Shown in pieces: positions 1 to 64,000 of a stretch of DNA of 64,000 nucleotides. A model generated the notes under the pieces. That model was given only the letters and a program-made list of their open reading frames with translations. It was not told where the DNA came from and did not search any database. Both the position numbers and the translations under genes were made by a program. The DNA comes from Schmidtea polychroa (taxonomy: Eukaryota): the NCBI GenBank assembly GCA_044892525.1, contig CM097886.1:13578001-13642000 (forward strand), read 5' to 3'. Positions within the stretch are counted from its first letter, which is position 1. Each line of letters begins with the position of its first letter.

Positions 1-192
1 TATTTCCTCGAATAATTTTTTCTTTTGTTGAACTGTTTCCAAATTGATGATAGAGTCGTACTCAATATGATTATCTTCAATTATGTTTTCTGTTCGATTA
101 ACAAGGAATCGTAGATAATTAATCACATCGTTAGTTTCTTTGTTGGAGATAAGACCATTCAATATGTCAATCATAAATGTTGTTTGCGTCAT
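1..192 (-). CDS. Partial ORF running off the left edge (64 codons visible), unknown product
   Basis: ATG at 192 on the minus strand opens MTQTTFMIDILNGLISNKETNDVINYLRFLVNRTENIIEDNHIEYDSIINLETVQQKKKLFEEI with no stop before the edge. It is absent from the ORF track. No family recognised. Confidence 0.35.
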   Translation of the reverse strand, partial: MTQTTFMIDILNGLISNKETNDVINYLRFLVNRTENIIEDNHIEYDSIINLETVQQKKKLFEEI

Positions 193-291
193 TTATAATT
201 AATTGTTGAAATGTTGGTAAATTTATATTATTGCTGTTGAGATGTATTATAAATAAAAGAATATGATTGCTTACAAGAAAAATTAATCCGC

Positions 292-371
292 CAGCCCCTG
301 TGGGGCTGACTGTGACAATTTACAAACTACCGCGCCTGCCCCTTTGGGGCGGGCGTGCGGCAGGCGTGTAG
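292..371. other. Pair of GC-rich hairpins in AT-rich DNA
   Basis: cagcccc-tgt-ggggctg (292-308) and cgcctgcccc-ttt-ggggcgggcg (333-355). An alternative longer stem pairs 327-340 with 359-371. Confidence 0.8.
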
Positions 372-479
372 GTTATTGATTTTAAATTTTTATTTGAATA
401 ACTTGGACATGCATGTTTTGTGTATGATTTTAAAAAAAATAAACTTTAATTTTTGTATCTTTTTAAAATTTTGCTTTGG

Positions 480-810
480 AAAATTTTTGGGAAATTTGTT
501 TTTTTATGGTGCTTTTTAAAATTTGGAGAAAATAATTATGGGACTTTTTACATTTTTAGAAAATTTGGGTAAAATAATTTTAGTACTTTTTAAATTTGGG
601 AAATTTTTGAGTTTGGAAAATTTGGGAAATTTATTTTTAGGACTTTTTAAAATTTGGAAAATTTTTGAGTTGGGAAAATTTGGGAAATTTATTTTTGGGA
701 CTTTTTAAATTTTGTGAAATTTTTGAGTTTGGAAAATTTGGGAAATTTATTTTTGCGACTTTTTAAATTTTGGGAAATTATTGAGTTGGGAAATTTATTT
801 TGAGGATTTT
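480..810. repeat. Degenerate tandem repeat, unit about 55-60 bp, about 5 copies
   Basis: Recurring aaatttgggaaatttattttt(a/g)ggactttttaaa...tttttgagtttgg. The 523-708 ORF is an artefact of this repeat. Confidence 0.8.
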
Positions 811-1289
811 GTGATTTGGAAATATTTTGTAAATATTCCTTGTGATTTTTTTTCTAGTAATTTGTTGATTTTTTCCAAGTATTTTTATATAAAAATTTTC
901 AAATTTATCCAGGCATCTTTATTTTTCAAAATATTTTCTAAGTCAAGTGGTGTGACCTTCACTTTAAAGTACATTATCAAAAATTATTCTATGTCAAGTG
1001 GTGTGAAAAAAAAATTTTTTCCAAGTATTTTATTAAAGCTTTTGTTCATTGTCCCACCATGTGTTGAAGAATATCATTTTATTTCTATAATATAAGATTT
1101 TCTATGTTTGATAATATATGAATGATGTTAAATTATGGCATTTGATGTTGAAGTTTGAGACTTAGGAGCTCATCTTCCATGGAAACTATGCATTTTTTCT
1201 ATATATAGACTATATAATTTTATGTTCGTTATAAAAATCTGAGTTTAAAAAAAATTTCTCCAGGGGGGGGGGGGGGGGTAGTGGTGTGG

Positions 1290-1540
1290 NNNNNNNNNNN
1301 NNNNNNNNNNNNNNNNNNNNNNNNNNNNNNNNNNNNNNNNNNNNNNNNNNNNNNNNNNNNNNNNNNNNNNNNNNNNNNNNNNNNNNNNNNNNNNNNNNNN
1401 NNNNNNNNNNNNNNNNNNNNNNNNNNNNNNNNNNNNNNNNNNNNNNNNNNNNNNNNNNNNNNNNNNNNNNNNNNNNNNNNNNNNNNNNNNNNNNNNNNNN
1501 NNNNNNNNNNNNNNNNNNNNNNNNNNNNNNNNNNNNNNNN
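1290..1540. other. Assembly gap. Further gaps at 2335-2578, 3295-3436, 50406-50569, 54109-54316 and 58642-58869
   Basis: Runs of N. Several are flanked by poly-G or microsatellites, typical of short-read scaffolding. Confidence 1.
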
Positions 1541-2075
1541 ATATAATGATAGTAATAATAATATATAATAAATGGTTGACACATAGGGATGACGGGCAAA
1601 TCATATGCCATCATACGTGTGATTGATTGCGTATACATTCATCAAGTTTACACAGTCATAAAGCCGAACTATTTGCAAATTCTGAGAGACAGCGAGAATT
1701 TGATTTATTTTCGAGATCCTATCTGCATTTTCCTCTCTTTCTCTTTCTCTCCTTTCCTGTCTCCGTTACTGGGCTAGGTTAGCACACCAAATAATTTCTC
1801 CCATCAAACTGAATGGATCAGAGAAATAATAAACCCATATGAAGTTTGCAGTAAAACAAATTTAGTTGCACGAGAACCCAGTCAATTAAGCGAAGGTAGA
1901 TATTGAATCTCTTGATATGTATAATATTTGATGCGATCATATTCGGATGTTTACATTACCGATAATAATAGGATTCATTGTAATGTATATATCTATATAT
2001 TTTGTCTACCGTCGAATTATTGACTGTCACGCTTCCGATCTCTCTTGATCTCTGTGAATATTTCTAACCCTATCT

Positions 2076-5000
2076 ATGTATGACAGCAGCGACTCATTTG
2101 AAGGCAATTGGTGGACTAGAGCGACTGCATCAAAACAAAACAATGCAGGGTGTGCAAACGAAAGAAGTAAAATGGCAACTTGTCTTATTCTCGTCACGAC
2201 GTTACTGGATGTTGCAATTGTTCTTGCAGTCGCCGCAATTGAATATTTCTTTAGGTAAGTTTTTGTTCGTTTATCTATACGGATGTTCAGGTCGAACCGT
2301 TTTTACCTATCAAGCCCCACTCAATCCCAATTGANNNNNNNNNNNNNNNNNNNNNNNNNNNNNNNNNNNNNNNNNNNNNNNNNNNNNNNNNNNNNNNNNN
2401 NNNNNNNNNNNNNNNNNNNNNNNNNNNNNNNNNNNNNNNNNNNNNNNNNNNNNNNNNNNNNNNNNNNNNNNNNNNNNNNNNNNNNNNNNNNNNNNNNNNN
2501 NNNNNNNNNNNNNNNNNNNNNNNNNNNNNNNNNNNNNNNNNNNNNNNNNNNNNNNNNNNNNNNNNNNNNNNNNNNNNNCCTCATATACCTGTAAATATAA
2601 AATTTTCTGGCCCATAATTTGTGTGCTAAAGATTCAGTAAATGTATCGCCTCATATGTCAGTCGTGAGAGATCTGTTGATTAAAGAGCAACTAGTTGGTA
2701 ACGGCGAGAAATTCGCCATCAAGAGACACACATTCCTCTTAGTTGCTGATTTACATCTTGGACAAATATAATAGAGTCTCGCCCATTATTGGGATTCATT
2801 AAATAAATTATGTGTCCTAATCAATCACTACACCACGTAGTCTTCATTGCCCATCATTAACCTAATTATAAAACATTGTAATAAGTCTTACATAGGATAT
2901 TCAATGGCAACTTACCGTTCATTATCTCATGCCTATTAATAGAATCCATTATTATGATTATATAATTATGGTTATTATTTATCCCAAAGATGAAAATGCA
3001 TTCCATTCAAACAATTTCACCAAACTCTCAATAGCAATGGACATATGGAGTCATTATAGTTAATATTTCCCCATATGAGCCATCTGCCCCAGGAGGAATA
3101 TTTATAATTTATGCCAGTTTTCCATTTGAAATTTAAAAACAAAAAAAATTTAATGAAAAAAATCTTTTGAAAACGAATTTATTTCATTATGCAATTTATC
3201 GATTATTTGCGTCATTAGATTACGGTGGATTGTACCCTACTGAAGCTTTTAGGGCCCATAATTAGGTAAAATGTTTGACCAAGCACTTCCATACNNNNNN
3301 NNNNNNNNNNNNNNNNNNNNNNNNNNNNNNNNNNNNNNNNNNNNNNNNNNNNNNNNNNNNNNNNNNNNNNNNNNNNNNNNNNNNNNNNNNNNNNNNNNNN
3401 NNNNNNNNNNNNNNNNNNNNNNNNNNNNNNNNNNNNCACTATTTAATTTTGAACAAATCCAAGTTTATAAGCCAACAAAGCATGCTCTCGAGTTTGACCA
3501 TTTTTTGAAACACCAGCTTCAAATTCCCCAATAAGCATCAAACCCTTTCCTTTTCGAAAAAGGGCTTTTGCATTCACCGGTTGCTTTGCAGGCACCGTTT
3601 TACTAAATTTCATCACAGAAGGTCCCCGGTTTAATTTCAAATTACAATGAGTCATATTGAAATATAATTTCACAACATGACTCCATCGAATATTCTCCTC
3701 GTCATCAGTAAGTAACGGCATAGCGTATAATATATCCAATCCTCTTAAATATTCATTGAGCGCAATTCCATAACGTTTGTTTCGAAAATCAGCATTTGCA
3801 TCATTTCCACATTGAACAACTAATTTAATAATTTCATAAAGGCAATTCGAATCTGTTCATCTTCAAATTTTTAAACATAAACACATGTTGACATTTTCTA
3901 AGATACAAACAAAAAACAAGAATGTCAATAAATTCCAAAAATGCCGATTCAATTTCGAAAACCAATTATACACACTTCCAAAATTCGACCAATTCGAAAA
4001 AATAAAAAACTACCCTGTCCAAGTTTGTGTGCATACACATATAAGAAAAGCCATTCCAACAACAACGCGCACACAGACGCGAGCTCAAAATCGGCCGAAA
4101 CAATTATTATTATACGATTTATCATTCAATTTCAACATTTTATCATTCAATTTCAACATTGTAATCAGAAACAATATTTATAAAAGAATAACAACAAAAT
4201 ATTTATTGATGAATATAGAGTAATTCCGCCGCACAGTTAATGATATTTCGAATTATATGCCTAAAATATCCTGCGCAATCATTTGCTGTAACGTTATCAA
4301 CTTCTATTAACATTAATTCAGATAAATTACCAGTTTCAGCTAATCGCAATCTAGAACGAATCCCATTTTTGATTTTTGAAAACGCATTTTCGATAGGATT
4401 CAGCATATAAGAATAAGGCGCAAGAAATTTAAAATTATAATTAAATTCTGATGTAATTCTTAGATGAATACATAGTTCATTAATAAAGCCAGAGAAAATA
4501 TCTACATTGACAGTGGAATGAGAGATTGTTTTACAATATAACATCCAACTAAGGGACATGCTTGCAATTAGCGAAATTGAACGTCCCCGAATAGTTGGGA
4601 TTTGTACATAGCTGCGAGTTCCTTGTTTAGATCTTGAGTAAGATATTTCAAGATGCGAATTGAATGAAGACTCATCAATGAATATTACATTGGACATTTC
4701 ATTATTGAAATAGTTATTGAACCAGAGAGCATATTCTTTTCGTGCCGAGATTTTTTCTGGCATATTGACTCTATCCAATTCTCGATGAGACAATTTCATA
4801 GTTATTTTTAAATTTTTTAAGGCTCTATTTATGGTCGGAATTGAAATGGAAAAACCATTGCCTTCCTCCTGTTCAAGGCATGCTTTAATCTCTTTTAATG
4901 TAAATTGAGGATTGATGGAGACGATGTTATCAATTTTTACTTGTATTCTTTCCGTATGAACTGTTTTCTTACTTCCACTCCTTTTAGTATGAACGATGAC

Positions 5001-8000
5001 TGACTTCTTACGAAAATTTCTAACAACAGAACGTGCGGAACTATGATTAATTTGTAACAGTTCTGCTGCCTCTTTTATTGTTTTTCCTTATTCCTGAACC
5101 ATATATATTAAATTCTTCTGGGTTTTGTTTGAAAGTTTACTATATTTAACTCTTGGTCTTGAACTATTTTCTGAATTGCTTTTGGCTTCGGATATATTAT
5201 TAACAACCATTGGATATTTTATTAATTTTTAATTATAAGCGCTAATTAATTATAAATAATTTTTAATTATAATTACAGTATCTGTTGTTTTAAAAATTCG
5301 TATAAAATATTTAAGATTTGAAATGTTGAAATTGAATGATAAAATGTTGAAATTGAATGATAAAATGTTGAAATTGAATGATAAAATGTTGAAATTGACT
5401 GATAAAATGTTGAAATTGAATGATAAATGGTATATTATTATATTATTATTTATTAGTATTAAATATTAATTATTAGATGGGTTGCAATTTTACCATTACG
5501 CAAAAGGTCATTCCAATTTTACGAAATGAATTTCACCAGAAAACTTGAAATGGAATCTTCAGAATTTGAAGAATTCATATTTGGCGGGAGAATCCCAGAA
5601 ATGGGGGTTTACATTCATTCATTCAGTGTGCCAATTTTTGTTGTAATATTTCTCATTGCACATTTTATAATTTTGCCAATTATTTAGATTATAGTTGGCG
5701 AGATGCTTTTGTTTTGTATGGCGAATCAAACTGCCAAACTGCTTCCTGCAGGAATATGTTCGCCCCTTCATATTCCACATACAATAAGGCGACTTTACAG
5801 ATTTTCATGTATGAGATTGACATTGAGTATATTTATGATTAATTTCAATTCACAGTGTCCTATCTATTCGGTATTTTGTGCCTGATGGTCACGGTTGATG
5901 TCATGAAGATCTCAATCTGTGAACTACGCCCGAATTTCCTCTCACTTTGCCTTCCCAAGCTTCCAGCCAATGGTAATAGTTATCACTATAATAACGTCAG
6001 CAATTCCTATTACGCAACGGTGTACGCAGAAGGGGCAAAGTTATATCAGTCATCAAATTATAATTTATGCCAGCAAACTGATCTCAATATTGTCAGGAAA
6101 TCCAGGTTTAGTTGATATTTGTTATGAGCACAGGCTTCATGGCTAATATCCATTCTATTACAGAACCTCCTGTCCATCGATGAGAGCAGCTATAAGTATG
6201 TACGCCGCTATTTTTGTCTCGGTAATTCCTTATCTTTTATTCGTGAAGATTCATTAAAAATGCTCATTTGATAATGTAACAAGTCGAGGTCCAAACCATT
6301 ATTATGACCAACCTCCATTTCTGATACAGGTTAAGGTCTAGCCATTGTACAACTTTATCTATCTGCTATCATTGCTTACTTTCAATTTTAATATAAATAT
6401 TTAATCAAAAAAGCCTAATAAATAGCCATAACAACATTTAATATAATTGAAATTAATTTCTAAAATTAAATATTAATTAATTAATAATTATAGAAAACAT
6501 AATTATTTATTCCAGGTCTGGCCAACCAAAATCACCGCTCCAGCCAGCCAAGAGGCTGGCTGTATTTAAAACCTAGAATATTTTGCAGGCCAAAAACAAA
6601 AACAATCAATTTTATTAAATTAAAAAAATAAATAATGTGCAAAATAAATAAAAAAATATTAATTTAATTAAAATAAATTATAAAAATGAAGATTTCTTCA
6701 TTAAATCTATTTTAGAAAAAAATTTTATTTTTATTAATATGAAAAATCAAACGAAAATACGAAATTTTTAAAGCAAAAAAAAATTAAATTAAAATTAAAA
6801 AATTAATTAAAATGAAAAATATAATGGTGGACCGCATTTTAGATAAACATGCACTTTTTAAATATAATATTTATAAAAAAAATTTATAATAGCTAACTTT
6901 CAGAATTGGGCGAATTATGCATCATTCGATAGAGAAAATTTGATTTTCTGATTGTGATTCAATGTAAATTTTATTATTAGAAGACTTTGGAAACATAATT
7001 TATTAATATTACAAAACTGATTATCCCTGCGGAGGAAGTCATTATATTGTAAGTATCTTGAGCAAGATACACACATGCATCAATAATACAATATTACACC
7101 TTTGACATTCAGACATACATTACATAATAATCAGACATGCAAATTCAACATGGTATAATATTATTTCAAACCGGTATTATTTACAGTTATCCTACAGTCA
7201 TACTGTCAATTGTAAATTATGGCTGTGGAAATGCAATTTTTAATGAGTAAATAAATGATTAGTTGACAAATTCGGTAATTTCCACATGATTTCATAATAC
7301 AATTATCTGCAAAGTACCCCGTTTCTAGTTTTTACAACTTATTTCCTTCATTCCGTAGCAAGTTTTGGATTTTTATTCATAACTTTCTATCATTTACAAA
7401 AAAAATGAGCTCGAATCAAATGTTTCATTTCTATCAATATCGTCTTTGAAAATAAAGAACTTTACTTCATATTTTCAGATTTATCTTCATGGAATTGGAA
7501 AGATTCATCACTGCAAGTACCTTCTCATCCCCTTTGTAAATATGGCATTGGTGCTTATGTCTTTGCTATGTGGAATCAACCTGGTTGGATTAGGAGAGAA
7601 TTGGTGGATTGATGTCATTGTTGGCTACATTCTCGGTGGGGTTATTGCACTTTATTTGGTAGGTCACTTTTATTATTAACCTTTTACCAGATAACTAATG
7701 CGTTAGGGAGGTTACTAATATTTTGTTGAGATTAAATAGCTTTTTTTAATGTAAGGTCAATGTAATTTGATTCTATTCCCACTTCACCTAATCTAATGCC
7801 CATCCCTCCTCTCCCCGAGTTAGGTAGGAGATCAAGAATTGATGTCAAATTATATATAACGAAAATAATAATCTTCAATTCATTTAACTTATCTACAGAC
7901 CATTGCCGTGCTTCGGCAATTCCAATTCCAAGAATCCGTGTCAAACAGAAGAATCCTTCGACAAATAGCGTTGCTGCAGAGTGGTAACCGAACCAAGGAA

Positions 8001-9272
8001 GCCAAAGAGGTAAATATTTTATGTGGCAAAGATTTGCAAGCAAAAATTGTGAGAGTAGTTACTGGATAATTGTTATTTATTTCAGCGGCGCATATTTCGA
8101 TTCTACTGATCTCCATGTTTCCTAAGTAAGATAATCCTTAGTAATTTAAATCATCAGGGTCCCTGATTGTTATTACTGACCCCCAGTAACCCTGATGATT
8201 TTGATGGTGTACCCAATACTTGTTGTTATTGTTCCGTGAATTCTCATCTGTTTATATATTTGTTGTGAAATGTATGGATCAATATTACATATCTAGATTT
8301 GCTTATCCTGTCCAGTCCGATCACTTAGGCACACTTTATCGATCAAAGTTTTCTATTGATTTGTTGATTGAATCACGATAAAATGCACAATTGATTAATA
8401 TTGATTTCAGTGGCTTTTCCTGTGTCATTTGCACTTAGTCAATGAAATCAAGAATTAATGGAATTGTGGCACATTTTGATTGAAGGGTGTCAGTAGGAGG
8501 CCTTCAATAATCACCAGGTGATGTGGCCATGAATTTCACGGTAAAAATGCTCTAGACAAACAAATATTAATATCTCGATATGCCCAATGAATCTGGGTTA
8601 ATATTACTTGACAAGTGTATATGGATATGAGCAAAAGGGGTTATGTCCATGAATGGCATTATAAGTAGTATATGTAAGCACCGGATATCCGGATATCATA
8701 TTAATTTCATTTCCCTTCATTGATAAAATGTACAATAATCAATTGTGCATATCAGTAATGGATATATTTCATTTATCATTGACATTTAGTGTGACATCAA
8801 AACAGACTGCATTTTTGAGCCCGTCAGATTGAGAAGAGCAACTGGCCAACCTTCACATTGTCCATGTCATATCACAACCAGTCCTCCACCCACCGGCATT
8901 TTCAAACTCAATTCTGAGGAAACTAGCACATTTTTCCCATTGAACAAACCAAACCGAAAATCAGTCACCCTTCCTATCAGTTCGCCACATATCCCAATCA
9001 ATCATAAGCAAGCAACCACTGATAAGACAGCAACAGTGGAAAATGGCCGTACAAACAATCCCACTGATAAGAGATTATCTGCCTTCAATTTGCCCTACAA
9101 AGAGAATAACAGAAATCAGAGAAACTCGATGATGAACCCAAACTTCCCTAAGATCAGTCAGGAGTTGATCAACATGCTAAATGCCAAGCAGGAAACTAGC
9201 AAGCAAGAACGAGAAATAATTGACCTTGATAAAACACGCAGCAGTGAAAACCCAGTTTTCCAATTCGTTTAA
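2076..9272 (+). CDS. Spliced PAP2-family lipid phosphate phosphatase-related protein (PLPP/PLPPR-like), probably catalytically inactive
   Basis: Exons read TM1 ([18 protein letters not shown], 2076-2253), [17 protein letters not shown]|IIVGEMLL (about 5530-5790), [30 protein letters not shown] (about 5855-6100), [18 protein letters not shown] (about 6165-6222), [25 protein letters not shown] (7479-7658), TIAVLRQFQ (about 7889-7982) and a low-complexity last exon (about 8807-9272). These match the PAP2 C1/C2/C3 layout. The 3' exon chain is inferred. Confidence 0.8.
3437..3840 (-). pseudogene. Chimeric fragment: FKBP6/Shutdown-like TPR segment fused to an EF-1alpha fragment, inside a PAP2 intron
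   Basis: [71 protein letters not shown]...[19 protein letters not shown] is a 3-TPR cochaperone pattern. It continues in frame into [24 protein letters not shown], which matches the EF-1alpha motif [24 protein letters not shown], then stops. Confidence 0.75.
4113..5432 (-). mobile_element. IS630/Tc1/mariner-superfamily DNA transposon, defective
   Basis: Inverted ends tacgatttatcattcaatttcaac / gttgaaattgaatgataaatggta, flanked by TA. A 21-bp subterminal repeat occurs x2 on the left and x5 on the right. The transposase at 5210..4203 has an N-terminal HTH-like region, IFIDESSFN and [19 protein letters not shown], one premature TAA, and lacks the central DN(A) motif. Confidence 0.9.
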
Positions 9273-9426
9273 ATATTGTATGTTTTTCTATTTGCCTTTC
9301 GTGGCTGTACAACAACAAAATTGTTTACCTTTGTGTCGACTGCTATTACTGATTTGAACGCCCAATATTTGATCCTTGTATCATTTTCATTACCATGATT
9401 TTCATTGTTAATTATTATCATTATTA

Positions 9427-9459
<33 letters not shown>

Positions 9460-10106
9460 GCTACTATTAATCTTAATATTATAAATACTATTTTTGCTAA
9501 TTGTTATAAAGAAAAGAAAAAAATATTTTTTTATTTACCAAGATTATATTTCTGAATGAGAATATTTTGTAAATTTGAAATTTAATTTCATAATTTTTAC
9601 AAAAATAAAATTTTGACTCAAAATTATCATTTTCATTTGAAATGTGTTGTTGATTTAAAAATATTTTAAATTTTTAAATTAAAAAAATTAACCAAGCCTT
9701 TTATTAGTAAATCATTTTTAAATAAATATATTTTAAATATCGAAATTTTAATAAATAGTTTTTGAAATATTTTATTCAAAGCTGAAAATTTGTTAGGAAA
9801 TTTTACAATATTTCTTTAAATAAATACTTGGAATTATGTCGTTAAATTTTGAACTGGATTTAAAAAAAAATTTAGAAGATTTGTTAGTAGCTTCTAATAT
9901 TCACAACAAATTCTAATAATAATATTTTTATTGATTTGTATTTTTAGTCTATCAACCTTCTAATCTTTTAAACAAATTAACTTATAATAAAACTGAACAA
10001 ATAAACGGACAAAATATTAAAATAAATACAAAAGGAAAATAAATTTACAAAAATATGGAACATAAGTGTGGAACACGCTCATATAATGTTCATCCGGTAA
10101 ACTCAA

Positions 10107-10356
10107 CAAGGCACCCATATACAAGTCACTCATATACAAAGCACCCATATACAAGGCACCCACATACAAGGCACTTATATACAAGGCACCCATATACAAG
10201 GCACCCATATACAAGTCACTCATATACAAAGCACCCATATACAAAGCACCAATATACAAGGCACCCATATACAAGGCACCCATATACAAGGTATCCATAT
10301 ACAAAGCACTCATATACAAGGCACCAATATACAAGGCACCCATATACAAGGTACCC
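10107..10356. repeat. 15-bp minisatellite (caaggcacccatata)n, about 16-17 copies
   Basis: Directly visible tandem array with point variants. Confidence 0.95.
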
Positions 10357-10550
10357 GTTTTCTTGCGTTTTAAAGTATGACTAAAATAAAATGAAAATGA
10401 AAAATAGATCAAAATATTAAAGCCCTCATGATTCTTTGTCTAACCTTATAAAGCACTGTCAACTTAACATTTTTACCTGATGCTGACAACAAATATCCAA
10501 TCGATAATATAATTCTTTGTGAAAAGTCAGTTGAGAAAAATGATGCCCAT

Positions 10551-11200
10551 TTGTACATTGTCAATACGAAATTCTATGGCTATAATAATCATGATTACAA
10601 TAATTATTATGACGCAAAAAAAGAAAACACCGAATCTTTGAGATTAAGTGCCGATAAATTTCCTCTTTTGACATCATTAACTTACTCGAATCGTGCATAT
10701 TCCACGTCGAAACTCAACAATTACTCGGACGCTCTCAACGGTTACTGTGCTACTCAATTCAGTCCCGACTGGTACATGAATACAAAACTCCATGGAATAA
10801 AATCTCAGAACAAATTGGAGGGAGTTACGAAAACGGATGTGAGGAAATTGTCAGCCGATTCGGGAAATGACGAATGTGGTAAACTGTTGGAGATAATTAG
10901 ACACAAACAGAAATTTTCCGAGCATGTTGAAGCGTCTAAAAAGGGGGAATCAAATGGAAATTACAAAAACGCTGCTTTATCATATTCTGAAGCACTTGAC
11001 ATCGATAACTACGCGCAAGTCGCGCTCAGGAACGAGAGAGGCGTTCGTTTGGACTCCATCGGTATAGGGAAACATTAAATGATCACAATGAAGCGCTGCA
11101 ATCGGATCCGTCAAACTGCCGACCAACTTACAATCGTATAGGATGCCTCATCAAATTAGAACGGTTTCAGGACGGCACCCGAGAAGCGACAATCCCAACC
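10551..11200 (+). pseudogene. Degenerate TPR-protein fragment (DNAJC7/STI1-like)
   Basis: TPR motifs YSNRAY..SKLNNYSDAL....ATQFSPDW, GNYKNAALSYSEALDID...LRNERG and, after a stop/frameshift, DPSNCRPTYNRIGCLIKLERFQD. No introns are visible. Confidence 0.55.
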
Positions 11201-11499
11201 GAACCCTTTCCTGTCAGGATCACCAAGATTGGTTGAGCACCGCGATTTAAACCGATAAGCATGCTAACAGTGACTCAAGATTAACGGGCGAGTGTTATTT
11301 TAAACGTATATTCATATTTCCGTACAAGCTTTTACACAAACTCACCCTCCCAAAATTATTTACTCCGTCGTTCTTCTACAACCTAGCTACAAATCACGTC
11401 TGTTAACTTACTAAATTCTTTAGCACAGCAGCGATTATTCACCCACCGCGATATTAATGTCTACAACATCTGGCTTGGCGCGTTTTGATAGCAAAATAC

Positions 11500-12830
11500 G
11501 AGAGGTCACTGTCACCACAGATTTACGCATCGACATCGGCTACTCTCTCCGCATCGACAAGACATCCTTTTACATGTCATGCAACAGGTTCCGAGTTACC
11601 TCAATCACTGAGGTTCCCAATTCAATGTTAGATATCAACTGTCGCAAAGACGTTCTCATCTGGCTCCTTTCGTCCGATCCTGTTCTTCCTAGATTCGGAC
11701 GGCACACCTCTGTCCTGGTTTCGCATCTTTGAAATTCGTACGACCGCCATCAAAGACGGACATCTCAAAGTTCAAAGAACTCCACAAACTTATTGACGGT
11801 GTGCATTATTACCATATTACACGAATCACTACACAAAGACGCATTCCTCGCACTTCATAACTTACACCATCCCAGCATCATATCTACATACGAACTCCTG
11901 CGCCAGAAGGTCACCTGGTACACGCTGTGTGGATGAACGAGTGCCAAGGTTGCTAACAGCATAAAATGAATAAACACACCAAAGCATCGCTTAACGCATT
12001 CCCCACTGGTTCATACTTCGACATCCTGCACATCGACCTGGTAGGACCACTGCCACCAGACGACGGTTTTACCTATATAGATCGAAAGACACGTTGGCTC
12101 GAAGCGATCACCATTCTAATATTGCAAACAAAACAGTCAAAGATTTCCTCTTATCTACTTGGTTCTCTCGTTATGGTATCCCTACAGCCATCATCACAGA
12201 CCAAGGCCGCTATTTGAAGCAGATCTGTTCAATTACATGACAAATTCCTTCCGCATTAAACACATACCCACTTCCTCCTACCATCCACAAACCAACAGTC
12301 TCGTGGAACGCGCTCATCGCACTTTCAAGGCGTCACTTCGCATTCTCTCTATTTCCTCAGAATGGACCTTTCGTACTACTTGAATGGCACAATACACCTA
12401 ATCGTTCCAGCGGGGTATCTCCAGCGCAATTACTGTTCGGGACAAATACATGAATGCCATCGGAACTAATAGAGACCGATTCAGACTCCTCGTTACAATA
12501 GATATATTATGCCCGAAAACACTTCTTATCCTTAGATTCCAACCCTACTTTCACATACTCAACACTGTACAAGCCATATATCCCAAAGTCTCTCTCAGCC
12601 ACGCACACCTGATTAAAATGCGTCCATATCTCAAACATGAAACGTCTTTATAAAGGACCTTTCCTGGTGATCAAGTTTTTTAAAAACACCGCTCAGTTAG
12701 ATATCGACGGTACACTACACATTATAAGCTTAAGCCGCCTCGAACCTGCCATCGTCCTAAATGATCAACACAGGCTACCTTACAATCGACGAAGACTTGG
12801 AGGAAAACATCAGACAAATTTATATCTATA
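11500..12830 (+). mobile_element. Ty3/Gypsy LTR-retrotransposon pol relic (RNase H end plus integrase), frameshifted
   Basis: LHNLHHPS (Zn finger), FDILHIDLVGPLP, TRWLEAI, ITDQGR, HIPTSSYHPQTNSLVERAHRTFKASLR and the C-terminal YKGPFLV...SLSRLEP are spread over several frames. Confidence 0.85.
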
Positions 12831-13138
12831 AATGCACAATAAAATGATAAACAAAATAATGTACAATAGTCAAATAATATACTAATCAACATGTCATTCT
12901 CATTCGATTTACAAGTAAACATTATTAGTATTAAATAATTATATAATTTTTATTATTGGTATTGAAATATGACATCATTATACCATTGTGTATCATTTTG
13001 AATTCAATTTCAATAATCTATCGTAAAATTTTGAATCCTTGTCATTTACGTATATATTCTTTGAATTTTAAATCTTTATTGATTTGATTTAGAAGTTTCT
13101 TAATTACAACAGAATCTTCATTTGATAACGCACTTGTA

Positions 13139-13500
13139 CAGTAAACCCTCCTATAACGCGTTTTCGATACAACGCGGATAAAAGAAAATGTTTCGTAACG
13201 CGATTTCTTTTTCTTACAACGCGATTTTGTACATCGGAACAGGAATTCCCAATTCAGCAAACAAATTTACATTTGACGAGACATTATCGTTTTCGATAAA
13301 TTTTGATGTACATTTTAGTTAGTTTTCAGTCATAGAACCAAACGGATCACAACAACTATTTTTAAATTCAGTGAATATCAGTGAATAAACAATAATCGAT
13401 TCTACATATTTCCTATAAAGTTTATATCTCTTACAACGCGATTTCCTTATACGCGGCCTTTTCTGAGAACGTATCTAGCGCATTGTGAGAGGTTTGACTG
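13139..13500. mobile_element. pogo/Tigger-type MITE, 362 bp
   Basis: Imperfect TIRs cagtaaaccctcctataacgcg / cgcattgtgagaggtttgactg, TA on both sides, internal (t)acaacgcg repeats. Confidence 0.75.
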
Positions 13501-15022
13501 TATTGTATAAATATTGAGCATGCAGAACCAATGCGTCCAGGTGGTTATTGAAATAATCATGTTTGGCGCTCTTGATGGCTTAGATCAACTTCATACCACA
13601 ATACCCCACTTGATCTGAGCTCCGATTTATACCATTCACGAAGCGTCAACGTTATTTAGGGTTTTCAAGGTCCGATAGTCTACTCGTTTTAAATTAGCAG
13701 AGGGTATTTGTTAGAAAACGTTGAATAGAATCCTAGAATAATTTTCGTCGTGCAAACTTCGGGAACACAACAAACAGTAAATACAAAGCTGGTAGCAACC
13801 AAGTAGATCTAACCTTCGTACTTCTAAATTCTGAAGACGGTTGGGACAACCGGGATGTTGATTTAATGTGACATTTTTTGTATATGTATTCTGTTTATTT
13901 AGAAAATCCCATATTCATATTAATACAAGTTAAGTTATTGAATAAAAGTTAAAAAGTAATTTATTTACTTAATTGGAATGATAACCTATTTCCAGCCAGT
14001 GAATTAATCTTGGAGTAAGATAGTTTGTGCAAGACATATTTTCTTTGCAACCAGTACGCTTTCCAAATTTTTATTGATTTGTAAAATGAAAAATCTTTTT
14101 TAGTACTTACTAGAACTTATTAACAATTAGTACGATCGTACCAACTGAATTCCATCACTGCGTATAACCCACTTATGTACCTAACACCAATTTCTTCAAC
14201 CCAATCCAACTGAATAGGCATATAGATATGAAACTTGACCAACAGACCCACCTAAACAATATTCTCACAATTACAGATACAAAGTTTTGAACGCATTTTG
14301 TAGCCAAAAGCCAAGCAGAGTTTTTCACGAAAAATTTTCATCTTTGATCTGCATTTACTATTTTTCATTTATTAAATCGAATCATCTCAATGATATTGCT
14401 CTACAATCTTTCTATGTTGATGAAAACAATTGGTGAGTTCTCAATGGATCTTCATTACCATTCATGGACAGACATGGTAAGCTCATGAGACGAGATTCAC
14501 TACATTAATAAGAAATGCTATAGCAAACCTTCCAACAGATTAATAAGTTCCCAAAACGAAATGCAATAAATTCAACCAGAAAATTCAGTGTTAAATTAGT
14601 ACAAATATAAAACATTGACTTATTGGTAACAATTAAATGCGAATAAATGAATATTGGATAAATGTGAAATGGGAAAGATTAAATGATTCCACAAGATGGC
14701 TGTCATGGAAATTGAATGGGAAATGCCAATCAAAATTGATAATTGCACAAACATGCGAAAAACTCGCCATGAACACATGACTATAATCTCGATCAAGCCA
14801 ATGAAAATATTTGATTAATAAAATCAATATATAAAACTCAACATGCAATGAGATAATATTGACAAAATAATCAATATTGATAAAGAAGGCGAGAAATAAA
14901 AATGTGCATCAATAAATGCGGAAATAAAAAGATTAATATTGATTGGATGTCAAAATTTGCACCAATTGTATGCAATGTACCTGCGGATCCCTGAGATAAA
15001 TAATCAATAATAACACAACCAA

Positions 15023-18000
15023 TCATCCGATCAACCCGCCAGAATTCAATTGCTTTATCAAGCTCTTGGTAACATTGATTTTGAAATTCAAATGCTGGCA
15101 TTGGGATCTGAATTCTGATTCCTGCTGATCGGTGAGTGAGATCCAAGCAACCTGTAACTTAGGGAAATGATCGCCCAACAATAGCTGGCAGATCTGACAA
15201 CTGTCGACATTATCTAAATGGGTCAAGTCCAGCCACGACAAATTGCGAAGGCGGCTAAGATTGTTCAGAATTGAGTTGTTATCACCTACGAGTCCCGAAC
15301 ACGAGCTGAGCACCAAATGAGTCAAAGTAGCTGAGAATCTGGCCAGAACTGGCAGCCATAAATCAGTTACGTGACGACAGTTAGTAAGGATGATTGTTTC
15401 CAAGGGCAGATGAGACAGACTGGCTGCAAGGCTGGCCGTCATTTGCGGGTGGCAGAAAATGCCATCGAGCTGACGGATGAATTTGCAATGGGATATTGCC
15501 ATGGTAACGTGAACGAGATTTGCGTTGGAGACACCTCTGACGTTGATCGAGGAAAGTTTGGGGAACGAATCACAAAGCGATTTGACATGGAGTTGGGTTT
15601 CCCATGTGAGTTTGTGACAATGGCTGATGTCAAGATGACGCAACTCGGGCAAACGGGGGAATGATAAGGGATTCGCGACATGGCTAGATGAAAGGTTGAG
15701 TAGCTCGAGATGAGTGAACATACCGATACAGGTCATGCACTCATCTGAAATAGTCAACCCGGACAAGTCGACAGAACGCAGGGCGGGAACGCAAGAGACT
15801 GGATCGTTCTGGGAGCTCAGGTGAAGGTAAATATGCTTGAGGCCGACATTTGTAACTGATGTATATTTGATAGCAAGCACCGAGAGGGAGGGCAGAGCAC
15901 CCACAACCTGGATACCCCAATCATTGATTTTTGCGCAATAATTCAGACTGAGCCGTCTCAGTCGAGTTAGATAGCGCAAATGCCAGAGGCCTTCATTACT
16001 GAATGTGTGTTCCTCATTGTCAAGGATCAACTCCTCCATGGTTGGGCACTTACTGACACATTTCAGCACTTCATTGGTGGCCAATATTGAGTACGAGAGG
16101 TCAAGACATGTCAAATTGGAACCGGCAGCACAGAAATATGAGAGCAGGCTTGGAGTAAGCAATTTGTCATCAAGGAGGAATTTGATGAAAATCTGTTGGA
16201 TGTTATTCGGTAGCTTCTTCATTGACCTGCACGCTGTGTTGCTATGGAGACGGAGTAATCGATAAATCTCTTTGAAACAAAGATGGAGCAGCGATTTCGG
16301 ACGCCTATCAAGACGAGGAGTCGAGTTGATATCAAGAGCACGAATGTCCAATAACCTGTCAGCCCACAATTCTCCAACCGACCTATTGTCATGACAACCA
16401 GGTAATGGAATGCCTATCCCAGAGAATGGTTGAGTTATGCCATTTGCCGTCAACTCCAAATCAAGCGCCCTAACTGATTCAAATTGCAAAATTGGCAATG
16501 AGAATGAGCCTATATATGGGGCTTGTACTGAGTCTCCACTGTTATTATTACCATAGTTACTGGATCCAATAACGGCATCATTTGGCCATTGCTCATCTAA
16601 CCGATAGCAACTCAATGAAACTCGGTCACAATTCATATCTAATTCTGTCAATGTATGTAAATAATCCTCTGGATAAGAGAACATTTGCCGGGGCTCTTGT
16701 CGTAGCAATGTAAATGTTCCCACATCCATTTGGCTGATATGGGCAAATTCAATGACAATTTTCTCTAGGGTTGTCTTATTAGGATCACAAGGGATCCGAT
16801 AATAAATATTGCTAGAGGAGCTGTCAATTATATCTATCTGGACTAGGCAACTGTCGCTTGTCGCTATTGCTGTAGCATTATCATCATCAATTATCGCTGA
16901 TGATTTGATTGGTCGATGGTGTAATTGTGATGATTTGATTGGTTGGTGGTGTAATTGTGATGGGCAACTGTCGCTTGTCTCTATTGCTGTAGCATTATCA
17001 TCATCAATTATCGCTGATGATTTGATTGGTCGATGGTTTAATTGCGATGATTTGATTGGTTGGCGTTGTAATTGTGATGGGCAACTGTCACTTGTCTCTA
17101 TTGCTGTAGCATTAGAATGGTTATCATCAATTGTGATTGGTTGATGATGTAATTGTGATGACCTGATTGGTTGGCGTTGTAATTGCGATGGGCAGCTGAT
17201 AATGGCAAGCAAATGAGCACTGGGATATAACCCAATGCTACTAATGCTCCTATCAAGATAATATTCCCCAACAATCCGGATTGATTGAGCACCTGACGGC
17301 ATTACTAAATGCCAATGCAATTGCTGGAATTGCTCAATCAAATCATTCAAGCTTGTATCAGATGTAATTGCCAGTTGGTTAGCATGCGATTTACTCACCC
17401 GATTGCTTGAATAGCGGCACCGATGGAACCAACATATCAAATCACGGATTGTAGAGATCGCAGCATGGAACGGATGCGTGAATGTGATCGGTTCAAGGGA
17501 GGGATCAAGCAAGTCCATAACCTGATAACAAATAGATAGATAGATAGATATATGATGGTGATGATGATCACCTGTATCTTTGTTATCGCATTGATATTTA
17601 TCTCAGCTGGCATTGCTCCTGCTGAATGATCGCTATTGGCATTGATCGATAAGCTAGATGCAGATATTGTCGATGAGATTGCCTCAGTAACGCCTATATC
17701 ATTCATTGGGGGTCTGAATGGCAACAGTTTATCATGCCGATCAATGCCACTCATTCAGTAGCGCTCAATCAGTTGCTTATCCCTCCCTATTGGGGCCCGG
17801 TGGGGTCCAGTGGGTGGGGAGGGCATCAAGGCACCTGATTGAGCGCTCATATTATCATTGCAACTAACCCATTTATAATAGATCGCCGTTGCTGACCTTT
17901 ATCTTCCATACGTCTCATGGGATTGATGCTGCTAACATTCGGTTCCATGCTCCTCTCATCGCGTTCACTTGTACTTATCCATTGGAGCTGTGATGGAACT

Positions 18001-18679
18001 CGAGATCTCCAATCACCAGCAACATTTACTGATAGTGAATGTGACAGAATGTATCTAATTTATGTAACCCTGTGAACGGCGCTGGCCAATCCGTAACCCA
18101 CCCCTCATTCCATCCATCCCCCTCAATTATCACATATATATCATGACAACGATAAAGCAACATAAACCAAATGATAAGGATTATAACCATTTTATTTACC
18201 CCTTAATCATGCCCCCCCACATAAATATGCCATGGGAGGTGAAAACTATAATATTATTTTATATATTCCCCAAATATGGCCAACACAGTTAACGAAATAT
18301 CTATTAATTCGTACCTGACGGTTCACAAATTGTCATGTCAATAAATTTATTCTTAATTCCATCTTCAAATATGCTAGCATTTGGATTTGCTCGCAATTTC
18401 AATACAGGCTGACAAATGTTTCCATATTTATTAACATTGTTTGATTCTGAGTACGCCTTTAAATCTGCATCTCTGGAAATAAAATATTTTATATTTACCG
18501 TTTCTTTGTTTGAATAAAAGTTAGAAAAAAACTTCATTTACACTACAAACTCACGTTTCAACTAAATCATTGAAAATCATATCAAATGTATGAAGGCCTT
18601 TCTTAATAGCTGCATCTATAGCATCATTAGCAAAACCCATATCAATAAGTTTCTCATATATGCTGGAAAACTGTTGCAT
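15023..18679 (-). CDS. UBA + UBX + leucine-rich-repeat protein (spliced; the ORF track shows only the long last exon)
   Basis: Exon 1 from ATG 18679 reads MQQFSSIYEKLIDMGFANDAIDAAIKKG (UBA-like). A short intron at about 17520-17575 joins in frame to MDLLDP. A UBX-like segment TLEKIVIEF...FTLLRQEPRQMFSYPEDYLHTLTELDM is followed by PKSLLHLC (BC-box-like) and about 10 AMN1/FBXL-type LRRs (LTCLDLS, LRRLSLNYC, LELLNLSSS, LRHLDISHC). Confidence 0.75.
16845..17210 (-). repeat. Intragenic coding tandem repeat, about 117 bp (39 aa) x3
   Basis: SCPSQL..QPI.SSQL.H.PI....IDD..ATAI.TSD occurs three times in the 831-aa ORF. Confidence 0.9.
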
Positions 18680-20418
18680 TGTTAATGAAGTTATAATTGA
18701 GTATTATCAAGTTTTTTACAAAGTTGACAAATATGAATTCTAAACTACTACTTATGAATTTATATGTGAAATCTTCAGAGAACCTATAATAAGTTAACAG
18801 AAAATTTCAATATTTGACTATAATATTAATTGGCATTTAAATCCTAAAACTTAATTATCAATGAAAATTCAGCAATTAAAACAAAAGTCATATGATTACA
18901 ATTGAATGATATTTGTGTTTTTCATTTCTCTAATGGTTTTTTATTTATTTTTATATTAAAACTTTGCTGATTTAAAGGGATTTAAAAACATTGTTATAAG
19001 AATTTTAAGTCTTTTATTAAGCCTTTTTCAAGTGAATTATGTAATATTTTAAATAATTTAAATTATATTATTTTAAATAAATTATTTTTTAATTAAACTT
19101 TATTTTAGATATTGACGTGGACGTTGCTAATGATGATAGCATTTAATAAAAATTAAAAAAATCTTACTTTCTGGTTTCTTATGTTTGCATACTGAGGTGT
19201 GTTGGTTAAATGCCTTAGGGTCGCATATATAAATCCCATCAATTCTTCCTAAAACGTCTGCATGATTATTAAACTTTTTATCATCCGTATACCTATGACA
19301 ACTATCATGTTGGACCAACTATCAATGAGCATGTGAGCTCACTTACTAGAACTTCTCCTCTTAACATTTTCACTTTCGGGATCATGACTACCAATAGAAG
19401 TTATTTAGGCTCGTTTCATACTATATTATTTTTTGGAATTTTTGATCTTTTAAGGGGCTTTTTAACATGCACTTTATTTTAGAATATTAAGCAATGTTTC
19501 CATCTTTCAAACTTTGAGAAGTTATTTACCATTTTTTGATAATTTACTTTCGGCTCTCTTAAATATTCAGTTAAAGATTTCAAACATTTTCTCGTCTTTA
19601 CTAATTTAGCAACATGTCCATAATGTTACTTTAAGAAAAATAACAAACATTTAACCATATTTCTAATTTTGCTAATTTATTCTAGAATCTAATGTAGTTA
19701 AATTACTTTATATAGAATAATAATTTGCGATTCCATGAGCATGAAATTAATTCATAAAACTCACGTAATTAAAACTAGTACAACTAGTACCACTCTTTGA
19801 AATCAGAGTTTGGATAATTCTTCAAGTTTGAGACTATTAAAACACACATACTCAAGTACTGTCTGATTTTGTCATTAAATTTTAAATTAAATTAATTTTC
19901 TTCTAAAATTTTTACTTTCAGCACATGGTGGCTACATTTGTGATTTATCACTCTAAGCATTAGTAAATATCGCGCATTTTATTGATTGTTTAAACAATCA
20001 GATAAATTATTGAAATTTTTTATCTTTTCGTTTTTTCTTTAGTGATTTTCATGAAAAGATTATCATAATATTGCCCAGAAGCCAAATAATTTATTAAACA
20101 TGATTTAAGAAACTTAGGAAAACTGGAAGGAAATGCATAACACAGCATATAAAACGCATAAAGTCGGATTAAAAAATTAATGGAAAAACACCATTTAAAC
20201 ATTAAATAAACAGAAACTTAAATAAAAATTAAAACGCAAATAAATAAAATTATAGAAACACATTAAGTAACAAAAAGAAAAACATTCTAAGTGCATGATA
20301 AAAATTATAGCATGGATTAAAAATTAAATAAAATCTTTTAAAATAAATAAGTTAATTAAATTTAATAAAAAATACATTTGTTTTAACGAAATAAAATAAA
20401 TAAAGAAATTCTGGGATC

Positions 20419-20467
20419 AGCCAATGAGGTTAGACATTTCCTGATTGGTCCGAATTTCATATAAATA
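20419..20467 (+). promoter_or_regulatory. Candidate Pol II promoter: two NF-Y CCAAT boxes and a TATA box
   Basis: cagccaatga (20419), ctgattggtc (20441, reverse CCAAT) and catataaata (about 20458). Downstream are a GT-AG intron-like segment (20640-20764) and an exon-like block (20765-20996) with no intact ORF. Confidence 0.5.
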
Positions 20468-21204
20468 AAGCGTTCCACCATCGAAAGATCAACTGTTGTA
20501 CTGAGTTTGAAAAATAAAGAAAATACTTTTTCAACTTTACAGTTGAAAAACACGCTTCCTTTTTTTAACTTGCATCTATTATTGAAACAAACTTGATTTC
20601 ATTCAATTGGCAGTTTATTCATATTACGTAATCAACCAGGTAATTTTTAGGTTATGTTTAACATTTGAGTAGTAATATGCAATCATCGTAATTTTCTCTT
20701 TTATGCTAAATAAAAATTTGTTAATTTTGTGTTTTCTATTTCGTTCATGTATTTTTTGAGACAGCCCAAAATTTCTATCAGCCCACTGGTAGGTGGAGAG
20801 AACCGCAATAATCTTTCAGGTTCTTGAACAACTTCAGAACCAGATGTAGAGCAAAAACCCAACATAATTCGAGGAATTGGTTCTCGATAGCTGGTAGGGA
20901 ATTGGACTTCCCATGTGCCACGATATGAGAAAGCGGGATAGCACTGATATAGTTTGAAGGTCTTACCAGACAGGTCGAGTTGTTGACCAAGGAAAGGTAA
21001 AATTGGAGGTGATTATTTCTTACGAAATAATTTTATAGCTTTTTTAGACGGTTTAATAATGTATTGATGATTGCGATTAATTAACTTTAATAATATTAAT
21101 TTTAATTGCTTGGAAATAAACTAGCAATAGACTATTTTCGAATGATCTTAGTTTTTCTTAATTGAATTGTTAATCTAATGTCTGCATTGTATGTAAGTTA
21201 CTTA

Positions 21205-21525
21205 CTCGTCCAGTCTTGAAACACGGACCAAGGAGTTTTATATGATCGGGAGTCAAAGAGCCTTACGAAACCCCAAGGCGCAATTAATGTAAAGGTTTAC
21301 TTTCGTAAACTAAGATGTGACCTCGTGGCAGCACAGAGTGCAACATCAATCCGTCTGAAGATGTTCGCATCTGGGCGGAGTTTGAGCGATCATATAGGGG
21401 CCCGAAATTTGTTGAACTATGGTTGTGCAGGTTGAAGCCACGGGAAACTCTGGTGGCGGACCGCAGCGGTTCTGACGCGCAAATCGATCGTCGGACATGA
21501 GTATAGGGGCGAAAGACTAATTGAA
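21205..21525 (+). rRNA. Isolated fragment (pseudogene) of 28S/LSU rRNA, D3 region, about 320 bp
   Basis: Universal LSU motifs gtcttgaaacacggaccaaggag, gaactat, gaaactctggtgg and ggttctgacgcgcaaatcgatcgtcgga..tgagtataggggcgaaagactaattgaa. The helix tatatgatcg / cgatcatata is preserved. There is no flanking rDNA. Confidence 0.92.
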
Positions 21526-21529
21526 TTGT

Positions 21530-21995
21530 ACTAAACTTTATTTTCCGATTATTTAAAGGAAAAGTGATTTGATTCAAGTTTACTTTATGATTTACTTCTT
21601 TTTCTGAAAATCCTAATTTATGAGCTTCTTTAATACTATCAAAATCTACTTTAAAAGGAAAATATTTACAATTAATGTTCAAAGAATTTTCATCAATATA
21701 TATTAAATAAAATGGAGAGTCGTGACTGATTGCAAATTCATTTTTTTTCTTCGTTATAGTAAAAGTATTCATAACTTGTATGTAATAAAATTTTACTCTA
21801 TTTAACATTTAAATTATTGTAAAAAGGAAAATAATTATACACAAAGGTAAAATCCATGAGAGCCACTTTTCCTTCACCATCCAAGTAAACAGTATTTTGA
21901 AATTCGACATTAAATTTACTAGCTTCATTATTTGGATGAGTATAGGGACAACTATTAGAGATAACTTCTTTAACTTTGCTATTATAAAATTCTTT
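21530..21995 (-). mobile_element. Polinton/Maverick (adintovirus-type) minor capsid protein (penton) relic, one frameshift, truncated by the rRNA fragment
   Basis: The minus strand reads KEFY...ISNSCPYTHPNNEASKFNVEFQNTVYLDGEGKVALMDFTFVYNYFPF, matching the Polinton penton N-terminal pattern FY..LPSNSS...FP.N....F...L...I.L.G.WEVAL.EI.YP. After a 1-nt frameshift near 21800 it continues ...KVDFDSIKEAHKLGF (LA..LGF motif). Confidence 0.65.
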
Positions 21996-22097
21996 ACCTA
22001 AACCAAATATTTAAAAATTAATTAATTAAATTTATTTACCTAAATCGGTTTGTAAATTATGAGGATTGCCATTGCAAACGATTTGTCACAAAATGCC

Positions 22098-22206
22098 TCC
22101 CAAATTCAAAAATGGCGCTTGTTAGACTAACGCTGACATTGTGTCTAGAGAGGATCTTGGTAATTAGCATTCACCACTTTGGTACTTCGTAATTTGAATT
22201 TCCCGC
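22098..22206. promoter_or_regulatory. Cluster of promoter-type motifs (CHR/E2F-like and YY1-like)
   Basis: tcccaaattcaaa (22098), aaaatggcg (about 22108) and tttgaatttcccgc (22193), about 120-230 bp beyond the PIWI stop. Confidence 0.3.
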
Positions 22207-22329
22207 ACAATGGCCTAATAATAATAATAATAATAATAATAGAAATAACGGGCTTAAAAACTCTTAATAAAAAGAAACATTGAGAAAACACAATAAAAAC
22301 AAAAAATATTAATAAAATCCAAACATTTA

Positions 22330-24795
22330 TTACAAGTAAAAGAGTCTATTTCTAATTCTTTCATTAATGATAACTGGATTAGATCCTTTGTGTACCTTTC
22401 CAACTAACTCGGCCAATCTATGGGCATAATGCACTGGAACTGGAACTCGAATAGTCCCCATCCAATTGAAATACAAATGGGTCAGGGCATAAGTAATTCT
22501 TTGTAACTCATTCGGTGAGATAGGTTCCCTAGTTCCTTTCTTTGTAATCAAGCGAGTATCTTCGAGGACATTATAATTTGTTGGAGTTGCAGTTCCTCTA
22601 GTTGTTCTTTGTGACACTAAGAAAAATTCATAGAAATTTGGTTTGACAATTTCTTTATCAACAATAGTTCCAGGATTTGGATTATTTCCTCTGTTGAAAA
22701 GTTTCGTTCCAATTCTCTTCTTTACGATGACATAAATAATTTGAGGAGGAGGAAACCCGTTATTCTTGTATATATCCTCAATTAACTGCTTCATCGCTTC
22801 CACTTCAAAATTCTTGGTGAATTGAAGTTGGTTATCTCCAACCCCATCTCTATATACCAGTATTCTTTGAGGCAAAATGTCAAATTGTTTCTTGAAATAT
22901 CCTAATGCTGAACCGAAATTTTTGCCAAGAGTCTCATAGAATTCTTGACGCCCTTTTGGTGAATTGACAAAGCTCAAATATTGAGTGAAGGATTCGTTGG
23001 CGGAGAAAACAGAAGCTTGGATTGATTTCTTGCTAGACTTGTTGTGATATGTATCTATACCTACAATCATAGTTGGCCTTAACTTGAGTACGACAGTCCA
23101 AGGGTCATATCCAAATTTGGCAAAGATTTGCATCACGGTTTTACTTGAAACAACTTTTCTTCGTTTATCATTTCTATTAGTAGCATTTCGTGTTGTTACA
23201 CACTGCGTTAACAGGCCAGTACTCATGGTGAAGGATTTGACCTTGGCGTATATTCTGTCATCTGGCACGAATACCAAAGCCATTTTTGCACATTCACTGG
23301 CACTTGCTACTGAATCATTCAAGCATCTTTCCACCTCATTTGGACCGCATGTATTCACTCGTCCAACTCTTGCGCTAATTCGCATATTTTTCAATTCATA
23401 TTCCACATCATTGATGAAGTTCTTATATTGGAAATCATTCCTGTCAACAATCACAACGTCAATTTCGTGTTTACGATCCCGTTTGATATCGAATTGAACT
23501 CGCCCGAATTTCCAGTCGTCTGCCATTTTTTCATTAATTTTGCAACCGCCACTTATTACATCAGCTCCCGGTAACTCTCTGCCCTCCATTTCTAAGGGTC
23601 TGTTGTCAATCTTTAGTTGCCATTTATTACACATTCCGTTAGCTACATCATTGTTCTTTATCCAATTACAATAAGCAGGGATATCATCTAATCTTTCACG
23701 GGGTTCTCTTTTTAAAACACCCCCCAAATTCTTCTGCAAGTCCATATTTGATTTCTCTTGATCGGAAAATCCACATAAGAAACACAATTCACCTGGAATA
23801 TTCAGAGTCATATCTTTATCTTCACGAGCTTCACTTTCATTTTTTACTTCTTCACCTTTTCTTCTTTCTCGACGTACTAGTTTTTTTACTCGTGTAAGAA
23901 CAAAAGGTTGCTCTTTTTGTGATAACCGAATGTTATAACGTTCTTTAAAATATTCAGCATACGATAAAGTTCTACCGCTCATCTCAAACTTCTCGTCCAC
24001 ACTCATTTCTTTAATTTCACTTATGCGGTAGGTCTTGTTATTGTATTTAGTAATGATGTCTCTTCCTATCAGTTGATCAATGCTTCGCCTGTTATAAGAT
24101 TTCATAACAGAGTTATCGTTCAAAACTCGGTTAATACGTTCAATGTATAGAAGAGTAGTAAGTTCACCACTTGGTTTTGTTCCTCTTTGTAAAGTAGTTC
24201 CGAAACCTCCAAGAACTTTGAAACTATTAGTTTCAAAAAAGGTCGGGCCAGAATTACGTGGTACATCCTCTTTCTTGATGTTCGGACTTAAAAAATATCC
24301 CTTTCCAATTCTTTCCTGGCCCAACATGATTTGCAAGTTGTTTAATAATACATTAACCATTTGATAATATTCTTCAGTTTCTGGAAGGATGCTTGATACC
24401 AATCGTAATGTCATTCTTTTCTCACCGTCACTAAATTCTTGTATATCAGATTCACCATGCCATTTTCCACTGGTAAATAATCTCCTTCCATCAAAGCAAA
24501 AGGCTCCTGGTAATTGAAATTTCCTACAAATCCGGACAATGAATTGCAGTTTAACTTTAGGTGACATTCCGACTTGTGAGAAAGCCGAATCATACATCAT
24601 ATACTTTTCTGAGCGCATCACTGAAAATTGTGAAAAATTAGATTGCAATTTGACAACTCTTCCCAAATCTCCGAATTTCTCAACGAGTTCAGCTGGTTGC
24701 AAATTCGGTTCGACAACCCTAAATGTTCTCCTTAATCCACCTCGACTACCCATTCTAGCAGTCGCTTCAGCTCTATTTGATTCGTTTGTAGTCAT
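22330..24795 (-). CDS. piwi: PIWI-clade Argonaute, 821 aa, single exon
   Basis: PAZ (LIGRDIITKYNNKTYRI...YAEYFKERYNI...QPF), MID (YAKVK, TQCV, KTVMQIFAKFG..PW) and PIWI domain with D (IVGIDTYH), E (RQE), D (VYRDGVGD) and H (HYAHRLA). C-terminus NRLFYL. Confidence 0.97.
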   Translation of the reverse strand: MTTNESNRAEATARMGSRGGLRRTFRVVEPNLQPAELVEKFGDLGRVVKLQSNFSQFSVMRSEKYMMYDSAFSQVGMSPKVKLQFIVRICRKFQLPGAFCFDGRRLFTSGKWHGESDIQEFSDGEKRMTLRLVSSILPETEEYYQMVNVLLNNLQIMLGQERIGKGYFLSPNIKKEDVPRNSGPTFFETNSFKVLGGFGTTLQRGTKPSGELTTLLYIERINRVLNDNSVMKSYNRRSIDQLIGRDIITKYNNKTYRISEIKEMSVDEKFEMSGRTLSYAEYFKERYNIRLSQKEQPFVLTRVKKLVRRERRKGEEVKNESEAREDKDMTLNIPGELCFLCGFSDQEKSNMDLQKNLGGVLKREPRERLDDIPAYCNWIKNNDVANGMCNKWQLKIDNRPLEMEGRELPGADVISGGCKINEKMADDWKFGRVQFDIKRDRKHEIDVVIVDRNDFQYKNFINDVEYELKNMRISARVGRVNTCGPNEVERCLNDSVASASECAKMALVFVPDDRIYAKVKSFTMSTGLLTQCVTTRNATNRNDKRRKVVSSKTVMQIFAKFGYDPWTVVLKLRPTMIVGIDTYHNKSSKKSIQASVFSANESFTQYLSFVNSPKGRQEFYETLGKNFGSALGYFKKQFDILPQRILVYRDGVGDNQLQFTKNFEVEAMKQLIEDIYKNNGFPPPQIIYVIVKKRIGTKLFNRGNNPNPGTIVDKEIVKPNFYEFFLVSQRTTRGTATPTNYNVLEDTRLITKKGTREPISPNELQRITYALTHLYFNWMGTIRVPVPVHYAHRLAELVGKVHKGSNPVIINERIRNRLFYL

Positions 24796-25116
24796 TTGTA
24801 AAACTAAAAATATAAATAATATATTTACTGAATTTAAACAAATTAATTTAAATATTTGTTTATATTAATAAACTTTGAAAATATTTTTACTATTAATTAT
24901 TTTCAATAAAATTTAAAATTGAAATTATTTTTTTAAATTATTAGTGAAATTTTTTAATTAATTTAAATTAATTCAATTCTTTGATAATTTAATAATCGCG
25001 ATGTTTAAATTACATTTTTGCTTTTATTTTGATATTTTAATCTAGATAAATTAAAAAAGTAATTAATAGTTGCAAATCAGTTAAATTTTATAATTATTTT
25101 AAATTTTTAAAAGTTA

Positions 25117-25709
25117 AAAATTTATAAGTGTCTTTAAGCAAAAAATTAATATGTAAACTTTATTTGTAATGATAAAAACCGAAATATTAATTATTTAATC
25201 AAAATGTTATATTAAATATTTTATAATTAAAAAAAGTTTAAAAAAATTTATGAAAAAAAAATTAAATTAATTTATTTAAATTTACTTCATAAAAATGCTT
25301 TATTGTTCAAATATGTAAAAGTTTATTTTTATTATTGTTAAGAAGTGACAATGATAACAAATATTATTCTCCAAGATAAATAACAAATATTATTCTCCAA
25401 GACATGCTATTATATTGCTATTCATTGCATAATATCTAAAAATGGAATATATTTTATTAGTAATTATTGATATAGAATACTTGCAAACACACACATACAT
25501 AAAAATTTATAAGTGTCTTTAAGCAAAAAATTAATATGTAAACTTTATTTTTAATTATAAAAACCGAAATATTAATTATTTAATCAAAATGTTATATTAA
25601 ATATTTTATAATTAAAAAAAGTTTTAAAAAATTTATGAAAAAAAAAATTAAATAGATTATTGTTCAAATATGTAAAAGTTTATTTTTATTATTGTTAAGA
25701 AGTGACAAT
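25117..25709. repeat. Direct duplication of about 210-235 bp (25117-25352 and 25501-25709) upstream of PIWI
   Basis: Both copies start aaaatttataagtgtctttaagc and end ttaagaagtgacaat. The spacer carries a short duplication taacaaatattattctccaaga. Confidence 0.85.
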
Positions 25710-25719
25710 TGTAACAAAT

Positions 25720-26830
25720 TGAATTAAAGTAAATTAAGGTCTAAATTAAGTAAATTAGGGATTCAAATTTTTTATTTTAAGTAAATTAAAGAAATCAACT
25801 ACTTCAAATAAGTAAATTAAGGTTCAAAATTTTACTTTAAGTAATCAATGGTCAAATATTTTAAATTAAAGTTAAAGAAGTAAATTTAAGAAAGATTTTT
25901 AAATTTATTAAGAAAAAGTTAGAATAATAGTCGGTGTTTGAGAATTGATATTTTTTAATAGAAATTTTTATGAAATAATTTTCAATGTTAATTTTAGATG
26001 CAAATCTCTGTGAATTAATCACTGACCACATGAAATTATTGGTTAAATATGTAAATATAGGTTATATTTGGTTATTAAGTAAATTACGGTGTAAAATGTT
26101 AAATTAAGTAATACAAGGATAAATAGGTAAATTATGGTCCAAATTAAAGTTAATTAAGGTTCAAATTATTTAATTCAGTATACAATGGTCTAAAAAATTA
26201 AATTAAAGTTAAATAAGTAATATAAAGTAATAATTTTTAAATTTATTATCAAAAGATTGAATAACCACCAACTTTTTTGAGAAATTTAATTTTTAATAAA
26301 AGTTTTAATATAAATTTTTTTAATTTAATTTTAAATGTAAATTTTTTTTAAGTAAATTTTAATGGAATAATTTTTAACGGAAATTTTAATGAAATAATTT
26401 TCAAAGACAAATTTAATTGAAATTTTTTTTGAAATATTTTTCAAAGTAAATTTTAGATTGAAATTTTTATGAGATATTTTTCAATGTTAATTTTAGATGC
26501 AAATCTTTGTGAATTAATCATTCACTACATGAAATTATTGGTTTTATATAAAAATAGTTGTTAAGTAAATTATAGTGTAAAATTAAGTAAAAAAGAGAAT
26601 ATAAATTAAGAATAATTAAGTAAATTATAGGTTCAAAATTTTAAATTTAAATTAAATAAGTAAATTAAAGTAAGATTTTTAAATTTTTTAACAAAAAAGT
26701 TAAAATAATAGTCAGTGTTTGAGAAATGAAAATTTTAAATGGAAATTTTTATGAAATAATTTTTAAAGTCAAATTTAAATGAAAATTTTTATGAAATATT
26801 TTTCACAGACAAATTTAAATGCAAATTCTA
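25720..26830. repeat. Very AT-rich degenerate satellite-like block
   Basis: Recurring aagtaaatta(a)g and (g)aaattttt(a)atgaaata motifs, plus a larger repeated block (attttagatgcaaatct.tgtgaattaatca at about 25990 and about 26490). Confidence 0.65.
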
Positions 26831-27489
26831 ATGATAATAATAATGTTGGGTTTTGGATTATTTCAAGTCGGTTCTCTCTGACTCCTAGTGTTCTTTAAAT
26901 CAAAACAATGAACGACCCAACGTATATTGAAACAACAGGCTCACAATTTATTATCACGCTACAATTACTGATCAAAGTTTTATATGATTCTCCGCTCGGC
27001 ATTGATGCTCTGCAAACAAATAATATTCACCTTTTAATATTCTCCTTTTGATTCTCTTGACTCTCGTTTTCCTCGGTTTCTGTTTGGTTTGATTCCTTTT
27101 CACCTTTCCGTACTCTTAATTCTATTTCTTCTTTTCCCTACTTTCCCTAATTCATCTACCAGCTTTTCCTACAGTCTAATTCTTCGAACCTTAGCTGAGG
27201 CAAAATGCCGATTTTCTCTGATTTTCCCTTTGCTTATATACTCCTCGAAATCAGGATGACAAATGGTTATTGCCGAGCCAATTTTTCGTTTGACATTTGC
27301 TCCTACTTATTTGCTTCGGCTGTCACCCATAATGGTCCAACGAATCCAGATAATTAATGGCCCTACCGGTCTTCCTACGTGCGCTATCTTCTCCTTACTC
27401 TTTTCCCATTATCATTGTGTCAAGCTAATGGGCCCAAATCTTCCTTTTGTTTGCTTTTCTTCTTGTTTACCCAGCTCGGATTTCCTTTA

Positions 27490-27562
27490 TCTCTTGGGTT
27501 CTCCATTGGCTCGGGTTTCCCATTAGCTCGGGTTTTCCATTAACTCGGGTTTTCCATTAGCC
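27490..27562. repeat. 17-bp unit array (cattagctcgggtttcc)n, about 4 copies, within a dispersed repeat
   Basis: The same unit recurs at 44102-44220. Confidence 0.8.
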
Positions 27563-30529
27563 AATTAATTAATTAATTAACATTTTCTGTTTTCATACAT
27601 TTGAATGTTTTTCGACCCTTCTAACCATTTTCTGATAAATCCCTAACCATCATCTTGTTGACCATTAGCTAATCTATACCTGTCCCGTTTTTCCTATTCG
27701 ATTTCGATGATTTTTCCATTTATTGATTTTTCTCGGATTTCCGGATTCTTGCCTTTCGTAATTGCTTTTGGCATTTTCTAATACTGTTTCCATCACACTT
27801 TCCTTTACTATTGATTCTGTGCGCGATCCCGCTTTTATTTGTCTTTTTTCTTCGCTTACTTTCTATTTGAATTATTATCCTGAATTTTATTTAAATTTTT
27901 AATTTTAATTTACAGACCTCAACAATAATAAAATAATAATAATAATCAAAATAATAATTACAATAGTAATAATAATTCAAAATCCAAGTACTCGCAGCAA
28001 TGAAGTCCTTACAACCAACAAATTATTCTTCAAAGTATTTTATCAAATGATTTTTAAATTAATTTTTTTATTTGTCTTCAAAAATATATTTAAATACAAT
28101 CAGTTGAAAAACACTTCCTAGATGTCTAAATTTAACAAAAATGATGATTTTCGTCAAAAATAAATAATTGTCAACCATTTTAAAACACCACATGGAATTG
28201 AAAATAATTTAAATAAAATTGCAATGAAAGACTATTGAATTCTAATTCTAATTTATAAAAATTTCGAACCCAATTCAAATACGGTAACCCATATTTTTAA
28301 ACTTGCTTTGATTATATGAGATTCTTTATGAGATTCTGTTTATTCTAAACAAATGATATAGAGAAATGCCTAGCAAATTTTACTAACTGTATAATACATT
28401 TCGAAACTTAGAGGGTTAATGAATATCTTTCATTATATTAATAAAATTACAAAGGTTAAAAGTTTTACAATATTTACAAACTTAAAATAAATATTTAGAT
28501 AATAATTGCTTTATTCATGTCGGGCATTATCGCATATTTATTTTTTAAACTAATAACTTTCTTTATTTTTTATTGTTATTGTTTGAATAATTACCAAATT
28601 TATATCAAGATATTTTTTCAACATAATCATTATTTCAAAATTTAACTTTTAAATTAAAGTTAATTGTTTAAATACAATTTTTAATGTTATTTTAATTGAA
28701 AATGTATAGTTGTATATAATATGCTATCACTCGGTTAATAGTAACATTTACAGATGGAGAGGAAAATTTCTGAAAATTCTGAAGGAAATTTACAAGGTAA
28801 ATAAAACATTTTTATTTTCATTTGCATCTAATAATAACTTATAAACTAACTAGTTTTAGTTTTCATAACCTGCAAATAATTGAAAAGTATTTTAACATTT
28901 CTTATTAATTCCACTTTTTTCAACTAATTTATAAATTGAACTTATTTAAAAGTGATTAAATTCGTTAATATTTCAATTTTTTGTTCATATATGAGTAAAA
29001 TAGAACTAAATTAGGACATGTTTTAGCAATAATTGTTTTAGACTTTATTTAATATTTTTCAATTCTGTCAGATTAATAATTTATCAAGTTAATGATTATT
29101 GTATATATTTAATTTTTGTCAAAGCTTTATTAATAAACAAGAGGTAATTTGATTCTTGTTCATTGCTGTAACAATATTTCGTTTAACTCTTCTATATTTT
29201 CTGCTTGAAGTATTGCCATAGAATCTCTTGGTGTGCATCTGATATAAGTTTGCAAATTGCTATTTCCAATTCATTTCTCGATGGTAAATATTAGGAATCT
29301 ATCTCATGTTATGATCGCTATTTATGATCGCCTATTTCTATTACACGTATAATAGATGCGTTGCACATGTAAACCGTGCTTGGTCTGTGTGTTGCACCAT
29401 TAGCATTTGTTATTGTGATTTTCACGGTTCGCATGATCAACTGTTGGAGCATTTAATGCTTGTAATGTGTTCCGAGATCGATACAATTGTGCTATGTGAC
29501 GGGTGAATGTTGTTCCGGGACAGGATTAAGCTTGTTTGTGTTGTGAATGCTTCAGATGGTAATTAATCAATATTTCCCGTGCGTTGCCGTGCCATTTCTC
29601 ATTAATTTGGCTACGGATAACTTTGTGCCGATGAGAGCCGATTGATATTATTAGTTGGTAACGGTGAATTTTCAGATAGGATGGATGTCAAAAGGGATAA
29701 TCGGTTAGAGTGAGATGGGGCGGGACGGGAGGGCGAGAGGTTAGCTGTGACCAAATGAAGCGCAGATGGATAAATTGGCCTCCTATAACAATCAGATAGA
29801 TAAAATCCCCCGGAACTGATATTAGTTGCGATGGTCACTCACCCTGGAATGCGTTTGTGTGTGTTAATGCAGTTCATTGGTGGGATTTGGATAACTATTT
29901 CAGCGCTATAATAAACTAATTAGCAATGCAAATGGGCCAGAATTTACCATAGTTACCTTTTAGGCAAATATGCACAAGCTGAAACAAGTTTATCTGGTAA
30001 ACAGGCAACATTAAATGCTCCCTATTGACAATCCTTAGCCCTTCATCCTTGTATCCAGGCATATATATTCATCACTTGTTACATTTCTTGATATTCAGCT
30101 TATCTTCCCTTTCAGCTGAGATCTGTTAATGCAAGATTTATATAATTTAATCTCGTTCACCCCCAGCCGTTCCGATTGTACCTGTACTCTCCTTCCGTTA
30201 GCCTTTGTCCGTAAGCACGCATTCAAATGCCTGTCAAATCTACCTTGATCAATGATAACAACAAAGATCGATATTCAATAATAACAATTTCCAATCGAAT
30301 TGCGATCCGCTAAATCAACTAATCCGAATACAAGTGAAATAAAAAAAATTTTTAAATTTTTATAATTATTTTTATGTTGTTGCTAAAGTTAAAAATTAAC
30401 ATTCAATTCATTTTACACCTTCATAATGATCAATGTTCCCCTCTGCTGGCACCTTGGTGTCGATACTAATTAGTAAGGCAGTCCCTTTTGTACGTTACTT
30501 ATACCGATTGGTCAAGCATGTTCAATATG

Positions 30530-30785
30530 CTCTCTGCTATCTTCATGTTTCTGATCCGCTGCTCTCTGCTGTCTTCATGTCTCTGATCCGCTGCTGTCTT
30601 TATATTTCTGATCCGCTGCTGTCTTTATATTTCTGATCCGCTGCTCACTGCTGTCTTCGTGTTTCTGATCCGCGGCTCTCTGCTGTCTTCTTGTTTCTGA
30701 TCCGCTGCTCTCTGCTGTCTTCTTGTTTCTGATCCGCTGCTCTCTGCTGTCTTCTTGTTTCTGATCTTCTGCTGTCTGATCCGAT
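30530..30785. repeat. 32-bp minisatellite (gtttctgatccgctgctctctgctgtcttc.t), about 8 copies, some shortened to 25 bp
   Basis: Visible tandem array just 5' of the DCAF8-like exon. The period is not a multiple of 3. Confidence 0.9.
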
Positions 30786-30962
30786 GATTTAACAACGTAT
30801 TTATAGAGATAATGGTCTGTATTCTTTCACTGTTAGATAGCTCAACTACCGATAGAAATAATTCTACTGATTAAATTCGTAACGGAAATATCAAAATAAT
30901 TGAATGTCACATTTTGTCCCTGCTGAAATGTTGACTGATTTATCACTATAATTAAGTAATCA

Positions 30963-33900
30963 ATGAATTTCTATCAGATATTTTCTCATTCAGGATCAAG
31001 CTTTGGGAATTTGTCAAGGAAGCTGAATAATGATCGGGAGGACGGGAGCAGTGAGGAGGAGGAATCATTTAAGAGTTGCGCTGAGTTGATTGGTGTACCT
31101 CATGAGAAGTGTGTAAATGAAGAGGAAGAAGAAAAAAAACCGGAAGAGGATAATGGTGGGCCCCCGGAAGCCATGGCAACAACAATTGCATATCCGCCTG
31201 ATGCGAGTGATGATTCAGATAATACATTCAGTGAGAATGAATCAGAGGAAATCTATTACAGCGAGATAGAGAACAATGAGAACGACAGCGATATCAGTAA
31301 CCCTGGTAACGAGAATATTTCCACCAATCCCAGTGAGATCGAAATATCCTTCCAGCGAGAATTGCTTAATTATCTCGGATCATTTTTCAACGTTGAATCG
31401 CGATACCGCGTGCGGGAGAACCAATCAACTGTCAATGTCACCGAGGAACAGCTGGGCGAGTACGAGAGGCTACGGAAAAAGGTGAACAAGAACCTGAAAG
31501 TGTTAGGCATTGGTAACAGCAAAGATTTGGCAAGCAGCGAGCAAAACGTGGCCAGGAATCTTTATTACTTGTTGGCTGCCAGGGAGCGTGGGGATTGGAC
31601 TAGTTGCCGCCGGTACTCGCGGGTTGTTCCGATGTGGTCGTTTGAGAGACGTGGGAAAGTGGCAACTGGTGGGACAGTAGCATCGGTGAGGAGGGTGGCT
31701 CAATCTGATGCCGTGGAAATGGACGAGGCTGAAAGACTCGGTGAAGAATCAGCGGTTGCCATGGATACCGAACCGATATCGGAACAAGCCGGCAAGGGGA
31801 CAGGGTCTCCTGACCAGACAACCAATTGCAATGATAACTCGGAATCAGTGGCAGCAACTATCGATAGGAAGCAGCGAAATAAATTGACACCCGAGATTGG
31901 CCAATCAGCGCAGCGCATTCGGGGGGAAGTGGGGAACAAGAGAAAACGACTGGAAAGCGAGATCAAGGAAGAGGAGGACGCAGAACTCGATGAAGAATCA
32001 GAGAAGATGGTGGAAGTGTTGACGTGTGAGCGGGTGCAACGGAACGGTGCCTGGGACATCAGGAGTGCCGTTTATGGCAGCCGATGGTCAGTCCGTCGGT
32101 TGGGGTTGGAAGCGCGGTTCAATGCGCACGAAGGTTGCGTGAATGCCCTCGATTTCAGCAGCAGTGGCAACTGGATTGCCAGCGGCAGTGATGATCGGCA
32201 CATCGTCGTTACCGATTGGCAACAGAAGGCCCAATTATCCCGATTCAAGGTCGGGCACTCTAGCAACATATTCCAAGTGCGGTTCCTGCCCGGTAGCAAC
32301 GACCTTGAGCTAGTATCATGCAGCCGGGACTCAACTGTCCGCTACGCCGCCCTCTCCTCCACAGGCCAGAATCAATACAGCCGCCTGTTGACCCGCCACA
32401 AGGACAGTTGCCACAAAATGGATGTTCCTATTGACCAGCCCTGCCTGGTGATCAGCGCTGGTGAGGACTGTCGCGTACTCGGGTCCGATGTCCGAGCGCC
32501 ATACACAGTCAATAAGGTCTGCACGGTCGATAAGGTTCCCCTGTACACGATCTCCTGTAACCCGATACGGAGCCAGGAGTTCGCGGTGGCTGGCAAGGAC
32601 AGTCGGGTATATATCTATGACCGCAGGAAATCCAATGAGCCGTTGCATCATTTGTGCCCAGAGAATTTATCCACCAAATCACATAGCACCTATCACGTGA
32701 CATCGGTGGCCTATAGCAAGAATGGCGAGTCTGTATTGGCCTCCTACAATGATGATGATATTTACCTACTATCGGTTTGGCCTAGATCCGCTGAACCAGT
32801 CGCACGCCATCGCTATCAGGGCCATCGGAATGTCCAAACGGTCACCGGAGTGTCATTCTATGGGCCTCAGGATGAGTACGTTGTCAGTGGCAGCAATGAT
32901 GGGCACGTGTTGCTATGGGAGCGCGAGAGTGAGGCATTGGTCAACTGGTTTCGTGCTGATGAGAACGAGGTTGTCAATGTATTGGAGCCTCATCCATTCA
33001 TGCCGATACTGGCCACCGCAGGACTTGATCACGACATCAAGTTGTGGAGCATGTTGGCAGCAGATGGCCAACTAGATAGAGTGCTTCCATTGGACCAGCC
33101 GTTGTTGGAGCGGGACGCAGAGACATCAAGGATCGATTACGCGTGGAGGAAACTGGATGAGGAAGTTGGTATTGCTGTTGAGGATAGCGCTTGCAATGTG
33201 CCGTTCAATTTGCGCAATCTGAAAGTGGTGAGATCAAACATTTCCATGTAGACATTCCCTCTGACAATTGGCTTTATTCTAGATCACAGCGCTCAATTGG
33301 AAGATGCGAGATGAATCCTATCCATATTCGATCGATAACAATCTTGATAATTTGGTAAGATGATGTGCTGTATCATTTCATGTATATTTCATGTATATAT
33401 TCACGATCTCGTGTTAGCTTTTTGGTTCCATTTTTGGTTACCTAGGCCCTGGAACAACTCTATCTACCGTTGGGGGATTCTATCGATAATATAATTTGCT
33501 AATATATCCATTATTCGTTTCCTTACTGATTAACTTACAAATTTTCAGTCGCGCGTCGTGCCGGGTTATAAAGGTGCCTAATCAATAAATCGATAAGTTA
33601 GTTACCCAAAATAATATCAAAAGGTTTGCGGAAGGTCTGTCAGTGACATGGTGAACCCGTTAGTTATTATGATAAATTGCCCATAATGCGCTTCCCGCCA
33701 TGTATATACATATATTTTTTACCGGTTGCCATGGGCAACATGGCCTACCTACCCGCCCATCCGCTGGCAATCCCCTGGCCAATAAAGTCTCTAGCATTTG
33801 CTTATTATAATCACCATATGTTCGACATACTTAGTTGCTCGCTGACCTGCAGATATTCATGAGCCGCCGTCGTCATGGTGAAAATCAATTTCGAGGCATC

Positions 33901-34074
33901 TTCATCAGTGACAGTGACAGTGCAGATTCCTACGACAGTATTCCCGATCTAAATGAGAATGCAAATGTTCCTGGAAGCTCTGATCACAACCCTCGGCATT
34001 CATCTGGCAGCGCTCCACATTCGACCCGCGATCCAGGAGACCTCAATCGACCAGACGGATGCCGCTCCTCATGA
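30963..34074 (+). CDS. DCAF8: DCAF8/WDR42A-like WD40 protein (CRL4 substrate receptor)
   Basis: Acidic N-terminus and LAARERG helix. WD40s HEGCVNALDFSSSGNWIASGSDD, GHSSNIFQVRF, YQGHRNVQTVTGVSFYGPQDEYVVSGSNDG and VNVLEPHPFMPILATAGLDHDIKLW. A probable last exon at 33852-34074 ends CRSS. The true start is probably upstream of an acceptor near 30993. Confidence 0.88.
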
Positions 34075-36225
34075 AATGAATAGTTTTGCTACAATGATCA
34101 TTGATTACCTTATAATAATTATTATTATTATATTATTTATTCACCCTGCAGATTGAACCGATTCGTGTATAAATTAAATCATTGCATTGAATATTTTCTA
34201 GTTCTTTCATTTGCAGGTATCGGTACAGAATCGAAGCATTCCATCGTTTGTCTGTTGAATTTATAAATCTCGTTGTTTATTTGTGGAGTTAAAATTAATC
34301 TGGTAAAATGAAATGAAAAATGCGGTTCCGAAAATTTGTGTTAAATATGAAAAATAAATAAAACTGATCTCACGTCTTCATGGTGGTAATTAAAATTTTA
34401 TTATTTATTCAAAAATATTTTTAAATAAAACCAAAATTATTATTTTTATGGGTCATTCGCGCAGTTACTATGACGAATTTCCATATCTTTGAACATGCAT
34501 AATTCATGGATATCAACTTGTCACATCAATATTTTTAACAGTAAGAGCCAATAAAATGTTGCATAATATGAATTCTGACCAATCAGCTTCGTTGCCTCAA
34601 TGCGTAATAGCCAGTGATTGGATATACATAAAAGCAGTGGTGAGCTGTGAAAAAAATATCAAAGGGCTCGCAAAAAATTTTGTGTCCAGTAAAAAAATGC
34701 TTTTTTGGTAAAATATTTCACTGTCCAGAAATTTTTTTTTGATATACAAATGCGGTAAAATTGTTTTGAAAATGATTACTACCACAAACATCTTGTTTTA
34801 CATACGTTTTCCCATTAAAACATTAGAAATTTTAATTTGAAGTGAAGCGCAAAATCACAGTTGAAAGAACAACAATAAGCTCGCAAAATTTTTTAAAAGT
34901 TAATAAGGGGCTTTACCGAGCCCATACGGGACATGCATAGCTCACCACTACATATAAGTATTATCCAATGAAATGGAGCGATTTGGTAGCCATATTCAGT
35001 AAGTTGGAATCCACATTGCATGGATTCTAATAATTCATTATCAATATATGGTAAGGCGAATAAATAGCTATATTGCAATTAGTTTAATCATTTGCAAATT
35101 TTCAAGGGGTTTTATATGTTGTTATATACTACTGATTTGTTGATCTACAACTGTTCACAATCAATATTACACATTAATGATTTTATTTGTGTGTTGTTTA
35201 CATCTCGTTACCACTTATCGTTTACTAATATGAATTTTTGTTTAAAAAACCGAGTAAATTTTATTTATAGACGTGACTATTGATAATTCAAGTCTTGTTA
35301 TTGTCAAATTTATATAAGTACTGATTGGAATGTTTTATTTCTCGTATATTTTACTATAATATTCGTTATTCCCTTACAATAATTAATACCGGGAAATTTG
35401 GGGTACGCTCCAGCATGTTATTATCTCATTTACTATAAGGAAATAGCAAAATTTTGCCAACTTTTCTTTTTATTATCTCTGAAGTTATTCGTAAATTTCG
35501 CTGCCAACTTAGGAGCTCTAAAACTAGGAGTCTCTAATTTTGGGAACTTTCCATGGCCTGACAAATTATCTAGTTTACCTGAAGGAAATATTTCCAAGTA
35601 ATAAATATACGTATATTCAATATGACCAGTAATTACCATTCAGACAAGTGATATTTCTCTGATCTTCAATTATTTAAACAAATTTCTTTTGTAACGGAAT
35701 AAAATTAAATCTTCTAACGAGTTCTATTTTATTTCAGCGAATGATATTTTCGATTTCCGTAATCTAGATGAATCATTTAGAACTGTACAGGTCCTCTGAT
35801 ATAGTGCATAATTTAGCCCCATCCCCCTTGTCAAATTACCGTTTGCTGTCTAAGTCAACTAATAGTAAATTTTGATTGCCTATATCAGTTTATGAAGCAC
35901 TGAGGATGTGTTGATTGTATTATTGGTCATATATACTCAACACAATTCATTAGGTCTAATGTATATCAAAAGTAAACTAATTAATAATTCCAGCTCAAAT
36001 AAACATTTAATGAAAGTAACTAAATCTGTCAAATAGTATATTACAAACTTATGACCTTTACCCTTGTCACGACTATTGTGCGCGTCGCACACAAGTCATA
36101 TGTGCCAATGGTGTATCAGATTTCTCTGGCACAGCACCATTTCTGGAAATACACCACATCATTGTTATATTGATTGTATTTAGTGCTGAAAATTACAATT
36201 TATTCTCACCTGATCAATCTCACAA

Positions 36226-37644
36226 ATGCATTTATCTAACACGAAGGTTCTTTATGATCAGAAGACAATAACAAATGAAAATGATGTATGTGAACAATCT
36301 GCCAGTGGTTGTGATTCTGGAATCTCATTATTAAATTCTACTTTTCGTGAGAAAAACGAAGAATTTCACAATTACAGGTCGATTGAAGAAGTGATCAAAG
36401 CATTAATTGCATATTCAGTGCCGCAATCCTCAGCAAATTCATGGAGCGGAACGAAATCGAATGATTCCAATAACTCCTCCAACACTTCCTCGAATCACTT
36501 GGCCTGCCTATTTGATAGTCATAACATTGCTCATGTTGGGAAAAACCAAAACGTTATGCATAATTTCATTGAGGATCGAGGAGTGAGCAATATAAATCAC
36601 TATCAAGGATTGCGAGTGGACGACAGAATCGGAATGATAATGGTCCATTGCTGTCTTATCACATGCCAGTCACAGATGCCTCTTATTGAAGCTAGAAAGG
36701 TATTCAAATCGTGCCATCATTGTTTCACATACTATTGTAGTGGTGAATGTCGGCAACAAGATTGGCCGAACCACAAGATGACGATCTGCCCCATTGGTAG
36801 GGCTATCAGTGCTCTTAAAGCTGTAATTAAAAGACTTCTTTCCAACGAAACTGATCATAATACATTTTCAAATTTGGGAAGAGGGGGATATCTAAGGATG
36901 GGTAGAGGTTGTATTGTCGTATGGTTTCCAAATTGTCGGAATGCGGAGAACTTTGCTAAATTTGGATCTAGTCACATGGATAATAGCCCAGTCTATGTTT
37001 GCATAAAAAATATCCATATCCTCATTTCCAAATTCCTCCCAAACTCATTGTCTGCAGTGAATGAAGCCTGCAAAGTATACGACCCAGATAAGAGTATGGT
37101 CATCAATATCTCAATAGCAGTAGATGAAAGCTTAACAAAAACACGTCCTGCAAAGATCCGACATTCCACAATTCATGCTGTCAAGAAATGCGTTACGATT
37201 TCTCTGTCAAAGATTTTCATCGATTGTCTTGCACATAAAGGAGCATTTGATCAATTCCGCCCCACCTCATTACTGCTGACAATGCTTCCAAATCAGTGTA
37301 ATTCAATGCTTTTGAATTATAAAGATAGGCAAATAATATTTGTAAATATTCTTAGACAATTAGAATCTAGGGGGGTCGATCTGAAAAGAAATTATCCATA
37401 TTTGTACAGAAATCTTGTCCATTTTGTTGAGAGAAACAAAGAGTTTTCTCCAACTACAATTTATCCTACAGACATCTCGACAGGGAGAGCTTTTGTTTGC
37501 ATGATTGCTCCACAAAGTGAACCCATAATGTTACCAAATCAAAACCAAGATATTGCTTCAAATAGATCATCATTTGGGAGTTTTATGGCAGAATTGGAAG
37601 CCTTAACATCAGATTGGGAGAAATGTGACATCACAGATCTCTAG
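36226..37644 (+). CDS. AJM1: Apical junction component 1-like protein (zf-MYND plus AJM1 C-terminal domain)
   Basis: EARKVFKSCHHCFTYYCSGECRQQDWPNHK, FSNLGRGGYLRMGRGC and LESRGVDLKRNYPYLYRNLVHFVERNKEFSPTTIYPTDISTGRAFVCMIAPQSEP match the AJM1 (C9orf172)/C. elegans AJM-1 conserved region. Confidence 0.85.
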   Translation: MHLSNTKVLYDQKTITNENDVCEQSASGCDSGISLLNSTFREKNEEFHNYRSIEEVIKALIAYSVPQSSANSWSGTKSNDSNNSSNTSSNHLACLFDSHNIAHVGKNQNVMHNFIEDRGVSNINHYQGLRVDDRIGMIMVHCCLITCQSQMPLIEARKVFKSCHHCFTYYCSGECRQQDWPNHKMTICPIGRAISALKAVIKRLLSNETDHNTFSNLGRGGYLRMGRGCIVVWFPNCRNAENFAKFGSSHMDNSPVYVCIKNIHILISKFLPNSLSAVNEACKVYDPDKSMVINISIAVDESLTKTRPAKIRHSTIHAVKKCVTISLSKIFIDCLAHKGAFDQFRPTSLLLTMLPNQCNSMLLNYKDRQIIFVNILRQLESRGVDLKRNYPYLYRNLVHFVERNKEFSPTTIYPTDISTGRAFVCMIAPQSEPIMLPNQNQDIASNRSSFGSFMAELEALTSDWEKCDITDL

Positions 37645-37819
37645 TTCTTATATTTATATTCATATTTCACTCCGTCCATTATAATTTGCAATTGCCCAGT
37701 TTCGTTCAGTTCTTGGATTCTGCGTTTTCCTCTGAGTCAAATTATTCAGAAATGTCTTGTTAAAATATCTTATAAAAATACAACTCAAAACTCTTATAAG
37801 AATTATTTAACTCTTCGTT

Positions 37820-38400
37820 AAATGGAGGATAACAATGTCCCCAAACTTGCTCTCACTAGACACCTTTCAACACAAACCGAAGTTGACAGACCAAGTTAAA
37901 TTTTATTGACACGTAAAAAGTTTCATTGTGAGCTAGGAAAATCAAGATAAATAAAATAGAAAATTGGTAGCCCCTTCACTAAAACTGTCATCTCTTGTAA
38001 AGCAGTCAGAGAATGTCAATATGGGGCTGCATCAGCAATTGTTGTATATAATGAAAGGAGGCACAAGGTTATGTCAATGTGAAGAATGAACTATAGTGAG
38101 TTGGTACTTGGATACACAGTTTTTTGTATATAGTATAGAGGGTCATAGCAGTTATGTCAACATAAGGATTTAACTATGATAAGGTTTTTGAAGTGTCAGG
38201 AATTTTTGAATTTGGAATTGTGGTCACAGTACTTGTTATAAACCATAAAGATACTCGGCCATGTTTGGTCATGGAATCTTGGAATAAGTAAATTTATTGC
38301 CGATGTGCTTAATCGAAAGATCAGTGGCATGAAGCTGCCATCCGAGAGATTAAGATTGAACATCTCCAAGTCTGAATCTCGCCTAAAAGCCATATTATTT
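37820..38400. mobile_element. Highly decayed non-LTR (LINE) 3' relics
   Basis: MEDNNVPKLALT...DRPS on + resembles the RTE-type C-terminal RM.D.R.PK..L...GRP motif. LLIPRFH on - resembles CR1/L2 tails. Confidence 0.35.
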
Positions 38401-38624
38401 TGTGGCATTTATTGCAATTACTTTTTTTATTATAGTGTTGGGGTTGGACTCGATAAAACAATTGCCATAAGGGCTAATCAATAAATAATAATTATTATAA
38501 ATAAATAAATATTATAAATAGATGTAGAATTACTGTTATGTTACTTGTAATGTTTTGTATATTATAGAGAAACTTGTAGACCCCGGTAGAGTCGACTTTG
38601 AAAATACTTTATCGGGACAGCTGG

Positions 38625-40637
38625 CAGTGGCGGATTTAGATTTTGGTGCGTGGGGGCCGGGAAAATTTTCAGGGGGCGCCACAAATTATGAAGATGGTAC
38701 TACTTATTTTCGTGAGTATTGAGTGAATACTAATATTATTAAAAAGCATTATATTCAGTAAATTTATTCTAGTAAATTTATTGATGTAACAAACATACAA
38801 ATTTTTTTATTATTTAAATTGCTTCCTGCGTGATTTCATTGAAGCAAAACGATTTATAGTCGATTCAAGGTCAATGTTCTCAGCCAGTTCGCGTTCTATT
38901 GAAATTAATGCTAATCCAGACAGACGTTCGTTTGTCATTGTTGATCGCAAATAATTTTTGATGATTTTCAGTCTACTGAAACTTCTTTCAGCAGTAGCAG
39001 ATGTAACAGGAAGAGTCGAGTATATTTTATAGAGAATTGTCAAATTGGGAAGTCCTGGTGCCATCTGTTTTTCAACCAAGAAAGGCAGCACCTCTTTAAG
39101 TTGTAGTTCACAAGATGGTAATGGGCGTATTGATGCATACACGTATTTGAAAGTATCATATTCTAGGATTGCTTCTTCAATATTAATATCGTTTTTGTAA
39201 ATGTCGCATAAATTTTGAAAAGATTCTTTATTTTCTTCTGATATTTGTGATGGATCAAGACTGGAGAATAAAGCAACAGTGTTATGAAAATCATTAAAAC
39301 GTTCATCTGGTTGTGTTACAAGTGTATCCAAGACATTGAAATACGTTTCACATTTGAAGCGTATAGTTGGATCATCAACCCATTCATCTCTGTTAAGTTC
39401 ACCTGCCATGCGTTTCCTTTTTGCAACTCGCTTTTCTTTAAATTCTGTTTCAACATCTAGTAAAGAACAATTTTTGATAATAAATGATTTTACAGCAACA
39501 TTTAGACTTTCAAAAGCTTTATCACTTCTCATATCAGCAAACTTATTTCTGACAACATAAATCAATTGTTTTGCAAACGCAATATCAATGTCCTTTTGTT
39601 GCAAATAGTTTGATAACACAAAGATATTATCTAACAGCTTTTGTAAAAATAGCATCAGAAAAACAAAAGAATATTTTGTTATCAAAATTGATAGTCCCAT
39701 AGCTTCTGCTCTGACACTTCCTTTGTGTTCTTTTGATTCCCCAAAATTTATATCTTCCAGAGTAGATATAATAGCGGAGAATGATCCAACAACTGCATCA
39801 ACTGCATGCTTTCGGCTTGCCCATCTTGTATCAGAAAGTCGTTTTAGAGTATCTACTGTCGATTCATATCGAGACTTTTGATGTTCTTCGAGAATATGTA
39901 GTCGTGGTAGACTTGATGTAAGGAAAGTATACAACTTTTCTGTTGTACCAAAAAACAACTGAACATCACTGTTAAGAGACATTGCTTCAATAGTCACCAA
40001 ATTCAATGCATGAGAACAACAGTGAACAAAGATGGCATTTGGTGAAAGTGTCTTTATCTTAGTTTGAAGACCATTTTTAATCCCAGACATCACAGAGGCA
40101 CCATCATATGCCTGTCCCTACAAAGTGTAATTTTATATATATTATTTGCGGATATTTGCGGATATTTGCGGATAATTCTGAGGCAAGTGATTGAATTAGG
40201 TCATTTTGTACATCATGACATAAATAAAGTTCATTTTTCTTTTCAAACTTTAGATGATTATCCAAAGTGGAATCATATTTAGCCAATAAAAATAGCAATT
40301 CACGAAAATTTCCAGTATTACTACACCTGTCAAAGCCAGAATGTTCTCTGTGTCCTCTAAATGGAAAACCTTGTTTTGCTAAAAACAACGTTGCATCTAC
40401 CATTCGTTTCAAAACTTCGCTATTTTTTCTACTTGATAACGCTATGTAATATTATTAATATGATGCAGCATAACAGCTGGAGTTGCTTAAATCCAGTTGA
40501 TCTTTGTACACAGACAAAACTGTAATAAGAGAAAAAATTCATAAAATTATCTTTGGGGGGGGGGCGCCAATTAGGATTCAACAGGGGCGTGGAGGGGCGA
40601 CTCGCCCCCCCCACGGCTATAGCTAAATCCGCTACTG
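38625..40637 (-). mobile_element. hAT DNA transposon, 2013 bp, internally deleted (ZMYM1-like transposase)
   Basis: 15-bp TIRs CAGTGGCGGATTTAG / CTAAATCCGCTACTG (14/15 match) and a perfect 8-bp TSD ACAGCTGG. Transposase pieces LAKQGFPFRGHRE..GNFRELL, GQAYDGASVMSG, FVHCCSHALNL, TRWASR and PVTSATAERSFSRLKIIKNYLRSTMTNERL. The segment with the first catalytic Asp is missing at about 40110-40180. Confidence 0.95.
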
Positions 40638-42744
40638 ACAGCTGGGGTGCTTGTGTGTATAATTTATAATTAATGTAATTTATAATTTCGACAATTAAAA
40701 TAAATAAATTAATATAAAAAACTAATTTAGCTTTACGTTTATTTAACAACAAAAATATAAATTGAATTGGATGGAAAAATCTTTTTGGTATCATTTGAAA
40801 TGAGAAAATACCCGTTATTAAAATTAAAATCCCGGGATATTGATAGCTTTTCTTCGGATGATTTTTTTCAGTTGTCATTAATCTGTTTGTAAATTGTAAT
40901 TGATTATTTTTTTATAATTCTCTATAGCATTAATTTACTATAGAATTATCCTATATAGTTTAATTATATTTTTTTCTACATAGACAACCATAATAAAAAT
41001 AATAATTACAGTTGCTAATTACAAATAAAAAGTTAACATCACACTACAGATATAAATAATTTATTATTGACATACTATATATAATTACTTTATATAAACT
41101 ATTTACTAAATATGGTAATTTATAAAATAAAATATATATAAATAGTAAATATTAGTTATTAGATAATTATAAAATAAATTAATATAAAAGGAGGAATATT
41201 AGTAACTGAGAGTTTAATTAAAATATCAAGCTTTAATCAGTATTGATTGTAAAGCATTGACAATAATTTCCCAATTGAGACTATTGACCAATCTTACTTG
41301 ATTAATAACGGCTGCGATATTCTGAGAAACAAATTTATTCTCAACAGCTGTTGATTGTTGAATACATATATTCAAGCAGATTTTGAAGAGAAAATTATAG
41401 TGAAAAATTTGTAAAAGAGAATTCTAAAGGAGAAAATATTGTCGAATAATAGATAATAACCATAAAGTCGATTTATCTATTTATTTGTTTAATAATTAAA
41501 TAAAGCACATCGGACCACATGTATCAACATTTCTGCTTGATTTACTTGTTGGTAATAAATTTAAAGAAGAGAAAGAGGTAATTGTGTCACGATTCTACAC
41601 GATCGCGTAAAAATTCGAACTCTCCCTCCATTTTGTAACTATTCTTATTAGTCCAGCGCTGTGAGACAATTAGACCTAGCGTGTGGCTTCTTTAACTGAG
41701 GATGGTTTGTATAACCTATCTCTGTACGTCATTAATAGCGGGATTTTTGGGTTTACATATATTTGCAAATTGTAAATATTGTGCATAATTTATATTTTTA
41801 AAACAGAAATAATAAATGTATTCATTTCATAATATTATTTATTTTTACAAACTATCAAGTTTATCTTTGGAGTCAGATAAATCAGTACATTGTATTAGAT
41901 ATCTTCGTTCATAAGATCAATCCTAACAAAAGTGCAAATAATTAATTATTTATAGATAAGTTATTATTAAATATCTTAGGGTTATCTACACTTTTTAGCC
42001 ACTCTATTTGTTTTTCTTTCGTTCACTCCTACATTACCGTATACCCACCAGCTGAGCACCCGAAGGCCCGTATACAGTGTTTCAACTCCACGGTCACTTC
42101 TATTCCAAACACAAAAATACAAAAGAGAAACAAACGACAAAAAGAATAAATAAAAAGAAATATAACTAAAACTCGATTGAATATAAAGATTTATTAGCTT
42201 AAAACATTGCATAACAATTACACATTAAAATAAAATTACCAAATCCACTACCACAATGGCATAAACCGAAAATTGAGAGAAGGTTACAATATCAAAATCA
42301 TAACAAGTTATAAGTTGAAGTTGAAAACTAGTTGTTTAACCATTGTAAATCAGTATTTATATTGATTTTGATTGTGCATTCATGCATTCTCTGCCACTAT
42401 ATCCAATCGGAATGCAGTAAAGTTGAATCTCGTTACGCACACATATATGACTGTGTGCAATTTTTTAATTTAATTTAATTTAATTTAATTAATCAAATTA
42501 TTTAATTTTTATTAATTTAATTTTATAAAATTTTTTACTTTAAATAATTTTAGCTAATTTTATTTTAATTTTCATTAATTTTAACCATTTAATTCTATAA
42601 ATTTCATAATTTAGATAATTTTTACCTAATTTTATTTAAAATTTTATTCTTTTATCTATAAAAAATTTTTAGTTTCGATTTTTAAATTTCTTTATTTTAT
42701 TTCATTTAATTTTTTTAATAAATTTTCCTGATTCCTTTTCTTAA

Positions 42745-43042
42745 CCCTTTCGCGGACACGTCGGCACAGGCAGACACTACAAATTGCTTAAATTGCGGCA
42801 CGTCGGTATGTGCCGACACATAAAAAATATCGTACATAAACACGTGGATTGCATTGTTTTTATATGTAGGAGCATATTTTGTGCCCTTACAGAAGCAATC
42901 AGAATATAGTTAGTGACCCAATTAGATTTTTTTGTACTCTTATGTTTAGCCATAATCGAATTTAAATATCTGCATTAAAACCCAAATGATTACTTGTGTC
43001 ACTTTGCGAACATTTTCTAAATTTAATGTGTCTGCGAAGGGG
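42745..43042. mobile_element. piggyBac-type MITE, 298 bp
   Basis: TTAA on both sides. TIRs ccctttcgcggacac / gtgtctgcgaagggg (13/15 match). No ORF. Confidence 0.85.
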
Positions 43043-44101
43043 TTAAAGTATGCACTCATTGCACTCATAAAGCTCCGTGTGTAAATACGAGCCACAACAT
43101 CCCTAATTAATTCGATTATGGTCTTTCGTATGTAAATATGACCAATAATCCTTCTTAAAATTTCTTTTCATATTATTAATAAATTTATTATCAATTATTT
43201 TATTTATTATTATTTTAATTTTTTAGTTGGCAGGTTTTTTGAATGTGATATTTCTTTTAACTGCGTTGGTGCTTGTAACTTCTTGTGTTTCTTGATTTTA
43301 TTATACGTGTTTTATTTATTCTCAATGTGTTATGTACTTTATTTTGAATTATTTGGTGTATGATCATAAATGTTAATTCAACTTGGTGTGGCTTTTATGT
43401 TATGTATTTTCGATTCATTAAAAAAACTCTCAATTCTCGGTTCTAGCCCAACAATGTGATAGAAATCTGATGAATTTGGATGTTGTCGTTGTCATGTATG
43501 TCGTCATTATCACATGCAAATAGGTCATGCAATAATGACACGTAACGATATCATGTAATTATATCATACAGTTATGTCATGAAATCATGTCATGAAATTA
43601 AGTCATGCAATCATGTCATTCAATCATGTCATCCAGTCATTCATGCAATTATCTCATTCAATCATTTCATGCAATTTCTTTCTCCATACTCGTATAGCAA
43701 TGTAGCTATAATAAGGTCACTTACATTTCTTATATCATGTTCGATTAATCAATTTGATTGATGCTGGTAAGGTGTCATAATTCTTTGTGTAAAGTTGTTG
43801 TTAATCAGCCTGTGGCCTTTTTCTGGTACGTTCGATTTTTAAATGGTTTAATTTCTACTAACTTTAATATTTCCTTTTCCGCTCTCTTCAAACTTTTATT
43901 TTCTTTTCTTCGACCAACTGGGAATTATGTTTCTTTGCTGGTTCCTTTTATACTTGACCCGTCAATTGATTTTAATTCGTCAAGCCCTTCGTATCCAATT
44001 TCCCGGGCTTCCTCCTATCTCTTTCTCTCATTATTCTAATTTAATTTTCGTCGGCCGATCTAATTTCCCCTTTGATCGACCATTTAGGCTCTCCCATGAC
44101 G

Positions 44102-44220
44102 CTAGGGCTTTCTATTATCTCGGGCTTCCCATTATCTCGGGTTTTTCATTATCTCGGGTTTCCCATTAGCTCGGGTTCTCCATTAGCTCGGGTTTCCCAT
44201 TAGCTCGGGCTTCCCATTAG
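44102..44220. repeat. 17-bp unit array, about 7 copies, same family as 27490-27562
   Basis: cattagctcgggtttcc with a period of 17 bp. Confidence 0.85.
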
Positions 44221-45845
44221 TTAATTCATTTTTAATTAATTTTTGTTTTTTGTAATTTATTCTTTCTAGGGACCCCCCATTGATTTTATTTTATTATATT
44301 TGAACTCGTCTCATAATTTGGCCTCCGCCCATACCAGTTTCCCCCGAAATTATTCAATTTTTGTTTTTTTTGATTATTTTAATTAATCTCTTTGTATTTT
44401 AAATTTATTATTATGAATTTGGTGTTTTCATTGATTTTTACCTCAATTTTATATCTCTTTTATTGAACCCCAACACAATTGAAGATTCTCACAATGCCTC
44501 TTGGTAACAAAATCTTTAAGGTACATATAAATGCGCTCAAAACTCTGTAATTGGAACAATTTGGGGATCAATATATCGAATGGGCTATAAATGATAAATC
44601 GCACAAAGCTGCTGCTAGTACTCCTACTGATCATCCGATCACAGAACATGCAGGCAATGTATACTTTAAGTTCAAATCAACAATTACACTCGGATCACCA
44701 TCGCAATTGAATATCCAAAAAACCAGAAATCAGGATAGTCATATTCAATGAAATGCAATGCCATTACTAAATTCCCAAATACCAAATACACTTTGTACAA
44801 AGATGTGGAATTCAATAACTATATTTTTCCGATTATTATTATGTTCCTACAGTTATATTTAATAAATATAATTATATAATTAATGGTTGTGTAATTGTAA
44901 AATTAAATTTTTTAATATGCTCATTTTGTGATAGAATTTAAAAAACGTGTGTTTTCATCTTGTCAATAAAACTACAGGTAGTATTTAATAAATTTGATTA
45001 ATTAATGATTATATTTAATAAATATGATTATATAATTAATGGTTATATTTAGTAATTTTTGGTTGATTTTCAAGAAATGTCTGTTAATTGAAATATATAT
45101 AATTCGGGTTCATTTAAATCGAGATTCCATAGCAGACGAAGACTAAAATAAAAAAGGAAACTTAAATATTTATTACATAAAATGGGCAACATGATGGGCA
45201 CCAAACAATGGATTTACCAGAAACGCCTCAAAATCTAAGTCAGGTCTTGCCACTTTGTCAGTCATTTAACGGGCTGTCTGTTGTTTTTTATTTATTCCTG
45301 ATGATGAACAGAGATCCCTTCGTTTGGTTGTTATAGTTATTGACTATTTATTTATCTCATTGGTTAATCACTTTTACACAACTGAATTTGGGAGGGTGAA
45401 ACAAACTATAGTTGGATAAACAATGGAGATCTAATGGCAACAGAGTGCAGTTACGGAATATATTCCCACCTCTATGACATGTGGAAATCTTTTTCGACAG
45501 GTGCTACTGTTGCCAATCTCCATGCCAACATAGCATCCGGCTCGTGAATATCCATGCCAACATAGCAACTGCCTAAGAGAACGCGTCACTCACAAATAGG
45601 AGCATCAAACGAGAAAGCACCAGCAAAATCAATAAAAAGCAAACAATAAAAATAATTTATTGATAATAGAAAAAATATTGTCCACATAAATCGATCGAAC
45701 AATGAGCGCATGCGCGCGCGACAACAGTTTGCATGGCAACCACGTGAGCCATATCAACGAGTGTAACGACAACATAACATTGAAAGTATAAAATGAGAAA
45801 CAGGAACTGCAGGAACAATGGGAACAACGGGAACCACAGGAACAA

Positions 45846-56564
<10,719 letters not shown>

Positions 56565-56862
56565 TATTAAATTTTAAATTCTATTTTAATAAATAAAATT
56601 ATTTCAATAAGAGTTCATTAATTTGTTTATTGACTTTATAAATTGAAGCTTTTAAACAAAGTCGATAAGATATTATTTTATCAATGATTATCGATTTATT
56701 TTAAAACAATTAAAATACGAATTACACCAATATTTAGATTATAATATTTATAATAAACAATCATTAAGTTGAAAATACAAATATTTTTGTCAGTTTTATA
56801 ATTAAAATAATTAATTTTGAGTATATATTTAAATTTTCAAAAAAAGAAATAAAGTAACATTC

Positions 56863-58070
56863 TACAGCAGTGTAGCCAGGATTTTTGGGCTGCAATTTTT
56901 TGAATGTGTAATTTTTTATTATCAAGTAAACGAATATAAACATCTTTGTGACGTATTCCTTTGCACAACTCTGTTATAAATTCGTCGAAAGATATCAAAA
57001 TTTCTCTATGAACGCTTAAAACTTCAGTATGTTCAATCTATCTTTCTTTGTCACGTTTCGGTTATCGGTTTTGACTTGTTTAAAGAACGCTCTACTTTTT
57101 CTGTTGTAACTGGAATCACTGCAGAGATTACCAACAAATTATTCATTCATAGGAAAATTATCTTCGGACAAAGTTTCAAGTGATTTGAAGCTGATTTTGG
57201 TTTTCGATCAAGATTTCTCAGTCATTACTGTCACATCTCCACTTCTGCAACGAATGAGTCAAAATATATTTTCAATTTTTCAATATAAATGTTGGGGTCT
57301 CGATAAAAATTGAAATGTTCAACGTTGCTCTGGTGTTTTCTATCTCTTTATAATAATACAAAAGACGTATTATTATATTTCAAATATTTTTTTTACCAAT
57401 ATTTACGAAAGAATATCCGATTCTTCTACACTGATTCTGCAAAAATAAAACGATGCTTGTTAAGTAAATGTTAAATGTTATATATGTTTGTTATATTGCG
57501 TGCGAATTTTTTAACCTTGTTGTAGTATACTTTCTATTTTAAAGTTTTGTAAGAATTTACCTTTCAAAATTACGAGCAGTAGGTTAAACGTTTTGGCGAA
57601 TAATTGTGATTTTAAAGTACTACTTATATTATTTGGATTTATTTCTGGGTTTCTCTGCATAAATATTTTCTTTTGTCCTCTCTTTGCATAAATGTTAACG
57701 CAATATTTATTAGAACCTGTTCTGTAGTAATTCATTAACTCAAAATTATATATGGCTCGTCATCTGTCATTCAACATAAAAGTCAAAAAGAGTCCCAGTT
57801 TCAGCTTCACATTTTCGTCAACTTTCCACGACTCGTCGTAAATGAGATTGTTGAATGCAGAGAGCAAATCATTGTTTTTAAACATTGCCTTTAGTTTGTT
57901 TTGAACTGAGTCCAATAAAAGACAGAGAATTTCGCTAAAGTTTTCCTGGAGTTTGATTTGAGACGTTTTTCTTTGGATTACCTCGAAATTTCGGGACCAA
58001 AACATAATATTCATTTATTACAAAAATATGTGAAAACCGCTCAAGGAAAATAGTTGAATTGGCAAATTAA
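56863..58070 (-). mobile_element. Decayed hAT transposon relic
   Basis: The minus strand reads NLLVISAVIPVTTEKVERSL and DRLNIL..LSVHRE (hAT dimerisation domain, about 56990-57150). A hAT-like end cagcagtgtagccagga lies at about 56865. The other end was not found. Confidence 0.55.
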
Positions 58071-58879
58071 TTGCAAAATAAAGAGGGATGCCATGTATAT
58101 CATGCAAGAGAGATTTGTTAAAAATTATCCACAAATCTCGATGCACTCAATGATTTAAAGTAGAGGGATAGCGGCCCACTGGGACAAAGACATACCCTCT
58201 ACCCCCACCCACCATTAAAAAATTTTTCAAGGTCAAATTTTAAACAAAGACAGATGACTCATCAAGGTCATTGAAACAAATACCATGAGTCATTTGATGA
58301 CTCATTCAAGATCATATGACTCATTCGTGGGTATTCTCAAGGTCATGTGAGTCAAGTGATGAGTCACGCGATTAGTCATGCTAATTTTTTAAATTTAAAT
58401 TTTCAGCGTTCCCGCCAATGGATTTTATTATTTAATTGCTCATTCGAAAGGTATTTGAATGGTGAGTATTTGAGACCATCGAAGGTCTATGGAGGTTCAA
58501 AAACCTTCAAAGGGTTAAAAAATTTTGAATATTTTCAAAACCTTATAATATGTATATCAAACAAAAGGTATACTCTGAGTTTATCCGACAAGTTATTTTG
58601 TCCCCTTATGTGTATTGCTCACAAGGGTATTGGTTACACTCNNNNNNNNNNNNNNNNNNNNNNNNNNNNNNNNNNNNNNNNNNNNNNNNNNNNNNNNNNN
58701 NNNNNNNNNNNNNNNNNNNNNNNNNNNNNNNNNNNNNNNNNNNNNNNNNNNNNNNNNNNNNNNNNNNNNNNNNNNNNNNNNNNNNNNNNNNNNNNNNNNN
58801 NNNNNNNNNNNNNNNNNNNNNNNNNNNNNNNNNNNNNNNNNNNNNNNNNNNNNNNNNNNNNNNNNNNNNTTTGAAAACT

Positions 58880-59230
58880 ATCGAAAATATTTTATGCATT
58901 GCTGGATATAAAAATAAATTATTTACTGGATGTGAAACCAATGTTTATGGTTTTTCTCGAGCAAAACATGTTTCTAAAGTATATAAATATGAAAATGAGA
59001 AGAATTGGAGAATCGTTGTAGTTCTCGGCGAAGAAGGATATTTATGTGGAGTTAATGAATGTAATCGATTAGTCATGTGGAACATTGATAGTGGGGAAGT
59101 ATTATGTCAGTTTCTCTTTCCATCTGAAAGCGAGGAATTCATTGTGAAAGCGGTAATACAACCGAGAAATTATGATAAAAAGATTCTCGTTGCCAGTACA
59201 AAATGCATTCGATAAATTATGCGAAAAATA
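58880..59230 (+). pseudogene. Truncated duplicate of part of WDR36 exon 2
   Basis: Near-identical to about 62755-63110, with scattered substitutions and a 7-bp deletion (ggcaaga) that frameshifts it. The left end is hidden by a gap. Confidence 0.9.
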
Positions 59231-61209
59231 AAACTACATTACATAAAATTACCAAATCCAATTCAAGCTTAACTTAATCACATAAACCAAAAACTGAGAG
59301 CAGGCAAAAATCACACCGAAAAATTGTAACTAAAATTTTATCAAAGTTCGCAGTGTGATAATTCATTAATAGATAGATAGATCTTCATCTGAATTTTGTA
59401 AAATGTTAAAATATAAATCTTCAGAAAATAGTTCATTTTTCCTATCTTCATTTTTATTGTTGTGCATTTTATTGGTACAGGTCCCGAAAATTTTTTTGGT
59501 TAAATTGATATAAGTGTTACAGCAACACTTCGCGTTATTAAATGGCAGAGTCTGAGGGTAGTAAAGTGAGTTGCAGTCAAGACACCTGGAGGAAAGCTGT
59601 ATAGGAATGATGCCTCAGTGTGGAATGCAATACAGTCACCTCCGACGACAACCATAGTTTCAAAATATGCGTTCAATTTTGGGTATATTTCAAACCTATA
59701 ATGTAGTCTTTAAGGAACTCTTCAATGGTTAGGATTATCCATTAGGAGTTTTGTGGAATTAGTCAATCCGATGACCGTTAAAACGATTCAAGCTTATTCG
59801 AATAATTATAAGTCTAAACATTGTAACTTATTGTAACTAAAAAATAAAGTAAACTCTTTCGTGATCTGGCATATTTCAATGAAATAAAAAATTCCCTCCA
59901 TTTGTTTACGACTAATTTTTGTTATTTGCGTTTTGGTAATTAATTTAACGTAGGCATTTCACGGATGATCTACCAGCATGATTAGGGAAATCGTTCAACA
60001 GAAGCGTAAGAGGCGTTGAATTGATGAATTTAAATATTAAATTTTAATTGCAGAGCGACCTAAGACATCCTATAGGCAGTCTAATCATTTTAAGCTTGGT
60101 TAAGTCGAGCAGTCAGATTAAGAAGGCTCGCCTCTAGTTAACTACACCACCACTATATACACGACTAACATGGCTTTTTTCAAAGGATATACAGGGGTTT
60201 GATTTTCAAGGATCATATGACTGTCTCTCAACGGCTGACCTCGTTTTCCCTTCCACTGCTAGTGATCTATTATTTAATACTACCCAATAATATATTGCAT
60301 ATTTTTATAGTGAGCTAGGTCCCAAAAAATTATATTTTTATATGTTTGACATTGAAATGACGTCTCATGTAATTAGAAGGCTGAGACTCACAAGAGTTCT
60401 TGTGCCTATTCCCGCGAGATGTAGTTTCAATATCCGGAGAAGTGTGTAACATCCGAATTCCATCTGCAGGGAGAGTTCAGTGCCGCGCACTTCCACTATG
60501 CTTTATAGTTTGTAAAATTCAAAGATTTAATGATAAACTTTAATAATAAAATTTAGTACCAAAACCTGCCAGAGTACGATATTTTGAATGTCTCCTAAAT
60601 AGCTGAAGAGGCACATAGAGTGTATTCTGAATGAAGACAAGTTGTGTTTCTCCTGAGCCATTTATAGATAAGGTCCCCAATAAATTCAAAATTCTGACAG
60701 GAAAACCGAAAACAAATTCTCAATTTTCCAACGAGGAACCTCATCTAGAAACATTGATTGTCTAAAGACAAATTCATATTCTATTATTGAAATCAAATCG
60801 GAACTTACTGTTGTCAAGTCACTAATTTGCTATGGTCGTTATCACATTTTTTATAAAGGTACGTCTTAGTATTTTAGATCTAGTGGAAACTTGGTGGAAT
60901 TAATATGGAAATGAAACTGAAATAATATTTCGAAATCAAAAATATAATTATAAATTTCTTAAATTGCCCAAGGGCCCATAAAATAATAATTATACTAGTG
61001 TGGCATAAACAATCATTTATAAACATAAGAAATAGTGGCCAAAAGTAAAACTAACCCATGAATAGTTAGACAATTTTATATCTCGTATTTTCCTCAGCAT
61101 TTAACTTTGTTTATTTTGTTGATTAAAAAAACTTAAAAATTCTAATTTTTCAATTTTGATTTTAAATATTTCATTTATTTATAATATTTTTAGATACAAT
61201 TTTTAAATA

Positions 61210-61426
61210 TCGTATATACTCGCTTATAAGTCGAGAAATTTACGTCAAATTTTCAAGTCAAAATAGCCACTTCGACTTATACGCGGGTCAAAAAATGTAC
61301 AAATTAATTTTTAATGAAATCATTAAACCTTTTTTTATTTTTGTTACTTCGACTTATACGTGAGTTTCCAATTTAGGACTTAAAAACCTCTTAAAATCTA
61401 CTCGACTTATACGCGAGTATATACGG
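61210..61426. mobile_element. pogo/Tigger-type MITE, 217 bp
   Basis: TIRs (t)cgtatatactcgcttataagtcga / tcgacttatacgcgagtatatacgg, TA on both sides, two extra internal cttcgacttatacg copies. Confidence 0.85.
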
Positions 61427-62534
61427 TATTTATTTTTAATAAAAATTATTAAATCATGAAATTATAATCATAAATAACAATTATTAATTCAATCTAAATG
61501 AATACCTGATTTTATTTAATTGAAGTTTTTGCAAACTTTTATTATTTTGATTTAAAAATTTTTCTTATTTAATGGGATCGTCACCCCCTACCAATATTTA
61601 ACTTTATTCTTTTTTGTATTATTAATTTGATACTAATTTTCCAAGATTTTAATCAGTTCTCAAATTTAATTATATTTAATTTTCATGATGAACTTTCGAT
61701 TACTGCGTGGTGATCTAAATTCGGAGTCTGTGTATGTGTTATCACCTTTACTAAAGAAACAGTAGTTATTTTGTGTTTTCACCAAACAATTTCAAACTGA
61801 ATAATTTAATTTAAAATTAATTTTATTAAAATTAAGAAATAAATTTTTCAGAATAATCATTTTTCTAGTTTTTCACATGATTTCTTTCATATTTTATAAA
61901 ATTTTTTATTACTTTGTGTTGATGAAGTATGTTGATAAGATCTGTACATGTATAATGTCTTAATAAAACAAATGATGAATATCCTTTGTTTTGGCCTAGC
62001 AGATGAACCAGAACGTAAAAGTATTATGTGGACCAGATGTACAAATGTATTTCCGACATATTTAAACAAATTCTCAATTTTTCGACCCTAACCCAACGGT
62101 TATATGTCCATTGGTTTTCTACGACATCACACAATACCAACTTGGTGGTAAAGGTAAGTAGCCACCGATTTAGTTATGGTAGGAATTTAAATTATTTGGG
62201 GTTTCAGGTTATGGTAAATTAATCACATGGAAAATAACATGATCAATTCAGAATTCAACTCCTAATAAAAATATTTTAGAATTTTTAGTACTTTAATTAA
62301 TATAATTATTTTTAAAGAAACATTCTCAATATATTCACAGAATATTTAAAAAATTTTATCTGATAAATTATTACACTTAAATTAAAATATTTTTAATTAA
62401 AAATATTTGCTGTTAGATGTTTTTAAAATTTGAAATAATATTTAAAATTTTTATACTTTTCTAATTGATTTGAAATTACTATTTTAAAAATTGTTTTAAT
62501 AATTAGAATATTTATTTAATTGAACGTGAATTTT

Positions 62535-64000
62535 ATGTCTTTTTTATATCATCCCTTGAAAGCTCTTGGCTTATATTCTTCAAATGTGCCTTTGCTTATA
62601 AAATCTGTCGGTGATGATGATTTCTATATATTTTCTGCCGTTGGATGCTATTTTGTTGTTTATCGAGTAATTTTTTAATACCATTAATTTTTATATTAAT
62701 CTTCACACAGTTTTCAAATTTAGCATTAGTTGGTACAAGTGATAAATTGGACGAAAATATTTTATGCATTGCTGGATATAAAAATAAATTATTTACTGGA
62801 TGTGAAACCAATGTTTATGGTTTTTCTCGAGCAAAACATGTTTCTAAAGTATATAAATATGAAAATGAGAAGAATTGGAGAATCATTGTAGTTCTCGGCG
62901 AAGAAGGATATTTATGTGGAGTTAATGAATGTAATCGATTAGTCATATGGAACATTGATAGTGGGGAAGTATTATGTCAGTTTCTCTTTCCATCAGAAAA
63001 CGAAGAATTCATTGTAAAAGCGGTAATGCAACCGAGAAATTATGATAAAAAGATTCTCGTTGCCAGTACAAAAGGCAAGATGCATTTGATAAATTATGCG
63101 AAGAATAAATTGCTTTATATATTCGATATTGGCCATGAGATAATGTCAATTGAACAGACACCGAATGATGATACAATTGCTATTGGATGTAATGGCGATT
63201 GCAGAGTATTGCTATTGAATCTAGTATACGATAAGGTAGTGATGGAATTGCAGCAAGATCTAGGCCCAATCACTGCAATCGGGTTCCGTAGCGATATTGA
63301 TGAGCAATTGATCATGTTGACAGCTAGCAAGAATGGTCACGTAGCGATGTGGAACCTGGACAGCAAGCGGAACATTGGACAATCAAGACATTGTCATGAG
63401 GGATCAATCGCATCAATCTGGTGTGTGCCAGGCAAGCCGTTGTTGCTATCCAATGGTGCTGACAACAGCATCAAGATATGGAATTATGAGCGTCCTGACG
63501 GCACCCCGCAACTGTTGCGCAGCAGGAGCGGGCATTGGCAACCGCCATCGCGCATCAAGTTCTGGCCGCGTGGGGCATACAGCAATGAGATCATCAGTGC
63601 AGGCAAGGACAGCTGCATGCTGGTATTCAATGCCCATGAGGACAGCAAGCAATTCAGCATGGGCAGGGCGTATCTCCCTCATCACGGGGGACCCAGGGAG
63701 GACAGGGTCACCAGGGAGCAGTACATATTGCCCCCGGCAGTCGATATGTCTGCTTGTAACGCACGCGAGTATTGCTGGGATACAATTGCCATTTGCCACC
63801 AGTCCCATCGCCCCGTTACCACCTGGTCATTCAACAAGCGCACCAGAGGCAAGCATTACCTTGAACCCGCCATATTCAAGCAGCGCCATTACCGATACTC
63901 ACATTCTGTTGCTACCAGATGCGCTATCAGCACTTGCGGTGATTTCCTCATCATCGGGTACTCTACTGGACACATTATCAAGTTCAATATCCAATCAGGC
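62535..64000 (+). CDS. WDR36: WD repeat protein 36 / UTP21 (SSU processome), 5' part, continues beyond the window
   Basis: MSFLYHPLKALGLYSSNVP..., 44-bp intron at 62667-62710, then QPRNYDKKILVAS, PITAIGFRSD, LLLSNGADNSIKIW, LLRSRSGH..PPSRIKF and CGDFLIIGYSTGHIIKFNIQSG, all matching WDR36/Utp21. Confidence 0.93.

Follow-up and report, generated by a model that had tools for sequence, protein, structure and literature searches.

Results

An intact PIWI gene and the features of its 3' flank

The stretch of DNA analysed here, 64 kb long and referred to as the window, is planarian DNA. It carries on the minus strand a PIWI gene of the SMEDWI-2 type, whose uninterrupted ORF matches the Pfam PAZ (2e-16) and Piwi (4e-64) models and aligns with S. 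mediterranea SMEDWI-2 at 86% identity and 100% coverage, no entry of the protein collection exceeding that identity. The ORF is collinear with its relatives from end to end, the columns of the RDG and YAH catalytic motifs are conserved, and PIWI-clade proteins are its nearest solved structures. Having both the PAZ and Piwi domains, full-length collinearity and the motif columns, the product is identified from its sequence as a PIWI-clade Argonaute. The preliminary description of the locus was right to call this gene intact and to place its stop codon, on the minus strand at 22330, so that the gene converges with any plus-strand transcription of its flank. On the minus strand, the first AATAAA hexamer overlaps the stop codon, and the next two lie about 300 and 790 nt downstream. 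The remaining features occupy the 1.9-kb interval 3' of the gene and are collected in Table 1.

Table 1. Features of the PIWI gene and its 3'-flanking interval (positions within the window)
Feature	Positions	Strand	Evidence
Candidate promoter-like motif cluster	20419-20468	+	Motif match only
GC-richer, exon-like block	20762-20998		Plus-strand AG and GT at its flanks
Decayed large-subunit (28S-type) rRNA piece, 323 nt	21205-21527	+	Rfam RF02543
Junction microhomology, 8 nt	21518-21525		Common to the rRNA alignment and the penton gene
Broken penton (minor/vertex capsid) gene fragment, Polinton/Maverick/adintovirus type	21518-21962	-	Homology, gene neighbourhood in relatives, fold of P0050
Scrap of an rve-type integrase gene	21951-22073	-	tblastn, DNA identity, native gene order
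Second motif cluster: YY1-like AAnATGGCG (22109), E2F-like TTTCCCGC (22199)	22109-22206		Motif match only
Intact SMEDWI-2-type PIWI gene, single ORF of 821 codons	22330-24795	-	Pfam, identity, collinearity, structure matches

A decayed rRNA piece

The claim of a sense large-subunit rRNA fragment of 320 bp holds far beyond chance, with matches to RF02543 of 159 bits (E 3e-40) and 174 bits (E 4e-45) against a gathering threshold of 50. The confidently aligned piece covers model positions ~644-938 of 3401 (~295 positions) and is not a full-length, structurally intact LSU rRNA gene. About 8-9 of the highly conserved (upper-case) consensus positions in its last ~130 nt are changed, many base pairs of the piece are broken, and we therefore regard it as a pseudogene fragment and not as functional rDNA. 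When Rfam is run on 64 kb or on 18 kb of sequence it overlooks this piece, which scans of 3 kb and 0.6 kb find, so further rRNA scraps may exist in the window.

A penton and integrase relic on the opposite strand

The virus-like relic abutting the rRNA piece spans ~0.55 kb in all (21518-22073, integrase scrap included). Among 1.84 billion representative proteins its penton piece has a single match, P0050 (phmmer E 3e-17), and when two penton pieces were compared with an alignment of the 57-member family, hhalign returned probabilities of 99.2% and 95.6%. At the DNA level the piece is 74% identical over 440 nt to the penton gene of a related locus, L001. These similarities, which go far past what chance would give, identify it as a penton homologue of the Polinton/Maverick/adintovirus family, in agreement with the preliminary description, which had placed a penton relic directly against the rRNA piece and antisense to the plus-strand motif cluster. 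What is left of the gene corresponds to residues ~11-157 of a 338-residue relative, ~45% of its length, and is not a complete ORF: the start codon is absent, one frameshift interrupts the frame, 54% is missing at the 3' end, and a substitution is found at one of the three family-invariant columns that the piece covers.

The fold was judged on P0050, the nearest full-length relative, in place of the fragment itself. The AlphaFold2 model of P0050 (pLDDT 90.5) has the mavirus penton 6g41 as its top Foldseek match in the PDB (E 1e-8), followed by the pentons of Sputnik and adenovirus (in the latter the penton base), and its matches in BFVD include minor capsid proteins of virophage, MELD-virus and adintovirus. 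The family to which the fragment belongs is thereby predicted to adopt a penton-type jelly-roll fold. A PDB sequence search with the penton family profile found nothing, fold comparison alone being successful, and Pfam likewise returned nothing for any stop-free frame of 20.4-22.3 kb; no Pfam model exists for the penton family, and P0050 gives no match there either.

The strand of the penton piece carries, upstream of it, a feature absent from the preliminary description, a scrap of the integrase catalytic core (residues ~119-145 of 341 in relatives) in which ~30-40 of ~341 codons are left. It is cut at both ends, contains one short insertion, is detected by tblastn at E 1e-5 against 0.5 kb and at 0.004 against the whole window, and includes 35 nt at 91% DNA identity to two relatives' loci (L004 and L005). 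We considered whether a short intron might lie upstream of the penton gene fragment and dropped the idea, as both flanks align with a single uninterrupted part of the integrase in the relatives; a short insertion or a duplication is the better reading.

In the relatives' loci the penton gene, often present as 2-3 tandem paralogues, has an rve-chromo integrase on one side and a double-jelly-roll capsid gene on the other, and genes for an A32-like ATPase and a protein-primed PolB are close by. The integrase precedes the penton gene or genes in L001, L003, L004 and L006, and the relic has therefore retained the native gene order. The Polinton/Maverick core set is complete in the relatives, whereas the penton fragment and the integrase scrap are all that is found here, the PolB, A32-like ATPase and double-jelly-roll capsid genes having no match anywhere in the 64 kb. 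No acceptable terminal repeats or target-site duplication surround the interval, the repeats present being short AT-rich pairs explained by chance, and the interval occurs only once within the window.

The rRNA/penton junction

The plus-strand rRNA piece and the minus-strand penton piece meet tail to tail, and of the 8 nt that they have in common at the junction, 7 match the rRNA consensus and all 8 match the penton gene of L001. The adjacency might in principle be an assembly chimera, that is, an artefactual joining of unrelated reads, rRNA and repeats being classic sources of misassembly. We consider this exceedingly improbable: the rRNA piece is altered at conserved positions and its pairs are broken, which argues against functional rDNA pulled in by error, and an 8-nt overlap is too short to mislead an assembler, yet typical for microhomology repair. 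The overlap points to a real, microhomology-mediated join over an assembly error.

Promoter-like motifs and an exon-like block

In the candidate promoter-like cluster, an extended NF-Y-type CCAAT box (20421) is followed 23 nt on by an inverted CCAAT (20444) and then by TATAAATA, with TATAAA at 20460. The geometry is canonical for a putative start site at ~20490, which would have CCAAT boxes ~46 and ~69 nt upstream and the TATA box ~30 nt upstream. Furthermore, the AT fraction falls at the cluster from 0.90 (20300-20399) to 0.62 (20400-20499), a profile of AT-content drop described for genic start sites in planarians (preprint 10.64898/2026.01.28.702291). The double-CCAAT plus TATA promoter of the preliminary description thus stands as far as motifs and spacing are concerned, but not as an excess over chance, since under a loose definition the window contains one such cluster against 0.79 expected. 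It may or may not function as a promoter, driving a short transcript of non-coding or pseudogene-like nature. Past the putative start, but still ahead of the relic, plus-strand AATAAA hexamers lie at 20513, 20709 and 21115.

The exon-like block has no plus-strand ORF, as had been stated, and has neither a relative in Pfam, the PDB, protein databases or viral contigs nor a copy elsewhere in the window. Its RNA folding z-scores are unremarkable (-1.0 on the plus strand, -2.4 on the minus strand). Over the block the minus strand has a stop-free frame of 103 codons (20704-21012), which we considered as coding and rejected, a search of Pfam, the PDB, IMG/VR and, by words, 5.8 billion proteins giving no match; we do not call it coding because a similar stop-free length is roughly what chance would produce in a patch of 42% GC. 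The second motif cluster, flanked by the PIWI stop codon and the relic, coincides with a dip of the AT fraction to 0.60-0.64. Its YY1-like and E2F-like motifs, put forward earlier as a further promoter cluster, are indeed present and rare in the window (1 and 2 occurrences, respectively), but they are motif matches that do not demonstrably exceed chance.

Discussion

We estimate at roughly 70% the probability that the 1.9-kb interval is the 3'-flanking intergenic DNA of the smedwi-2-type gene, containing two unrelated and isolated molecular fossils whose proximity to PIWI is coincidental. The rRNA and relic pieces are established in their identity, orientation, breakage and isolation, and most likely they are ordinary genomic debris. 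As 8 nt at the junction are common to both, they would have been fused through microhomology-mediated end joining or by non-homologous repair of a similar kind, and both would now be decaying neutrally without encoding a protein. Were a transcript to cross them, they would supply the pervasive piRNA machinery of planarians only as bystanders, as much of the genome does, and their position beside PIWI would be a coincidence; adjacency is the only tie between the interval and that gene. Several observations count against this reading, namely the textbook motif geometry at a sharp AT drop, the antisense orientation of the relic, the cluster-typical size of the interval and the lack of internal stops across ~146 codons of the penton pieces in a context of 75% AT, from which it follows that the relic is either not very old or has been spared by chance.

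Published base rates bear directly on whether the interval is a source of piRNAs. In S. mediterranea, 16,148 piRNA clusters, whose median length is 1.9 kb, make up 5.4% of the genome, and piRNAs are produced weakly over most of it (10.64898/2026.01.28.702291). An ordinary piRNA-producing locus on either strand, small, unidirectional and 'Spread'-like, yielding penton-derived piRNAs among others and functionally unconnected to PIWI, is a possible but doubtful alternative. The interval is as long as the median planarian cluster and its unidirectional, pseudogene-like character fits the published ones (10.64898/2026.01.28.702291); on the plus strand promoter-like motifs coincide with an AT dip resembling that of start sites, and the second motif cluster with its milder dip could serve the minus strand. 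Against this, clusters occupy only that 5.4% of the genome, and the three plus-strand AATAAA hexamers precede the relic. The single viral fragment is antisense to the plus-strand motif cluster and sense to a possible read-through from PIWI or to a minus-strand start at ~22.1-22.2 kb. Such a read-through, in which minus-strand transcription would pass the PIWI stop codon as a 3' UTR or beyond and continue through the relic to give virus-sense and rRNA-antisense RNA, appears unlikely. It draws support from the distance of ~300 and ~790 nt to the next minus-strand AATAAA hexamers, from the mosquito clusters driven by read-through from upstream genes (10.1101/2022.08.22.504762) and from the sense Polinton content typical of planarian type B clusters (10.64898/2026.01.28.702291), while the mRNA could end immediately at the hexamer that overlaps the stop codon.

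The same base rates make a dedicated, PIWI-coupled locus unlikely. The preliminary description had envisaged a dedicated plus-strand precursor starting at ~20490, giving antisense anti-Maverick guides and running into the PIWI 3' end, so that an effector gene would be linked to its own guides. Relative to the motif cluster the relic lies in antisense, the arrangement is convergent with PIWI, and mosquitoes offer precedents in piRNA clusters where antisense viral fragments are enriched (PMC7161354, 10.1101/2022.08.22.504762, PMC7522710). However, there is just one broken fragment of 0.55 kb, and only 31 of its 466 28-mers (~7%) lie within 3 mismatches of the closest known relative. Furthermore, piRNAs act in trans, leaving no known advantage to linkage with PIWI; the Polinton sequence that planarian clusters contain is reported to lie mostly in sense, Polintons being among the transposons of type B clusters (10.64898/2026.01.28.702291); and the motif cluster does not exceed chance expectation. 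We consider this model very unlikely, and its fuller form, in which a ~1.9-kb unidirectional non-coding transcript from ~20490 would yield anti-Maverick/Polinton piRNAs in stem cells and be retained since convergent transcription couples the guides to PIWI expression, is scarcely to be expected either. Nothing found favours it over coincidence, and no feature of the sequence marks the interval as a dedicated small-RNA 'memory' locus. If true, it would amount to a 'memory' fragment of a DNA virus in physical linkage with its effector, and it would extend piRNA immunity based on virus fragments from mosquitoes to flatworm stem cells.

Taken as genomic debris, the locus has a modest value in documenting a Maverick/Polinton-type fragment with retained gene order in a planarian genome, and its junction illustrates fragment capture through 8 nt of microhomology to an rRNA-derived piece. 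It is also a small and precisely mapped place at which to ask whether fragments of DNA viruses feed a somatic piRNA pathway. Reads mapping to 21205-21527 will be hard to separate from genuine small RNAs of rRNA origin, which are reported to be abundant for SMEDWI-1 (PMC10954484).

Comparison with known systems

A viral fragment antisense to a promoter is the arrangement by which the unidirectional clusters of Aedes, which have been likened to flamenco, make antiviral guides (PMC7161354; 10.1101/2022.08.22.504762; PMC7522710), and the relic lies in the same way relative to its candidate promoter; the Aedes clusters, however, hold many fragments of RNA viruses and are defined by small RNAs, whereas a single DNA virus-like fragment is found here. 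The 'Seed' and 'Spread' clusters of planarians (bioRxiv 10.64898/2026.01.28.702291) are compatible with the interval in size, one-strandedness and pseudogene-like content, but their definition rests on piRNA mapping and on chromatin marks, while the interval is known from its sequence, and they were described in S. mediterranea, to whose SMEDWI-2 the PIWI of this window is only 86% identical. The pentons of Polintons/Mavericks, adintoviruses and virophages, such as that of mavirus, resemble P0050, the relative of the relic, in fold; the relic differs from them in its truncation, its frameshift and missing start, and in being without capsid, ATPase and polymerase genes. Break repair of the non-homologous or the microhomology-mediated kind captures dispersed rRNA pseudogene fragments and 'filler' DNA. 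It is this capture that the junction resembles, by either pathway and from a donor that may have been rDNA or rRNA-derived cDNA, with a short, decayed and non-functional rRNA piece set tail to tail against foreign DNA and sharing 8 nt with it.

An rRNA fragment joined to a virus-like relic

The sense-oriented LSU (28S-type) rRNA fragment of ~320 bp named in the preliminary description was recovered by Rfam at two scan lengths, 3 kb (159 bits, E 3e-40) and 0.6 kb (174 bits, E 4e-45), its limits in the table comprising the confident alignment only, with AT-rich flanks of low posterior probability left out. Over the final ~130 positions of the alignment, the fragment departs from the consensus at ~8-9 upper-case (highly conserved) sites and breaks many consensus pairs; because of these changes, it is a decayed, non-functional copy. 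Rfam found it in scans of up to 3 kb; scans of 18 and 64 kb missed it, also when the E-value threshold was applied. As this loss is a filter effect, further rRNA scraps elsewhere in the window could have gone undetected.

Directly abutting the rRNA piece are two stop-free minus-strand stretches in different frames, which were searched separately. The longer one has a single match among 1.84 billion representative proteins, the 338-residue P0050 (E 3e-17, 58% identity), which is the closest full-length penton relative. Both pieces match an alignment of 57 family members (hhalign probability 99.2% and 95.6%) and combined correspond to residues ~11-157 of 338; no second match to the penton family was found elsewhere in the 64-kb window. 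The closest relative in DNA is contig L001 (74% identity over 440 nt). The penton fragment lacks its initial codons with the start as well as the 3' 54%, and carries one frameshift, no internal stop in either aligned piece and a substitution in one of three covered family-invariant columns. Directly upstream on the same strand lies an integrase-core-like stretch that did not feature in the preliminary description (tblastn E 1e-5 locally, 0.004 against the whole window), including 35 nt at 91% DNA identity to relatives. This remnant retains ~30-40 of ~341 codons, is truncated on both sides and contains one short insertion bearing stop codons; an intron bridging two integrase-like pieces was considered as a reading of the short stretch and dropped. 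In every relative examined the penton gene comes after the integrase, so the relic retains the native gene order. Searches of the window for the polymerase, ATPase and major capsid sequence of the element found none.

The rRNA and penton fossils are joined 3' end to 3' end. At the junction, the rRNA alignment reaches 21525 and the penton gene of L001 is matched down to 21518, so that the two directly abut, as had been proposed, with an overlap of 8 nt. Seven of these 8 nt agree with the rRNA consensus and all 8 with L001, and the two pieces were probably joined by a microhomology-mediated, non-homologous event. That the junction is instead an assembly artefact is very unlikely, as both the 8 nt fitting either source and the decay of the rRNA piece argue against a chimera.

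Features of the interval, the window and the relatives' contigs (window coordinates unless a contig is named)
Feature	Position	Strand	Remarks
CCAAT, inverted CCAAT, TATAAATA	20419-20468	+	motif match
GC-richer "exon-like" block	~20762-20998		AG and GT at its borders
Stop-free frame	20704-21012	-	103 codons; antisense to "exon-like" block
LSU rRNA fragment	21205-21527	+	Rfam eukaryotic LSU model, positions ~644-938 of 3401
Virus-like relic, integrase stretch included	21518-22073	-	
Integrase-core-like stretch	21951-22073	-	similar to relatives' integrase catalytic-core region, residues ~119-145 of 341
Second motif cluster	YY1-like site 22109; E2F-like site 22199		motif match
PIWI gene	22330-24795	-	single 821-codon ORF; PAZ and Piwi domains
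LRR protein ORF	15023-17518	-	host gene
WD40 ORF	30963-33251	+	host gene
CYFIP-type gene	~49.8-52.7 kb		host gene, multi-exon
hAT-type transposase-derived ORF	38810-40093	-	dimerisation domain
DDE_3 (Tc1/mariner-type) transposase-derived ORF	4203-4799	-	
(AAT)n microsatellites	22216-22248; 9427-9469; 27924-27972; 53817-53858		
Tandem penton-like paralogues (2 or 3)	L001 448-2467; L004 4510-7531; L005 4128-7149		

Relatives of the penton fragment

P0050 has 83 relatives of ~340 aa, none of which (0/83) carries a name or a Pfam domain. In the contigs encoding this family, the penton-like gene comes after an rve integrase that in many cases carries a chromodomain, and is present as one to three tandem paralogues, the two in L001 sharing 44% identity. 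Downstream follow a small ORF and a ~410-440-aa protein, which in contig L006 matches a double-jelly-roll domain, and an A32-like packaging ATPase and a protein-primed family-B polymerase are encoded nearby. Two of the contigs, L004 and L005, additionally code for Bcl-2-like and TBP-like proteins, and L001 and L002 have a planarian-like GC content of 27%. This neighbourhood is the Polinton/Maverick/adintovirus layout (cf. PMC4028283, PMC8502044).

The AlphaFold2 model of P0050 (pLDDT 90.5) has the mavirus penton as its nearest match (6g41, E 1e-8), followed by the Sputnik penton and the adenovirus penton base, a likeness that concerns the predicted fold of this nearest full-length relative. 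Among predicted viral structures, the model matches vertex proteins of virophages, MELD-viruses, adintoviruses and adomaviruses. The similarity to the mavirus, Sputnik and adenovirus pentons supports the Polinton-type penton identity assigned earlier, as do the family homology and the relatives' gene layout.

The PIWI gene and promoter-like motifs

Flanking the interval are the LRR ORF, by its 5' side, and the PIWI gene, by its 3' end; the window as a whole is AT-rich animal DNA (GC 25-43% in 2-kb steps) with six masked N runs. The PIWI gene is intact, in agreement with the initial reading: its uninterrupted ORF is collinear with Schmidtea mediterranea SMEDWI-2 (86% identity, full length) and Dugesia japonica Piwi (74% identity), retains the conserved RDG and YAH motif columns, and has PIWI-clade proteins as its nearest solved structures. 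Going by these identities, the source is a planarian near S. mediterranea and probably distinct from it, unless the gene is a paralogue within that species. In contrast to the unbroken PIWI ORF, coding sequence elsewhere in the window is interrupted, as seen for the CYFIP-type exons. The 500 nt upstream of it (24800-25300) are 84-94% AT, and one (AAT)n microsatellite separates its stop codon from the second motif cluster. With its hAT-type and DDE_3 transposase-derived ORFs, the region is transposon-rich.

A double-CCAAT plus TATA promoter had been proposed on the plus strand. Its motifs and their spacing are borne out, both CCAAT boxes fitting the extended NF-Y consensus and the CCAAT/CCAAT/TATAAATA arrangement suiting a putative start near 20490; an excess over chance is not, since under a loose definition one such cluster was observed against 0.79 expected per window, so that the motifs by themselves are no proof. 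The AT fraction reaches 0.90 just upstream of the cluster and falls to 0.62 at it, a profile reported for planarian genic start sites (preprint 10.64898/2026.01.28.702291), and this drop lends mild support to a candidate promoter. The string TGATTGGTY recurs at 16906-17164 inside the LRR ORF, mostly 30 nt apart and tracking the LRR coding repeats, and CCAAT-like strings thus arise in the window for unrelated reasons.

ATG is absent from the first ~150 nt past the implied start, and a GT follows at 20641. The "exon-like" block is closed in all plus-strand frames, consistent with its original description as lacking an ORF, and has no match to anything known; the antisense frame has zero detectable relatives, and chance suffices to account for it. 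The second promoter-motif cluster noted ahead of the PIWI stop is likewise present as motif matches scarce in the window. It lies in an AT dip milder than that at the first cluster, which could equally mark a minus-strand start.

Possible readings of the interval

We consider it most likely, with a probability of roughly 0.7, that the interval is inert debris. It is unlikely to be one among thousands of ordinary piRNA-yielding patches. Overlapping with this reading, and rather improbable, is that the interval forms part of PIWI read-through. The PIWI stop codon shares nucleotides with a minus-strand AATAAA; the following hexamer is ~300 nt further downstream, bordering the relic.

The preliminary description had put forward a candidate memory locus, in which a plus-strand precursor would yield piRNAs antisense to the virus, coupled to the neighbouring PIWI gene. 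We regard such a dedicated, PIWI-coupled source as highly improbable. Plus-strand AATAAA motifs occur ahead of the relic at 20513, 20709 and 21115 and recur within it, and 31 of 466 relic 28-mers lie within 3 mismatches of the nearest known relative; copies closer to the relic than that relative may exist in the same genome, and a memory would require a target almost identical to the relic. The background rate comes from work on S. mediterranea, in which 82% of the genome would have to be annotated in order to cover 95% of piRNAs. Its strongest piRNA clusters are antisense to LTR elements, and Polinton sequence is mainly sense, in pseudogene-like clusters (10.64898/2026.01.28.702291). SMEDWI-1 has abundant rRNA-derived sense small RNAs (PMC10954484), so that signal over the rRNA fragment would be contaminated.

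Polinton-like endogenous fragments, rRNA pseudogene pieces dispersed in genomes and viral fragments lying in piRNA clusters are all known kinds, of which the interval is a fresh example with a tidy microhomology junction.
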